DNA from: Alphaproteobacteria bacterium
GTDB lineage: Bacteria > Pseudomonadota > Alphaproteobacteria > Bin95
DNA: 64,000 nt
Assembly: GCA_038102935.1 (NCBI GenBank)
Contig: JAYNYG010000001.1
Location: forward strand, 35,096 to 99,095
Direction of reading: 5' to 3'
Each line of letters begins with the position of its first letter. The stretch's first letter is position 1. Position numbers and translations under genes: made by a program. The notes under the pieces were generated by a model. The model made no database searches and was not told the DNA's origin. It was given only the letters and a program-made list of their open reading frames with translations. Positions 1-64,000 of this stretch are shown piece after piece.

Positions 1-3000
1 TCATCAACCGCCAGGAGGAGGTGCTGAAAGGCGTTGAGGGCCTGGACAAGATGGAGAGCCAGTCCAGCACCGGCTCTGGGCGCGTGACGCTGACATTCGC
101 TGTCGGCACGAACATGGATAAATCGCTGCTGCTGGTTTCCAACCGTCTGGACCGCGTGAACGGCTATCCAGAGGAAGTCGATGAGCCGACGCTAAAAACC
201 GCAGGCTCGGACGATAACCCCATCGCCTGGTTCTCGATCCAGCATATGGAAGGCAATGTCACGCCGATCCATACATACCGAGATTTTATCGAAGACACGG
301 TGCAAGACCGGTTTGAGCGGGTCCCCGGGGTTGCACTGACGAACCTATACGGCGGCGGCGCGCGTGAACTGCAGATTCTCGTCGACCCAGCCAAGCTTGC
401 CCAATACCGCCTGACAATTGGCGAGGTCGCGGCGCGCTTGCGGGCGGAACACGCCTCTTTCTCCGCCGGCGAGTTGGATGAGGGCAAGCGGTCCTACGTG
501 GTGCGGTCAGAGGGCGAGTTGGATAGCCCGGAATCGATTGCCGCCGTCGTACTCCGTTCCGAAGTTGATCCCGTCACCGGGCGGGTTTCGCGTGTTTCCG
601 TGGCTGACGTGGGGGAGGTGCGCTACGATTATGGCAAGCCGCGCGCCACCATCCGCCGCAATGGCGCGCCGGGTCTCGCGGTCAACGCCGTGCGCGAAAC
701 CGGCGCCAATGTCATCGAGGTGATGGAGGAGCTGCGGGCTGCAGTTGTGGAGCTGAATGAAGACGTTCTGAACCCGCGCGGGCTCAAGCTGCATCAGGTT
801 TACGACGAGACTGTCTACATCGAATCCGCCATTGATCTGGTGCAGACGAATATCATCGTCGGCGGCATTCTGGCGGCGATTGTGCTGCTGCTGTTCTTAC
901 GATCCTGGCGCCCGACGCTGATTATCGCCATCGCCATTCCCGTTTCCGTCATCGGCTCTTTCGTGGCGATGGCGATGCTTGGGCGGTCGCTGAACGTGAT
1001 CTCGCTTGCCGGTATCGCCTTCGCAGTCGGCATGGTCGTGGACGCAGCGATTGTTGTGCTGGAGAACGTGTATCGCCTGCGCGAGAAAGGCCTGTCGCCG
1101 GGCAAGGCTGCCTATGAGGGCGCCAAGCAGGTATGGGGCGCTATCCTGGTCTCAGCGCTGACGACGGTTCTGGTGTTCGTGCCGGTACTCACGACTGACC
1201 TCGAGGTCGGCCAGTTGTTCCGTGATATTGCTGTGGCGATCTCGGTATCTGTCATTCTATCGCTGCTCGTCGCGATTACGGTGATCCCCGCGCTCAGCAA
1301 GCGCCTGTTTTCTGGCGATATCTCGAAGAGCAAGCGGATTAGTATTCCGCCGCTCGATGCGTTCGGGCGGATGTTTCTTGGGCTTTTTGTCGGTCTGGCG
1401 CGGGCGGCAGTTAAGAACCGAGCGTTTGCGTTGATATGGGTCGGCTCGATCACTGCCGTGGCGGTCGTTGGCACTGTGTTGTTCCTGCCTCGGCTGGATT
1501 ACCTACCGGAGGGCAATAGGAACTTGCTTTTCGGCTTCCTGTTGCCGCCTGCCGGGTACAACCTTGAAACCAATACCGGCATCGCCCGGACATTCGAGGA
1601 TGCGACGCGCCATCGCTGGGTTTCCGAAACGGGGCCAGAACCTGGCGAAGATGGCTTGCCGAAGATGCAAGACTTCTACTTTGTCGCTTTCGGCGAGCGG
1701 GTCATTGTGCTGGCCCGGTCTGCAGAACCGCAACGCCTGAAGGAACTGCAGGGGCCGCTTTTCCGCGAAGTCGCCAAACATCCCGATATCATCGGCTTCT
1801 TCCGCCCGGCTAGCGTGTTTGGGCGTGGCATCGGCGGCGCGCGATCTATCGAGATCGACGTCGTTGGCATTGAACTTGAAGACGCTGTCGTCACGGCTAA
1901 TCAAGTTTTTGGCCGTGTGTCGCAAGTCTTCCCGCGCAGCGAAGGCCATCAAGCGCGCCCGCTGCCAAGCCTGGAGCTTGGGGCGCCGGAGGTCCGTGTT
2001 TATCCAGACCGTATTCGCCTTGCCGACAATGGCGTCACCGCGAGGGAGCTTGGGCTGACGATTGATGCGTCAAACGATGGCCTCCGCATTTTGCAGACAA
2101 CTGTCGGGTCCGAACGGCTTGACCTGAAGCTGAAGGGCAGGGAGGGGTCTGTCCGCTCGACGCAGGATATTGGCGCGCTGCCCGTTGTCGCGCGCAATGG
2201 CGTTATCGTGCCAGTTTCTAGCTTAGCCGATGTTCAGGTGACAACAGGGCCTGTGCAAATCCGGCACAAGGAACGCAACCGCACCATCACGATTGCGCTG
2301 ACGCCAGCAGACTTTATGCCGCTTGAGGAGGCCATCGCCAAAGTCGAAAGCGATGTGCTGGCGTCCATTGAAGCGGAAGGTTTGCCGCCGGGCGTAGTTT
2401 TCCGCGTCTCTGGCACCGCAGATGAGTTGGGCAAAGCCAAGCAGGAACTGTCTTACGACCTTTTGATCGCCTTGGTGATCGTGTTCCTGGTCATGGCGAT
2501 CCAATTTGAGAGCTTCATCTATCCGCTGGTGATTTTGTTCTCCGTACCGCTGGCAACAGCGGGCGCTGTATTGGCGCTCGCTGCGATCAATATCTTCGCT
2601 GGTATGGGCTTTGGCGCGATCCAAAATCTGGACATGCTGACGGTGCTTGGATTCGTCATCCTGATCGGCGTCGTTGTGAACAATGCGATCCTGCTGGTGG
2701 ATCAAACGTTGCAGCATATTCGAGATGATGGGATGAGACCGGGCGACGCGATTACGGAGGCGACACGCAACCGTATCCGGCCCATCTTCATGTCGACGCT
2801 CACCAGTGTGATCGGCATGGCGCCTCTTGTGCTGTTCCCGGGCGCAGGCTCGGAACTCTATCGGGGCTTGGGCGCTGTCGTGATCGGCGGGCTGGCTTTG
2901 TCGTCCGTGCTGACGCTTGCGATCGTGCCGCCGCTTATGGGCATTGTGTTAGCGCCGCTGGAACGTCGCCGGATTGCACGTGAGGCAGCCGACAACGATG

Positions 3001-3038
3001 ATGAGCCGGATCATGACCTCCGGGTCGCCGCAGAATAG
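1..3038 (+). CDS. RND family efflux transporter permease (AcrB/AcrD/AcrF-like), 5'-partial
   Basis: Track ORF 21..3038 with open in-frame sequence back to window edge; 12-TM-type hydrophobic blocks and large periplasmic loops; C-terminal RND motifs (…VILIGVVVNNAILLVD…). N-terminus lies upstream of window. Confidence 0.85.
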   Translation, partial: INRQEEVLKGVEGLDKMESQSSTGSGRVTLTFAVGTNMDKSLLLVSNRLDRVNGYPEEVDEPTLKTAGSDDNPIAWFSIQHMEGNVTPIHTYRDFIEDTVQDRFERVPGVALTNLYGGGARELQILVDPAKLAQYRLTIGEVAARLRAEHASFSAGELDEGKRSYVVRSEGELDSPESIAAVVLRSEVDPVTGRVSRVSVADVGEVRYDYGKPRATIRRNGAPGLAVNAVRETGANVIEVMEELRAAVVELNEDVLNPRGLKLHQVYDETVYIESAIDLVQTNIIVGGILAAIVLLLFLRSWRPTLIIAIAIPVSVIGSFVAMAMLGRSLNVISLAGIAFAVGMVVDAAIVVLENVYRLREKGLSPGKAAYEGAKQVWGAILVSALTTVLVFVPVLTTDLEVGQLFRDIAVAISVSVILSLLVAITVIPALSKRLFSGDISKSKRISIPPLDAFGRMFLGLFVGLARAAVKNRAFALIWVGSITAVAVVGTVLFLPRLDYLPEGNRNLLFGFLLPPAGYNLETNTGIARTFEDATRHRWVSETGPEPGEDGLPKMQDFYFVAFGERVIVLARSAEPQRLKELQGPLFREVAKHPDIIGFFRPASVFGRGIGGARSIEIDVVGIELEDAVVTANQVFGRVSQVFPRSEGHQARPLPSLELGAPEVRVYPDRIRLADNGVTARELGLTIDASNDGLRILQTTVGSERLDLKLKGREGSVRSTQDIGALPVVARNGVIVPVSSLADVQVTTGPVQIRHKERNRTITIALTPADFMPLEEAIAKVESDVLASIEAEGLPPGVVFRVSGTADELGKAKQELSYDLLIALVIVFLVMAIQFESFIYPLVILFSVPLATAGAVLALAAINIFAGMGFGAIQNLDMLTVLGFVILIGVVVNNAILLVDQTLQHIRDDGMRPGDAITEATRNRIRPIFMSTLTSVIGMAPLVLFPGAGSELYRGLGAVVIGGLALSSVLTLAIVPPLMGIVLAPLERRRIAREAADNDDEPDHDLRVAAE

Positions 3039-3047
3039 GACGAAGTT

Positions 3048-4175
3048 TTGCAAGAAGCGGATTTTCTAGTGATTGGCGCTGGCGTTGCTGGCGCCTCCGT
3101 CGCGTATCGGCTGGCTGCGCACGGCTCCGTCATCATGGCGGAGATGGAGAGCCAACCTGGGTATCACACCTCTGGTCGGTCCGCCGCGCTCTATTCTAAG
3201 CGTTACAAGAACCCAGCAATCCGCGGCTTTGCGGCTGCCAGCGGCGCGTTCTTGGAAGAACCGCCAGCGGGTTTTGCCGAAGCGCCGCTGTTGACGCCAC
3301 GTGGGCTGCTGATCATTGGCCGCGAAGACCAGGCGGACGCTGTCGCCGAGCAATTTACGCCGGAGCAGATATGCGACGGCGTCGCCGAAAGCCTTACGGT
3401 GGACGATGCTATCAACCTCGTACCGGCGCTAAAGCGTGACTATCTGGGCGCCGCAATGCTGGTGCCAGCAGCCTCCGATATTGATGTGAATGGCCTGCAT
3501 CGCGGGTTTCTCGCCGCCGGATCGCGGGCGGGCGTCACACTTGTCACCGATGCGCCTATCGCCAAGCTCAGCCACGCCGGCGGCAAATGGACGGCTGAGA
3601 CGCCGAAGGGCCAAATTGCGGCGCGGGTTGTCATAAATGCTGCGGGCGCCTGGGCAGACGAAGTGGCTGCAGCGGCGGGGCTGGATGGCCTTGGCATTCA
3701 GCCGCTCAGGCGCACCTGCATTACGTTTGATCCGCCCGCTGCGATGGACCCTACAGCATGGCCGATGGCGATTGATGCTGAGGAAGAATTTTACTTCAAG
3801 CCGGAAGCGGGCCGTATCCTCGCCAGCCCCTGCGACGAACACCAAAGCCCGCCGACGGACGCGCAGCCGGAAGAGATCGACATCGCGTTTGGCGTTGATA
3901 GGGTGGAGCGCGCAACGAGCCTGAAAGTCTCCCGCATCACCCATAGCTGGGCCGGGTTACGCTGCTTCATGCCGGATAAGCTGCCGGTCGTCGGCGCTGA
4001 CCCAAGGGCGGAAGGCTTCATCTGGCTCGCAGGCCTTGGCGGCTTCGGCATGATGACCTCCGAAGCCCTCGGCCGCGCCGCAACCGCAGCCGCCGTGCAA
4101 GCGTCTATGCCATCCGACATTACAAACGCTGGGGTAGAAGCGGATGCTGTAGGGCCGAACCGCTTGCTGGCTTAG
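3048..4175 (+). CDS. FAD-dependent oxidoreductase (DAO/glycine-oxidase family)
   Basis: N-terminal Rossmann dinucleotide motif DFLVIGAGVAGASVAYRLA; DAO-family length and C-terminal GxGxxG-like region. Confidence 0.8.
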   Translation: MQEADFLVIGAGVAGASVAYRLAAHGSVIMAEMESQPGYHTSGRSAALYSKRYKNPAIRGFAAASGAFLEEPPAGFAEAPLLTPRGLLIIGREDQADAVAEQFTPEQICDGVAESLTVDDAINLVPALKRDYLGAAMLVPAASDIDVNGLHRGFLAAGSRAGVTLVTDAPIAKLSHAGGKWTAETPKGQIAARVVINAAGAWADEVAAAAGLDGLGIQPLRRTCITFDPPAAMDPTAWPMAIDAEEEFYFKPEAGRILASPCDEHQSPPTDAQPEEIDIAFGVDRVERATSLKVSRITHSWAGLRCFMPDKLPVVGADPRAEGFIWLAGLGGFGMMTSEALGRAATAAAVQASMPSDITNAGVEADAVGPNRLLA

Positions 4176-4201
4176 CGCGTGAGATAGAAAGGACCGCCGC
4201 A

Positions 4202-4591
4202 ATGGCAATTGAGATCGATCGCCTGGACCATCTTGTTCTGACTGTGCGCGATATGGATGCGACCTGCGCGTTTTATAGTCGTGTGCTTGGCATGGAGCGG
4301 CGCATGTTCGGGGATAACCGAACCGCGCTCTATTTTGGCCGCCAGAAGCTCAATCTTCATGACGCGGCCAATCCGGTCGATCCAAATGTCCGGCACGCAG
4401 CGCCCGGATCATCGGACCTATGCTTCATCACGGAAACGCCGATGGCTGATGTGATTGCGCATCTTGAGGCGGAAGGCATTTCTATTATCACCGGCCCTGG
4501 CGAGCGTAGCGGCGCCACGGGAACGCTGAATTCAGTATACATCTATGATCCAGATGAGAACCTGATCGAGATTGCGAACCTGCTGCAATGA
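4202..4591 (+). CDS. VOC/glyoxalase-bleomycin resistance family protein
   Basis: 129 aa; LDHLVLTVRD…YIYDPDENLIE pattern typical of the glyoxalase/VOC fold; coupled to the next gene through an ATGA overlap. Confidence 0.7.
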   Translation: MAIEIDRLDHLVLTVRDMDATCAFYSRVLGMERRMFGDNRTALYFGRQKLNLHDAANPVDPNVRHAAPGSSDLCFITETPMADVIAHLEAEGISIITGPGERSGATGTLNSVYIYDPDENLIEIANLLQ

Positions 4592-5046
4592 GCACGGACC
4601 TTTTGTTCATCCAAGTCGGCGGGACCATAGATAAGGATTATCCGGCGGGCGAAACCAACCATGGCTACGAATTCGAAATCGGCGAACCTGCCTTTCGTTC
4701 AGTTCTGAACCGCGTGAAATTCCCCGGGGGGTGGGCCGAACAGGCGCTGATGCAGATGGACAGCCTGGATATGGAGGAGCCGGAACGCGCCACAGTCCGG
4801 GCGGCGGTTGAGGCGGCGGAACACACACGCATCATCATCACCCATGGTACAGACACAATCCGCCAAACGGCGTCGGCGCTTTATGGCATTCCGGGCAAAA
4901 CAATTGTTCTGACTGGCGCTATGCTGCCAGAGAAGTTCCGGGATTCTGACGCCGATTTTAACCTAGGTATGGCGATTGCCGCAGCCAGATTGGCCCCTGA
5001 AGGGGTCTATATCGCACTGGATGGGACAGTGATTCCAGCGCCGTAG
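4588..5046 (+). CDS. asparaginase N-terminal-domain protein (short form)
   Basis: GGTID…THGTDT motif of the L-asparaginase/GatD N-domain; only 152 aa, so a stand-alone N-domain. Confidence 0.55.
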   Translation: MSTDLLFIQVGGTIDKDYPAGETNHGYEFEIGEPAFRSVLNRVKFPGGWAEQALMQMDSLDMEEPERATVRAAVEAAEHTRIIITHGTDTIRQTASALYGIPGKTIVLTGAMLPEKFRDSDADFNLGMAIAAARLAPEGVYIALDGTVIPAP

Positions 5047-5049
5047 CGC

Positions 5050-6702
5050 CTATTTCGCTTTTCCTTCAATCACAACATCAATCAGCGCTGGGCCGTCTTT
5101 CGCGATAGCGCGGGCGAGGGCGGCGGTGAAAGCTTCTGGCTCTGCCACCTGTTCGCCCGGAACGCCCATGCCGGCGGCCATCTGCACGAAGCCGAAATCC
5201 GGGCCGGTCAGGTCCATGTGGGTATATCCGCGATTGCTTTCCGCATCGAAGCGGCCGCGGTAGACGTCGATATTGTGTTTTAGAATGCGGTACTCACGGT
5301 TCGACAAAATAATGAACGTGATGTTCAAATTGTGATGCGCCGCCGTCCAGAGAGACTGGATCGAGTACATCGCTGACCCGTCGCCGGAAACGCATACAAT
5401 CGGCCTATCCGGGTTGGCGACAGCAACGCCAATGGCGCCTGCCAAGCCTTGGCCGATGGCGCCGCCGCGTCCGGCGTAATAATCGCCAGGGCCAGCGAAA
5501 TCCAAGCTGCGGGAGAAATCCGTGCTGGCGGTGATGGCTTCTTCAACCATCACAGCATTGTCTGGCAGCGCTTCGGCCATAGCCGCCATGGCGACGGACA
5601 TAGGCATGGGGCGGCGAGATGCAGCGCGAGCCGTGCGGGCTTTCTGGGCCTCACGGGCGTCTGCAGCGGCGGCGGCCAGTTTGTCGGCGCGGGATTTGGC
5701 GGCGGCGGCATCCGGTTTTGCCAATTCGAAAAGAGCGGCAAGCGCTGCCTTCGGCGCCGAGATGGCGCCGGAAGTTAGCGTGAAGTTTTTGGCAAGCATC
5801 TGCGGCGATTGCTCGATCTGGAAGACTTGGCAACCATCGGGGAAGGGGCTGCCGGGTTCGTACCAGACGGGTTCAAAGAACGGCCCGCCGATCAGCAGCA
5901 CGCAGTCTGCATCGCCAAGCATCGTTTTGATGGGGCCAGCTTCGAATGGCAACCCGCCACACATGAGCGGATGGCGTGTGTCTGCGATGGCCTGGGCGTG
6001 CATGCCTTCGGTCCAAATGCTCGCGCCCAACTTTTCAGCCAATTGCAGCAGTTCCCCATTGGCCGCGGCGCGAGCGACGTCATCGCCAGCGACAATGGCC
6101 GGGGCTTTGGCGGACGATAGGGCGGCGGCGATTTCGCTGAGCGCCGCCACATCGCCAACAGGCGCTTGGTGCAGCGGGCCGGAGGTGACGGCGGCATTCG
6201 CCGTTTCTTGCTCCATCACGTTGATCGGCAGCGCCACAAAAACAGGGCCTTTCGGCGCTTCGTTGGCGACTTTGAAAGCGCGGCGCATCACGTCTGCCAT
6301 CTCATCAGCGTTCTCGACCTGCACGGCCCATTTCACGACGGGCGCAGCAATCGAAACCAGATCATGCCCTAGCACCGGGCCTTGCAGCCGCATCCGCGTA
6401 TCCTGCTGGCCCGCGGTGATGACCACAGGCGCATTCGCCCGCATCGCGCTGTACATCATGCCGACTGCGTTGCCGAGGCCAGGCGCCACATGCAGGTTCG
6501 CCACCGCCGTTTTGCCGCTGGACTGCGCGTAGAAACTGGCGGCGCCGACGGCGACGGCTTCATAAAGCGCCACCACGTATTCGATGTCTGGATAGTCTGC
6601 CAGATGGTCGAGCAGGGGGCTTTCCGTAGTGCCAGGATTGCCAAAAATCCGCTTGGCGTCATGCAGCTGCAAGCTTTCCAAAAATACGTCCCGGCCCCGC
6701 AT
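5050..6702 (-). CDS. thiamine-pyrophosphate-dependent enzyme (acetolactate synthase / benzoylformate decarboxylase-like)
   Basis: 550 aa; three-domain TPP layout with GDGS…N TPP-binding motif (CVSGDGSAMYSIQSLWTAAHHNLNITFIILSNREY). Confidence 0.8.
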   Translation of the reverse strand: MRGRDVFLESLQLHDAKRIFGNPGTTESPLLDHLADYPDIEYVVALYEAVAVGAASFYAQSSGKTAVANLHVAPGLGNAVGMMYSAMRANAPVVITAGQQDTRMRLQGPVLGHDLVSIAAPVVKWAVQVENADEMADVMRRAFKVANEAPKGPVFVALPINVMEQETANAAVTSGPLHQAPVGDVAALSEIAAALSSAKAPAIVAGDDVARAAANGELLQLAEKLGASIWTEGMHAQAIADTRHPLMCGGLPFEAGPIKTMLGDADCVLLIGGPFFEPVWYEPGSPFPDGCQVFQIEQSPQMLAKNFTLTSGAISAPKAALAALFELAKPDAAAAKSRADKLAAAAADAREAQKARTARAASRRPMPMSVAMAAMAEALPDNAVMVEEAITASTDFSRSLDFAGPGDYYAGRGGAIGQGLAGAIGVAVANPDRPIVCVSGDGSAMYSIQSLWTAAHHNLNITFIILSNREYRILKHNIDVYRGRFDAESNRGYTHMDLTGPDFGFVQMAAGMGVPGEQVAEPEAFTAALARAIAKDGPALIDVVIEGKAK

Positions 6703-6785
6703 ATCATACTCCCTTGTCAGGCATCGTTTGAAACTGCGAGCATAGCGGCGCGCGTGAAGCGCTGGAAGCCGTAGGAGAATCCCCC

Positions 6786-7718
6786 ATGTCCAACATTACA
6801 ATTACGCCTTTGACGCTGCATATCGGCGCCGAAGTCAGCGGTGTAGATTTAACGAAACCACTCACGACGGATGACGCCCAGGCGATCTATCAGGCATTTC
6901 TCGATTGGAAGGTGATCTTCATTCGGGGGCAGCAATTGGACCACGCGCAGCATGTGGCCTTCGCCCGCGCGCTTGGGCAGCCGACAATCGGGCATGCGGT
7001 ATTTGGCCATGTGGAGGACTACCCGGAAGTTTATTCGGTGGCGAAACATCGTACGGCGCAAACCCATAGCGCCGCTCGCATGCAGCGCGCCTGGACTGGA
7101 TGGCACACAGACATCACGGCTGCGATCAATCCGCCAAAGGCGTCGATCTTACGCGGCGTCACCATACCGCCATACGGCGGCGATACGTTCTGGACCAACC
7201 TGAACGCAGCCTATGAAGGCCTCTCTGAAACCATGCGCGGCGTGGTGGATGGGCTGCGCGGCATTCATCGCTATATGCCGCCAGCGAATGCAACAAAAGA
7301 CGACAAATATGATGAAAGCATCAAGCGTCGGGAAATGGAGACGGAGCACCCGCTCGTCACTGTGCATCCAGAAACTGGGCAGCGGCAGCTTTATGTCAGC
7401 CCGTCATTCTTGAAATCTATCGCCGGAATGCATCCGCGTGAGAGCCAGCAAGTTCTGGAGATGCTGTGGGAGCATGTTGTCCGGCCAGAATACACCGTAC
7501 GCTTCAAATGGAACGCCGGCGATATTGCGATCTGGGATAACCGCTCGACGTCGCATCTGGCGCCATCTGACATCTTCCAGAGCGACTTCGACCGCCAACT
7601 CTATCGGATCACGCTGGTTGGCGAGACGCCGGTCGGCGTTGATGGGCGCCCATCTGTTTCCCTTAGGGGGCTACCTATTCTGGCAGTTGAAACGGAATTG
7701 ACGGAGGCGGGCGATTGA
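6786..7718 (+). CDS. TauD/TfdA-family Fe(II)/2-oxoglutarate dioxygenase
   Basis: WHTD…D / H motifs (WTGWHTDIT; …NRSTSHLA) and ~300-aa length typical of the TauD family. Confidence 0.8.
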   Translation: MSNITITPLTLHIGAEVSGVDLTKPLTTDDAQAIYQAFLDWKVIFIRGQQLDHAQHVAFARALGQPTIGHAVFGHVEDYPEVYSVAKHRTAQTHSAARMQRAWTGWHTDITAAINPPKASILRGVTIPPYGGDTFWTNLNAAYEGLSETMRGVVDGLRGIHRYMPPANATKDDKYDESIKRREMETEHPLVTVHPETGQRQLYVSPSFLKSIAGMHPRESQQVLEMLWEHVVRPEYTVRFKWNAGDIAIWDNRSTSHLAPSDIFQSDFDRQLYRITLVGETPVGVDGRPSVSLRGLPILAVETELTEAGD

Positions 7719-8113
7719 CCGCCGCACTCTCTGACGATGACAGGAAAGCTGCACGGGCGTCACTCGACGGCTTTATGGCAGCCTTTAACGCGGAGGACGC
7801 TGAGGCCATCCGCACTCGCTGGTATAATTTCCCGCATGTCCGTTTTCACAGCGGCCAAGTCACCGTTATGGAGCGGCCAGAGGATTTTCATGCGTTGGTC
7901 TGGGACAGAACGGGCCAGTCTGAAGATTGGGCGCGGACGGCCTGGGATTATGTGGAATTGATCGACGAAGGCCCGGGCAAGGCGCATTTTCGCGTGCAGT
8001 TCACCCGTTTTCGCGCCGATGGATCGGCAATCGGCAGCTACAAATCGCTTTATATCGTGACGCTGAAGGATGAGCGTTGGGCGATCCAGGGCAGGTCGAG
8101 CTGGGCTGCCTAA
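7715..8113 (+). CDS. NTF2-like (SnoaL/DUF4440-like) small protein
   Basis: 132 aa, ATGA overlap with the upstream TauD gene; alpha+beta NTF2-like composition. Weak family assignment. Confidence 0.45.
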   Translation: MTAALSDDDRKAARASLDGFMAAFNAEDAEAIRTRWYNFPHVRFHSGQVTVMERPEDFHALVWDRTGQSEDWARTAWDYVELIDEGPGKAHFRVQFTRFRADGSAIGSYKSLYIVTLKDERWAIQGRSSWAA

Positions 8114-8697
8114 GCGCCTTTCTTCCAGCAGCCTTCCATATGGTCGTCAACCAAGCCCATGGACTGCATGTAAGCATAGCAGATGGTGGGGCCGACGAAG
8201 CGGAAGCCCGCTTTTTTCAACCGCTTCGAAAGCGCTTCCGCCGCAGGCGTTTTGGCAGGAACGTCCACCATCGACTGCGGATGGTTGACGATTGTCTCGC
8301 CATCCACCGTATCCCAGATGAATTTTGAGAAACCGCCAGGCGCCTCATCCATCATCTTCAGCCAGGCTTGCGCATTGGAGATCGTTGATTCGATTTTCAA
8401 CCGGTTGCGGACAATGCCGGTGTCCGCCATCAGCCGGTCGATATCTGATTGATCGAAGCGCGCGATCTTCTCTGGGTCGAAATTCGCGAAAGCAGCACGG
8501 AAGTTTTCACGTTTCCGCAGGATCGTGAGCCAGGACAAGCCCGCCTGAAAACCCTCCAGGCAAAGCTTCTCGAAGAGCTTCCTGTCATCCCGTTGGACAA
8601 CACCCCATTCTTCATCGTGATAGCGCTGGTATTCAGGATCGTCGCCGCACCAGCGGCAACGGTCCTGACCATCCGATCCTGTAATCAGCCCACTCAT
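8110..8697 (-). CDS. tag: DNA-3-methyladenine glycosylase I
   Basis: 195 aa; Zn-binding CxxxC…H…C pattern and the conserved EGFQAGLSWLTIL…FVGPTICYAYMQ regions of Tag. Confidence 0.85.
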   Translation of the reverse strand: MSGLITGSDGQDRCRWCGDDPEYQRYHDEEWGVVQRDDRKLFEKLCLEGFQAGLSWLTILRKRENFRAAFANFDPEKIARFDQSDIDRLMADTGIVRNRLKIESTISNAQAWLKMMDEAPGGFSKFIWDTVDGETIVNHPQSMVDVPAKTPAAEALSKRLKKAGFRFVGPTICYAYMQSMGLVDDHMEGCWKKGA

Positions 8698-8718
8698 AAT
8701 CTTCTCATGGTCGGCGGG

Positions 8719-9603
8719 TTACATGGACCGGAGTTTTGGATCGAGCGCATCGCGCAGTGCGTCGCCGAACAGGTTGAACGCAAACACGGCAAGCGTGATC
8801 GCAAGACCTGGGAAAATGGCGACCCAAGGCGCGCTTTCAAAGAACTGCTCAGCGCCGCCACGGAGCATCAGCCCCCACGCCGCCGTTGGTTCCTGAACGC
8901 CAAGACCAAGATATGACAGCGAGGCTTCCAGAAGGATCGCCTGTCCGACAAAGCTTGTGACCATGATCAGATACGGCGCCATAACGTTCGGCACCATATG
9001 CACCAGCACGATCCGCGTGTGGCTGAACCCTGAGGCGCGCGCCGCATCCACATAGGGGATGTCTCGCAGCGCCAAAGCGCTGGACCGCACAACGCGGGCG
9101 CATTTCGGGATGAACGGAATGGTGATCGCGATGATCACGTTCCAGGTGCCGGAGCCGAACACGGACACAATGGCCAGCGCCATGATGATTAGCGGGAACG
9201 CCATGAAGACATCCATGATCCGTTGGAAAATCAGATCAAACCAGCCGCCGAGATACGCACTGGTCACGCCAAGCACCAGCCCAAGCGTTGCGCCGACGAA
9301 GGCTGCGATAAACCCGATCTGCAGCGCCGTGCGAGAGCCATAGATGATACGCGAGAAGATATCTCGGCCAAGTTCATCGGTCCCAAGCAGATAGGTCATG
9401 TTGGGGCCGATAAGCTGATCGGCGAAGTTCATATCAAGCGGGTCTTGCGGTGCGACGATGTCTGCGAAAACGGCGACAAACAACATCAGCATGATGAAGA
9501 CAGCAGATCCAGCGCCAAGCGGCTGGCGGCGCGCCATGCGGCGCACCTTCTGTAAGAACGAGCGCTGCTTTGGCGCGTCGGCAGTCGTGGTTGCGGTATT
9601 CAT
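8719..9603 (-). CDS. ABC transporter permease, DppC/OppC family
   Basis: 294 aa, 6 TM segments, binding-protein-dependent EAA-type loop (…AARASGFSHTRIVLVHMVPN…). Confidence 0.85.
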   Translation of the reverse strand: MNTATTTADAPKQRSFLQKVRRMARRQPLGAGSAVFIMLMLFVAVFADIVAPQDPLDMNFADQLIGPNMTYLLGTDELGRDIFSRIIYGSRTALQIGFIAAFVGATLGLVLGVTSAYLGGWFDLIFQRIMDVFMAFPLIIMALAIVSVFGSGTWNVIIAITIPFIPKCARVVRSSALALRDIPYVDAARASGFSHTRIVLVHMVPNVMAPYLIMVTSFVGQAILLEASLSYLGLGVQEPTAAWGLMLRGGAEQFFESAPWVAIFPGLAITLAVFAFNLFGDALRDALDPKLRSM

Positions 9604-9614
9604 GTTCCGGTCCC

Positions 9615-10586
9615 CTAACTATACCGAATGCGTGGATCGAGCCACGCATAGATCAGATCAATGACGATGTTCATACAGACGAAGATGAATGCGACCAGCA
9701 TCACGAGCGCTTGCGTTAGCGCGTAGTCATGGTTGGTCACGCTATCGACGAAGAGCTTGCCGAGGCCGTTCAGGTTAAACACCTGCTCTGTCACGACGAG
9801 GCCGCCCATCAGGAACGCGAACTCAATGCCGATGACGGTTACGACCGGCAGCATAGAGTTTTTGAGGGCGTGGCGGTTGACCACCAGCTTCTCAATCACG
9901 CCTTTAGCGCGCGCGGTGCGGATGTAATCTTCACGCAGCACTTCAAGGAGCGCTGAGCGTGTCATACGCGTCGCGACGGCTGAATAGCGGTAGCCGGTGG
10001 CGAGCGCTGGCCAAATCAACTGTGTGAGGTTGCCGATCGGATCTTCGATTGGCGAAACATATTGGATCGGCGGGATCCAGGCTTGGCCGAACCAATTCTG
10101 CGTCGTCCAAAGTAAGCCCAGCATAATCAGAATGCCCAGCCAGAACGACGGCATCGCGATACCCGCGATGGAAAAGCAGCGGACGACATAGTCGATCCAG
10201 GTGTTCTGGCGGATCGCAGAGATTGTGCCCATTGGAATGGCGATGATAACGCTGACAATTGTCGCCATGACCGCGACTTGCAGCGAGAGTACGGCGCGGA
10301 CGCCAATCTCTTCCGAGATCGCACGGCCTGTCCACATGGACTCGCCGAAATCGCCAATAAAGAACCCGCCGAGCCAAGTGAAGAACTGCACGTAAAGCGG
10401 GCGGTTCAAGCCGAGTTCTTCGCGGCAAATACCAATCAGGTTGGCATCGAACGATCCGCCCGTGCCTGCATACCGGAGAGCACAAATATCGCCCGGAATC
10501 ATGTGCATCAATGTGAACACGAGGATAGCCGCGCCAATAAGCGTCGGCACCATCATCAGCGTTCGTTTAACCAGATACTTATGCAT
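9615..10586 (-). CDS. ABC transporter permease, DppB/OppB family
   Basis: Track ORF extends to 10628, but homology to DppB begins at MHKYLVKRTL…HMIPGD, so the start is placed at 10586; EAA-loop TARAKGV. Confidence 0.85.
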   Translation of the reverse strand: MHKYLVKRTLMMVPTLIGAAILVFTLMHMIPGDICALRYAGTGGSFDANLIGICREELGLNRPLYVQFFTWLGGFFIGDFGESMWTGRAISEEIGVRAVLSLQVAVMATIVSVIIAIPMGTISAIRQNTWIDYVVRCFSIAGIAMPSFWLGILIMLGLLWTTQNWFGQAWIPPIQYVSPIEDPIGNLTQLIWPALATGYRYSAVATRMTRSALLEVLREDYIRTARAKGVIEKLVVNRHALKNSMLPVVTVIGIEFAFLMGGLVVTEQVFNLNGLGKLFVDSVTNHDYALTQALVMLVAFIFVCMNIVIDLIYAWLDPRIRYS

Positions 10587-10714
10587 CGGCGTCTCTGAAA
10601 ATTTGGGGTGCGGGCGATAGGCCTGCACGCAAACAGTGGTCTACAAAATGGCGGAACGCCCGCAGATCAAGAATTGATCCACGGGCGCATCCTAGCCGTC
10701 AGATCTGAAGCGGA

Positions 10715-12340
10715 TTATTTGTCCGCGTCAGGATCAAGCCACACGGTGTCGAGCGCTTGGCCCAAATAGTGGCTCGGGCTGACTTTCCAGCCCTTGAAGT
10801 GGGAGCGGTGCACAGTCGTGCGGCGCCACCAGAGAGTGATCATCTGCGTCACCTGATCGTGGAGAATGTACTTCTCATAGGCGCGCATCTTGACCCGCTG
10901 CTTAGCCGGATCGGATTCAAGCAGCATGTCCTCGTACATCGCGTCCAGCTTCCGGTCGACCACGCGGGAGTAGTTCGCAGGGTTCACATCAGAGGAGAGA
11001 TACTTGGACGTATCAATTGGCGGGTTGACGATGGACTGACAGTTAAAGTCAATCGATACGTCGAAATCGCCAGATTCACGCAGCGTTGCGTAGAACGGAC
11101 CCGTCGGCTGAACCTTCTGTTCAAACTTCAGGCCGATTTGGCGCCACTGGTCGATCAGCCAAACGCCGACGACTTTGTAAGGCTGGTCAACGCCGCGGTT
11201 GTTGAAGACATAGGTCTTCGATAGGTCCATACCGGCTTCTTCCAGGAGCTTACGGGCTTCGGCGCGGGAGGCTTCCAGATCTTCCCGATAGCCGTCCATC
11301 TGCATCAGCTCTTCCTTGGTCGCGGCCAGGCCGTGAACAGGATAGACGATGCCGCCAACCGTTTTCACGATAGCGATCTTGGAGAGGTACTCGGACCCGC
11401 CCCAACGATCGACCGCAAGCGTCAGCGCGCGACGAACGCGAACGTCATCGAACGGCTTACGGGTGTGGTTTGGCGTGGCGAGCAGAACGCAGTTCCAATC
11501 CGTTTCCTGCACAGTGGCTTTATCGCCAAGCGCGCGGACCAGATCGTCACGGGTTTTCGGCGGGAAGCCACGGAACTGCGCGCTGGCGCGGTTGCCGCGA
11601 AGCGCTTGCACCTGAATGGATTCCTTATTGGCGAAGATCGCGGTGATCTTGTCCAGGTAAGGCAGGCCCTTCAGATAATAGTTCGGGTTCTTGTCGCCGG
11701 TCATGAACGCGCCGGGCTGATACTCTTTGAACATGAACGGGCCGGAACCCATAATGTTCTTTTCGTACCAGCGCTGATCAACATCCAGCTTGGCTTTGGA
11801 GTAGATGAAGTTATACGGCGCCGCCAAAGCCGGAATGAAAGACGTGGAGGCATACTTCAGATTGAAGACAACCGTCGTCGCGTCAGGCGCTTCAACGGAT
11901 TCGACCATCTTGTAGAAGCTCTTCCGCGCGCTGGACACGCCTTTGGGCGGGAAGATGATCCGGTCAAAGCTGGCTTTAACGTCAGCAGATGTCAGCGGCG
12001 TGCCGTCATGGAACTTAACGCCAGAATGGATCTTGAAGGTGTACTTCGTGCCATCATTCTCGCCGGCAGGCACATCGCCAACGCAAAGATCGCAAACGAA
12101 ATCTGCAGGATCAGCAGGGTTCTGCGGGTTTACGCGCAGCAGCGTTGAGTAATACGGACGCACCGGATGGATGACCGCATAGGTCGTCTCACGGTGAGCA
12201 TCGAAGCTTGGCGGGCCTTTCGCTGGCACGACATAGGTGAAGTGACCGCCGTATTTCGGCGTGTCGGCGACAGCTGCGCCGGATGTGAGCAATGCGCCCA
12301 CCCCAACAGCAGCAGCCGCAAAAGCGCGGATACGCTGCAT
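10715..12340 (-). CDS. ABC transporter substrate-binding protein, family 5 (DppA/OppA-like)
   Basis: ~540 aa with N-terminal signal peptide (MQRIRAFAAAAVGVGALLTSGAAVA); family-5 SBP length and composition; first gene of SBP-permease-permease operon. Confidence 0.85.
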   Translation of the reverse strand: MQRIRAFAAAAVGVGALLTSGAAVADTPKYGGHFTYVVPAKGPPSFDAHRETTYAVIHPVRPYYSTLLRVNPQNPADPADFVCDLCVGDVPAGENDGTKYTFKIHSGVKFHDGTPLTSADVKASFDRIIFPPKGVSSARKSFYKMVESVEAPDATTVVFNLKYASTSFIPALAAPYNFIYSKAKLDVDQRWYEKNIMGSGPFMFKEYQPGAFMTGDKNPNYYLKGLPYLDKITAIFANKESIQVQALRGNRASAQFRGFPPKTRDDLVRALGDKATVQETDWNCVLLATPNHTRKPFDDVRVRRALTLAVDRWGGSEYLSKIAIVKTVGGIVYPVHGLAATKEELMQMDGYREDLEASRAEARKLLEEAGMDLSKTYVFNNRGVDQPYKVVGVWLIDQWRQIGLKFEQKVQPTGPFYATLRESGDFDVSIDFNCQSIVNPPIDTSKYLSSDVNPANYSRVVDRKLDAMYEDMLLESDPAKQRVKMRAYEKYILHDQVTQMITLWWRRTTVHRSHFKGWKVSPSHYLGQALDTVWLDPDADK

Positions 12341-12494
12341 CCTACAATTCCTCCCTAGGATCAAAAAAAGCCGCCAAACTTCGCTGGCCGGCCAGTAGTG
12401 CGATGCACCGTAGCAAGCCGCGATCTTAAGTCAAACTTAATCGCTTAGGATTGGCTGATAATTGTGCCTTTTACCGTCCGACAGAAAGTTTCCT

Positions 12495-12974
12495 TCAGGA
12501 CGCTTTTGGGTACCAGTAGGCTAGGAATTCCGCATAAGCTGCGGGTTCATCAGCGCCTTCGATCTCTATCAGGTGCGCAGTCGAGCAAAGCTTCTTGCCT
12601 TCGCCTTTGTCCTCGACGCTCTTCAATGTGATTCGGCTGCGTAAGCGCAGGCCATCGCCAATCGTGGCAGGGCGCAAAATACGCACTTTGTCGAGGCCGT
12701 AATTTAGGAAGTAATCGCCATCAGGCGGGTTGAGGCCGCCAATCGTGTTGAGATGCGTCAGCAGGCTGACATAGTGGAAGCCATGCATGATGGTGTCGCC
12801 ATAGGGGCTCTCTTTGCGGGAGCGTTCCTGGTCGCAATGCATCCAGGTCCGCCAGCGCGTGACTTCGCCAAACACGTTGACCTGCATCTGATCAATATCA
12901 AGCCATTCTGTAACACCTAGTTCCTGGCCGACATGGTCTTCAACATTCGCTAACAGAATTTCAGATTGCGCCAT
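12495..12974 (-). CDS. MaoC-like (R)-specific enoyl-CoA hydratase / hotdog-fold dehydratase
   Basis: 159 aa; hotdog-fold MaoC motif region (…GDTIMHGFHYVSLL…). Confidence 0.75.
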   Translation of the reverse strand: MAQSEILLANVEDHVGQELGVTEWLDIDQMQVNVFGEVTRWRTWMHCDQERSRKESPYGDTIMHGFHYVSLLTHLNTIGGLNPPDGDYFLNYGLDKVRILRPATIGDGLRLRSRITLKSVEDKGEGKKLCSTAHLIEIEGADEPAAYAEFLAYWYPKAS

Positions 12975-14176
12975 TACCTTGTCTCCTTTTGTGCATCTTT
13001 CGCCTGCGCAGCTCCGGACGCCAGCAGCGCGGCTGCTTCGTCAGCGGAGAACCCATTCTCCGCCAGAACAGCGTTTGTATCCGCGCCAATAATGGGCGCA
13101 TTGGCGCGGGCTGTGCCTGCCTCAAACGGGGGCAGGCCAGGGATGTTCAAGACTGTCGTCGGCGCATCGTATCCGGGCTGCGGCAGCTTCGCGAACAGGT
13201 TGGTCGCGTTTGGATGCGGATGATCAGCGAATTCGAGATAGTCGTTAATGACCTCGTTCATCAGTCCTTTTTCGGTGAAGAGCGTGTTCCATTCCGCTGT
13301 GGTCTTGCTTTTGAACTCGGGAATGATGCGCTCATTAATCAGGTCGATGTCCGCGACGCGACCCGCATTTTGGCGGTACCTCTCTTCCGCTTTCCAATCG
13401 TCAAAACCGAATACATCACAAAATGTTATCCAGTCACGTTCTTGCAGTATAAGAACTTGAAGGTAGCCGTCTGCACACCGGTACACCCCGCCGGGCGTTG
13501 AGCCGGGAGGCGGTTCTTTGCCTTCCTGCAATGTGCTTGTCATGCGCACGCCTTGCAGATGGGATGCGCCCTGCATCAGCGAGATATCGAGGAACCTTGG
13601 GCTTGGGTCGTCCCGCTTGGCGTAAAGCGATGCCGCAACAGCTTGATGTGCAAACATTGCTGTCGACATATCGACGATAATCGGTTGGGTGCGGAGCGGC
13701 ACGCCGTCCGCGCCGCGGTTGGCATGCATGAAGCCGGTAAACGCCTGTAGCACCGGGTCCATCGCTGGTTGGCGGCTAAGCGGCCCTGTTTGGCCGTATC
13801 CCGAAATCGAGACATAGACCACGCTCGGCGCAACAGCCTTAACGGCGTCATAGCCAAAGCCCAGCCTTTCGATCACGCCTGGCCGGAAGCCTTCTAGGAA
13901 TACGTCGGCGTCCTTCAGCACCCGCCAAAGCGCGGCTTTCGCGTCCTCATGTTTCAGGTCGAGGCAGAGCGAGCGTTTGCCGATGTTGCCGATCAATGAG
14001 AATGCTGTGTGATCGCCATAGCGCGGCCCCAGAATGCGCGCCCAATCCCCCGCTGGCGGTTCGACCTTGATAACATCCGCTCCCCACTGCGCCAGCAGCA
14101 TCGCGCAATAGGGGCCAGCGATGCCTTGCGAGAGATCAACGACTTTCAAGCCTTCATAGGGACGCTCATAGCTCAT
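12974..14176 (-). CDS. CoA-transferase family III (CaiB/BaiF)
   Basis: 400 aa; N-terminal GLKVVDLSQGIAGPYCAMLLAQWGADVIKVEPP signature of family III CoA-transferases. Confidence 0.85.
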   Translation of the reverse strand: MSYERPYEGLKVVDLSQGIAGPYCAMLLAQWGADVIKVEPPAGDWARILGPRYGDHTAFSLIGNIGKRSLCLDLKHEDAKAALWRVLKDADVFLEGFRPGVIERLGFGYDAVKAVAPSVVYVSISGYGQTGPLSRQPAMDPVLQAFTGFMHANRGADGVPLRTQPIIVDMSTAMFAHQAVAASLYAKRDDPSPRFLDISLMQGASHLQGVRMTSTLQEGKEPPPGSTPGGVYRCADGYLQVLILQERDWITFCDVFGFDDWKAEERYRQNAGRVADIDLINERIIPEFKSKTTAEWNTLFTEKGLMNEVINDYLEFADHPHPNATNLFAKLPQPGYDAPTTVLNIPGLPPFEAGTARANAPIIGADTNAVLAENGFSADEAAALLASGAAQAKDAQKETR

Positions 14177-14180
14177 GGGA

Positions 14181-15452
14181 TTATCCCTTTGTCAGGCCGT
14201 AAGTCTCGACTGGAATACGGTCAAATATCTCGCGCTTAAGAATTGCGGCGGCGCTAGGCGCATCGCGCGCTGTGCTGAGTAATACGGCGAATTTGTCGTA
14301 GAGCAGCAGGAAGCGATCCAGAAACAGCGCCGCATCCCGGACGGCGAAACGCTCGCCAGCGGTTTCAGCGACAAGTTTGTTGTCGGCGGCGATGGCGGCG
14401 CGGATCGCTTCATCAAGCTGCGGGGTGGCGGTATCCACCTGCAGCCCCCGCGCGGCGGCGGCGCGCAAGGCAGCGTCCGCCATATTCTGATAGCCCCAAA
14501 CGACGCCGACGACCCCGTCTGCCGTTGCGGTAAGTACGGACCGGCGCTCGCTTGTCGTCAAACTCTGCCAATATGCTGCTGAGCCCATGAAAGCCGCGCC
14601 GCCGCGATAGGCGCCGAACGGCGCTTTCAAGGCATATCGGGCATGGGTCCAAACTTCGGAGTCCGATAATTCCATCGGCGTTGCAATGGCCGCGGTGATG
14701 GCGCCCTTGGCCAAAAGGTCGCCCGGATCGCCATCTTCTTCATAGGCGCGACCGCCGAGGCGTTGGATCAGCCGGTCCCACGCGCTGCCAGGGGTCAAGG
14801 CGGAGAGGCTCTTGAAGGCAACAACGGTGTTTGATTGCGAGCGGGACAGCATCACATAGCGGGCGGCGCCGTAAGCGCCCAAGAACACAACGCGACGGCG
14901 GTGGAAGGATTGCCTACACGCCACACAATCAAGCGCCAGCAATTCGGTTGCGGCGGCGGCAGCGGCCAATTCGTCTTCTCCGCCAGCAAGGCCAAGTTCC
15001 GCCAAGAGTGCGGCATAGGGAAATGCAGTCGGGAAGGCGGAGAGGGCGGCGGCGCCGAATGCGTAGTCATTGCGGCCGAGAGATTCGATGGCGGCTGGGT
15101 CAGACGGCGGCGGGCCGTTCAAAAACAGGCTGAGCTTCGGCGCACCCTTGGTTTTCGCTAACCGCTCCCCAAATGCGCGCCATCCACTTTGAGCCAGCGG
15201 GTGGTCAGGGCCGAAGCCGATATGCGCGCGGGCAGGTTCCGCAGCTTGGGCTGGGACAATGAGCGTGAAGGCTGTGAGGAGGATTGCCAGGATGGGCAGG
15301 AAGTAACGTGACCGCAGGCTTCCCCCCTCACCCTGCCCTCTCCCCTCTGTGGGGTGCGAGGGTTCTAAAGAGGAAGCCTCGCAATTGGGTCCCCTCGCCC
15401 CCCACTGGGGGGAGAGGGATAGGGAGAGGGGGGAAATCTGCATCAGAACCAA
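14181..15452 (-). CDS. hypothetical exported Ala-rich protein (possibly a divergent periplasmic solute-binding protein); start uncertain
   Basis: Hydrophobic signal-like segment (FLPILAILLTAFTLIVPAQA). The first ~40 codons of the track ORF are encoded by a GC-rich inverted repeat, so the true start is probably internal or non-canonical. Confidence 0.4.
   Translation of the reverse strand: MVLMQISPLSLSLSPQWGARGPNCEASSLEPSHPTEGRGQGEGGSLRSRYFLPILAILLTAFTLIVPAQAAEPARAHIGFGPDHPLAQSGWRAFGERLAKTKGAPKLSLFLNGPPPSDPAAIESLGRNDYAFGAAALSAFPTAFPYAALLAELGLAGGEDELAAAAAATELLALDCVACRQSFHRRRVVFLGAYGAARYVMLSRSQSNTVVAFKSLSALTPGSAWDRLIQRLGGRAYEEDGDPGDLLAKGAITAAIATPMELSDSEVWTHARYALKAPFGAYRGGAAFMGSAAYWQSLTTSERRSVLTATADGVVGVVWGYQNMADAALRAAAARGLQVDTATPQLDEAIRAAIAADNKLVAETAGERFAVRDAALFLDRFLLLYDKFAVLLSTARDAPSAAAILKREIFDRIPVETYGLTKG
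15321..15436. repeat. GC-rich imperfect inverted repeat, ~44-bp arms separated by ~28 bp (REP/MITE-like hairpin)
   Basis: Left arm TTCCCCCCTCACCCTGCCCTCTCCCCTCTGTGGGGTGCGAGGG. The reverse complement of the right arm is TTCCCCCCTCTCCCTATCCCTCTCCCCCCAGTGGGGGGCGAGGGG, a near-identical match read directly from the sequence. Confidence 0.7.
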
Positions 15453-15465
15453 CCGTCACGTCGCC

Positions 15466-16386
15466 CTATACCGGATCCCACACGAAATAATCCGCCGAGC
15501 GGTCATTCGCCAGGAAGTGCGGCTTGAATGCATGCATCGCGTGCTCATGGATTTTCTGCGGCGTCCAACCGTCGCTGCGATGAACCGTGCGGACGGGCCG
15601 GTTCTTGCTCATCAGCATGATTTCGTTGGAGCGCACGTAGAAAATCTGCCCCGTAACTTCGCTCGCCAAATCAGATAAGAGATACACCGTCGGCGCCGCG
15701 ATCTTTTGCGGCGTCATAGCCTCCTGGCGTTTCCGGCGGGCTTCGCCTTCCGGCCCTTTGATCGGGATCGTTTCAATCATGCGGGTGAAGGCTGAGGGTG
15801 AAACAATGTTCGAGCGAACGCCGAAACGCTGCATATCCAACGCAATCGATTGCGACAGCCCGACAATGCCGAGCTTCGCCGCCGCATAGTTTGCTTGCCC
15901 CACATTGCCGACAAGGCCGGACGTGGAGGTGAAATGCACCATCGCGCCGGATTCCTGTTTGCGGAAATGCTCAGCCGCCGCCCGCGCTACATTGTAATAG
16001 CCGTTCAAGTGGACGTTTATGACCGAGTCCCAGTCATCCTCAGTCATCTTGTGGAAGATCACGTCCCGCAGGATGCCGGCGACGTTCACAACGCCGTCGA
16101 TCTGGCCGAATGCGTCAACGGCTTGCTGCACCATCTCCTGGGCGTCATCCCAATTGGAGATATCGCCGCCGTTGACGACAGCCTCGCCGCCTTCTGCTTC
16201 AATATCCGCCACGACCTGTTGGGCCGGGCCGATATCGGCGTCGCTTTTGCCGTCTACGGCAGCGCCCAAGTCGTTCACGACGACCTTGGCGCCCTCGCGC
16301 GCCGCCAGCTTGGCGATTTCAGCGCCGATACCGCGGCCTGCACCGTTCACCAACACCACTTTGTCTTGAAGAACCCCGTCTGCCAT
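15466..16386 (-). CDS. SDR-family oxidoreductase with ~60-aa C-terminal extension (paralog A)
   Basis: TGAGRGIG Rossmann motif, catalytic YxxxK (YAAAK), NVAG; ~70% identical to the adjacent gene. Confidence 0.85.
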   Translation of the reverse strand: MADGVLQDKVVLVNGAGRGIGAEIAKLAAREGAKVVVNDLGAAVDGKSDADIGPAQQVVADIEAEGGEAVVNGGDISNWDDAQEMVQQAVDAFGQIDGVVNVAGILRDVIFHKMTEDDWDSVINVHLNGYYNVARAAAEHFRKQESGAMVHFTSTSGLVGNVGQANYAAAKLGIVGLSQSIALDMQRFGVRSNIVSPSAFTRMIETIPIKGPEGEARRKRQEAMTPQKIAAPTVYLLSDLASEVTGQIFYVRSNEIMLMSKNRPVRTVHRSDGWTPQKIHEHAMHAFKPHFLANDRSADYFVWDPV

Positions 16387-16446
16387 GGGTCCGAATCCTC
16401 TTCTTAATATTTGAATTTCTGCACTATCTGATGTGAGGCCTGATCC

Positions 16447-17370
16447 TTAGATCGGATCCCAGCAGAAGATGTCGGCGGAGCGGTCATTTGGAACGAAGCT
16501 CGGCACAAGCGCGGGCATCCCTTCCTCATGGATTGACCGCGGCGTCCAGCCTTCTTCGCGGTGGATGGAGCGGATGGGGCGGTTTTGCCCGAACAACACC
16601 TGCTCATTCATGCGACTGCCAAAGATCTGCGCCGTAACGCCCATCTCATTCGCCGCATCGGACACGAGATACACGCACATCGGCGCGATCTGCGCTGGCG
16701 TCATCTGCTTGATCTTGGCGAGGCGTTCCTGTTGCTCAGGCGTATTTGACGGGATCGTGCCGATCATCCGGCTCCACGCAAACGGCGACATACAGTTCGA
16801 GCGCACGCCAAAGCGCGCCATATCAAGGGCGATGGACTTCGAAAGCCCGATGATGCCCAGCTTCGCCGCCGCATAATTCGCCTGGCCGAAGTTGCCGATC
16901 AGCCCTGATGTGGAGGTGAAATGCACCATGGAGCCTGATTCCTGCGCACGGAAATGATCCGCCGCTGCCCGGCTCACATTAAACGTGCCTTTCAGATGCA
17001 CCTGAATGACTGCGTTCCAGTCTTCCTGGGTCATCTTGTGGAAGATCACATCGCGGAGGATGCCAGCGACATTGACCACGGCGTCAATCTGGCCGAATTC
17101 ATCGACCGCCTGCTGCACCATATTCTTCGCAGCCTGGAAATCCGCCACACTATCGCCGTTGACGACAGCTTCGCCGCCATTGGCTTCAATCTCTGCGACG
17201 ACTTCCTGGGCCGGCGTCGAGTCAGCGCCGCCGCCGTCCACATTGCCGCCCAGATCGTTCACAACGACCTTCGCGCCTTCCGCCGCCGCCAGCTTGGCGA
17301 CTTCCGCGCCAATGCCCCGCCCGGCGCCGGTCACGAGGACGACTTTGCCCTCCAACATCCCATCAGCCAT
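16447..17370 (-). CDS. SDR-family oxidoreductase with C-terminal extension (paralog B, tandem duplicate)
   Basis: Same motifs as 15466..16386; alignable along full length. Confidence 0.85.
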   Translation of the reverse strand: MADGMLEGKVVLVTGAGRGIGAEVAKLAAAEGAKVVVNDLGGNVDGGGADSTPAQEVVAEIEANGGEAVVNGDSVADFQAAKNMVQQAVDEFGQIDAVVNVAGILRDVIFHKMTQEDWNAVIQVHLKGTFNVSRAAADHFRAQESGSMVHFTSTSGLIGNFGQANYAAAKLGIIGLSKSIALDMARFGVRSNCMSPFAWSRMIGTIPSNTPEQQERLAKIKQMTPAQIAPMCVYLVSDAANEMGVTAQIFGSRMNEQVLFGQNRPIRSIHREEGWTPRSIHEEGMPALVPSFVPNDRSADIFCWDPI

Positions 17371-17443
17371 CTAGATTTTTCCTCCATATCGTATGATTCG
17401 ATTTATGTCGGTAAGCGTAAACCGTGGCGGCAAGCGAAGGCAA

Positions 17444-18598
17444 TCAGCCGAGCCCTAACCGTCTGCCTGCGATCTCTGCGCCTTTTGCCATCGACCGCAA
17501 TTTCGCCCACACAACGCTTGGCGCAACGCGCCCCATGCCAGCGGAAGTATCAAAGCCGCAATCAGTGCAGGCGGCGATACGTTCTGGCGCGTCGATGGCG
17601 CGCGCTACGAGTTCTAGCCGGTCGGCGACGACTTCTTCGTGCTCAACGAAGTTTGTCAGCGTATCGATCACGCCTGCGGTGATGGTTTGATCGCCAGCTG
17701 GCGGCGAGTTCTTCAGGACACGCCACTCATGCGCATGCCGCGGATTAGCGAATGGCAGAACGAACCCGCCGACGGGCGCCTGCTTCACAATCGGCCAGAG
17801 CGCAGCGAGCGGTGTATCTTGGTCATGCGGCGCTTCATAGTTGCCCCAGCAAAGGTGCAAGCGGATGCGCTCTTTCGGCAATCCCTCGACGCCTTTGGCG
17901 ATCGCGGCAATGGCGCGTTCGACGAATTTCAAATGCGCTTCAGGTTCGCCTGCGTAAGTGACATGGCCCTCCAGGCCAAGCTCAGGGCAATCCAACTGCA
18001 GCATGTGGCCGTTGTTCAGGATCGTTTTGTACTCAACGCGGAGCGCCGCCGCGAGCGCATCCAGATAGGCTTCTTCGGTATCGTAATGCTCATTTTTGAG
18101 TGCGGCAGCGACAATGCCGGGGGAGGGGGCCGTTAAGAAAGTGCCCGCGAACTGATGGCCGCCTTCATTGAGGGCCGCCGCGAAATCAGCGCATTCTTCC
18201 TCACAGGCTTCAGGATGGTCATGGGCGATCGGGCCGATGGTCTTGGGCGGTTGGAAATTGGATACAGCGGTCTTGTCCTTATTCGCCGCCGCCATGGCCT
18301 CTTGGAAATCTGGGTAGGCTGCGACATCGGCCTGCGGCTTCCGCTGCCAACGCCCGCCGATCCCGGACAAGCGATGGCGGAGGTACAAGAAAAACGCCTC
18401 CCGCTGCTGCTCGCCATTGTTGGCGATATCAACGCGTGCATCCGCCTGCGCTTGCAGGATGCCGTGCAGTGCGGCTTTGCCAGCTGCGGCCAGCTCATCG
18501 GGATCAACATGGCCGCCCTGCGAACTGCGTGCATAGAGGCCGGTCAGCGCCAGTGGTCGCGGCAGGCTGCCGGCGTGGGTTGTGAGAATGCGGGTCAT
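17444..18598 (-). CDS. cobalamin-independent methionine synthase (MetE C-domain)-like Zn-dependent methyltransferase
   Basis: N-terminal LTTHAGSLPRP (MetE-like TT(V/H)xGS(F/L)PRP). Candidate Zn ligands in HLCWGNYE and CTDCGF, as in the MetE/UROD-like family. Confidence 0.7.
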   Translation of the reverse strand: MTRILTTHAGSLPRPLALTGLYARSSQGGHVDPDELAAAGKAALHGILQAQADARVDIANNGEQQREAFFLYLRHRLSGIGGRWQRKPQADVAAYPDFQEAMAAANKDKTAVSNFQPPKTIGPIAHDHPEACEEECADFAAALNEGGHQFAGTFLTAPSPGIVAAALKNEHYDTEEAYLDALAAALRVEYKTILNNGHMLQLDCPELGLEGHVTYAGEPEAHLKFVERAIAAIAKGVEGLPKERIRLHLCWGNYEAPHDQDTPLAALWPIVKQAPVGGFVLPFANPRHAHEWRVLKNSPPAGDQTITAGVIDTLTNFVEHEEVVADRLELVARAIDAPERIAACTDCGFDTSAGMGRVAPSVVWAKLRSMAKGAEIAGRRLGLG

Positions 18599-19572
18599 GC
18601 AGGCCTCCAGGCGTCATCAAGAAAGGTCAGCCAGTTTTCGCCCACGACGCCTCGGATCAGACTCTCGTCCCATCCGCGCGTCTGCATGGCTTGGATGAGG
18701 TTTGGATATTCGGCCATGCCGTCCAATCCTTTCGGGTTGGCCGGGCGTGCGCCTGTCATCGGTCCGGCGACGCCGGCGCCGATGCCCTTGTCGCGCCGGA
18801 GCCATTCAAAGAAATCCGCCCCATAGCCTTGGGTGAAATCTGTGCCAAGCCCGACGCGATCCGGCCCGAGCAAGTTCAGAACGTATTCCAACGTATCCAG
18901 GCAATCATCCAGATCAGAATCGTCACCTTTTGGCAGGAATGGCGCATAAAGCGCGACGCCGACAAACCCGCCCGTGCCGTTGATGCGTTTCAGCATGTCG
19001 TCCGGCTTGTTGCGCGGATGATCCTTCATGCCAGCGGGCGCCACATGGGTGTAGGCGACCGGGCGCTTTGAAACGTCCGCGGCATCCTTCGATGTCTGCG
19101 GGCCGACATGAGAGAGATCGATCAGAATGCCCGCTTCGTTCAGCAGCGCCACAAGCCGCTTGCCAAAGTCAGACAAGCCAGGATCGGTTGATTCCCAACA
19201 CCCCGCGCCTGCAAGGTTCTGCGTGTTGTAGGTCATCTGGATGGTGCGCACGCCAACATCATGGAACAACCACACACGGTCGAGATCGTCTTCAATCGGC
19301 CAGCTATTTTGAAACCCGAGCGCAATGCCGGTCTTGCCTGCAGCTCTGGCGTCACGGATATCCTGGGCGCTTCTGGCTTGGACAATCAGGTCCGCATTGT
19401 CTTTGAACCTGCGCTTCCAGCGGGCGATGTTGCCCATGGTCGCTGCAAACCCTTCCCATACCGCGCAGGTGCAATTCGCCCCCGCGAGCCCGCCCGCCTG
19501 CATCTCCTCAAACACAGGCCGGCCCCAGTTGGAGATGATCAGGCCGTCAAAGATTGTGTAGTCATGCGCCAT
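18595..19572 (-). CDS. membrane dipeptidase (peptidase family M19)
   Basis: Renal-dipeptidase-family pattern (…GFQNSW…HDVGVRTIQMTYN…IDLSHV…GLGTDF…). Track ORF reaches 19623; start chosen at MAHDYTIFDG. Confidence 0.8.
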   Translation of the reverse strand: MAHDYTIFDGLIISNWGRPVFEEMQAGGLAGANCTCAVWEGFAATMGNIARWKRRFKDNADLIVQARSAQDIRDARAAGKTGIALGFQNSWPIEDDLDRVWLFHDVGVRTIQMTYNTQNLAGAGCWESTDPGLSDFGKRLVALLNEAGILIDLSHVGPQTSKDAADVSKRPVAYTHVAPAGMKDHPRNKPDDMLKRINGTGGFVGVALYAPFLPKGDDSDLDDCLDTLEYVLNLLGPDRVGLGTDFTQGYGADFFEWLRRDKGIGAGVAGPMTGARPANPKGLDGMAEYPNLIQAMQTRGWDESLIRGVVGENWLTFLDDAWRPA

Positions 19573-19632
19573 GGTTTGGTCCTGCAAAATAGCTTGTGGG
19601 ACAGTCATCCTGGCACAGAACAAGTGGCTGCG

Positions 19633-20103
19633 TTAATCCTCGGCGTCCACGTAATCCAGCGGCAGGGCGGTCGTGACTTTCATGCGCTCCATCGCGAAGG
19701 CGGAGGAGACGTCGTAGATCTCGACGATGCTGATCAGGCGCTTATAGATGCGGTCATAGCCAGCGATATCGGGCGCTACGATCTTCAGGAGATAGTCGAT
19801 ATCGCCGCTCATCCGGTACACTTCGACAATCTCTGGCAGTCGGCGCACACCTTCAGCAAACGTCTCCAGCCATTCGGGTTCATGCCGGTTCGTGCGGACC
19901 GAAACGAATACTGTAACCGGCAGGCCAAGCGCATCTGCGTCCAGCAACGCGACGCGGTTCTGAATGACGCCCACCCGCTCCAGCTTCTGAATGCGCTTCC
20001 AGCATGGCGTTTGCGATAGTCCGACTTGATCCGCGATGGCGGCCACGGAAAGTGTGGCGTCTTGCTGAATTAATCTCAAGATGCGCTTTTCGATGCTATC
20101 CAT
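19633..20103 (-). CDS. Lrp/AsnC-family transcriptional regulator
   Basis: 156 aa; N-terminal HTH (ILRLIQQDATLSVAAIADQVGLSQTPCWKRIQKLE) plus C-terminal RAM domain; sits at the head of the minus-strand operon. Confidence 0.85.
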   Translation of the reverse strand: MDSIEKRILRLIQQDATLSVAAIADQVGLSQTPCWKRIQKLERVGVIQNRVALLDADALGLPVTVFVSVRTNRHEPEWLETFAEGVRRLPEIVEVYRMSGDIDYLLKIVAPDIAGYDRIYKRLISIVEIYDVSSAFAMERMKVTTALPLDYVDAED

Positions 20104-20225
20104 CGGCTATAATTTTCCTTAATTGGAGAATAATATTCTCTCATATTCGCATTTTAGCAGAATCTTTGAAAGGTTTTTTCATTTGCTTCAGGTAAATTCA
20201 GCCGATCGAAATACCGTTCTGGAGA

Positions 20226-20471
20226 TTGATTGTGGGCAACCCGTTCACCGACCACCCCTCAGATGTTGGCGAGGGCTATTTTGAGCATATGGGCCAGGCG
20301 CTCTCCTTCGCCATCCCAATGTTCTTTGGCGCGTTCGCATGCTTGGTCCACGCCATTTTCCCGTTCCTCTGCCTGAAAACCGGCAGCGGCATCGTGACGA
20401 CGCTTCATGTCCGTATGGTGACGCACCGGGTCAAGCCGGAAAATGCTGACTCGGCGCTTTCCAGGTCCTGA
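20226..20471 (+). CDS. small conserved hydrophobic protein (unknown function)
   Basis: 81 aa, divergent from the Lrp gene; PFTDHP…VGEGYFEH…LVHAIFPFL motif resembles small DUF-type membrane proteins. Weak. Confidence 0.35.
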   Translation: MIVGNPFTDHPSDVGEGYFEHMGQALSFAIPMFFGAFACLVHAIFPFLCLKTGSGIVTTLHVRMVTHRVKPENADSALSRS

Positions 20472-20511
20472 TCCTTCTCACCGAGTTCGCGTTACGAAGT
20501 TCAATACAGTC

Positions 20512-21966
20512 TTAGGTGCGGATCGCCTTCGTGACCGGCATGCTGCCCTTATCGCCGGAAGCGGACCAGCCGGTGATGATGCCGGAGAACATGCCGGCGC
20601 CTCCGCCTGCGCGGACGATCAAGAGGCCGCCGTCTCGGAATTTGGATGCAAATGTTCCGCGCCGTGACTCGGGCAAGCCTTCGGCAATACCGCCTTCGCC
20701 GACGATCAATGAATCCGCCGGGCCGGTCATGAGCCCCATCAATCGGTTCAAAAGGTCCGCTTTGCTCCATCCAGCGGCTTTGAAAGTACGCTCATGCTCC
20801 GGGCATACTACGAGGATCGCGTCTGCCGCTGGCCAGAGCTTCGGATGGTTCATGGCCTTCAAGCATTCGGCCATGGAGCGCGCCAGGCTTTCAGGGTCGC
20901 GGGATTTCTGGTCGACGATGCCCTGCAAGCCGTAGCCAGCGAACACTGTGATAGCGTCCTCGCCCTCATTGAAACCGAAATCTGTGGAAAGCGGGCGCCA
21001 GAAAGACCCGGCCTCATCTTCCGCAAAGCAATAGCTGAGCTTGCCAGGATTGCCGAGCGCCGCCCGATCAATGCCGCCAGGCTTGCCGCCGCCGACATTC
21101 CGCACAATCAACTGCACCGACCGCCCAATCGTCAGGTTCGCGCGGTTGCCCTGGCCGAGCGCATTATGCTTCCCGTTCATGCCGATCCGCTGCGCCATTG
21201 GGCCATTCACAACGAACACCGGCCCCACATACATCGTTGTCGCGAGGACGCCATGCATATTGAATGCAGGGTCCAGCACGGCTTCGAGCGCAGCCAATAC
21301 GACGGGGAAATATTCCGGCTTGCATCCGGCCATGACGGCGTTGATCGCGGCTTTCTCGACAGTGCATGGGTCAAGATTAGGCGGGACAATGCCGACGAGG
21401 TCCTGCGCGTCCCGGCTCGTGCCTTCCAGCATCGCCAATACGCGGGCTTCTGTCGGCGGCACGACCGGCAGGCCATCTGACCAATCCCGCGCAAACGCCG
21501 CCTCAATCTCATCTTCCTCACCGCCGAGTGTGACAGGGCGGGCGGCCAGCCCGGTTTCGCCATGGCGGATTTTCAGCATGCGGAGTGCTGCAGGCTCAAC
21601 GTTAGCCGCGCCGCATCCAGGGCGGATCGCCGGCAGACCTTCGCCGACAGGCTGGCCAGCGACACGGCTCCACTCCGCCTGGTCCCAGCCGTAAGTCCGA
21701 TCAACCTCTAAGCCTGACTGGACGCGGATCAGCGTCGGTACGATTTCGATATCCAGGTTGTATGAAGCCGCTAATTCCCGGTCGTCGATAACTTTGGCGA
21801 CCGCTTCCGGGAATGCGGGGTCATCCTGGCTATAAACATCAAGCCGCCCCTGGCTTTCTAGGGCCGCCAGCACCGGGCCTGCAAGTTCGCAGGTCGGGCA
21901 ATCGCGTTTCACGATGGCGATCAAGCCATCTCCGGTAGCAGCAAGCACTTCAGCGGGATTGGGCAT
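20512..21966 (-). CDS. fusion protein: thioredoxin-like CxxC (CPTC) N-domain + C-domain paralogous to the UGSC-associated proteins at 45459 and 48032
   Basis: N-term …IAIVKRDCPTCELAGPVL… (thioredoxin-like). The C-domain shares the DGLPVVPPT…AINAVMAGC(K/L)PEYFPVV…NRANxTIGR…GNPGK(L/F)SYC…AGWSKAD blocks with ORFs 45459..46505 and 48032..49111. Confidence 0.6.
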   Translation of the reverse strand: MPNPAEVLAATGDGLIAIVKRDCPTCELAGPVLAALESQGRLDVYSQDDPAFPEAVAKVIDDRELAASYNLDIEIVPTLIRVQSGLEVDRTYGWDQAEWSRVAGQPVGEGLPAIRPGCGAANVEPAALRMLKIRHGETGLAARPVTLGGEEDEIEAAFARDWSDGLPVVPPTEARVLAMLEGTSRDAQDLVGIVPPNLDPCTVEKAAINAVMAGCKPEYFPVVLAALEAVLDPAFNMHGVLATTMYVGPVFVVNGPMAQRIGMNGKHNALGQGNRANLTIGRSVQLIVRNVGGGKPGGIDRAALGNPGKLSYCFAEDEAGSFWRPLSTDFGFNEGEDAITVFAGYGLQGIVDQKSRDPESLARSMAECLKAMNHPKLWPAADAILVVCPEHERTFKAAGWSKADLLNRLMGLMTGPADSLIVGEGGIAEGLPESRRGTFASKFRDGGLLIVRAGGGAGMFSGIITGWSASGDKGSMPVTKAIRT

Positions 21967-22034
21967 AATGGTCTCTCTCAGAATCAGAGGCGTTGACCTA
22001 TGATCGCCGAAATTAAGGCCGGAAGGATAGCCCT

Positions 22035-22376
22035 ATGATCAAACGCATTTCGTTTCTCACCCGCAAAGATGGCACGACCCACGAGGATTTTGTGCGGCAT
22101 TGGTTTGAAATTCACGGGCCGTTGGCGCGCGGCATTCCCGGTCTTCGTCGATATGTGCAAAGCCATATCATTGGGGAGGCGAGCCGCGCCGATATCGCTG
22201 GATCAGACGTCGCGATCGATGGCATCGCTGAGCTTTGGTATGACGACGCCAAGGCGATGGAACGCGCCATACAATCCGATCAGGCAAAGCGTCTGTTCGC
22301 TGATGGCGCTGAATTCATTGGCGCGATCAAGACTTACGTGGTCGACGAGAAGGTTATTATCGACGACGTTGAGTGA
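22035..22376 (+). CDS. EthD-family (dimeric alpha/beta-barrel) protein
   Basis: 113 aa; N-terminal KRISFLTRKDGTTHEDFVRHWFEIHGPL typical of the EthD domain. Confidence 0.55.
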   Translation: MIKRISFLTRKDGTTHEDFVRHWFEIHGPLARGIPGLRRYVQSHIIGEASRADIAGSDVAIDGIAELWYDDAKAMERAIQSDQAKRLFADGAEFIGAIKTYVVDEKVIIDDVE

Positions 22377-22393
22377 GAGTGACGCCTTTGTCG

Positions 22394-23074
22394 TTACACC
22401 ACCGGCGCGCCGAAGCCTGAGAGCGCGACTGCGCCTTGGATTTCGCGGATAGCGTTGGTCATGGCTTGGCCGATCAAGTCCATATGACGGATCTGGTCTA
22501 TGCGGGCGCGAACTTGCTCATTGTCATGCTCGCCCAGGATTGCGCCAAACAGGCCACAGGCATCCGCCAAGTTTATGATGACAATGTCGTGCGGGTCCGG
22601 GATCTCGTCACTGAACAGGATCGCCTGGATGCGGGCGCGGACTTCCTGTTCAGCTTCGCCGTCGATCATGGGATACGTGCGGGATTGGAGGCGCCAGAGG
22701 AAGCGGTTTTCCTGTTCCACCAGAATGCCCCGCCCGACAAGCCGTTTCAGCGCCACGAGGGCGAAGTTTTCGCGGCCGCTGGCGACTTGTTCAATCCATG
22801 ACTTGGCGCTCCGGCGCTCGCTGTCATTGGTTTCTGCCAGGAGCGCCAGCGTTGTATCCAATGAGGGGTCGTTGGTTGGCGCTGCATCGATAACGAAGAG
22901 ATGCTCTAAGTCCGTATCGATGCGGTTGCGCTGCGCCAGGTCCATCAGCACTGCGCCAGCGAGGATGCATTTGAGCATCCAGGCGTCGACGGACGCCATT
23001 TCGCCCTCCTCGTCATCCAAGAGGAGGAGCATGATTTCTTCGGCGTAGGTTAGGCGCGCTGCATTCTCGGTCAT
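22394..23074 (-). CDS. GPP34 (GOLPH3/Vps74-like) family protein
   Basis: 226 aa; N-terminal LTYAEEIMLLLLDDEEG pattern typical of bacterial GPP34-family proteins; 4-nt overlap with the BVMO stop. Confidence 0.5.
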   Translation of the reverse strand: MTENAARLTYAEEIMLLLLDDEEGEMASVDAWMLKCILAGAVLMDLAQRNRIDTDLEHLFVIDAAPTNDPSLDTTLALLAETNDSERRSAKSWIEQVASGRENFALVALKRLVGRGILVEQENRFLWRLQSRTYPMIDGEAEQEVRARIQAILFSDEIPDPHDIVIINLADACGLFGAILGEHDNEQVRARIDQIRHMDLIGQAMTNAIREIQGAVALSGFGAPVV

Positions 23075-24699
23075 GGACTAATCTGGAATCCTTCATATCC
23101 GGCTGCGGCAATGGCGTCGCAGCGCTTCTTATAGGCTTCGACTCCGCCCACATAGGGCATGAAAATTCTTGGCTTGCCGGGGATATTGGCGCCCATGTAC
23201 CAGGAATTCGCTAACGGATAGAGCGTTGCGTCCGCGACAGCATTATTATGCGCGACCCAACCGTCTTCTGCCTCAGGTTCCGGCACGATCTTGCTTTGGC
23301 CTGTTTCGCGAAGATGGTCGAGGCAATCGGCGATCCAATCCACATGCTGCTCGCAAGACAGGATCATCTGGCTTTTCACGCCGGGGCTTTGTGGGCCTGT
23401 GATCATGAACAGGTTCGGGAAATCCGCCATCATGATCCCGAGATAGGTTTTCGGGCCATCTTCCCATTTCGCGCCGATTTGGGCGCCTGTGTCCGTCTTG
23501 ATGTCGATCTCTTTCATGGCGCCCGTCATCGCGTCGAACCCGGTGGCGAACACGATCATGTCCAGTTCATATTCGGCCTCTGTGGTTCTGAGGCCCGTTT
23601 CCGTGAGGCCCTGGATCGGCGCGCTTTTAACATCCACCAGATCGACATGATCCAGGTTGTAGGTCTCGTAATAATCAGTATCCAAAATCAGGCGTTTGGT
23701 GCCGATGGGGTGATTGTTGGGGCAGAGCAGTTCTGCCGTCTTTGCATCCTTTACGGTTTCGCGGATTTTGTTGCGGGCGAAGTCAGACGCTGTGTCGTTC
23801 GCTTCCTTGTTCGTCAGCAAATCCGTGAAGGCATAGAGGTAGCTAATGCTGCCGCCTTCCGCCCATTTCGCCTCAAAGGCGGCGTTGCGTTCCTCTTCGC
23901 TGACATCCAGCGCAGATTGGGTCGGTGGCGGGAATCCAGCTATGCCGAAGGGCGTGAAATACGCGGCTTTCCGGCGTTCATCATACTCCGCTTTGTGTTT
24001 TGCTTCTTTTTCTGGCCGCATGGGCTCATTGCGTGCGGGCAGGCTGAAATTGGCTGTGCGCTGAAACACGGTGACATGCTTTGCCTGCTTGGCGATCAGC
24101 GGAATGGACTGAACGCCGCTAGAACCCGTACCAATCACGCCGACGCGGAGGCCCGTGAAATCAACGCCCTCATGCGGCCAGAGGCCGGTATGCTCAACGC
24201 GGCCCTTATAGTCATCGAAGCCTGGCCAATTCGGCTTTCTTGGCGTTGAAAGATTGCCGGTCGCCATGATGCAATAGGGCGCGCTTACGGTCTCGCCTGC
24301 ATCTGTTTTGATTGTCCAAAGATTGTCCGCATTGCTGAATTCAGCCGTTTTGATGCGGGTGTTGAACTGCACGTCTTTGCGGAGATCGAAGCGGTCCGCG
24401 ACGTGGTTCACATAGTCCAGAATAACGGGCTGGCCGCCATAGCGCTCCGGCCATTCCCATTCCTGCTGCAGGTCTTCATCGAAGGAGAACGAGTACTCCA
24501 GGCTTTCGACATCACAGCGGCAGCCAGGATAGCGGTTCCAGTACCAGGTGCCGCCGACCCCATCCGCCGCCTCATAAGCGCGGACCCGGTAGCCGAGCTT
24601 GCGCAGCTTGTAGAGCGCATAGAGTCCGCCAACGCCCGCGCCAATAATAATAACGTCCAGATCGCCTTTTCCATCAGTCGCAGCTTCGGTCGCCGACAC
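23071..24699 (-). CDS. Baeyer-Villiger (flavin-containing) monooxygenase
   Basis: Two Rossmann GxGxxG motifs (IIIGAGVGG; VIGTGSSG) and the BVMO fingerprint FxGxxxHxxxWP (YKGRVEHTGLWPHEG). Confidence 0.85.
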   Translation of the reverse strand: MSATEAATDGKGDLDVIIIGAGVGGLYALYKLRKLGYRVRAYEAADGVGGTWYWNRYPGCRCDVESLEYSFSFDEDLQQEWEWPERYGGQPVILDYVNHVADRFDLRKDVQFNTRIKTAEFSNADNLWTIKTDAGETVSAPYCIMATGNLSTPRKPNWPGFDDYKGRVEHTGLWPHEGVDFTGLRVGVIGTGSSGVQSIPLIAKQAKHVTVFQRTANFSLPARNEPMRPEKEAKHKAEYDERRKAAYFTPFGIAGFPPPTQSALDVSEEERNAAFEAKWAEGGSISYLYAFTDLLTNKEANDTASDFARNKIRETVKDAKTAELLCPNNHPIGTKRLILDTDYYETYNLDHVDLVDVKSAPIQGLTETGLRTTEAEYELDMIVFATGFDAMTGAMKEIDIKTDTGAQIGAKWEDGPKTYLGIMMADFPNLFMITGPQSPGVKSQMILSCEQHVDWIADCLDHLRETGQSKIVPEPEAEDGWVAHNNAVADATLYPLANSWYMGANIPGKPRIFMPYVGGVEAYKKRCDAIAAAGYEGFQISP

Positions 24700-24763
24700 T
24701 CGAGGTCTCCTGAAATCGTGTGAGTTTGGCAGCAGTCTAATTTGCGGGCGGCGCGCCGTCTAT

Positions 24764-26284
24764 TCAGCCGGGAATGAAACGATTGATGCCGCCGTCCTGG
24801 ACGACTGCGCCCTCAGCGCCAATGAAGTCCTGCTTGGTCATTGCCGATAGAAGATCAGCATCATCCGGCGCGTTTGCGAGGAAACGCGGCGCGGCAGGGT
24901 CATCATGCGCTCCCAAGCGTCCAATGATGATCCCGCGCCCGGGTGCGCCATCCCGGCCATAGGTGACGGTATAGGTCTCAATGGTCGCCTCGCCATTGGG
25001 CGCTTCTATGAGCTTTGGGCGGGCCAGAGTTTCGATTCGATGTTGATAGGATGCAGGCGGCTCGCGTCGCCATTCGCCTTCAGTCGGCTGTGTGGAATAG
25101 ATCCCGGCAGAATGCTTGGTCAGATATCCGCCATTGGCCGTCACCATGCCGAACGCGCTGGGGTTGCCGCGCAGCCGCTCCGCCATAGCCGCGATTGCGT
25201 TCATGGAATAGTTGTTGCCCGCCCCGCCATGATACGGCAGCCCGCCGGTCACTGTGAGCGGGCGGGGATCATCCGCCTGAATGCCCAACGCGTCCCGCCC
25301 AATGGCGACGGCGCTTGGGAAACAGGAATAGAGATCAAAGCAGTCAATATCGCTGATATCCAGGCTGGCTTGCGCTAATGCACGTTCGCCCATCAACGTC
25401 ATTGCCGGGGAGGCGGCGTAGTCGCTCCGGTCTGAGACATGCCAGATATCCTGTACCTCGGCGGCCCCATGCAGATAAACCCATCGGTCCTCTGGAACGC
25501 CAGATGCGCGGGCATGCGCCACGTTCGTCAGCAGTAAGCAGGCGGATTGGTTGATCTGGTTCATGGCGCACATGAATTTCGTATAGGGCCAGGCGACAAA
25601 GCGATTGCTCTCGCTTGGAAGGGCGATTTCCTCTGCCGTGCGCTCTATCGGGAACCAAGCATGGTGTGATTGCGCGGCGACGGTGGTCAGTGGCTGCATC
25701 AGCGCGCCCATGGTCTGCTGATGTTCTGCAATCGACCGCCCGGAGCGGCGGCGCAGCGCATTTTCAAATAGCGGATAAACATGTGCGGCGATCCATATGC
25801 CATGGGCCTGCTCATGGACAGGCGCCATAGCCCGTTCCGGATAGAGCCAAGCGGCATCCTGGTCCGCAGGTTCCCTCCAATCTGGGCGCTGGCCGGATTT
25901 GATCAGGCGGCGGCCATTGTCCATCGCTTCTGCACCCGCCAGCACAACGGCTTGAGCCTCGCCGCGCGCAATGGCCTCAGCGTACCGGTTTACGAGATAT
26001 TGCGGGGCTTCGCCGCCATCTGGCGTCAAGTAAGCGCTCGCGTTGGATGCGCCAATCCGGGCGGCCAGGACGGCGGGGGAGTTACGCATCGGCTCGCGGA
26101 AGCTTTTAACGACAACGAGCGTGTCGACAGCCTCCAGCCAGCGGGCGGGCAAATGCGCGTCCTCTGCGGCGGCATGGGCCGCCCGCTCCATCAAATCCAT
26201 CGGCGTGGAAAGCGCATCGAGCGGTTCGTCCCGAACGGTGCATTGGCCGATGCCGACAAGGATAGGCGTATTCGGGTGGGTCAT
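24764..26284 (-). CDS. thiolase-like (SCP-x/acetyl-CoA acetyltransferase superfamily) protein
   Basis: ~507 aa; thiolase-fold blocks with conserved Cys/His regions. Start taken at MTHPNTPILVGIGQ (the track ORF has a 10-codon upstream extension). Confidence 0.6.
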   Translation of the reverse strand: MTHPNTPILVGIGQCTVRDEPLDALSTPMDLMERAAHAAAEDAHLPARWLEAVDTLVVVKSFREPMRNSPAVLAARIGASNASAYLTPDGGEAPQYLVNRYAEAIARGEAQAVVLAGAEAMDNGRRLIKSGQRPDWREPADQDAAWLYPERAMAPVHEQAHGIWIAAHVYPLFENALRRRSGRSIAEHQQTMGALMQPLTTVAAQSHHAWFPIERTAEEIALPSESNRFVAWPYTKFMCAMNQINQSACLLLTNVAHARASGVPEDRWVYLHGAAEVQDIWHVSDRSDYAASPAMTLMGERALAQASLDISDIDCFDLYSCFPSAVAIGRDALGIQADDPRPLTVTGGLPYHGGAGNNYSMNAIAAMAERLRGNPSAFGMVTANGGYLTKHSAGIYSTQPTEGEWRREPPASYQHRIETLARPKLIEAPNGEATIETYTVTYGRDGAPGRGIIIGRLGAHDDPAAPRFLANAPDDADLLSAMTKQDFIGAEGAVVQDGGINRFIPG

Positions 26285-27927
26285 GTCGCCTGGTCCGCGA
26301 TGGCGCGCGCCCATTGGATATCCGTCTTCCCGCTGGCGCCGCGTTGCACTTGATCAACGAATAGAAAAGCCTTGGGCAGCTTGTAGCGGCCGATATGGCG
26401 GGCGGCTTCCGCTAGTAATGCGTCTCGATCCTCTGTGGCGCCATTGCGTAACTGAACCAGCGCCGTCACCTCTTCGCCCCAGCGGTCGTTTGGCCTGCCT
26501 ACAACGGTGACATCCGCCACATCGCGATGGCGCTTCAACGCCTGCTCCACTTCCTCAGCAAAGATTTTCTCACCGCCGGAATTGATGGTGAAGCTTTCAC
26601 GGCCAAGTAGGCTGATTGATCCGGTTTCTGTCCGGTGAATGCGGTCGCCGCCGATCACGTAGCGAACGCTGCCGATGACAGGAAACGTTTCTTCCGTTCG
26701 CGCTTGATCGCCGAGATATCCAAGCGGCACCGCGCCGGCGCCCGCCAGCCAGCCGATGCTTTGATCATTCGTCGCCAGAAGCCGGGTCCGATCTTCAGAA
26801 ACGATTGTCGCGTCCTTGGTGATTAGGAACCGTGTCGGCGCATCCTTGTCTGGGGTGTCTGCAGCCGTCACAGCAATTGCCTGCGGTCCGGTTTCTGATG
26901 ACCCCAGGCCATCGACGATCCGCATATCGGGGTTCAGCGCCAACAGCCCAGCTTTAACGTCTGGAGATAGGATAGCGCCGGTGTTGTAGATGAATCTGAC
27001 GCTGGAAAGATCGTAGTCGCCTGCCTCCGCCGCCTGCAATAGCGGTTTGCCGAATGCGTCGCCGATGACCAGTAGCATGTTCGCTCGTGCGTCCTGCACG
27101 GTTTGCAACAGATCGTTCGGGTCCATGCGTTCAGTATTGGACTGAATGGCGATGGCGTTGCCTGCGATCAGCGCGCCGAAGGAGGCATGGCACCCGGCGC
27201 CGTGCATCATTGGCGGCGCGGGAAGAACAACATTGCCGCCAGACTTTTTAGCGCGTTCGACAAATGCCGTAACGCTACGGATAGGCTTGCCCTTGCGGTC
27301 CCGCCCGCCGAGATTGGCGGCGATGCAATCCTCCTGGCGCCAGAGTACGCCCTTCGGCATGCCCGTCGTGCCGCCGGTATAGGTCATGTAGATATCATCC
27401 GCAGACCAATCTGCATCCGGCAGATTAGGCGATCCTGCTGCGATGACGCCCTCATATTCAAGCGCGCCCGGCAAAAGCGGCGCGCCGGACCCGTCATCGA
27501 CTTGGATCAGCAGGCGAATGCCAGGAAATTCAGGCAGCAAATCCCTTAGGGTTGCAGCAAACTGGCCCTGATAGATCAGCGCCGAGGGCTGGGCGTCGTT
27601 CAGGAGATAGAGCAGCTCTTCGCGTACATAGCGGTAGTTGATTGTGAACGGCGTCGCTCGGGCTTTGAAGCAGCCCAGCATCGCCTCAACGAATTCCGGG
27701 CAATTCAGCATGAAAATGCCGACATGATCTTGCCCAAGTTCCCAATTTTTTAGCTCATCGCGTTCTGTGCGGAGGCGGATATCATGCTTCAGCAGCACAT
27801 TCGCCATGCGCCGCGAACGGTCGTTGACGGACGCATAGGTTTGCCGTCGGCCTTTGTGGATGAACGCCGTATGATTCGGCAGCGCCGCCGCAATGGCCTC
27901 GGTAATGGCGGGAATGTTCAGCGGCAT
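26281..27927 (-). CDS. AMP-dependent acyl-CoA synthetase/ligase
   Basis: AMP-binding signature (YTGGTTGMPKGV), downstream hinge and …GEKI… motifs; overlaps the thiolase-like gene by 4 nt. Confidence 0.85.
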   Translation of the reverse strand: MPLNIPAITEAIAAALPNHTAFIHKGRRQTYASVNDRSRRMANVLLKHDIRLRTERDELKNWELGQDHVGIFMLNCPEFVEAMLGCFKARATPFTINYRYVREELLYLLNDAQPSALIYQGQFAATLRDLLPEFPGIRLLIQVDDGSGAPLLPGALEYEGVIAAGSPNLPDADWSADDIYMTYTGGTTGMPKGVLWRQEDCIAANLGGRDRKGKPIRSVTAFVERAKKSGGNVVLPAPPMMHGAGCHASFGALIAGNAIAIQSNTERMDPNDLLQTVQDARANMLLVIGDAFGKPLLQAAEAGDYDLSSVRFIYNTGAILSPDVKAGLLALNPDMRIVDGLGSSETGPQAIAVTAADTPDKDAPTRFLITKDATIVSEDRTRLLATNDQSIGWLAGAGAVPLGYLGDQARTEETFPVIGSVRYVIGGDRIHRTETGSISLLGRESFTINSGGEKIFAEEVEQALKRHRDVADVTVVGRPNDRWGEEVTALVQLRNGATEDRDALLAEAARHIGRYKLPKAFLFVDQVQRGASGKTDIQWARAIADQAT

Positions 27928-27939
27928 TGTCGGAATGCC

Positions 27940-29115
27940 TCAATCCTCGTCCACGAAACTACGTAGCCTGTCGGTCGCTTTCAGGTATTCCTCCATGAAC
28001 TGGCGGACGACATCGCGCGTGCTCGTCGTCTCGTTCATTAACCCAACGCCTTGGCCGACAAAATATGAGGCGAGCCGGGTAGCGCCGTCATGGCCGCCTT
28101 CCGCCAGCTTGTTGATCCGCTGCATGGTCGGCTCAACGATGATTGACTGGAACGGCATGGGGAGTGGGGCAGGGGCGTCCGGCCCCTCCCATGCGTCCGT
28201 CCAGGCGGAGCGCAGTTGGCGGGAGAATTTGCCCGTGCGGGCCTTTGATCGCACTGTATCGCGCGAGGACGCTTGCAGCATTTTCTCTTTCACGGCGGGC
28301 GAAGTCTCGGCCTCTGTCGTTGTCAGCCAGACAGAGCCGGTCCAGGCGCCGTCTGCGCCCATGGCCATGCAGGCCGCCATCTGTTCGCCGGTGACAATGC
28401 CGCCTGCCGCCAGGATCACTGCATCGCTAATTGGGCGGACAGCGCGCACCACTTCCGGGACCAGCACCAGCGTTGAGACATCGCCGCAATGTCCGCCAGC
28501 CTCGCCGCCGGAAACGATGATAATATCCACGCCCGCCTCAACCTGCCGGATCGCATGTTCCCGCGCGCCGACGAGGGCCGCGACAGGTACACCATGCGCA
28601 CGCGCGCGCTCGATCATATAGGCAGGCGGCGGGCCAAGCGCATTGGCGATCAGGCTGATGGGATGGCTGAAAGCGACATCCAGCAGCGCCTGAGCACCCT
28701 CATGCTGAATGCTTTGGCTCATCCGCGCGCCGCGGGAAATGAGGTTGTCCTCAATCTGCTCTGACGGAATGTCGTGGTCCTCAAGCAGGTCGCGCACGAA
28801 GTTTCGGTGTTCCTGGGGCACACGGGACACAGCATCATCGCGGGACATGCTCGTCGCTTGCCCGCTGGCTTTCGCCTCATGACGCGCGGGTACAATCAGG
28901 TCAACGCCGTAAGGCTTGCCGTCGATATTCGCATCAATCCAGTCGAGCTCGCCCTGCAACGTCTCTGGCCGCATCGCGACGGCGCCCAACACGCCCATGC
29001 CGCCAGCCTTCGATACCTCCGCCACCACGTCGCGGCAGTGCGAGAAGGCGATCAACGGGAAGTCGATGCCAAGCATGTCGCAGATTTTTGATCGCATGTG
29101 GAGAGCCTCCATCAA
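27940..29115 (-). CDS. nitronate monooxygenase (NMO, FMN-dependent 2-nitropropane dioxygenase family)
   Basis: NMO pattern LGIDFPLI…GGMGVLG…; TIM-barrel FMN-binding Gly-rich C-region (GGIVTGEQMAA). Confidence 0.8.
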   Translation of the reverse strand: MMEALHMRSKICDMLGIDFPLIAFSHCRDVVAEVSKAGGMGVLGAVAMRPETLQGELDWIDANIDGKPYGVDLIVPARHEAKASGQATSMSRDDAVSRVPQEHRNFVRDLLEDHDIPSEQIEDNLISRGARMSQSIQHEGAQALLDVAFSHPISLIANALGPPPAYMIERARAHGVPVAALVGAREHAIRQVEAGVDIIIVSGGEAGGHCGDVSTLVLVPEVVRAVRPISDAVILAAGGIVTGEQMAACMAMGADGAWTGSVWLTTTEAETSPAVKEKMLQASSRDTVRSKARTGKFSRQLRSAWTDAWEGPDAPAPLPMPFQSIIVEPTMQRINKLAEGGHDGATRLASYFVGQGVGLMNETTSTRDVVRQFMEEYLKATDRLRSFVDED

Positions 29116-29193
29116 ATCGCCGGGTTTTCAGCAGTTTGACGCGACAAGGTCGATCTGTCCAAGCGGTTGGACTCTGGACAGCTTAGTTTATTA

Positions 29194-30108
29194 CTAGGAC
29201 GCTTCGTAGGACTGAAGGATAAGTGGCTTGGCCGCTTCAAAATCTTCTGAAGATTTGATGGTGACCTCTAAATCTCCGGTTCCGAAGTGCCCAATCGTCC
29301 TAACATCGCGGGTGAAGCCATCAATCTTCTGGTTTTCAGCTAAGTTCTGATAGTTCAATTTCAGAAATAATTTCAATATTCCGATTTGGGGTTTTATTTC
29401 GACGCAGGCGAAATTCTTGATGCGCTTGAAAGCAAAGTAAAAGCGAAGTGTCTTGGAGGTGACGTCATCGCCGAGGCTAAGCAAATATATCTCAATCTCT
29501 GAATAAAGTGCTTGAAGCGCTTCATTTGCATCCGCCAGGCTCTCGGAATTGGTTTTGTAATGCGCAGAGCGGGTAGGCGCATTCTTGTTGGCTGTCGCCC
29601 GCGTCTCCGTGGATACCGCCGTTAAGAGGTCGAGCATCAGCAAGTCTTCGCCAAAGCGGCGGTAGCGGATGAGTTCAATATTCCGGCTCATTTGCTTGAC
29701 AGCATGCTCGTCATATCGTGTGAAATCTGCTGCAATACAGATGAGGCGCGGCGCGCTCCATTCGATGCCTTCCGCCGCCTTTGCGCCAAATGCGTTCAGC
29801 ACCAATAGTTCGAAATCGCCCCGGTGGTCCATCAACCAATCAAGGTAGAACAAGCCTTGATTTATAATGTTTTCGCTCCGATCTCGCTTGTATTCGATGA
29901 TAACGGGATAGCCGTTCTCATCTATGCCTAAGGTATCCATGCGCCCGCCATTGGACGTTGAATACTCTGAGGCTAGAAACCGGACGCCAAGAAGGGCGTC
30001 CAGATTCTGCTCGAACACAGTTTGCAGTGATCTCTCAAGCGGAGCGGCTGAGCTTGCTAATTCAAGCACATCGCCGCCGGCTTGCCGGAACAATTTGATG
30101 TCGCTCAT
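29194..30108 (-). CDS. PD-(D/E)xK (NucS/DUF91-like) nuclease-fold N-domain + DUF5655-like C-domain protein, lower-GC insert
   Basis: 304 aa; putative PD-(D/E)xK core MDTLGIDENGYPVIIEYKRD. Local GC is visibly lower (about 48-50%) than flanking genes. Confidence 0.5.
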   Translation of the reverse strand: MSDIKLFRQAGGDVLELASSAAPLERSLQTVFEQNLDALLGVRFLASEYSTSNGGRMDTLGIDENGYPVIIEYKRDRSENIINQGLFYLDWLMDHRGDFELLVLNAFGAKAAEGIEWSAPRLICIAADFTRYDEHAVKQMSRNIELIRYRRFGEDLLMLDLLTAVSTETRATANKNAPTRSAHYKTNSESLADANEALQALYSEIEIYLLSLGDDVTSKTLRFYFAFKRIKNFACVEIKPQIGILKLFLKLNYQNLAENQKIDGFTRDVRTIGHFGTGDLEVTIKSSEDFEAAKPLILQSYEAS

Positions 30109-30144
30109 ACGGGCGCCGTCACACTGCTATCTCTGAACAGAACC

Positions 30145-32082
30145 CTATCGATTTTGCCTATTCTCCACCAAGTCGTCGACCACAGCCGGTTCCGCCAGCG
30201 TTGACGTATCGCCGAGATTGCCAAAGTCGTTTTCAGCGATTTTTCGGAGGATGCGGCGCATGATTTTGCCGGAGCGGGTTTTAGGGAGGCCGGGCGCCCA
30301 TTGCAGCCAGTCGGGGCTGGCGATGGGGCCGATTTCCTTGCGGACCCATTGGACGAGCTCCTTCTTCAACGCATCAGAAGGCTCTTCGCCTGCATTCAGC
30401 GTTACATAGGCATAAATGCCCTGGCCTTTGAGGTCATGCGGCGCGCCGACGACGGCGCTTTCTGCAACCTTGCTATGGGCGACAAGGGCGCTTTCGACCT
30501 CTGCCGTGCCCATGCGGTGGCCGGAAACGTTGATGACGTCGTCTACGCGGCCAGTGATCCAATAGTAGCCGTCCTCGTCGCGCCGCGCGCCGTCGCCGGT
30601 GAAATAGCGGCCGGGATAAGTGGTGAAGTAGGTTTCGATGAAGCGCTGGTGGTCGCCATAGATGGTGCGCATTTGCCCTGGCCAGCTATCGGAAATGCAG
30701 AGGTTGCCTTCGCATGCGCCTTCCAGCGGATTGCCTTCAGCATCCACCATCAGCGGCTGCACGCCGAAGAACGGGTTGGTTGCGGAACCGGGTTTCAGCG
30801 CCGTGGCGCCCGGCAGCGGTGTAATGAGAATGCCGCCGGTTTCCGTCTGCCACCACGTATCGACAATCGGGCAACGCTCATCGCCGACCACCTTGTGATA
30901 CCAGAGCCAGGCTTCCGGATTGATCGGCTCACCGACGGAGCCAAGCAGGCGGAGGCTCTTGCGGCTGGTGGATTTAACCGGCTCTTCACCTTCCCGCATC
31001 AGCGCTCGAATCGCGGTTGGCGCTGTGTAGAAAATCGCCACGTCATGCTTGTCGCAGACTTGCCAGAAGCGGCTTGAATCGGGGTAGTTCGGAACGCCCT
31101 CGAACATCAGCGTCGTCGCGCCGTTCGCCAGCGGGCCATAGACGATATAGCTGTGGCCCGTCACCCAGCCGACATCTGCCGTGCACCAATACACTTCGCC
31201 CGGCTTGTAATCGAAGACATATTCGTGGGTCATCGACGCGTAGACGATATAGCCGCCAGTCGTGTGCAGCACGCCCTTCGGTTTGCCGGTGGAGCCAGAG
31301 GTGTAGAGGATGAACAGCGGGTCCTCCGCGTTCATTTCCTCCGGTTCACAGGTGGAGGCTTGCGCGCCACAGATTTCGTGATGCCAAACATCGAGGCCGT
31401 CATTCATTGTGATATCGCCGCCGGTGCGCTTCACGACGATCACCGTGTCAACGCTGTCGCAGGACTTGAGCGCGGCATCGACATTGGCCTTCAGCGGCAC
31501 TTTCTTCCCGCCGCGCAGGCCTTCATCTGCTGTGATCACCAACCGGCACTTACTGTCGTCAATGCGCTGGGCGAGGCTGTCCGGCGAGAAGCCGCCAAAA
31601 ACGATGGAATGGATCGCGCCGATCCGCGCGCAGGCCAACATGGCGTATGCGGCCTCGGGGATCATCGGCATGTAGATGCACACCCGGTCGCCCTTTGTTA
31701 CGCCGCGCGCTTTCATGGCGTTGGCGAGGCGGCACGTCTCGTCGTGCAGTTCCTGATAGGTGATGTTCTTTGAATCTGCCGGGTCGTCGCCTTCCCAAAT
31801 GATCGCTGTCTGGTCCGCTTTGTCCGCCAGATGCCGGTCGATACAGTTGGCAGAGGCGTTCAGCGTGCCGTCTTCGAACCATTTGATGGAAAGGTCCTTA
31901 GCGTCAAAGGAGGTGTTCTTGACCTTCGTGAACGGCTTAATCCAATCCACCCGCTTCCCGTGTTCGCCCCAGAATGCATCTGGATCATTGACGGATTGCG
32001 CATACATGTCTGCATATTTTCCAGCGTCGACATGGGCGGATTTTGCAAGCGCGTCTGAAGGCGAGAACAGCGTATCGGACAT
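30145..32082 (-). CDS. acs: acetyl-CoA synthetase
   Basis: Strong Acs homology from MSDTLFS… through …[25 protein letters not shown]…[11 protein letters not shown]. Start chosen at MSDT (the track ORF is 25 codons longer). Confidence 0.9.
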
Positions 32083-32216
32083 AGATTTCATCCCTGTTTT
32101 GCAGACTTTTTGATTCTGTCGCCAACCTAGTCCCGCTGCTCCGCAGGTTTCAAGCACTTCCGGCAGGCGGAAGGCGCGCTATGCTGGCGCAGATGTAGCT
32201 TGCTTGGAACGAATCA

Positions 32217-33281
32217 ATGGCTGAAATCGAATACGGCTGGTATCTGCCGACCCATGGCGACGCGACGCGGCTGAATGATCCTGCCGCCGCCATTCCGCCA
32301 ACGCCGGAGCTGATGCACCGGGTTGTGCGCGCGGCGGAGGATGCGGGCTTTAGCTACTTGCTCATTCCCGTTGGTTCGACTTGCTGGGAAGCCTATATGG
32401 CCGGCGCCTTCGTCACAGAACGGTCCCGCACGATCCGCCCGCTCATCGCAGCCCGGCCTGGATTTGTGAATCCCGTGATGGCCGCGAAGATGATCGCCAC
32501 CTTCGATGTGATGAGCGGTGGGCGGATTTCCATCAATCTGATTGCGGGCCAGGCGGATAAAGAAGTCCACGGCGAGGGCGTTACCTATACAAAGGAACAG
32601 CGCTACGACCTGATGCGCGAAGAAACCGCCATCATGAAGCTGCTTTGGACGCAGCAAGGGGGGGTGGATTATCAGGGCGAATTCCACACACTCAGCGGCG
32701 CGCGCGCCGTGCCGAAACCGGTGCAGAAACCGTATCCGAAGTTCTATCTGGGCGGCGGGTCAGAGCAGGCGGCGGAGATGTCTGCCGAGCATTCAGATGT
32801 GCATCTGTTCTGGGGCGATTTGCCGGAGAACATCGCCAAAAGCGTTGTTGATCTAAATGGTCGGGCAGCGCGCTATGACCGGCGGGGGCCGCTGGCGTTT
32901 GGCATGCGCTTGCAGGTCATCTGCCGGGAGGATGAAAAGGACGCCTGGGCCTGGGCGGATCACCTGATTTCCGGCACCAGCGAGGCGGACCGGGACCGAC
33001 TGAAGGCCCGCGTCTCAACCTCGGAAGCCAATCGCCGGGTGCAGGAATTGGCCGCCAAACATGGCGACCGGGCGGGCGACCATCTGTGGACTGGGATGAC
33101 CCGCGTGCGGCCTGGCGCTGGCGTCGCCGTTGTCGGCAATCCGGAACAGGTCGCCCACCAATTCCAGCAATTCATTGATGCTGGCTGCACCAGCTTCTGC
33201 CTCTCAGGATATCTGCATGATGAGGAGGCGGAGCGCTTTGGCCGACTTGTCAGGCCGTTGCTAGATGCGCGCAATGGTTGA
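32217..33281 (+). CDS. LLM-class flavin-dependent oxidoreductase (luciferase-like monooxygenase)
   Basis: 354 aa; bacterial luciferase-like TIM-barrel pattern (…ISINLIAGQ…FYLGGGSEQAAE…). Confidence 0.75.
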   Translation: MAEIEYGWYLPTHGDATRLNDPAAAIPPTPELMHRVVRAAEDAGFSYLLIPVGSTCWEAYMAGAFVTERSRTIRPLIAARPGFVNPVMAAKMIATFDVMSGGRISINLIAGQADKEVHGEGVTYTKEQRYDLMREETAIMKLLWTQQGGVDYQGEFHTLSGARAVPKPVQKPYPKFYLGGGSEQAAEMSAEHSDVHLFWGDLPENIAKSVVDLNGRAARYDRRGPLAFGMRLQVICREDEKDAWAWADHLISGTSEADRDRLKARVSTSEANRRVQELAAKHGDRAGDHLWTGMTRVRPGAGVAVVGNPEQVAHQFQQFIDAGCTSFCLSGYLHDEEAERFGRLVRPLLDARNG

Positions 33282-33792
33282 CATTTCTGTAGAGCTTGTA
33301 CGTGAGGAAGAGCAGGCGGCGCATGTCCGCCAAATGGCTTGGGAGTTCATTGATTGGCTGCGTGCGCGTTATCCCGAAATGCAAGACGGGATCGACGAAT
33401 ACCTGAAAAACCAAGATTTCGCTGGCATGCTAGAGCAACTTTTGGAGCATTTCACGCCGCCTGAGGGCGAGTGCCTGCTGGCGCGGTCTAACGGCTCGCC
33501 CGTTGGCATCTTGATGCTCAAGCCACATGCTGAGCCAGGCGCATGTGAAATGAATAGGATGTATGTGCGGGAGAGCGCCAGAGGGCAGGGCGTCGCTCGT
33601 GCGCTCACGGCAAAACTCATCGAGCGAGCGCGTGATCTCGGTTATAAAACGATGGTGCTGAGTGCGCTTGATAAGCATACCGAAGCCATCGGGTTATACC
33701 GCTCAATCGGTTTCACGGACGACGAGCGGACACCGGATACAGTGTCCGCAGCCGATAGAGAAGTGCTTATGCGGCTTAGCCTGACGGCCTGA
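33265..33792 (+). CDS. GNAT-family N-acetyltransferase
   Basis: 175 aa; acetyl-CoA binding motif A (RGQGVARAL) in a GNAT fold. Confidence 0.75.
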   Translation: MRAMVDISVELVREEEQAAHVRQMAWEFIDWLRARYPEMQDGIDEYLKNQDFAGMLEQLLEHFTPPEGECLLARSNGSPVGILMLKPHAEPGACEMNRMYVRESARGQGVARALTAKLIERARDLGYKTMVLSALDKHTEAIGLYRSIGFTDDERTPDTVSAADREVLMRLSLTA

Positions 33793-33800
33793 GCTGAAGC

Positions 33801-34604
33801 CTACTTTCGCACCGCTAACTCGGCTTCCGCCATAACGGCTTTGGCTGCTTCTTCGCCCAAAGTTTCAGACATGGCGTCGATTGTTTCAGCGGCCTTCTCT
33901 ACGCCGTTCTTGTAAGCGCGGTAGGCCCAATACAGCGCGCGTTCCTGGGATGGCGCCGTGCCGTCGCCCTCTGCATAGCGACGGGCGAGCGCTTCCTGAG
34001 CGCGGGCATGGCCGCCTTCTGCAGCGCGGCGATAGAGTTCGAACGCTACCTCTGCGTCAGGCTCAACGCCAATGCCGTCCCGGGTCATTTTTGCGATGTT
34101 GTAGAGTGCAGCTGGAACGCCTGCTTCGCCCGCTCTGCCGATCCACTTATAAGCGGCTTCGTAGTTTCTGGGCGCGCCAAGGCCATATAAATACATTTTG
34201 CCAAGCGTATACATGGACCTGGGCGCGCCATTTTCTGCTGCGCGCACCAGCCAGTGCAGGGCTTCCTGATAGTTTTGGCCGTCCGCATCACCGGCGATCA
34301 GCGTTAGCGCCAGATTGTGCTGGGCGTCCACATTCTCGGCTTCCGCAGCCTTTCGCCAGAACTCCAGCGCCAGGACTGGATCGCGTAGGACGCCCTTACC
34401 CTCAAAATATAGCGCGCCAATGTTGTAGGCAGCCTTAGCGTCGCCTGCATCTGCGAGCGGGCGCCAGATGTTCAGCGCTTCAACAAAGTTCTGCTCTTCA
34501 TAGGCGATCATGCCGTCTGTGAAGGATTTGTCCTGGGCGAGGGCGGGCGCGCTCGCGGAGACCAGCGCCAGCAGGCTGGCGGCGATGAGGGAGCGGGAGG
34601 TCAT
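33801..34604 (-). CDS. Sel1-repeat (TPR-like) exported protein
   Basis: Signal peptide followed by ≥5 Sel1 repeats (…AAYNIGALYFEGKGV…, …YTLGKMYLYGLGAPRN…, …LYNIAKMTRDGIGV…). Confidence 0.8.
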   Translation of the reverse strand: MTSRSLIAASLLALVSASAPALAQDKSFTDGMIAYEEQNFVEALNIWRPLADAGDAKAAYNIGALYFEGKGVLRDPVLALEFWRKAAEAENVDAQHNLALTLIAGDADGQNYQEALHWLVRAAENGAPRSMYTLGKMYLYGLGAPRNYEAAYKWIGRAGEAGVPAALYNIAKMTRDGIGVEPDAEVAFELYRRAAEGGHARAQEALARRYAEGDGTAPSQERALYWAYRAYKNGVEKAAETIDAMSETLGEEAAKAVMAEAELAVRK

Positions 34605-35203
34605 TGGCGCACTCCTTGGCGGCCTGCGCGGGCGCGCAATACGTTGATCAAACCATCGAACCCATCACGACGGATGACAGATGAGAAATCTTGGCGTTGG
34701 GTGACCGCCATGCTGACGCCTTCGACCAGAACGTCAATAACCTTTGGACCGCCTGGATCACCGGTGCGAACGCGCCATTCAGCGTCAATCGCTGGGCCGC
34801 CGCTGCTGTTGGCGATTTTTGTCTGCACCAGCACGTCTTTTGGCCCGGCGGGCTTCTCCGCCACAATCTTCAAGTCCTCACCCGCATAGCCGCCGAGGCG
34901 CCGGGCGTAGGTCGCCAGTACATAGTCAGAGAAAGCTTGCGTGTATTCTTTGCGCTGATCCTGCGTTGCGCGCTTCCAGTAGCGACCGGCGACGAAGCGG
35001 GCGATCCGGTCCATATCGAAGCCTTGCTGCAAGACGGGACGGAGCGCCTTTTCGCGGGCGGCGAGCGTCGCGCCGTCCTTTTGTAAGGCAGCGATCGCTT
35101 GGCCTGACATGGCGGCGATGTGATCGCCCGCCGGGCCAGCGGCGGCCGGACTGAGCGGCGCTAGGAGGGCGAGCGCCAAAGCGACATTGCGAAGAATTTT
35201 CAT
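34601..35203 (-). CDS. MlaC/Ttg2D-family phospholipid-binding periplasmic protein
   Basis: Signal peptide (MKILRNVALALALLAPLSPAAA) plus MlaC-like body (…RFVAGRYW…). Start placed at MKIL (the track ORF carries a 53-codon 5' extension). Confidence 0.65.
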   Translation of the reverse strand: MKILRNVALALALLAPLSPAAAGPAGDHIAAMSGQAIAALQKDGATLAAREKALRPVLQQGFDMDRIARFVAGRYWKRATQDQRKEYTQAFSDYVLATYARRLGGYAGEDLKIVAEKPAGPKDVLVQTKIANSSGGPAIDAEWRVRTGDPGGPKVIDVLVEGVSMAVTQRQDFSSVIRRDGFDGLINVLRARAGRQGVRQ

Positions 35204-35210
35204 CTGATCT

Positions 35211-36035
35211 TCAGCCCTTTTGTACCGGCAGGCCGGGAACATAGCTGTTGATTGAGCTTGAATACCCGCCGTCAGCGCAGAGATTTTGCCCTGTGACGTA
35301 GCGCGCTTCATTGGAGAGCAGCCAAGCGCATACGTCGCCAATGTCATCTGGTACGCCAACACGACCGAGCGGCACTATTTCGTTGCGGCGTTGGGCGATG
35401 GCGTTGTCGCGGTAGACATTCTCGGAGAACGGCGTACGGATCATGCCGGGGGAAACGGAATTCGCGCGAACGCCATCCTGTGCCCATTCCTGCGCCATTA
35501 GCCGAACCATCATAATGCACGCAGCTTTGCTGATGCTGTATGCGCCCATCCATGGATGTGGATTCATGCCGGACATAGACGCGACGGCGACATATGCGCC
35601 TTTGCTATCTTTCAAGTGCGGATAAGCGGCTTTGCCCATCAACCACATGGCGCGTGTGTTGATGTTCATTAGGAAGTCCCAGTCATCCAGCGAGAGTTCT
35701 GCGATGGGACTGGGCGCTGTGGCGCCTGCGTTTGACAGAACCGATGTCAGGCCGCCGAAAGCTTCCACCGTCTCCGCGACTAACCGCGCTGGCGTTTCCG
35801 GGTCGGTCAGATCGCCGTTTGGCGTGATCACGCTGGCGCCCAGGCCTTCAAGCTCGTTCGCTAAGGCATCGCGCTCAGGCGTGTCGCGGATTTCATGGAG
35901 GGCGATTTCGAGTTTAACGCCGTCGCGCTTGGCGTCCTTCGCCAGCTTGCGGGCCGTTGCGCCGCCGATGCCGGGGCTTGCGCCTGTGATGAGAGCTTTC
36001 ATATCTAAATCTTCCTTCAGGCGGCTGGGCGCCAT
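35211..36035 (-). CDS. SDR-family oxidoreductase
   Basis: ALITGASPGIG Rossmann motif, catalytic YSISKAA; an alternative start at MKAL (36002) would remove the overlap with the upstream gene. Confidence 0.8.
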   Translation of the reverse strand: MAPSRLKEDLDMKALITGASPGIGGATARKLAKDAKRDGVKLEIALHEIRDTPERDALANELEGLGASVITPNGDLTDPETPARLVAETVEAFGGLTSVLSNAGATAPSPIAELSLDDWDFLMNINTRAMWLMGKAAYPHLKDSKGAYVAVASMSGMNPHPWMGAYSISKAACIMMVRLMAQEWAQDGVRANSVSPGMIRTPFSENVYRDNAIAQRRNEIVPLGRVGVPDDIGDVCAWLLSNEARYVTGQNLCADGGYSSSINSYVPGLPVQKG

Positions 36036-36847
36036 TTCGGCGCGCGTTTTTCAACGAAAGAGCCAAGGCCCTCAGTCGCTTCATCTGTTAGGCGTTTGGC
36101 GGCATGGGGCGTTGCAAGTTCCAGCGCCCGCGCATCATCCACGACCAGATTTGCGCATTCCAGGATGGCGGCCTTCGTTCCAGCAAGGGCGTCTGGCGGG
36201 CAATCGAGCAGGAAGTCCAGAATTGGCGCTGCGGCTTCGTCCAGTCCGCCGGTTGGGCATACTTCGTCTGCAAGGCCGATTTCCTTCGCCCGATGTGCGC
36301 CAAACCGTTCGCAGGTTAGGGAAAACCGACGGGTGTTCGCGACGCCAAGCCGCGCGATCAATTGCGGATAAATTGGATTGGCGATCAGGCCCCATTTGGC
36401 TTCCGTGATCGCAAAGAATGCATCCTCAGCCGCAATAACGATATCGCAACTGGACGCCACGCCAACGCCGCCGCCAAAGCAACCGCCATGGACGAGCGCT
36501 ACCGTTGGCTTCGGGAATTCGTTCAGGCCGCGCACGGCATCCGTCGTCGCTTGGGAGACTTCAAGGTTCTCCTCCCAGGATTTCTCCTTGAGCGACATGA
36601 TCCATTTTAGGTCTGCGCCCGCTTGGAAGTGCCTGCCATTGCCGCGCAACACCACGACACGCGCCTGAGAATCAGCCGCGATCTCGCCGAATGCAGCCAG
36701 CATCGCCTGGATCATGTCGCTATTATAAGCGTTGTTTACGTCAGGCCGGTTGATGGTGACTGTGGCGACGCCACGGTGGTCAACGTCTGTCAGAATAATG
36801 TCGGAGGACACGGGGCATTTTCTCCATTGGATCGATTCACTTGCCAT
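36017..36847 (-). CDS. enoyl-CoA hydratase/isomerase (crotonase) family
   Basis: Crotonase fold (…VVLRGNGRHFQAGADL…ALVHGGCFGGGVGVASSCDIVIAAEDAFF…). Start chosen at MASESIQW (the track extension upstream looks spurious). Confidence 0.8.
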   Translation of the reverse strand: MASESIQWRKCPVSSDIILTDVDHRGVATVTINRPDVNNAYNSDMIQAMLAAFGEIAADSQARVVVLRGNGRHFQAGADLKWIMSLKEKSWEENLEVSQATTDAVRGLNEFPKPTVALVHGGCFGGGVGVASSCDIVIAAEDAFFAITEAKWGLIANPIYPQLIARLGVANTRRFSLTCERFGAHRAKEIGLADEVCPTGGLDEAAAPILDFLLDCPPDALAGTKAAILECANLVVDDARALELATPHAAKRLTDEATEGLGSFVEKRAPKWRPAA

Positions 36848-36907
36848 ATTAACGCTCTCCTGCCTCCTGCGATATGCTGCGGCGCTAGATTGATTGAAGG
36901 ACGAAAC

Positions 36908-37966
36908 ATGAGTGACCGGATGACCGCTTTGATGGACGCGGCGAAAGCAATTGCTGACCAAGCAAGTGCAGATTTTCCGGCACTGCATGAAGCCGAGAGC
37001 ATTCCGCCAGAAATTTGGTCCAAGCTTGCCGCTGCAGACCTGCTTGGCTTGCGCGTACCAGCAAAATTTGGGGGTGCAGCAATAGATTTGGAAGATGTAG
37101 GCCAAATCGCTCGGGCATTCGCAAAGGCGTCCGGCGTTCAAGGGCTTGTTACGACATGGCTCGGGCATAATCTCTTGGCGGATTGGGTGCTTGGGCATTT
37201 TGGCAATGCGGATCAGCAGGCGGAGCTATTCCCAAAAATCGTGACTGGCGCCGCGACAATCGCCTTTGCGGTCTCCGAACCGGGAGCAGGCGCGCATCCA
37301 AAGAAGCTCTCTGCAACAGCCACACAGGATGGCGATACATGGCGTTTGAATGGCGAGAAGGCCTATGTCACGAACGGTCCCATCGCGACGCATCTGGCGA
37401 TTGTCGCCATCACGAATTCAGGCGCTCGGGGCCGTAAATCCTTCGGCGCGTTTCTTGTGCCGGTGGAGACGCCGGGCCTTGTGATGCGCCCGAGCGAGCA
37501 CGTTGATTTTCTAAAGCCGAATGGCCATGCATCGCTCGACCTGACGGACGTTGTTGTGCCCAATAGCGCGCGCCTTGGTGGGGAGGAAGACATCTATCCG
37601 CTAATGGTCAAACCGCTGCGTGATCATGAGGACCGGGTCGGCGCTTGGTCCAAATTGGGCGCGTTTGAGCATCTGGCGCAGGCGATCGCTAAGCTGCCGG
37701 ATCGCGCGCCGCTCGGCGGCGGCATTGCGGCCAGGCTGCGCGCCGTTGCGACAATGTTGGAGCAGGATAAGTCTGACGAAGACCTGCTGGCGGTGCGCGC
37801 AATCTTTGAAGATGTCCGCGCCCAAGTTGCGAAAGCTGATTTGGCGGCGCTGGATGGGAAAGCCCAAGCGCTCGCCCGCGACCTGGATAAGCTTGGCAGC
37901 GTCGCCCGCTACGCGGTTGAGGCGAAGTTCCTGATCTATGGGCGCCGCATCGCCAATTGCGCTTAA
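36908..37966 (+). CDS. acyl-CoA dehydrogenase family protein
   Basis: ACAD-like middle and C-terminal domains (…AFAVSEPGAGAHP…GEKAYVTNGPIA…). Start at MSDRMTAL (the track ORF starts at 36623, which overlaps the divergent gene). Confidence 0.75.
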   Translation: MSDRMTALMDAAKAIADQASADFPALHEAESIPPEIWSKLAAADLLGLRVPAKFGGAAIDLEDVGQIARAFAKASGVQGLVTTWLGHNLLADWVLGHFGNADQQAELFPKIVTGAATIAFAVSEPGAGAHPKKLSATATQDGDTWRLNGEKAYVTNGPIATHLAIVAITNSGARGRKSFGAFLVPVETPGLVMRPSEHVDFLKPNGHASLDLTDVVVPNSARLGGEEDIYPLMVKPLRDHEDRVGAWSKLGAFEHLAQAIAKLPDRAPLGGGIAARLRAVATMLEQDKSDEDLLAVRAIFEDVRAQVAKADLAALDGKAQALARDLDKLGSVARYAVEAKFLIYGRRIANCA

Positions 37967-38011
37967 CTGGCTGTATCGTTAGGTTTCTCAGATGATTTTG
38001 TTACTAAGAGA

Positions 38012-39925
38012 ATGCGTATGAGCGCCGATATAGAAATGCCCTTGGCGTCCGGTTATGCCGAAGCGGATTATGACGCTTGGCGAGGCCTCGTCGATAAGGC
38101 GCTGAAGGGCGCGGATTTTGACCGCGCGCTAACCACCGAAACGGACGACGGCTTCCGCCTGCAGCCGCTTTATACCAATGCAGACCGGCCAAAAGCGCCG
38201 ATGTCGCCCACATCTGGTCGCGGTGCAAATGCTGGCGCATGGGATATCCGGCAAGCGGTCACTGGCCCGCTCGCCGCTGACGCTAACGCCCAGATGCTCG
38301 AAGATTTGGCGGAAGGCGGCGCCTCCGTGCTGTTGCGGTTCGATGGCTGTATGCGGATGGGCGCCACGCCAGATAGCCGACCGGACCTGGTCGCGGATCG
38401 TGGCGTCGCGATTCACACTGCGGAAGGTTTGGCGGCAGCGCTGGATGGCGTTGATCTAGCGAAAACGGCTGTCACCTTGGAAGCGGGCGCAGGCGGTCTT
38501 GCCGTTGCGAGGGCGTTCCTGGCGCTGGCAGGCTCTCTTGCAAGCGGCAGTAACCTTGGCCTTGACCCAATCAGCGCTATGGCGACAGCGCGGCTTGCGC
38601 CGGAGAGCGCTGACGCGTGGTATGATTTTTCCGCTGGCTATGACGGCCATGCTTTGAATGCATCATCGGTCGCAGCATTTGACGCTGGCGCCAGCGAGGC
38701 GGAAGAGCTTGGCTATCTGTTGAGCAGCGCCTTGGCATATCTGCGTGCGTTAGAGGTCAGAGGGCTAAGCGTTGAGGAAGCGGCGCGCCGCATCGGCTTC
38801 ACACTCGCAATCAGCCAAGACCAGTTCATGACCATCGCCAAGTCCCGCGCGGCTCGAGCGCTCTGGACTAGCGTGCTGAAACATGCAGGCGCGGAAGACG
38901 CCGCCTCCTCCATGCGCGTCCACGGCGTCACGGCAGAGCGGATGTTCACGACCCGTGATATCCACGTAAACATTCTCCGCGCAACTATCGCAGGGTTTGC
39001 AGGCGCTGTCGGCGGATTGGACGGCTTGACGATTTATCCCTTCGATATGCGTCTCGGCAGGCGGGACCCGCTAGCCCGGCGCGTTGCGCGCAACCTCCAG
39101 ATCATGCTGGCCGAGGAAAGCAATCTTGGCCGCGTCGCAGACCCGGCGGGCGGTGCATATTTCGTTGAGCGGCTGACAAATGATCTTGCCCGCCAAGCAT
39201 GGGGTGAATTTCAAGCGATTGAGGCGGCAGGCGGCGCGGCGGCAGCAATTGCAAGCGGCATGCTGCCAAAACGCATCGCTGAATCGGCGGCAGACCGGGC
39301 GTCGAAAGCTGCAAAGCGAAAAGCCCCAATCCTCGGCGTTTCAGAATTCGCGAACGTTGCTGAAACGCCCCATCCGCCAGCTAATTTGTCCGATGCAGCG
39401 TCTGCTTTGACACCGGGAACGCCATTTTTGGTCGCGCCTACTGCGCCAGGCGATGGGCCGATGAGCGTTCAACCCGTCGGCAAGGCGTTTGAAGCGCTGC
39501 GTGATGCCGCAGACGCCTACACGAAATCAACAGGCACAGCGCCGGGCGTATTCCTGGCGAATATCGGAGCGTTGGCGCAATTCACAGCCCGCGCGTCCTT
39601 TGCCGCCAACGCCTTCGCTGCAGGCGGGATAGCGCCTGCTGGCGAGCAAGGCATTGGCTTTGCGGACGGCGACGCGGTCGCTGCGGCCTTTAAGGCGAGC
39701 GGCGCTGCTATCGCCTGCATTTGCGGCACGGATACGGCGTATGGCGCGCACGCGGCAGATTTCGCGGCCGCATTGAAAGCGGCGGGCGCAAAGCAGGTCT
39801 GGCTTGCCGGGCGCGGCGGAGAGGCTGAAGCGGCATTGCGGGGTGCTGGCGTCGATGGATTTATTGCGATGGGATCGGATGTGCTTGCGGCCATGCAGTC
39901 CGCCCATCAAGCGATTGGAGTATAG
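38012..39925 (+). CDS. mutA: methylmalonyl-CoA mutase small (beta) subunit
   Basis: 637 aa; mutase-type TIM-barrel homology without cobalamin ligands; positioned directly upstream of the large subunit. Confidence 0.75.
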
Positions 39926-39929
39926 GCAG

Positions 39930-42077
39930 ATGAGCGCTATTCCAGATTTCTCAAACCTCGCCTTGGACGCTTCCGGCATCGGCGCGCCGCCGCCGAATGA
40001 CGCCGAGCCTTGGTTGACGCCAGAAGGCATTCCAGTCGCGCCGAAATATAGCGCAGACGACGTCGCAGGACTGGATTTCATGGGCGGCATGCCGGGCGTT
40101 GCGCCCTACCTTCGCGGTCCATATCCCACCATGTATGTGCAGCGCCCCTGGACTGTCCGCCAATACGCCGGATTCTCGACGGCGGAGGAATCCAACGCAT
40201 TCTACCGGCGCAATCTGGCGGCTGGACAAAAAGGCCTCTCCATCGCCTTCGATCTGGCGACGCACAGGGGCTACGACTCAGACCATCCGCGCGTCGCAGG
40301 CGATGTCGGCATGGCAGGCGTCGCCATCGATTCCATTGCCGATATGGAAATTCTATTTGACGGCATTCCGCTCGACGAAATGACGGTTTCTATGACTATG
40401 AACGGCGCGGTGTTGCCGATCCTGGCTCTATATATCGTCGCCGGGGAAGAGCAGGGCGTTCCGGTCGAGAAGCTCGCCGGGACCATTCAGAATGACATTC
40501 TGAAAGAGTTCATGGTCCGCAACACCTATATCTATCCGCCGACCCAATCGATGCGGATCATCTCGGACATCTTCGCTTATACCAGCCAGAAGATGCCGCG
40601 ATTCAACTCCATCTCAATCTCCGGCTATCACATGCAGGAAGCGGGCGCGACGGCGGATTTGGAGCTTGGCTACACATTGGCCGACGGCATTGAATATGTC
40701 CGCGCCGGTAAGGCTGCCGGCATGGACGTGGACGCCTTCGCGCCGCGCTTGTCGTTCTTCTGGGCGATTGGCATGAATTTCTTCATGGAAGTCGCGAAAA
40801 TGCGTGCCGCCCGCTTGCTTTGGGCGAAAATGATGCAGGCGGAGGGCGCGGAGAACCCGAAAAGCCTGGCGCTCCGCACCCATTGCCAGACGAGTGGGTG
40901 GAGCCTCGCGGCCCAGGATGTCTACAACAACGTAGTTCGCACCTGCGTTGAAGCCATGGCGGCGACCCAGGGCCATACCCAATCCCTGCACACCAACGCG
41001 TTGGACGAGGCGCTGGCGCTGCCAACGGATTTCTCCGCCCGCATCGCCCGCAATACGCAGCTTGTGCTGCAACAAGAAAGCGGCACGACACGCGTGATCG
41101 ACCCTTGGGGCGGCAGCTATTATGTCGAGCGGTTGACGGCGGAAGTCGCCAAAAAAGCCTGGGCCCATATCCAGGAAATTGAAGGCATGGGCGGCATGGC
41201 GAAAGCTATCGAAGCCGGGCTGCCGAAACTGCGTATTGAAGAGGCCGCCGCTCGCACCCAGGCGCGGATCGACGCCGGGCGGCAAACCATCGTCGGCGTC
41301 AATAAATACAAGCCGAGCCATGAAGAACAGATCGACGTTCTGAAAATCGACAATGCGAAAGTTCGGGCGGCCCAAATTGCGCGGCTAGAGCATGTCCGCA
41401 ACAACCGTGACGGCGACGCTGTCCAAGCCGCTATGGATGCGCTGACCGAAGCAGCAGAAACGGGCGCTGGCAACCTCTTGGCATTGGCTGTAGACGCCGC
41501 CCGCAAACGCGCCACAGTCGGCGAAATCTCCTATGCGTTGGAGAAAGTGTATGGGCGCCATGTGGCGGAGGTGAAGGCCGTGTCAGGCGTATATGCAAGC
41601 GAAGTTGGGGATGATTCCGCGTATATAAATGACGTCCGCGCCAAGGCGGATGCTTTCGCCGAAGCCGATGGCCGCCGCCCGCGTATCCTCATCTGCAAGA
41701 TGGGGCAGGATGGCCATGATCGCGGCCAGAAAGTCACCGCAACAGCCTTTGCGGATCTGGGCTTCGATGTTGATATTGGCCCGCTTTTCCAAACGCCGGA
41801 AGAGGCTGCGCGCCAGGCTGTCGAGAATGACGTGCATATCATCGGCGCGTCTTCCCTGGCCGCAGGGCATTTGACGCTGGCGCCCGCACTCGTCGCCGCA
41901 CTGAAAGACCATGGCCGTGAGGATATCCTGACCATCATTGGCGGGGTTATTCCGCCGCAAGATTTCGATACGCTGTTGGATGCGGGCGTGGCCGCAATTT
42001 TCCCGCCGGGCACCGTCATCGCTGAGGCGGCGATGAGTTTGCTTGATCGTTTGAGCAAAGACCTGGGTTACAGCTAG
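39930..42077 (+). CDS. scpA: methylmalonyl-CoA mutase large (alpha) subunit
   Basis: Strong MCM signature (…[50 protein letters not shown]…) and C-terminal B12-binding domain (DGHDRGQKV…). Start at MSAIPDF. Confidence 0.9.
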
Positions 42078-42089
42078 GAGCGCCGCCTA

Positions 42090-43199
42090 ATGGCCATTCG
42101 GACCGCACTCTGTGATCTACTGGGCATCGAACACCCGATCCTGCTTGCTGGCATGGGGGTCTGGGGCATGGCGACGCCGCCGGGGCTGGTCGCAGCTGTT
42201 TCCGAGGCTGGCGGCCTAGGTGTATTGGGGTGCTCGGGGTTGAGCCCGGAAGAAATACGCCAACGCGTCAAAGCCGTCCGAGCGTTGACGGATAAGCCCT
42301 TCGGCGTGGACCTGCTGCTGCCCGCAACGCTGGCCCCAGCCGCCACGACGCGCAGCGGCGTCAGGGCTGAGCTTGATCAGAAATTCCCGGAACACGTCGC
42401 CTTTTATCGCGGCTTGCTGGACCGGTTTGCACTTGCCGAGACGCCAGTCCAAGACGATATCGTCATCTCGTCCGAATTCATTGAGGCCCAAATCGCTGTC
42501 ACGCTGGAAGAGAAAGTACCGGTATTCGCCGCTGGCCTGGGCGATCCAGGTCGTGTGACGGGCCGGGCGAAAGCGCAGGGCATGGTGACGCTTGGCCTCG
42601 CTGGCTCCCCCAGAAACGCGGCCCGGCAGGTTGAAGCAGGAGTAGACGCCGTTGTGGCGCAAGGAACGGAAGCGGGCGGGCACACGGGCCGCGTCGCCAA
42701 TTTCGCACTTTTGCCGCAAGTGGTGGATGCCGTCGGCGCAACGCCGGTGATCGCGGCGGGCGGTATTTCAGATGGGCGCGGGATCGCGGCGGCGCTGGCT
42801 TTCGGCGCATCCGGCGCATGGCTCGGCTCATTGTTCCTGACGGCGGACGAAAGCGACATGCCAGACGCCTGCAAGGATGAGCTTATCCAGGCCCGCTCCA
42901 CTGACATGGACGTCACTCGCGCCTGGACCGGCAAAACACTCCGCGCCCGCAAGAACGAAGTATCCGAAGCCTGGGCGACCAGTGGCCTCGACCCTCTGCC
43001 GACCCCGCATCAACGCGTACTAATGGAAGATTTCCTGGAGGCGGTTAAGTCCGCCAAACGCTGGGACCTCTTCATGAACGCCGCCGGCCAAGGCATCGGC
43101 ATGGTCTCCAAACGCAAACCAGCGGCAGAGATCATGGCGGACCTGATTGCGGGTACGGAACAGGCGATCGCCCAGCTGATGGCGCGGACGGGGAGGTAG
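42090..43199 (+). CDS. nitronate monooxygenase (NMO) family, second paralog
   Basis: LGIEHPILLAGMG…GGLGVLG… NMO pattern; 369 aa. Confidence 0.8.
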   Translation: MAIRTALCDLLGIEHPILLAGMGVWGMATPPGLVAAVSEAGGLGVLGCSGLSPEEIRQRVKAVRALTDKPFGVDLLLPATLAPAATTRSGVRAELDQKFPEHVAFYRGLLDRFALAETPVQDDIVISSEFIEAQIAVTLEEKVPVFAAGLGDPGRVTGRAKAQGMVTLGLAGSPRNAARQVEAGVDAVVAQGTEAGGHTGRVANFALLPQVVDAVGATPVIAAGGISDGRGIAAALAFGASGAWLGSLFLTADESDMPDACKDELIQARSTDMDVTRAWTGKTLRARKNEVSEAWATSGLDPLPTPHQRVLMEDFLEAVKSAKRWDLFMNAAGQGIGMVSKRKPAAEIMADLIAGTEQAIAQLMARTGR

Positions 43200-43224
43200 A
43201 GGTCTTGATCGCCCGCGATCCCGG

Positions 43225-43578
43225 TTAGTGCATGGCGAAGGCGCTGGCGGGGATGACGCCTTTGAAGGCGCGGCCTTCCGGGCGGACGGGCAGGCCGGTA
43301 TCGACGCGGATGCGGCCCTGGCGGTATTCGGCGTATTGCTCCGCCGCAAGGCGCGGGTCATAGGGGATGGCGGCGTGTTTCCATTCGAAGGCGAAGGCCG
43401 GGGCCGCAGCGTCCTCTGGCGCCTCATCCGCCAGGCGGAAGCCTTGGCCTTCGCGGTCCAGCCAAAGGCCGGCTTCCGCCATACGGGAGAGGATCGTGAC
43501 CGGCTGGCCATTGCTTTCGCCGATGACCGTGCCCGGCCGCATCAACACGCTGAAGGGCGCGCCTTCTTCCGGCGTCAC
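43225..43578 (-). CDS. hypothetical protein (possibly truncated at the island border)
   Basis: 117-aa ORF with high-GC codon usage, abutting the AT-rich island; no recognisable motif. Confidence 0.3.
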   Translation of the reverse strand: MTPEEGAPFSVLMRPGTVIGESNGQPVTILSRMAEAGLWLDREGQGFRLADEAPEDAAAPAFAFEWKHAAIPYDPRLAAEQYAEYRQGRIRVDTGLPVRPEGRAFKGVIPASAFAMH

Positions 43579-43621
43579 TGCCTTCCGGGCAGCTCAACCG
43601 CGCCCGCCATCCTTCTGGGGT

Positions 43622-44020
43622 TAATCCAATAGTACTAATAGCTTTTTTTTATCTTTATTCATTATCTCGGTAAAATCCGGCACTTCTTCGGCGCTAATTA
43701 TTCCTTCGATTACACTTATTGCGCTTCTATCGGATAGCTTTTGTTGCCCTGATTGGGTGCTGTCCTGGCCATTAAGGCCGTCCCACTCGAGGCCATATCT
43801 CGCGACGGTACGAATAAGATTGAATGTTGCATCCGACTCGGTGCCACCGTTAATCGAGATGGCCCCTTCAAACCAAGCTTTAGTGTTCTGATCTAGTCGT
43901 GGTTAAAACCTATTTGCCTTCAAAATATACTCATAAGCTTCGTGATACCCCGCTTCTCCACGGTTAGCTTGTTCAAACAACTGCTTCAGTCGACAAATTT
44001 GGTAATTTGTTAACTTCATT
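43622..44020 (-). pseudogene. degenerate ORF with in-frame TAA (MKLTNYQICRL…ANRF*PRLDQNTKAWFEG…)
   Basis: Own translation of the minus strand: ~130 codons in one frame interrupted by a single TAA; AT-rich; no Met after the stop. Confidence 0.3.
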
Positions 44021-44110
44021 TGGACCGGCATCAGTTTTCACTCTTCATGTTTCGAACGTCCAACCATGAAATAATAGTATTGTTAGCAAACTTGAATGAG
44101 TTATCCACAC

Positions 44111-44644
44111 CTATACTTGGGATAAAGGAAAATAATTATGGCCAGCAAGGTGAAATTTGCTCAAATAAAAATACCCATGGCATCGCGATCCTAAATACAA
44201 AGAGTGCTTGTGCGTGTCACATACTGCAAAATAAGCAATACCCGATTTAGACAAATCATTCACTGCTATCTCAGATAGCTCCACAGTTGCTGGCTTAAAT
44301 ATCTTTGTGCTCGTTCCACTTGCACGTGATTCATAAGGTGATCCTTTTGATACGATTCTATCGACTCGGCTCAATATCTCTGACGAATTCTTGAAATCCA
44401 TTGCATTCCATATGTCGCCGCGTTCATCCATAAACGCAACATACACAATGGAGGAAAATTTGCCCCCTTCAAGATCGGGGCATATTAATGATCGATCAGA
44501 TTCTCTAAACATACCGGCAAGAGGTTGAATGTCAGGCATCCGGAATACCGCTGCAGCCTTAGAATCACCGTATCTAAGGCCACCGGCATTAATGGGAATA
44601 TGTGGCGGAATCATATTTACGTATTTCGTTCGAAGAGGATTCAA
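44111..44644 (-). CDS. hypothetical protein within the AT-rich island
   Basis: 177-aa ORF, AT-rich codon usage unlike the host genome; no recognised domain. Confidence 0.3.
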   Translation of the reverse strand: MNPLRTKYVNMIPPHIPINAGGLRYGDSKAAAVFRMPDIQPLAGMFRESDRSLICPDLEGGKFSSIVYVAFMDERGDIWNAMDFKNSSEILSRVDRIVSKGSPYESRASGTSTKIFKPATVELSEIAVNDLSKSGIAYFAVCDTHKHSLYLGSRCHGYFYLSKFHLAGHNYFPLSQV

Positions 44645-44885
44645 ATATATAATCGGTATTGTTGCTGAGGTTTAGTCAGATAACTTCACCGTTTGCAGTA
44701 ATCCGCGATACCAAGATAGTGCAATCTGATGTTTGTTTAATTCTGAGCGCTCTATGGTTGAACAAGAATTTTCATAATCTGCATAGGCGATTGCCGACCT
44801 GCTTCCGCAGATACATAGGCATGAAAAGACCAAGCATAGGAATATATTCGTCGCGGCCCGAGCTTGCAGACAAATGCTATTCATC

Positions 44886-45240
44886 TCACCGCTCCCTCAA
44901 ACTTTCATCCGCATACCGAAGCAGCGGACTCAGGAAAAACGTTATCGTGCGACTTGCCCCCGTTTTCACTTCCGCAGCCACAGCCATACCAGGCGTCAGT
45001 GGTACCCGACGGCTATCCACCGGTATACTAGTTTCAGCCATGGAGATGCGGGCCTCATACACAAGGCCGCGTTGTTCGTCCTGGATGGCGTCCGCGGAAA
45101 CGCGGAGGACTTTGCCTTTGATGAGGCCGTAGCGGGTGAAGGGGAAGCTTTCCACCTTGATCTCTACCTCCTGACCGGCGCGGACGAACCCTGCGTCCTT
45201 GTTTTGGACGAAAGCTTCAATCTCCAGGCCGCCTTCGGCG
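44886..45240 (-). pseudogene. HlyD-family type I secretion membrane-fusion protein, C-terminal fragment only
   Basis: Translation …GGLEIEAFVQNKDAGFVRAGQEVEIKVESFPFTRYGLIKGKVLRVSADAIQDEQRGLVYEARISMAE…LSPLLRYADESLRER closely parallels the E. coli HlyD C-terminus (…VEAFPYTRYGYLVGKVKNINLDAIEDQRLGLVFNVIISIEE…LSPLEESVTESLRER). An in-frame TAG lies upstream and the N-terminal ~350 aa are absent. Confidence 0.7.
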
Positions 45241-45458
45241 GGCCAATGCTATCGTTTCCCTGGCAGCAACACCGGGTCCGCCGGGTTGACCACTGCGCCC
45301 AATGAAGAGACCTAAAGGTGTAGAACGATACCGTTGCTGAATCCCAAGTGCAACGATAGAGACTTCAAGCTCTTTTGCGTGTGCGCCTACGTCTTCCAGA
45401 CATTCAACAGTTATAATAATCTTTGTCCTAACTTTGTACGCTAACGGAGACTCACCTC

Positions 45459-46505
45459 ATGACCCTCGCCGCACAGACCTATGACATCGCTGATATGGCG
45501 ACGGCGCAGGAGTATTATCATAGTCGTGGGTGGACGGATGGGCTGCCTATCGTGCCGCCGACGGCGGAGGCCGTGCAGGCCTGTCTTGAATGGGCGATGA
45601 TGACGCCGGATCAGCTTGTGGGCGTAGAGCCCGTGCGGGAACGGGCGATTACGGCGGAGAAATTGGCGATCAATGCTGTCATGGCTGGGTGCCTGCCGAT
45701 GCACTTTCCCGTGGTCGTCGCGGCGTTCACGGCGATGCTGCAGGAGCCGTTTTTGATGCATGGGGCGACGGCCAGCACGGGCGGGTGTGCAGTGCTGATC
45801 GTCATCAACGGGCCTGTCCGCAAGGAACTCGGCATGAGTGGGCAGTTCAACGCCATCGGCTCCAGCGACCGGGCGACGTCTGTTATCGGGCGGGCGATCC
45901 GGCTGACGATGATCAACCTGATGGATGTGCGCCCCGGCCATATTGACCGATCTACGCTCGGCCATCCGGGCAAGTTCAGTTATTGCATCGCGGAGGATGA
46001 GGAAAACTCAGCGTGGCTGCCGCTCGCCGAAGAGCGGGATTGCCCGCCGGGCGCATCCTCCGTCACCGTGATGGCCGCGATGGCGCCGCGTCAGCTTATG
46101 AATGAGTGGACGACCGAGCCAGAGCAAATTCTGGATACGTTTGCTGCTGAAATCAAAGCGAATATGCGGCATTACTCGATCTGGCCTGGCAACTACGCCA
46201 TCGTCATAGCACCCCAACTTCGCACGCATTTCGAGAAGGCTGGATGGTCCAAGGCGGATGTCAGGCGCTATGTGTTTGAGAAAGCGCGTATCCTCAGGAA
46301 AGAATGGGCGGATGTCGGTAAAGCCTCCGTTGTCAAGCGGCGCGGCGATCAGGAATATGCGGCATTGCCGGATGAAGATCACCTGTTGGTCATCGCTGCT
46401 GGCGGCCCCGCCGGCGGGTTCGGCGCTGTTATCCCGCCCTGGCTTGGTCATAAAAGCCGGGCCGTCACAATCCCCATCGGCGTATGCGTCGATTGTGAAA
46501 TTTAG
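45459..46505 (+). CDS. conserved protein of unknown function, UGSC-selenoprotein-associated (paralog 1)
   Basis: 348 aa; shares GWTDGLP(I/V)VPPT, AINAVMAGCLP(M/E)(H/Y)FPVV, HG(A/S)TASTGG, GMxxxxNxxGxxNRAxxxIGRAxRL, GHPGK(F/Y)SYCIAE, AGWSKAD and C-terminal CVDCEI/CIDCD blocks with 48032..49111 and 20512..21966. Confidence 0.6.
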   Translation: MTLAAQTYDIADMATAQEYYHSRGWTDGLPIVPPTAEAVQACLEWAMMTPDQLVGVEPVRERAITAEKLAINAVMAGCLPMHFPVVVAAFTAMLQEPFLMHGATASTGGCAVLIVINGPVRKELGMSGQFNAIGSSDRATSVIGRAIRLTMINLMDVRPGHIDRSTLGHPGKFSYCIAEDEENSAWLPLAEERDCPPGASSVTVMAAMAPRQLMNEWTTEPEQILDTFAAEIKANMRHYSIWPGNYAIVIAPQLRTHFEKAGWSKADVRRYVFEKARILRKEWADVGKASVVKRRGDQEYAALPDEDHLLVIAAGGPAGGFGAVIPPWLGHKSRAVTIPIGVCVDCEI

Positions 46506-46525
46506 AGAATGGAGAGCTAGAGACA

Positions 46526-47047
46526 TTGCAAGTTCTTGATCCAACCCATGAAGCCGATGTGGTGGGGCTCGTGCCGCCGCCGAGGCTGGACACGCTGGCG
46601 GGCAAAACCGTCGGCGTGATCTCAAACGGCAAGGAGGGCACCAAGCGCTTCTTCGCTGCGATTGAGGCTGAGCTGCGCGAGACCCACGGTGTCGCCGATG
46701 TCGTATGGCGCACCAAAGGCAATTATTCCGCGCCGGCGCCAGAAGCCATCATGGCGGAGGCGGCAGGCTGGGACGCCATCATCTCCGGGGTTGGGGATTG
46801 AGGCAGCTGCTCGTCGTGCAGTTTGCATGACGCAGTGGCTGGCGAACGGATGGGCGTGCCCTCTGCGGGCGTTATGACCGTGCCGTTTTCAGATGCGGCA
46901 GACCTGATGGCCCGCGTGCTCGGCGCGGAAGACTTCCCGTTTGTGGTAATCGACCACCCGATCAGCAGCGCCTCTGAAGAGGCGTTGCGGGAGCAAGCGA
47001 AAACCGCTGTGGCGCAGAGCGTCGCGATCCTGACGAAAGCGGCCTAG
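46526..47047 (+). CDS. UGSC-family selenoprotein (in-frame TGA at 46799..46801 read as Sec; 173 aa)
   Basis: Track ORFs 46526..46801 and 46823..47047 are in the same frame separated only by TGA. The context is …ISGVGD-U-GSCSSCSLHD… (a U-G-S-C UxxC motif). A paralog at 49127..49648 has identical architecture, and a hairpin lies directly 3' of the UGA. TTG start. Confidence 0.6.
46802..46832 (+). promoter_or_regulatory. putative bacterial SECIS hairpin immediately 3' of UGA
   Basis: GGCAGCUGC[UCGUCGU]GCAGUUUGC is an 8-bp stem (one bulge) with a 7-nt G/U-containing loop. The paralog has GGCAGUUGC[UCAACGU]GCAGUUUGC, where the C→U change keeps pairing (U·G). Confidence 0.45.
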
Positions 47048-47071
47048 AGCATCCGGGGCGACCGGCGGGGG

Positions 47072-47914
47072 CTAGCTCCGCCGGTGGCCTTTGTTGTCTG
47101 CGCCCGCGAACAGTACGGATTCTCGGCGTTCAACATCCCTAGCGACGGCTGCCAAGTCTTCGTCCAGAAGTGTTCCCTTGGGCGGATCCGTCAGCGTGAA
47201 ATGGCCGTACCGGTCTTCACCTGCAACGAGCGTCACTTCCGTTTCAGGGCCAGACTGCGCCTTCATGCTCGGCTTGATGTAGCGGATGGCGGCGCCGAGT
47301 CTCCGATCATCTGTAGTGTTTGGGCCCGAGGCGTGGAACAAATGGCCATGATGCATCGAGGCTTGGCCGGTCTTGAGCGCAGCATCGACGGCGTCTTCTT
47401 CCCGCACGTCCACCTGCAGTTCCTGGCCGCGCGTCAATAGATTTTCCGCGTTGAAGCTATCTGCATGGGGCTGGATACGCTCGCGATGGCTGCCGGGCAC
47501 GAAGCGCATGCATCCGGCCTCGACGCTGGCAGGCGATAGCGCCACCCAGATCGTCACTTCGTCAGGCTCATCCAGGCCCCAATATGTGAGATCTTGGTGC
47601 CAGCTCACATAATTTGGCGTGTTCGCTTCCTTGATGAACATGCTGGAATTCCAGACCAGCAGGTCCGGCCCAAGCACCGCAGAGGCTGCGGCGATCATGT
47701 TGGGGTGGCGGATCAAGGCGTCGAAGGAGGGCATCAAACGCGCTGGAAAACCGCGGGCCATGGCCCGCTTCTTTGGATCATCCGCGTATTTCGCTTCTGC
47801 GGCTTCCAGGTCATTTCGTAGGGTTTGCGCTTCATCAGCCGACAGAATGTCCAGCGGGAATACGAAGCCGTCACGTGCGTAATCCGCCGCGACTTGAGAG
47901 GAGATGCTGTTCAT
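47072..47914 (-). CDS. phytanoyl-CoA dioxygenase (PhyH)-family Fe(II)/2OG oxygenase
   Basis: 280 aa; PhyH-type WHQDLTYW motif and double-stranded beta-helix His/Asp…His ligands (H…D at WHQD, later HHGHLFH). Confidence 0.8.
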   Translation of the reverse strand: MNSISSQVAADYARDGFVFPLDILSADEAQTLRNDLEAAEAKYADDPKKRAMARGFPARLMPSFDALIRHPNMIAAASAVLGPDLLVWNSSMFIKEANTPNYVSWHQDLTYWGLDEPDEVTIWVALSPASVEAGCMRFVPGSHRERIQPHADSFNAENLLTRGQELQVDVREEDAVDAALKTGQASMHHGHLFHASGPNTTDDRRLGAAIRYIKPSMKAQSGPETEVTLVAGEDRYGHFTLTDPPKGTLLDEDLAAVARDVERRESVLFAGADNKGHRRS

Positions 47915-48031
47915 AGCGATATCCTAAACTTGGCCGCCGGAGAGGGGAAGATGGCAGGCCGCATCAATTTTCTTCAACGTTTGCGCTGCTCTGGGCTACA
48001 CTCAGCCCGAAACGGGTGAGGGGATAGGGCG

Positions 48032-49111
48032 ATGCCACGGGATTCGGCGCGCATCCATGACGTGCCAGACGATCTGCTAGCTGCGATGGATTACTGCTAT
48101 GAGCAGGGCTGGACGGACGGTTTACCCGTCGTCCCGCCGGTGACGGATCGCGTTGAAGCGATGATGATGTATGAGGGCCGCCCGCCTGAAACCGTCATCG
48201 CATTGCATCCTGCGACCGGCCTGGAATGTACAATCCATGCGGCGGCTGTTAACGCCGTTATGGCTGGCTGCCTGCCGGAATACTTCCCTGTTATCGTCGC
48301 GGCGTTCGAAGCGATGCACGAGCCAGATTTCAATTTCCACGGCTCGACAGCAAGCACGGGCGGATCAGCGCCATTGCTGATTGTCAGCGGCGGCGTGGCG
48401 GACGAAATCGGTATGAATTCTGACGTGAACCTGTTCGGCCCCGGCAACCGCGCCAACGCGACGATTGGGCGTGCGACGCGGCTTATTCTGCGGAACGTAT
48501 TTCAGATGATCCCTGGAATTTCCGATAAATCCACCCAGGGTAATCCGAACAAATACAGCTTCTGCATCGCGGAGCGGGCGCGGGATAACCCATGGCCGCT
48601 TTTGGTCGAGACGTTGGATTACCCGGAGGGTGTCAGCAGCGTGACGGCCTATGCTGGCGGCGGGTTTTTCAATGTCGAGAACCATGGTGGCGCGACGCCG
48701 GAAGCTGTTTTAAGCTCATTCGCGGATACGATGGCGGGCCTCGGCGTATTGACCCTTGGCCAATCTGTCATTGTGTTGTCGCCAGAGCATATGCGCATCC
48801 TAGGCAATGCCGGGTGGACGCGCGAGAATGCGCAGGATTATCTGTTCGAGAACGCTAGGCGGAGCCGTGCAGATATGGAAACTGCCGGGAAATTCCGGGA
48901 GCGCGACTACGCCCGGCAGCGCGACCCAGCAGTCAAGAGCTCGCTCTTGCATGACGGTTATATGCATCGCGGCATCAGCCCCGCAGACATCCTGATCATC
49001 ATGGGCGGCGGCGATGCGGGCGGCCATTCCAGCTTCATTCCATCATGGAGCCGGGCGCGGAGTTCGCTGATGCAGTCGAAACCCATCGGCGTTTGTATTG
49101 ATTGCGATTGA
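48032..49111 (+). CDS. conserved protein of unknown function, UGSC-selenoprotein-associated (paralog 2)
   Basis: 359 aa; same conserved blocks as 45459..46505. Confidence 0.6.
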   Translation: MPRDSARIHDVPDDLLAAMDYCYEQGWTDGLPVVPPVTDRVEAMMMYEGRPPETVIALHPATGLECTIHAAAVNAVMAGCLPEYFPVIVAAFEAMHEPDFNFHGSTASTGGSAPLLIVSGGVADEIGMNSDVNLFGPGNRANATIGRATRLILRNVFQMIPGISDKSTQGNPNKYSFCIAERARDNPWPLLVETLDYPEGVSSVTAYAGGGFFNVENHGGATPEAVLSSFADTMAGLGVLTLGQSVIVLSPEHMRILGNAGWTRENAQDYLFENARRSRADMETAGKFRERDYARQRDPAVKSSLLHDGYMHRGISPADILIIMGGGDAGGHSSFIPSWSRARSSLMQSKPIGVCIDCD

Positions 49112-49126
49112 TTGGAGACGTCAGAC

Positions 49127-49648
49127 ATGCAGCTTTATGATCCCACTGTAACGGGGCCAGACCGGCAGAGCCGCCGCGCGCCGCCGCTCGCCTCGCTTGA
49201 GGGGCTGACTGTCGGTTATCTTGAAAACGGCAAGCTGAACGCAACCAACATGTTGCGGGAAACGGCGGAAGTATTCGTCGCCCGTCATGGCTGCCAAATA
49301 GGCCCTGTCTATTCGAAGTTTAACGCCAGCGCGCCAGCGCCAGAAGCCACATTGCGCTTGGCTGCGGACGAAGTCGATTTTCTGATAACCGGGCTCGGTG
49401 ATTGAGGCAGTTGCTCAACGTGCAGTTTGCATGATGGCGTCAGCTTCGAACAACTCGGCAAACGGGCGATTGTGGTTTGTACAGAGCCTTTTGAGGTGAC
49501 GGCGAAGAACATCGCCCGCATGCTCGGCCTGCCGGATTATCCGTTTGTGATGGTTGAGCATCCGTTAGGCAGCCGCTCATTGAATGAAGTTAAGGTGCTT
49601 GCCGAACACGCCTATCAACAATCCCTGCCAATACTCCTGGAGGCATAG
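49127..49648 (+). CDS. UGSC-family selenoprotein, second copy (in-frame TGA at 49403..49405; 173 aa)
   Basis: Track ORFs 49112..49405 and 49427..49648 are in frame across a single TGA; context …ITGLGD-U-GSCSTCSLHD…. Start taken at ATG (MQLYDPT), homologous to MQVLDPT of copy 1; identical length to copy 1. Confidence 0.6.
49406..49436 (+). promoter_or_regulatory. putative SECIS hairpin 3' of UGA (copy 2)
   Basis: GGCAGUUGCUCAACGUGCAGUUUGC folds like the copy-1 element; nucleotide conservation exceeds that of the rest of the two genes. Confidence 0.45.
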
Positions 49649-49656
49649 ACGACGCC

Positions 49657-50793
49657 GTGGGTGAGATTATTACAGATATCAGATTGATCGGCGTCCGCGT
49701 GTCGCCGAAGACAGCATGGCTTTTTGTTGAATTGACAGGCGGTAGCGGCCTCCAAGGCTTTGGCGAGGGCACGCTGAACGGCAAGGAAGAGGCGGTCGCC
49801 AAGGCGGCGGAAGGTTTTGGCCGCAACGTCCTTGGCCAAGATGCCGGGGATGCTGCGGGCCTTTCTCGGTTGCTGCCGTTCGGTGCTTTGCATGAGGCCG
49901 CGTTCTCGTCCGCAGTCTTGCAGGCGGCAGCGGATTTGGATGCGCGTTCCCGTGGCATTTGCTTAGCGGAGGCGCTTGGCGGATCAACCCGGTCAGAGAT
50001 CGGTCTCTACGCCAATATTAATCGGCGGACTGAAGACCGGTCGCATGAAGGCTTCGCAGCCAGCGCCAAGGCCGCCAGGGACGCAGGCTATAGCGCCTTC
50101 AAGATCGCGCCCTTTGATACCGCTGCGCCGGATATGCCGCCGGGACAGTGGCGCCCGCTTGTCGAGGCTGGGCTGCGGCGCATCGGCGCCGTCCGTGAAG
50201 TTATCGGACCAGATGCGCGTTTGATGGTCGATTGCCATTGGCGCTTCTCTGAACCAACGGCCTCATGGGTTCTAGATGCTGTCGAGCCGTTTGATCTCTA
50301 TTGGTTCGAATGCCCGATCCCGCGCGAAAACATAGCGCTTGGCGCGTTGATGCGGTTGCGGTCACAAGCCAATGCGCTGGGCGTGCGGTTAGCTGGCGCT
50401 GAAACGGGCATCAAGCTGGCCGGGTTCGAGCCGATGCTCAAAGCCGGCGCCTATGACGTGATGATGCCGGATGTGAAATATGCTGGCGGGCCTGCCGAAA
50501 TGATGCGGATCGCCGAAGCCTTCTCCGCCCATGACGTGACGTTCTCGCCCCATAATCCGAGCGGACCCATCTGCCATGCGGCGTCAATGCAAATTTGCGC
50601 CGCAGCTGAGAATTCTGATCTGCTGGAAGTGCAATATGACGAGACGCCAGTCTTCCAAGCGCTAGTCGATAATTCGATGCCTGCAATCACAGGCGGGACT
50701 GCGCCATTGCCCGGTGGTGTAGGTATCGGCGTTAGTTTGAATGTCGATCTTTTGGCGAGCTTGGAGCCTGCAACAGCTTGGCAAGCCAGATAG
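49657..50793 (+). CDS. enolase-superfamily enzyme (mandelate racemase/muconate lactonizing enzyme family)
   Basis: 378 aa; MR/MLE N-terminal capping domain and TIM-barrel with metal-ligand D/E/D region (…MVDCHWRF…, …DLYWFECP…, …MMPDVKYAGG…); GTG start. Confidence 0.8.
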   Translation: MGEIITDIRLIGVRVSPKTAWLFVELTGGSGLQGFGEGTLNGKEEAVAKAAEGFGRNVLGQDAGDAAGLSRLLPFGALHEAAFSSAVLQAAADLDARSRGICLAEALGGSTRSEIGLYANINRRTEDRSHEGFAASAKAARDAGYSAFKIAPFDTAAPDMPPGQWRPLVEAGLRRIGAVREVIGPDARLMVDCHWRFSEPTASWVLDAVEPFDLYWFECPIPRENIALGALMRLRSQANALGVRLAGAETGIKLAGFEPMLKAGAYDVMMPDVKYAGGPAEMMRIAEAFSAHDVTFSPHNPSGPICHAASMQICAAAENSDLLEVQYDETPVFQALVDNSMPAITGGTAPLPGGVGIGVSLNVDLLASLEPATAWQAR

Positions 50794-50860
50794 GACCGGA
50801 TAATCTTTGCAATAACAGGCGTTCGCCTCAAATGAGACGCCAAATCTGCCCGGGAGCTCG

Positions 50861-51823
50861 TTGATGGATCAACCGATCAAACAGTTCGATGGAATGACAG
50901 TGTCGCCGCTTGGCGCCGCGCCATTTGGAAAAGAAATTTCGGGCCTGAAGCCCCGCGTGATGACCGAAGCGCAACGCGCCGCGATCCTGGAAGCATACCG
51001 GGACGGCCACGGCCTTCTGTGCTTCCAGTTCGAGGCGATGCTCGAAGAAGATGAACTGCACGCGATGACATCCGTATTCGGCGAAAATGAATTCGCGCCC
51101 GGCTTGATCAATGGCATTGGCAAGAAAGCCTTGCCCGGCGAAGAGCATCTGACTGTCGAAGATCAGGTTGCTGCGCATCAGGCAAACGGGCGCGACCCTT
51201 ACCTGGCCTATATCGGCAATGTCGATCCCAAGTCGCTTGCGGTCGAGAAGACGCCAGATAAGTTCTTTGGCGAATGGGAATGGCATACGGATATGTCATA
51301 CATTCCGACCCCGCCGACCTTCAGTTTGCTGCACGCTCGAATTATTCCCGAAGAGGGCGGTGATACAGGGTTCTGTAGCCAGGTAATGGCGGCGCAAGCC
51401 TTACCGGCGGACCTCCGGCGTAAAATCCTGCCATTGCAGATCAAACATGACTCCACCTACGCCAGCAACGGCTTGTTGCGGCCAGGCATGTCTGTCCCGG
51501 ACTCGCCGATTGAGGCGATTGGGCATCCACATCCGATCATTCGCAAAGTGCCCTCAACCGGCGATGAGGCGCTTTTCCTTGGCCGCCGCACAAACGCGTA
51601 TGTGGTGGGGCTGCCGCTGGACGAAAGCGAGGCGCTCTTGGATGAGTTGTGGGCGCACGCCACTAAGCCAGAGTTCCAATATCATCACAATTGGACCGTC
51701 GGTCAGGTTGTCGCCTGGGACAATCGGATGATGTTGCACATGCGTAGCCCCGTCGATACGTCCAAGGCCCGGTTCATGTGGCGGACACAGACGAAGGGTG
51801 AAGGCGTCGTATCGGCGGCGTAA
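50861..51823 (+). CDS. TauD/TfdA-family Fe(II)/2-oxoglutarate dioxygenase
   Basis: WHTDMSY…D and C-terminal H (…AWDNRMMLH…R) motifs. Confidence 0.8.
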   Translation: MMDQPIKQFDGMTVSPLGAAPFGKEISGLKPRVMTEAQRAAILEAYRDGHGLLCFQFEAMLEEDELHAMTSVFGENEFAPGLINGIGKKALPGEEHLTVEDQVAAHQANGRDPYLAYIGNVDPKSLAVEKTPDKFFGEWEWHTDMSYIPTPPTFSLLHARIIPEEGGDTGFCSQVMAAQALPADLRRKILPLQIKHDSTYASNGLLRPGMSVPDSPIEAIGHPHPIIRKVPSTGDEALFLGRRTNAYVVGLPLDESEALLDELWAHATKPEFQYHHNWTVGQVVAWDNRMMLHMRSPVDTSKARFMWRTQTKGEGVVSAA

Positions 51824-51918
51824 GCCTGCCAGAGAATACAAGACGTTTTTCGAGGCTCTGTCCTGAGCAATAGCGGAGTCTACCTACGCTCAAGGATAGG
51901 GCGTTAAGAGGACTTCGC

Positions 51919-53481
<1,563 letters not shown>

Positions 53482-54803
53482 TGACGGGCCTTGACCGTGC
53501 GGGACCGCTGCCAGGCTACTATCCATCGCCCTGGCCGGTTGAGTGCGGCGGCAATCGGCGCCAGAAAGCTGCCGCTGGAGGGTTGAACGCCCAGGGCGCA
53601 GAAGCCCGCGTTACCTGCCGCAACGATGATCGCTGGCATGTCATGACGATCCGTCGCGCCCCCGGCGAAATATATGTTGGCGGCACGATGCCTGCCTGGC
53701 ATGGTCCAGAACCTTACGGCTGGCTTCAGAAGCTTGATCCCGCAACGCTTGAGCCAACCGCACAATCGCCGGAGCTGCCTGCGGGCGGGCATGTTTGGTG
53801 CGGCGCGATTGCAGCGCATGCCAATGGCGATCTCTATAAGGTCAATGGTTGCTACATGCACCGCCTCGATCCGGAGTGCCATGTGGTGGCGGAACGCCGC
53901 TTGCCCGTCGATCAAGCCCATAACGGCATGCTGATTTTGAGCGATGGCAGCATCGTCACGAAAGATTTGCGGCTGGCCGGGCAGGGGCCGTCCACAGTGA
54001 CGCGACTTTCCGCTGATGGCCTCCAGGTGATGGGCGAGCCGCTTCGGTTGCCCGAAGGCTCTATGGGCCGCATCGCCAGTGATCTGACTGCGGATGGCGA
54101 AGTTATCTATATCCCTGGCATTGAGCATGTTTGGCGCATCCGTGTTGATGGCGATGCGCTTGCGGTCGATGGCGCGTGGTCACCGCGTTATCGTGATGAG
54201 CCGGGGGAACAGGGGCTATCCTGGGACGGATGCGTTTCTGATAACGCGCTCTGGCTCATGGATAATGGCGATATCGATAGCCTCCGGGCGATCTATGGAA
54301 CGCACCCCAACGGCCGTTTCGATGGCCCCGAACATCGCCTGAGTTGGCGCCGCCCGGCGCTTTGGTCAGGCCCGCAACGCTTGCTGAAGGTTTCGCTCGC
54401 GGATGGCGGTATCCAGTCCACCGCGCCATTTGGCACGCCCGGCGGTGGCATCATCGCGCCGCCGGTTTATGTGCCAGAGCATAAGATGTGCATTGCTTGG
54501 GACAGCATTAATGGCGGATTGGCGGGCGTGTCGGACGAGAGCGGCGAATTGAAAGTCGCTTGGACTGTAGATGCGCGGGCATCAATGCAACCGGTTGTGT
54601 TCCCGGATACGGGTGAGCTTGTGATCAACGACTTCACACCCGGCGACGACCGCTTGATCGTTGTCGATATCCAAACCGGCGAAGTCATCGATAGCGTCAG
54701 CACAGGCTCGCACGTTGCGAACGGCATGTTCTTAACGCCAGGCGGCGACCGGGACATCTACTATTGCTCGACCTACGCCGTCGCGCGGGTGCAGTGGGGG
54801 TAA
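53482..54803 (+). CDS. hypothetical protein (possibly beta-propeller-like)
   Basis: Start chosen at the ATG overlapping the upstream stop (TAATG); the track ORF 53364.. is an out-of-context 5' extension. No recognised motif. Confidence 0.45.
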
Positions 54804-54892
54804 TTGGACGCTATAGCGCCGTCACAGAGATTGAAGCCGTCTTTCAAATCTAGATGCAGAGCTCTGATTGGCGCAATTTCCACCAGCGCACA

Positions 54893-54931
54893 CAAAAGCC
54901 GGCTGAGCGTTCCCCGCTCAACCGGCTTTGG
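54893..54931. terminator. bidirectional rho-independent terminator between convergent genes
   Basis: AAAA-GCCGGCTGAGCG-TTCCCC-GCTCAACCGGC-TTTGG is a 12-bp GC-rich stem (1 mismatch) flanked by an A-tract and a T-tract. Confidence 0.6.
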
Positions 54932-54952
54932 CGCTTTGCCTAAAAGCAGAAA

Positions 54953-55612
54953 TCAGGCGAGCGAGGCTACGTCTGCGACCGTCTTGGACGGTTCGGGACG
55001 GCTTGTATAGTCGGCGTCGATATCGGTCATGCGGACGATGCCGGATGTGTCGACAACGATCCGAGCCGGGATCGGAAGGGTCCAAGTGTCGTCGCCATTG
55101 AACTTCGGCAGATTGAGGCCAAAGCCGTTGTAGATTTCCTTCACGGCGTCTGGCACTTCAAAGCGCAGGCCAAGTTCCGCCGCGTAGGCGTTGCCCGGAT
55201 CGCTCAGCAAGTGGAAATTCAACGTATTCTTTACCGCCATTTCCTGATTGTGTTCAGGCATTTGCGGCGTGAGCGCTACGATAGTTGCGCCATATTGGGC
55301 GAGGTCGTCAGCCACTGCTTGCAAAGCATACAGCTCTGCGTTGCAGTAGGGTCACCAAACGCCGCGAAATACAGATACAACGAGCGGGCCTTGGCTCAGC
55401 AAGTCTGCCGAATGGACCTGGACGCCATTGGCATTGTCCAGGCTGAAATCGGGCAGCGAGTCGCCGACTTTGATTGTGTGATCGAGGACGCCGGAATTCC
55501 GTTGATCTTCCGTCGCCTGTTTCATAATGGCGCGTTTGTAGGGCGGAATGCGTTTGGACGAGGCCTCGCGCATTTCCGCCAATTGGGCTTCAAGTGTCAT
55601 GGTAGCTCCCAC
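54953..55612 (-). CDS. AhpC/TSA (peroxiredoxin-like redoxin) family selenoprotein candidate, in-frame TGA at 55352..55354 (complement); 219 aa
   Basis: Track ORFs 55352..55612 and 54953..55324 are co-directional and in frame (660 nt total). My translation across the junction gives …VVSVFRGVW-U-PYCNAEL…, so the TGA occupies the first Cys of the redoxin W-C-P-Y-C motif. Confidence 0.5.
55300..55351 (-). promoter_or_regulatory. possible SECIS-like hairpin 3' of the UGA in the Prx-like gene
   Basis: mRNA UGA-CCCUACUGCAACGCAGAGCUGUAUGCUUUGCAAGCAGUGGC contains CUGC…GCAG and UGCUU[UGC]AAGCA pairings; the fold is less clear than for the UGSC genes. Confidence 0.25.
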
Positions 55613-55749
55613 AGAAAAAATGAGGGGGTGAATGCAGGCTGCCGCGAGAATGCGAGGCCTGCCGGTAAAGTCATCGCCCGCGCGCGTTATAGAGGCAAGA
55701 CATATCTTTGTGAGCAGAAACGGCGATACTTTTGCGAAGGGCGCAAAGA

Positions 55750-56493
55750 TCAGACGACCAACTGCATCCTATCAGCCGCAAAGCGCGCAATCCCGAATTC
55801 TGTCGGCGAGCCATCGTTATCGACGTTAACGCCTTCTGTAATCAGCACTGGGCGTCCACGTGGCAGCGCCAACCTGCGTGCTTCCTCGGCTGTTGGCGGG
55901 CGGGCATAGATGCGTGTCTCCTGGCGCTCATAGTCCGCCAAGCCGCAGGATTTTAGCGCTTCAGTGATGGAGTGTGTTTTGGCGAAAGCCTTATCGATCT
56001 TCGGAAAGCGCGCGGCGCTGAAATAGTGGGTGGCCAGCGAAAACGGTTCGCTATCGACCAAGCCCAGCCGTTCGACGCGCCAGACATGGGCATTGCCGGA
56101 AAGCTTGAGCGCCGACCGCGCGTCCTGGTGGGCGCGCTCCTTTACGCAATCTAGGATGCGTCCTGCCGGTATACGTTGCTGAGCTGAAAGATTGGCGCTG
56201 AACCGAACGCGCTTACCGAGCGGATATTCAACGACTTCCCGGTTCACGAATACGCCGCGGCCTTGCTCCGTCCGCACCAGTCCGCTTTCGGCCAACGTTG
56301 CGAGGGCGCGGCGGACTGTGTGGCGGTTAACGCCGAACCGCGCTGTCAGTTCCCGTTCCGTCGGCAACCGGCCATCTTGCTCGGCAAACTTATTCGCCTT
56401 GATATCGCCTTCGATGGCAGACGCAATTTGTCGCCAAAGCGTTCTGCCATCGCCGCGTAGTAGCGGGCTAGCCTGATCAAATTCATCCGTCAT
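55750..56493 (-). CDS. phnF: GntR/HutC-family phosphonate-metabolism transcriptional regulator
   Basis: N-terminal GntR wHTH (LPTERELTARFGVNRHTVRRALATLAESGLV) plus UTRA effector domain; divergent from phnG. Confidence 0.8.
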   Translation of the reverse strand: MTDEFDQASPLLRGDGRTLWRQIASAIEGDIKANKFAEQDGRLPTERELTARFGVNRHTVRRALATLAESGLVRTEQGRGVFVNREVVEYPLGKRVRFSANLSAQQRIPAGRILDCVKERAHQDARSALKLSGNAHVWRVERLGLVDSEPFSLATHYFSAARFPKIDKAFAKTHSITEALKSCGLADYERQETRIYARPPTAEEARRLALPRGRPVLITEGVNVDNDGSPTEFGIARFAADRMQLVV

Positions 56494-56583
56494 GAAAATT
56501 TCATTACATCCCGCTTTACATGCGCTCGGGCTAAGGATATCTTGCAGAGATATAGATGTCTAGACAAATATGGAAACTGTCTG

Positions 56584-57057
56584 ATGCCAAACCAAGCCGC
56601 AACTGAACGTCTCCCTGGCGGTGAACGCGCTCTATGGATGGGCTTGCTCGGTCGCGCGCCAGCGGCATCGCTTGCAGAGAAAATGGGCGTGCTTGGCGAT
56701 GCGCCGGCGTTCACCTGGCTTCGCCAGCCGGAGATCGGCGCGATCATAGTGCGGGGCCGGGCAGGCGGCACCGGTGCGGCGTTCAACATGGGCGAAATGA
56801 CAGTCACCCGCTGCGCCTTGCGGCTCGCATCTGATCAAGGCCCAGTCGGCCATGGTTATGTGCAGGGGCGGGATGCGCGGCATGCCGAACATGCCGCACT
56901 CGCCGATGCGCTGCTGCAATCTCCCCGGCGCCAGGACGTATTGGACGCAGTGATTGAGCCATTGGAAGCCGAAGAGCAGGCAAAGCGCATGGCGGCGCGG
57001 CGGAAGGCGGGCGCAACGAAGGTCGATTTCTTCACCATGGTCCGGGCGGAGGGGTAG
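56584..57057 (+). CDS. phnG: C-P lyase system protein PhnG
   Basis: Homology to PhnG through …FFTMVRAEG (E. coli …VDFFTMVRGD); start chosen at MPNQAAT (the track ORF starts at 56542). Confidence 0.85.
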   Translation: MPNQAATERLPGGERALWMGLLGRAPAASLAEKMGVLGDAPAFTWLRQPEIGAIIVRGRAGGTGAAFNMGEMTVTRCALRLASDQGPVGHGYVQGRDARHAEHAALADALLQSPRRQDVLDAVIEPLEAEEQAKRMAARRKAGATKVDFFTMVRAEG

Positions 57058-57062
57058 GCGTC

Positions 57063-57677
57063 GTGCAACACACTGAAATAGATATGGCGGCGCTGAAATC
57101 CGGCTTTCAATCTCCTGTATTGGACTCGCAATCCAGTTTTCGTGCGATCCTGAATGCGCTTTCGTTTCCGGGGCGTGTGTTTGAGGTTCCGGCGCCTCCG
57201 GAAGCGCCTGAGGGCTGGCCGCCCGCATTGGCTGCTGCCGCGTTGGCTCTACTGGACGCTGATACGACGGTCTTTTTGGATGCCGGCGCCCGGTCAGCTT
57301 CAGCGGAAGCCTTCATCCGCTTCCATGCAGGCGCGCCTATTGTCGATGCGCCGGGCGATGCGCAGTTCGCCGTGCTGCTTGATGTGGAGAATGCGGGTTT
57401 TGACGCTTTCCAGATCGGCGAAGATCAATATCCAGACCGGTCCGCAACCCTGCTGTGCGCTGTCCAAGACTTTACCGGCGGGCCGCCGATGCGGTTGACG
57501 GGACCAGGCGTCAAAACCCAACAAGATATAGCGACTTCAGGCCTCGGGAGTGCGTTCTGGGCTGCTTGGACGCGCAACCAGATGCTCTATCCGCTTGGTT
57601 ATGACGTTCTGTTAGCGGCGGGCGCCTCCGTCGCCGGGCTGCCGCGCAGCATCGCTGCTGAACCGGCACAGGAGTAG
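57063..57677 (+). CDS. phnH: C-P lyase system protein PhnH
   Basis: PhnH N-terminal motif GFQSPVLDSQSSFRAILNALSFPGRV. Confidence 0.85.
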   Translation: MQHTEIDMAALKSGFQSPVLDSQSSFRAILNALSFPGRVFEVPAPPEAPEGWPPALAAAALALLDADTTVFLDAGARSASAEAFIRFHAGAPIVDAPGDAQFAVLLDVENAGFDAFQIGEDQYPDRSATLLCAVQDFTGGPPMRLTGPGVKTQQDIATSGLGSAFWAAWTRNQMLYPLGYDVLLAAGASVAGLPRSIAAEPAQE

Positions 57678-57682
57678 GGCCA

Positions 57683-58774
57683 ATGTATGTTGCGACCAAA
57701 GGCGGTGAAGCGGCGATTGAAAACAGCCACGCGCTGATCGCTGAGGAACGCCGCGGCGACCCGGATGTACCGGAGCTTGAAGTCAACCAGGTGCGCGAGC
57801 AGCTTGGCGGCGCCGTTGATCGGGTGATGACAGAAGGCTCGCTCTATGATCCAGACTTGGCGGCGCTGGCGATCAAGCAGGCGCAGGGCGATCTGGTCGA
57901 GGCGATTTTCCTGCTGCGCGCCTTCCGCACGACCTTGCCGCGATTCGGCGCCAGCGCGCCCATCGATACCTCGGCCATGACCATCCGTCGCCGCATCTCT
58001 GCCGCCTTCAAAGACCTGCCAGGCGGCCAGGTGCTTGGCCCCACATATGACTATACCCACCGCCTGCTCGATTTCACGCTCGCCGCAAGGGGCGAGGCAG
58101 CGCCCGAAGCGCCAGAAGAAGAGCCGACGGACGCCGCCATGCCGCGCGTCGCAGATATCCTTGGCCATGAAGGCTTGATCGAAAATGAAGCGCCGCCGCC
58201 CGGCCCTGAACAACCCTATGACCTAACCCGAGAGCCGATGCAGTTTCCGGCAGGCCGCGATCAGCGGCTGCAGAACCTGTTCCGTGGGGACGAGGGCTTT
58301 CTGCTGGCGCTCGGATATTCAACGCAGCGGGGATATGGCCGCAACCATCCCTTCGCTGGCGAAATCCGCATGGGCGCTGTGGAGGTTGAGTTCACGCCAG
58401 AAGAACTGGGATTCCCGATTGCGCTTGGCGAGATCGAGGTGACGGAATGTCAGATGATCAATCAATTCCAGGGCGCCAAAGGCATCGCGCCGCAATTCAC
58501 GCGGGGCTACGGCTTGGCGTTCGGTCAGGCAGAGCGAAAGACAATGGGCATGGCTCTTGTTGATAGAGCCTTACGTGCAGGCGAACTCGCCGAAGACCGC
58601 TTGCACCCGCCGCAGGATGAAGAGTTCGTGTTGTCTCATAGCGACAACGTCGAGGCGTCAGGCTTCGTCTCGCATCTAAAGCTGCCGCATTACGTCGATT
58701 TCCAGTCAGAGCTTGTGATGCTCCGCGGCATGCGCGCATCTGCGGAGCTGGCGCAGAAGGAGGCGGCGGAATGA
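57683..58774 (+). CDS. phnI: alpha-D-ribose 1-methylphosphonate 5-triphosphate synthase subunit PhnI
   Basis: 363 aa; MYVATKGGEAAIENSH… PhnI N-terminus; phnGHI order. Confidence 0.9.
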   Translation: MYVATKGGEAAIENSHALIAEERRGDPDVPELEVNQVREQLGGAVDRVMTEGSLYDPDLAALAIKQAQGDLVEAIFLLRAFRTTLPRFGASAPIDTSAMTIRRRISAAFKDLPGGQVLGPTYDYTHRLLDFTLAARGEAAPEAPEEEPTDAAMPRVADILGHEGLIENEAPPPGPEQPYDLTREPMQFPAGRDQRLQNLFRGDEGFLLALGYSTQRGYGRNHPFAGEIRMGAVEVEFTPEELGFPIALGEIEVTECQMINQFQGAKGIAPQFTRGYGLAFGQAERKTMGMALVDRALRAGELAEDRLHPPQDEEFVLSHSDNVEASGFVSHLKLPHYVDFQSELVMLRGMRASAELAQKEAAE

Positions 58775-59715
58775 GCGCCGCCCCAGAAGAAAAAGAAGCA
58801 GCGGGCTCTGGCGCGCAGTTTCATTCCATCGATGGCGTCTACAATTTTGCTTATCTGGATGAGCAGACAAAACGAATGATCCGCCGCGCGCTGCTAAAAG
58901 CCGTTGCGATCCCAGGGTATCAAGTGCCGTTTGGCGGGCGGGAGATGCCCGTGGCCTATGGCTGGGGCACAGGCGGCATGCAGGTCACGGCGTCCATCCT
59001 TGGCGTTGACGATGTGCTGAAGGTCATCGACCAGGGCGCGGATGATACGACCAATGCCGTCTCCATCCGCCGCTTCTTTAACCGCACGGCCGGCGTTCCA
59101 GTGACGGAGGCGACAGATGAAGCGACTGTCATTCAAACACGCCACCGCATCCCTGAAAAAGCGCTCCGCGAAGATCAGGTGATCGTCTATCAGGTGCCGA
59201 TGCCGGAACCTCTGCGCAAGCTTGAGCCGCGTGAGACCGAAACACGCAAGATGCATGCTTTCGCGGAATACGGCCTGATGCAGGTCAAGCTCTACGAAGA
59301 CATCTCCCGTCATGGCGAGATCACGACGACCTATGATTATCCGGTTGAGGTGAACGCCCGATACATGATGGCGCCGTCGCCGATCCCAAAGTTCGATAAC
59401 CCGAAAATGCATGCGATGCCGGCGCTGCAGTTGTTCGGCGCCGGGCGCGAGAAGCGTATCTACGCCATTCCGCCTTACACCAAGGTCCGTAGCCTGGACT
59501 TCGATGATTACCCCTTCGCGCCGCAGGAATTTGATGAACCCTGCGCGCTGTGTGACGCAAAGGGCGTGTTCCTGGATGAAGTCATCCTGGATGACAAAGG
59601 CGATCATATGTTCGTTTGCTCAGATTCCGATCATTGCCGGGACAGGCGCGCGGAGGGCCATGTCGGCGACCGTGCTGGCGAGGCGGCTGACAAGGGTTAC
59701 GGAGCAGAGATATGA
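58771..59715 (+). CDS. phnJ: alpha-D-ribose 1-methylphosphonate 5-phosphate C-P lyase PhnJ
   Basis: PhnJ homology with the C-terminal 4-Cys cluster (CALCDAKG…CSDSDHC) binding the radical-SAM-like [4Fe-4S]. Confidence 0.9.
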   Translation: MSAAPEEKEAAGSGAQFHSIDGVYNFAYLDEQTKRMIRRALLKAVAIPGYQVPFGGREMPVAYGWGTGGMQVTASILGVDDVLKVIDQGADDTTNAVSIRRFFNRTAGVPVTEATDEATVIQTRHRIPEKALREDQVIVYQVPMPEPLRKLEPRETETRKMHAFAEYGLMQVKLYEDISRHGEITTTYDYPVEVNARYMMAPSPIPKFDNPKMHAMPALQLFGAGREKRIYAIPPYTKVRSLDFDDYPFAPQEFDEPCALCDAKGVFLDEVILDDKGDHMFVCSDSDHCRDRRAEGHVGDRAGEAADKGYGAEI

Positions 59716-60491
59716 GCGATCAACCGCTGCTCGAGGCCGAGGGCGTCAGCCACACATATCCGGGCGGACAATTGGGCTGCGCTGATGTCGGCTTCACGCT
59801 GTATCCAGGCGAGGTGCTCGGCATCGTCGGCGAGTCAGGGTCTGGCAAATCAACACTGCTGTCCTGTCTATCCGGCGCGTTGCCGCCAAGCCGGGGTTCG
59901 GTGCGCTTCGATGTGCGCGGGCAGGGGATGCGGGATGTGTTCGCGCTATCGGAACCGGAACGTAGGCTCTTGATGCGGACAGACTGGGGCATCGTCCACC
60001 AGAACCCGCGCGATGGGCTGCGTATGTCCGTTAGCGCCGGCGGCAATGTCGGCGAGCGGTTGATGGCTGTCGGCGCCCGCCATTACGGCGATATTCGGGA
60101 GCAAGCGCTGGATTGGTTGGACCGCGTTGAAATCGACGCGGACCGTGTTGATCACCAGCCGCGCACATTCTCTGGCGGCATGCAGCAACGCACACAAATC
60201 GCGCGCATTCTGGTGTCACAGCCGCGCCTCGTCTTTATGGATGAACCCACGGGTGGGCTGGACGTATCCGTGCAGGCGCGTCTGCTCGATTTGCTGCGCG
60301 GCTTGGTGCGTGATTTGGGCGTTGCGGCGGTTGTCGTCACCCATGATCTAGCCGTTGTCCGGCTTTTATCTGACCGCCTGATGGTCATGCGGCAGGGGCG
60401 TGTCGTCGAAGCTGGGCTGACAGACCAAGTGCTCGATGATCCGCAGCATCCGTATTCCCAGCTCCTCGTATCATCGGTGTTGCAGGCATGA
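59712..60491 (+). CDS. phnK: phosphonate C-P lyase system ATP-binding protein PhnK
   Basis: ABC ATPase Walker A GESGSGKST, signature SGGMQQR, Walker B LVFMDEPTGGLD; position after phnJ. Confidence 0.9.
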   Translation: MSDQPLLEAEGVSHTYPGGQLGCADVGFTLYPGEVLGIVGESGSGKSTLLSCLSGALPPSRGSVRFDVRGQGMRDVFALSEPERRLLMRTDWGIVHQNPRDGLRMSVSAGGNVGERLMAVGARHYGDIREQALDWLDRVEIDADRVDHQPRTFSGGMQQRTQIARILVSQPRLVFMDEPTGGLDVSVQARLLDLLRGLVRDLGVAAVVVTHDLAVVRLLSDRLMVMRQGRVVEAGLTDQVLDDPQHPYSQLLVSSVLQA

Positions 60492-61192
60492 GCCAGAATA
60501 CGATGCTTGAGGTCCAGGACCTCTCCAAGACCTTTGTGCTGCATACGCAAGGCGGCGCCGCTTTGCCGGTGTTTGATGGCGTCAATCTTGCTGTCGAGGC
60601 AGGGCAGTGTGTTGCGCTTACAGGGGCGTCTGGCGCTGGCAAGTCGACATTGCTGCGAAGCCTCTATGCCAATTACCGGCCCTCTAGCGGACATGTGTTG
60701 GTGCGCCATCGGGGCGATTTGGTTGATATAACGGGCGCTGAGCCCCGGTTGCAGCTGGAAATTCGGCGGGAAACGATTGGTTATGTTAGCCAATTCCTAC
60801 GGGTCATCCCGCGTATTTCAGCCGAAGCGATCGTCGCTGAAGCAGCAGTTGCTGGCGGGATGGCGGACGATGCGGCGCTCGCAGCAGCTCGGGCGCTCCT
60901 GCAGCGGCTGAATCTGCCAGAGCGATTATGGTCCGTTCCGCCAGCTACATTCTCTGGCGGTGAACAGCAGCGCGTGAACATTGCGCGCGGCATGATCCGC
61001 TCATTTCCAATGCTGCTGTTGGATGAACCAACGGCCTCCCTCGACGCCGCCAACCGTGATGTCGCCGTGGCGCTCATCCTGGAAGCGAAGGATCGGGGCG
61101 CAGCTATCGTCGCCATCTGCCATGACGAAGGTGTGCGCGCCCAGATTGCCGACGCCATCCTAGACGTATCTGAATTCCAAGCTGCCGCCTGA
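60488..61192 (+). CDS. phnL: phosphonate C-P lyase system ATP-binding protein PhnL
   Basis: ABC ATPase Walker A GASGAGKST, signature SGGEQQR, Walker B LLLDEPTASLD. Confidence 0.9.
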   Translation: MSQNTMLEVQDLSKTFVLHTQGGAALPVFDGVNLAVEAGQCVALTGASGAGKSTLLRSLYANYRPSSGHVLVRHRGDLVDITGAEPRLQLEIRRETIGYVSQFLRVIPRISAEAIVAEAAVAGGMADDAALAAARALLQRLNLPERLWSVPPATFSGGEQQRVNIARGMIRSFPMLLLDEPTASLDAANRDVAVALILEAKDRGAAIVAICHDEGVRAQIADAILDVSEFQAAA

Positions 61193-61204
61193 GGTCTGAA
61201 CCTG

Positions 61205-62338
61205 ATGCCTGAAACTATTCTCGCCAATGCTGAAATCGTGCTGCCCGATGGGGTTCTGCGCGGCGCCGTCACCATTTTGAACGGTAATATCGCCAGTATT
61301 GAAGAAGGGGGCGCCATTCCACCCGGCGCCGTGGACTTGGAAGGCGATACACTGATCCCGGGACTGGTCGAGCTGCATACGGACAATGTTGAGAAGCATA
61401 TGGTCCCGCGTCCCGGCGTTGTCTGGCCAGCGCCTGTCGCGGCGATCCTCGGCCATGATGCGCAGATGGCGGCGGCTGGCGTCACGACTGTCTATGACGC
61501 GATTGCTGTCGGCGAATATCTCGACCGGAACTACCGCCGTGCGCTTCTGGAAACCGTTATGGGCGCGATCAAGGACGCAGCTGCGAGCGGGCTATTCAAG
61601 GCCGATCACCGTGTGCATCTGCGCTGCGAAATCGCGGATGATATCGTGGCGGAATTGTTTGAGCCTTATGCTGATGATCCGATTGTCGGGCTGATTTCCG
61701 TGATGGATCACACGCCCGGGCAACGCCAATGGCGGGATCTCAAGTCCTTTAAAACGTTTAAGAACGCCAATATGAGCGACGCTGATTTCGAAGCCTATGT
61801 GGCGGAGCGTATCGCCAGTTCCAGCGAACAAACAGAGCAGAACCGCCGCGCCATTCTTGATAGATGGGCAGGGCGCGGCCCCGTCGCCAGCCATGACGAC
61901 ACAACGCCTGAGCATGTCGATGAGGCTGTCGCCGACAACATCCTGATTTCCGAGTTTCCAACTACGATGGAAGCGGCGGCGGCGGCGCGCGCCAAGGGTA
62001 TGCGCACCGTTATGGGCGCGCCGAATGTTGTGCGCGGCGGGTCGCATTCCGGCAATGTCTCCGCCCTAGATTTGGCGGAGGCTGGATTGTTGGATGCGCT
62101 TTCGTCCGACTACGCGCCGATCAGCCTCGTCCATGCCGCCTTTGCGCTGCACGAGCGGGTTGGCCTCACTCTGCCGGATGCAGTCGCCACCATTACATCC
62201 AATCCTGCGGATATGTTGGGGCATAGCGACAGAGGCCACATTGCGCCTGGTCTGCGCGGCGATCTCGTCCGCGTCGCCCGGATTGGCGATGCCGCCATTT
62301 TGCGCGGAACCTGGGCGCTCGGCGAGCGGGTCGCATAG
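61205..62338 (+). CDS. phnM: alpha-D-ribose 1-methylphosphonate 5-triphosphate diphosphatase PhnM (amidohydrolase superfamily)
   Basis: PhnM homology including the metal-binding HxH/HTD region (LVELHTDNVEKH) and position after phnL. Confidence 0.9.
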   Translation: MPETILANAEIVLPDGVLRGAVTILNGNIASIEEGGAIPPGAVDLEGDTLIPGLVELHTDNVEKHMVPRPGVVWPAPVAAILGHDAQMAAAGVTTVYDAIAVGEYLDRNYRRALLETVMGAIKDAAASGLFKADHRVHLRCEIADDIVAELFEPYADDPIVGLISVMDHTPGQRQWRDLKSFKTFKNANMSDADFEAYVAERIASSSEQTEQNRRAILDRWAGRGPVASHDDTTPEHVDEAVADNILISEFPTTMEAAAAARAKGMRTVMGAPNVVRGGSHSGNVSALDLAEAGLLDALSSDYAPISLVHAAFALHERVGLTLPDAVATITSNPADMLGHSDRGHIAPGLRGDLVRVARIGDAAILRGTWALGERVA

Positions 62339-63051
62339 TGGTTGCGCGGTACGCCATATATTTCGCGCCCGCACCCGATTGCGCGTTCTGGCGGTTCGGT
62401 TCTGCTTGGATCGGCAGGGATGCGGCGGAGAATAAGGCTCTGGGCCGCCCGACCTTGAGTGGTGAAGCCTCAGCTGATTGGGACGCTGCTGCGCTGGAGA
62501 CGCTTACAGCGTCTCCTCAGTTATACGGCTTCCACGCCACGCTGAAGCCGCCGTTCCGACTGGCTGAGAGACAATCTATTGAAGGATTGATGGATGCCGC
62601 CGAAGCCTTCGCTCGAACCTATAGGCCATTTATTTGCCCGCAGGTTGGCGTGGCGGCGCTCGGGCGGTTCATTGCGTTCCGGCTGATTGAGCCCTGCAAA
62701 GATATGTCTAATCTGGCGTCGGCTTGCGTCCAAACATTCGAGCCATTCCGCGCGCCGCTCAACCAGGTGGAGCTCGCCAAACGCCACGCGGCTGATTTAA
62801 CGCCGCGCCAAACGGAATTGGTCGCCGCGTGGGGCTATCCATATGTGTTTGAAGAATTCCGGTTTCATATGACGCTCACAGGCGCCATTACTGATACTGC
62901 AGTTCGGACACGGCTCGCCGCAGCGCTTCAGGTGATGGCGAAGGCTAGTGGCGCTGATGGTCAAATGCCTGCTGACGCCATCGCCGTATATGAACAACCG
63001 GAGCCAGGTGCGGCGTTCAGGTTACTCCGACGCTTCCCATTCCAGGCTTGA
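62338..63051 (+). CDS. DUF1045 phosphonate-metabolism-associated protein (2H phosphoesterase-like)
   Basis: 237 aa, ATGA-coupled to phnM; YAIYFAP…FHATLK… and HMTL motifs (two H-x-T/S motifs typical of the 2H fold). This family recurs in alphaproteobacterial phn clusters. Confidence 0.65.
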   Translation: MVARYAIYFAPAPDCAFWRFGSAWIGRDAAENKALGRPTLSGEASADWDAAALETLTASPQLYGFHATLKPPFRLAERQSIEGLMDAAEAFARTYRPFICPQVGVAALGRFIAFRLIEPCKDMSNLASACVQTFEPFRAPLNQVELAKRHAADLTPRQTELVAAWGYPYVFEEFRFHMTLTGAITDTAVRTRLAAALQVMAKASGADGQMPADAIAVYEQPEPGAAFRLLRRFPFQA

Positions 63052-63603
63052 GGCTGCTTCAAGCGCATCCGTCATTGCAGCGATGGCGACATCGCGTTCG
63101 CTGTCATTCGATATGGTGATCACGTCACCGCCAGATACGTCATGAGCCGAAGCTCTGGCGATCCTGCCTTCGATATCGGCTGCGTCTTCCCGCCCGCGCG
63201 CCATAAGGCGCTTGCGGAGAGTATCAGCGCTGGCCGTGACAGATATGATACGGACAGGCTGCAAGCGGTTCCGGGCGCAGTCCAATACGCTTCTAGACAC
63301 ATTGACGACGACCGCTTGGCCATGATGGCGGGCGGCAGTGGCAGTATCGCTATCGACGCCATAGCAGAGCCCATGAGCGCGCCAAGACAGCAGAAACCCA
63401 TCATTGCGCTCCTGCTCCAGGAAATCTTGCTCGCTCGCAGCGATATGTGATTCCCCACCTGCATCCGTCGGTCGTGTGATCACGCGGGCTGGAAAGAAAA
63501 ACCGCTTTGATGGCGAAAGCGCCTGCTTTGCGCCGTCCAGCAATGTGTCTTTGCCAACACCGCTTGGCCCGACCACTAAGATCAAAGCCCCTAATCCTGA
63601 CAT
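63022..63603 (-). CDS. phnN: ribose 1,5-bisphosphate phosphokinase PhnN
   Basis: P-loop GPSGVGKDTL and guanylate-kinase-like body; start chosen at MSGLGALILVVGPSGVGK (the track ORF extends 37 codons upstream). Convergent with the DUF1045 gene, 3' ends overlapping. Confidence 0.8.
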   Translation of the reverse strand: MSGLGALILVVGPSGVGKDTLLDGAKQALSPSKRFFFPARVITRPTDAGGESHIAASEQDFLEQERNDGFLLSWRAHGLCYGVDSDTATAARHHGQAVVVNVSRSVLDCARNRLQPVRIISVTASADTLRKRLMARGREDAADIEGRIARASAHDVSGGDVITISNDSERDVAIAAMTDALEAASSLEWEASE

Positions 63604-63755
63604 ACTGTTCCGTTGCCTATCATTCTGTTCGTCATGAACCGGAAATAGTTCGTTTTGACGTAATGTACATGACAGTTTTGCGGCGGTTTTGTGACAGTCG
63701 GCTGTCTGGGCCATACTACGATCTCAGCCCATGCCCAAAGCCGGAGCCGCCGCCC

Positions 63756-64000
63756 ATGCGCATCGTCGATCTCTCTCGTGAACTCTACCACCGCACGCCC
63801 GCCCATCCCAGCCATCCGCCCGTGGTGATCACCGTTTGGAATGATCATGATGAGAAGAAAGAGGCGGACGGCGTCCAGTTCTCGTCCAAAGCTATGTCGA
63901 TTGCGATGTCGGACCACGCAGGCACGCATATCGATGCGCCCTGCCATTTCAACGATGCGCCGGATGCCGCGTCTATCGACGAGATACCGTTGGAGAATTT
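63756..64000 (+). CDS. putative cyclase-family (kynurenine formamidase-like) protein, 3'-partial
   Basis: Own translation MRIVDLSRELYHRTPAHPSHPPVVITVWNDHDE…DHAGTHIDAPCHF contains the HxGTHxDxPxH motif of the cyclase family; runs off the window. Confidence 0.5.
   Translation, partial: MRIVDLSRELYHRTPAHPSHPPVVITVWNDHDEKKEADGVQFSSKAMSIAMSDHAGTHIDAPCHFNDAPDAASIDEIPLEN

Follow-up and report, generated by a model that had tools for sequence, protein, structure and literature searches.

A Prx-like gene with an in-frame TGA codon

In the 64,000-nt stretch of DNA analysed here (the window), the minus strand is, with high probability, home to one gene for a 215-residue, putatively cytoplasmic protein of the thioredoxin fold, a 'Prx-like 1 / Prx-like thiol:disulfide oxidoreductase' selenoprotein in which UGA at codon 83 is read as selenocysteine (Sec). 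The UGA is conserved among homologues, other homologues carry Cys in its place, a conserved RNA hairpin follows it, fold and motif place it in a redox centre, and the protein is clearly related by sequence identity to published members of this family.

Two co-directional ORFs in the same frame of the minus strand, 55352..55612 (86 aa from a GTG) and 54953..55324 (123 aa from a TTG), are separated by a single TGA at 55354-55352. This layout, including its coordinates, had been proposed in an earlier sequence-only reading of the window and was confirmed by translation. The minus-strand frame reads ...GPLVVSVFRGVW-*-PYCNAELYALQ... across the junction, or FRGVW-U-PYCNAEL when the TGA is taken as Sec. 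For the joined product, the frame and coordinates given earlier were right; the length of 219 aa has to be corrected to 215 aa, as obtained from the likelier start, which is the ATG at 55600 (MTLEAQ...) and not the GTG at 55612. Gene calls of relatives likewise begin with MTLEAQ or MSL, and a putative Shine-Dalgarno sequence, GGGAG (55606..55610, minus strand), assigned from the consensus, is located 5 nt upstream of this ATG. The complete coding sequence thus extends over 54953..55600 on the minus strand, comprises 215 codons including Sec83 and ends with its own TGA stop codon (54955-54953). GC3 coding bias is present in the 3′ part of the gene.

When the joined protein was scored against Pfam with Cys substituted for the TGA, residues 44-194, which span the junction, matched AhpC-TSA (PF00578; 5e-23, 81.8 bits, cutoff 26) and Redoxin (PF08534; 4e-18). 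Approximately 26 nt past the stop, a ViennaRNA fold of positions 54880-54960 (minus strand) showed an intrinsic-terminator-like hairpin, AGCCGGUUGAGCG-GGGAA-CGCUCAGCCGGCU, followed by UUUUGUGUG (54889..54927, minus strand). This element is predicted from its fold, and a simple terminator pattern scanner did not report a hairpin at 54889-54927. Because the true stop is followed by a strong hairpin and then UUUUGUGUG, the gene looks monocistronic.

Conservation of the TGA codon among homologues

A scan of one genome per species yielded 42 homologous loci. The aligned codon reads TGA at 39 loci and TGT or TGC at the remaining three (L042, L045 and L046); two additional contigs (L049 and L050) have the same TGA at this codon. 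The 39 TGA loci encode proteins with 43-92% identity to the window protein and stem from bins assigned to Alpha- and Gammaproteobacteria, Myxococcota, Acidobacteriota, Desulfobacterales, Desulfuromonadales and others. Each of them contains exactly one in-frame stop, the TGA itself, and the additional stops or frameshifts that would have pointed to pseudogenisation were seen in none. The earlier argument that a stop is unlikely to fall by chance on the codon of the active-site Cys could therefore be extended far beyond a single sequence, since 39 of 42 independent loci have the TGA, as do L049 and L050. The in-frame TGA (55352..55354, minus strand) corresponds to residue 83 within the motif W-U-P-Y-C. 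The codon of Cys86, the predicted resolving partner in UxxC, which in alignments to 5epf and 2cx3 matches the peroxidatic Cys of BCP/PrxQ peroxiredoxins, is located at 55343..55345 (minus strand), and this position is occupied by Cys in all 39 TGA loci.

Cys homologues, which had been predicted for this codon, were found not only as the TGT and TGC codons of three of the 42 loci but also among database proteins: full-length homologues carry WCPYC in identical context, for example P0009 (FRGVWCPYCNAEL). Among the best 120 database matches, 45 are proteins of approximately 122 aa that begin just past the TGA codon and cover the C-terminal 57% of the query with 67-100% identity; the others are full-length proteins of 215-225 aa with 42-56% identity. 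A global reassignment of TGA was ruled out, as TGA terminates 27 of the 61 crude gene calls made in the window, the Prx-like gene included.

Three orthologues (L012, L029 and L037), which are 49-70% identical to the window protein and have the same SECIS sequence, are located on short contigs binned as Nitrosopumilus (an archaeon) and Spirochaetales. Their placement may reflect binning contamination or horizontal transfer, and a nearly identical SECIS across phyla fits either.

A conserved SECIS-like hairpin downstream of the TGA

Folding of the RNA 3′ of the UGA, which had been suggested as a check, revealed a conserved hairpin as in bacterial SECIS elements. In the window it lies within the coding sequence at 55312..55349 (minus strand) and has a folding energy of -20.3 kcal/mol. 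Its lower helix is formed by 55343-55349 paired with 55312-55318, its apical helix of 7 bp by 55333-55339 paired with 55321-55327, and the 5-nt loop UGUAU (55328-55332, minus strand) starts 19 nt past the UGA. Bacterial SECIS elements have been described as stem-loops that directly follow the UGA and have a G in a small apical loop (PMC1088965); position, small loop and an invariant G are all found in the present hairpin.

The synonymous positions of codons +1 to +11 are frozen, that is near-invariant among the 39 TGA genes: CCC occurs in 33/39, TAC in 34/39, GAG in 39/39, CTG in 39/39 and GCT in 35/39. Residues that are equally conserved at the protein level, Arg-4, Gly-3 and Val+25, use three to four codons in the same 39 genes. 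Across an alignment of 40 sequences, pairing amounts to 97.7% in the apical helix, where A-U/G-U and G-U/G-C exchanges occur, and to 74% in the lower helix. The loop begins with an invariant U followed by an invariant G, which in the window lies at 55331. Minimum-energy folding returned the hairpin for 37 of 40 TGA genes, with a loop of 3-5 nt starting 19-20 nt past the UGA, and the hairpin of the window is intact and identical to the one in four other genomes. Its mean energy is -16.7 kcal/mol in TGA genes versus -3.0, -4.0 and -4.9 kcal/mol in the three Cys genes, which do not have it.

Double-sided compensatory changes were not observed in any pair of the apical helix in the 40-sequence alignment. 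RNAalifold retained part of this helix and suggested an alternative small helix over the UGA. As classical covariation is absent, support for the RNA structure comes from the conservation of synonymous sites, the one-sided exchanges and the contrast between Sec and Cys genes. The hairpin had no match in Rfam, either at the gathering threshold for the whole window or at E <= 10 for positions 55200-55450.

Capacity for Sec decoding

On the plus strand, the window contains two further genes with an in-frame TGA, 46526-47047 and 49112-49648, with their TGA codons at 46799-46801 and 49403-49405 (+). These scored 126.9 and 112.2 bits, respectively, against NF041046, the NCBIfam model 'UGSC family (seleno)protein', the cutoff of which is 125. 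Since two additional genes of the window with in-frame TGA match this model, the organism very probably decodes Sec, as far as can be judged from sequence. Searches with ARAGORN found no tRNAs, tRNA-Sec included, in the 64-kb window or in the 42 loci, and SelA, SelB and SelD domains were absent among the 30 large window ORFs screened. Alphaproteobacterial tRNA-Sec genes can be embedded in an extended selB (Mukai 2021, cited in PMC9312934).

The two UGSC-family genes are part of two tandem, paralogous two-gene cassettes (45459-47047 and 48032-49648, plus strand). In each cassette an ORF of approximately 350 aa (45459-46505 and 48032-49111) precedes the UGSC-family gene. Both of these ORFs contain GWTDGLP(I/V)VPP... 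and end in CxDC, and neither matched Pfam or NCBIfam.

Alternative explanations for the in-frame TGA

Other explanations of the TGA were weighed against these data. A pseudogene, or a sequencing or assembly error in the Cys codon, can be given practically no weight. A single base change does convert TGC or TGT to TGA, and public gene callers divide the gene in two, but 39 of 42 loci, each assembled independently, share the TGA, and their identities of 43-92% exclude one clonal sequence. In addition, both halves are conserved at the protein level with no further stops or frameshifts, and the synonymous-site constraint and the hairpin are specific to genes bearing the TGA. It is also extremely improbable that the locus gives rise to two products, an 82-aa peptide ending at the UGA and a 123-aa protein translated from the TTG at 55324. 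Databases annotate it in this way and a TTG-start ORF indeed exists 9 codons past the TGA; however, 10 of 39 orthologues have CTG in place of this TTG, reading of the sequence showed no ribosome-binding site in front of it, and the full-length Cys homologues are single polypeptides. Moreover, such a split would separate strand beta1 of the thioredoxin fold from the active-site helix and discard the conserved W-U-P-Y-C.

Readthrough of the UGA without selenium, by near-cognate insertion of Trp or Cys, might be envisaged for a lineage in which the codon has outlived the Sec machinery. The lack of sel genes among the 30 large window ORFs screened would agree with this, and close relatives having a Ser codon and a relic hairpin indicate that Sec use in the family can be lost. 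Yet the intact window hairpin, shared unchanged with four other genomes, argues against such a loss here, as does the presence within 9 kb of three genes with an in-frame TGA, all from known selenoprotein families. Furthermore, UGA and hairpin have long been retained across phyla, implying a working SelB-dependent system, and we consider selenium-free readthrough very unlikely. We therefore prefer the reading of the locus as one gene in which UGA83 specifies Sec.

Fold, redox motif and proposed mechanism

The TGA had been described as lying at the position of the nucleophilic Cys in the CxxC motif of the thioredoxin fold. In sequence alignments with PDB chains, U83 and C86 align on the WCxxC redox motif of DsbE/CcmG/ResA, in agreement with this assignment. 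Aligned with the peroxiredoxins 5epf (...MTPGC...) and 2cx3 (...FSPVC...), U83 falls on the Thr/Ser of the catalytic triad and C86 on the peroxidatic Cys. The PxxxTxxC signature is not kept: the alignment to 5epf puts its Thr on Sec83 and its Pro on Arg79, and the Cys alone is retained. Lacking the Pro and Thr of this signature, the Prx-like protein does not count as a canonical peroxiredoxin. Arg180, a candidate counterpart of the catalytic Arg of peroxiredoxins, is invariant or nearly so in the family, and the alignments to PDB chains end before this residue.

P0008, the closest Cys homologue, with approximately 55% identity to the window protein, served as a structural proxy through its AlphaFold model. 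The model (pLDDT 94.4) has a BCP/AhpE-like fold (TM 0.85-0.89) and places the first Cys in a loop immediately before the active-site helix 87-98. It also shows an extra N-terminal two-helix hairpin of approximately 45 residues and a helical insert. Judged by eye, the N-terminus of the modelled protein looks like soluble helices.

The classification as a UxxC Prx-like/redoxin selenoprotein, already put forward in the sequence-only reading, is supported by the conserved TGA, the Cys homologues, the hairpin and the alignment of the motif. The mechanism best supported is a thioredoxin-type UxxC redox centre on a peroxiredoxin scaffold. We infer Sec insertion in the source organism, as well as substrate and reductant, as follows. 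With the UGA in the ribosomal A site, the stem-loop of the next ~40 nt would recruit SelB carrying Sec-tRNA(Sec), Sec would be inserted at codon 83, and translation would run on to the true TGA stop at 54953, followed by the terminator. Sec83 is predicted to occupy the loop that leads into the first active-site helix, the site of the nucleophile in a thioredoxin-type CxxC, and Cys86 to follow one turn further on, where BCP/PrxQ have their peroxidatic Cys. The selenolate of Sec83 would then likely attack the oxidised substrate, which may be a disulfide, a sulfenic acid or a peroxide. An Se-S bond (selenenylsulfide) could subsequently be formed with Cys86, and a thioredoxin-like reductant would recycle this form.

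Relationship to known selenoprotein and redoxin families

UxxC Prx-like redoxins had been regarded as an established class of selenoproteins, and they were indeed catalogued in marine metagenome surveys between 2005 and 2008. The Sargasso Sea selenoproteome includes 22 sequences of 'Prx-like' selenoproteins, in which a thioredoxin-like UxxC replaces TxxU (PMC1088965). In Table 2 of the Global Ocean Sampling (GOS) marine metagenome survey, 'Prx-like 1' (pfam00578, UxxC) is represented by 225 selenoprotein sequences, next to 2,740 Cys homologues (Zhang & Gladyshev 2008; PMC2398784). In the portion of the GOS supplementary sequences considered here, the entries under '#Prx-like 1' include reads with VFRGHWUPYCNAELYALQ (PMC2398784). 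Two reads from that portion, JCVI_READ_1565530 and JCVI_READ_1091141146517, align with the window protein over approximately 190 residues at 53% and 51% identity (E 9e-76 and 5e-75, respectively). The published members are themselves bioinformatic predictions (PMC2398784).

The window protein shares with 'Prx-like 1' the Pfam domain and the UxxC motif, and with these two reads the signature VFRG(H/V)WUPYCNAELYALQ (PMC2398784). Marine bacteria are the source of both reads and also of most relatives of the window gene. The published group is broad (WUPYCR, WUPYCK, WUPFCM and others), and the window gene belongs to its 'UPYCNAEL' sub-branch, which occurs four times in the portion of the supplementary sequences considered. 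There is no difference in kind; the window orthologue is that of an unclassified lineage of Alphaproteobacteria. The gene thus adds one orthologue to a sub-family of selenoproteins already in the literature and has no novelty at the family level.

Of the proteins in the PDB, those most similar in sequence and fold are BCP/PrxQ and AhpE (Mycobacterium tuberculosis BcpB, 5epf; A. pernix PrxQ, 2cx3; AhpE, 1xxu), and Cys86 superposes on the peroxidatic Cys of BCP/PrxQ. In contrast to these proteins, the window protein does not have PxxxTxxC and, according to the model, adds the N-terminal two-helix hairpin and the helical insert. In known Sec-peroxiredoxins, Sec occupies the peroxidatic position, TxxU (PMC1088965, PMC13188914), whereas Sec83 of the window protein is not located there. 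With TlpA/ResA/DsbE(CcmG) the protein has in common the W-C-x-x-C redox motif, on which both redox residues align, and the fold; those proteins, however, are membrane-anchored or periplasmic.

None of the curated NCBIfam models attained its cutoff on the joined protein. The window protein scored 30.9 bits against ResA (cutoff 170), 22.3-22.9 bits against DsbE (cutoffs 123-359), 16.1 bits against TlpA (cutoff 230) and 30.7 bits against the SelL-related redox protein model NF040769 (cutoff 120). It resembles NF040769 and the cd02970 'peroxiredoxin-like family protein' selenoprotein (PMC13188914) in its Prx-like fold and in having Sec at the first position of the motif, and NCBI labels Cys homologues of the window gene 'peroxiredoxin-like family protein'. 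It differs from them in its motif, which is UxxC and not UxxU or UxxS (PMC13188914).

Genomic neighbourhood

The sequence-only reading had counted the Prx-like gene as a third selenoprotein candidate within ~10 kb of the two UGSC genes and had suggested that the selenoproteome might be concentrated in this accessory, oxygenase-rich locus. In the window there are indeed three such genes within approximately 9 kb. The idea of a concentrated selenoproteome was not supported: UGSC genes are absent around the orthologues, none having been found within ±3 kb at the 42 loci or within ±10 kb in L049 and L050, and no partner gene recurs. All-against-all clustering of flanking ORFs, carried out with respect to a conserved operon partner, returned only lineage-specific synteny and a spurious antisense ORF.

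The order phnG-phnF-Prx-like-orf479-AMP-ligase is kept in the close relatives L005-L010 only, which include the MAGs JBDQJI01 (L005) and CALLKY01 (L006). In the 10-kb flank of an 88%-identical relative, the phn operon and phnF adjoin the Prx-like gene. Its other flank contains housekeeping genes (ATP12, HAD, RluA-type, CrcB and others) where the window has the UGSC/oxygenase block, and neither UGSC cassettes nor oxygenases were present in the 10-kb flank. The neighbourhood in a 70%-identical relative is wholly different. As the arrangement is not kept in relatives, the proximity of UGSC and Prx-like genes looks incidental, a variable accessory block having been inserted beside a phn-anchored gene. 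A 'selenoprotein island' was accordingly rejected, with the UGSC block missing beside the orthologues and the neighbourhoods differing.

The description of the locus as oxygenase-rich is borne out by a high density of oxygenases and acyl-activating enzymes at 3-53 kb of the window. This region encodes two TauD/TfdA dioxygenases, a PhyH protein, two nitronate monooxygenases, a luciferase-like monooxygenase and an FMO-like flavoprotein, together with three AMP-binding ligases, a family III CoA-transferase and a methylmalonyl-CoA mutase. A C-P lyase (phn) operon begins at approximately 56.5 kb, and PhnF is encoded at 55750-56493. The ORF convergent with the Prx-like gene (53364-54803, plus strand; 479 aa) is approximately 84% identical in L005-L008 and had no match in Pfam or NCBIfam.

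Annotation and exchange of Sec for Ser

Public gene calls (L001-L004, L049, L050 and the database matches) consistently represent the gene as an 82-aa ORF without a domain match and a 'peroxiredoxin' of approximately 120-123 aa. Owing to these split calls, and to the lack of an NCBIfam model that reaches its cutoff, the family is systematically under-counted in marine and soil genomes, which a curated '(seleno)protein' model would mend. The window, with its three selenoprotein genes, very probably adds one more Sec user, an unclassified alphaproteobacterium; the Prx-like gene leaves the knowledge of selenoprotein families and of Sec decoding unchanged.

In at least five phyla the SECIS is nearly the same at the nucleotide level, which may point to horizontal spread of a unit of gene plus SECIS. 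That the UPYCNAEL sub-branch is more than a generic 'Prx-like' group, given Sec on the position of the catalytic Thr beside a Cys in peroxidatic position, the spread of the SECIS and, in some lineages, single UGA to UCA flips to Ser that leave a relic hairpin and restore a Prx-style S/TxxC site, appears rather unlikely to us. If it were true biochemically, it would represent a natural switch between selenenylsulfide chemistry of the thioredoxin type and peroxidatic-Cys chemistry of the peroxiredoxin type on one scaffold.

The two closest full-length relatives, P0004 (L047:79-726) and P0003 (L048:812-1465), are 55-56% identical to the window protein and have Ser at the position of Sec. Their Ser codons are TCG and TCA, the latter being one substitution away from TGA. 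Both keep a relic SECIS hairpin, with folding energies of -14.4 and -10.8 kcal/mol versus -3 to -4.9 kcal/mol in the Cys genes. Judging from these sequences, this looks like a recent loss of Sec to Ser giving an SxxC motif in the style of peroxiredoxins. Each of the two Ser genes adjoins a Zn_peptidase_2 gene.
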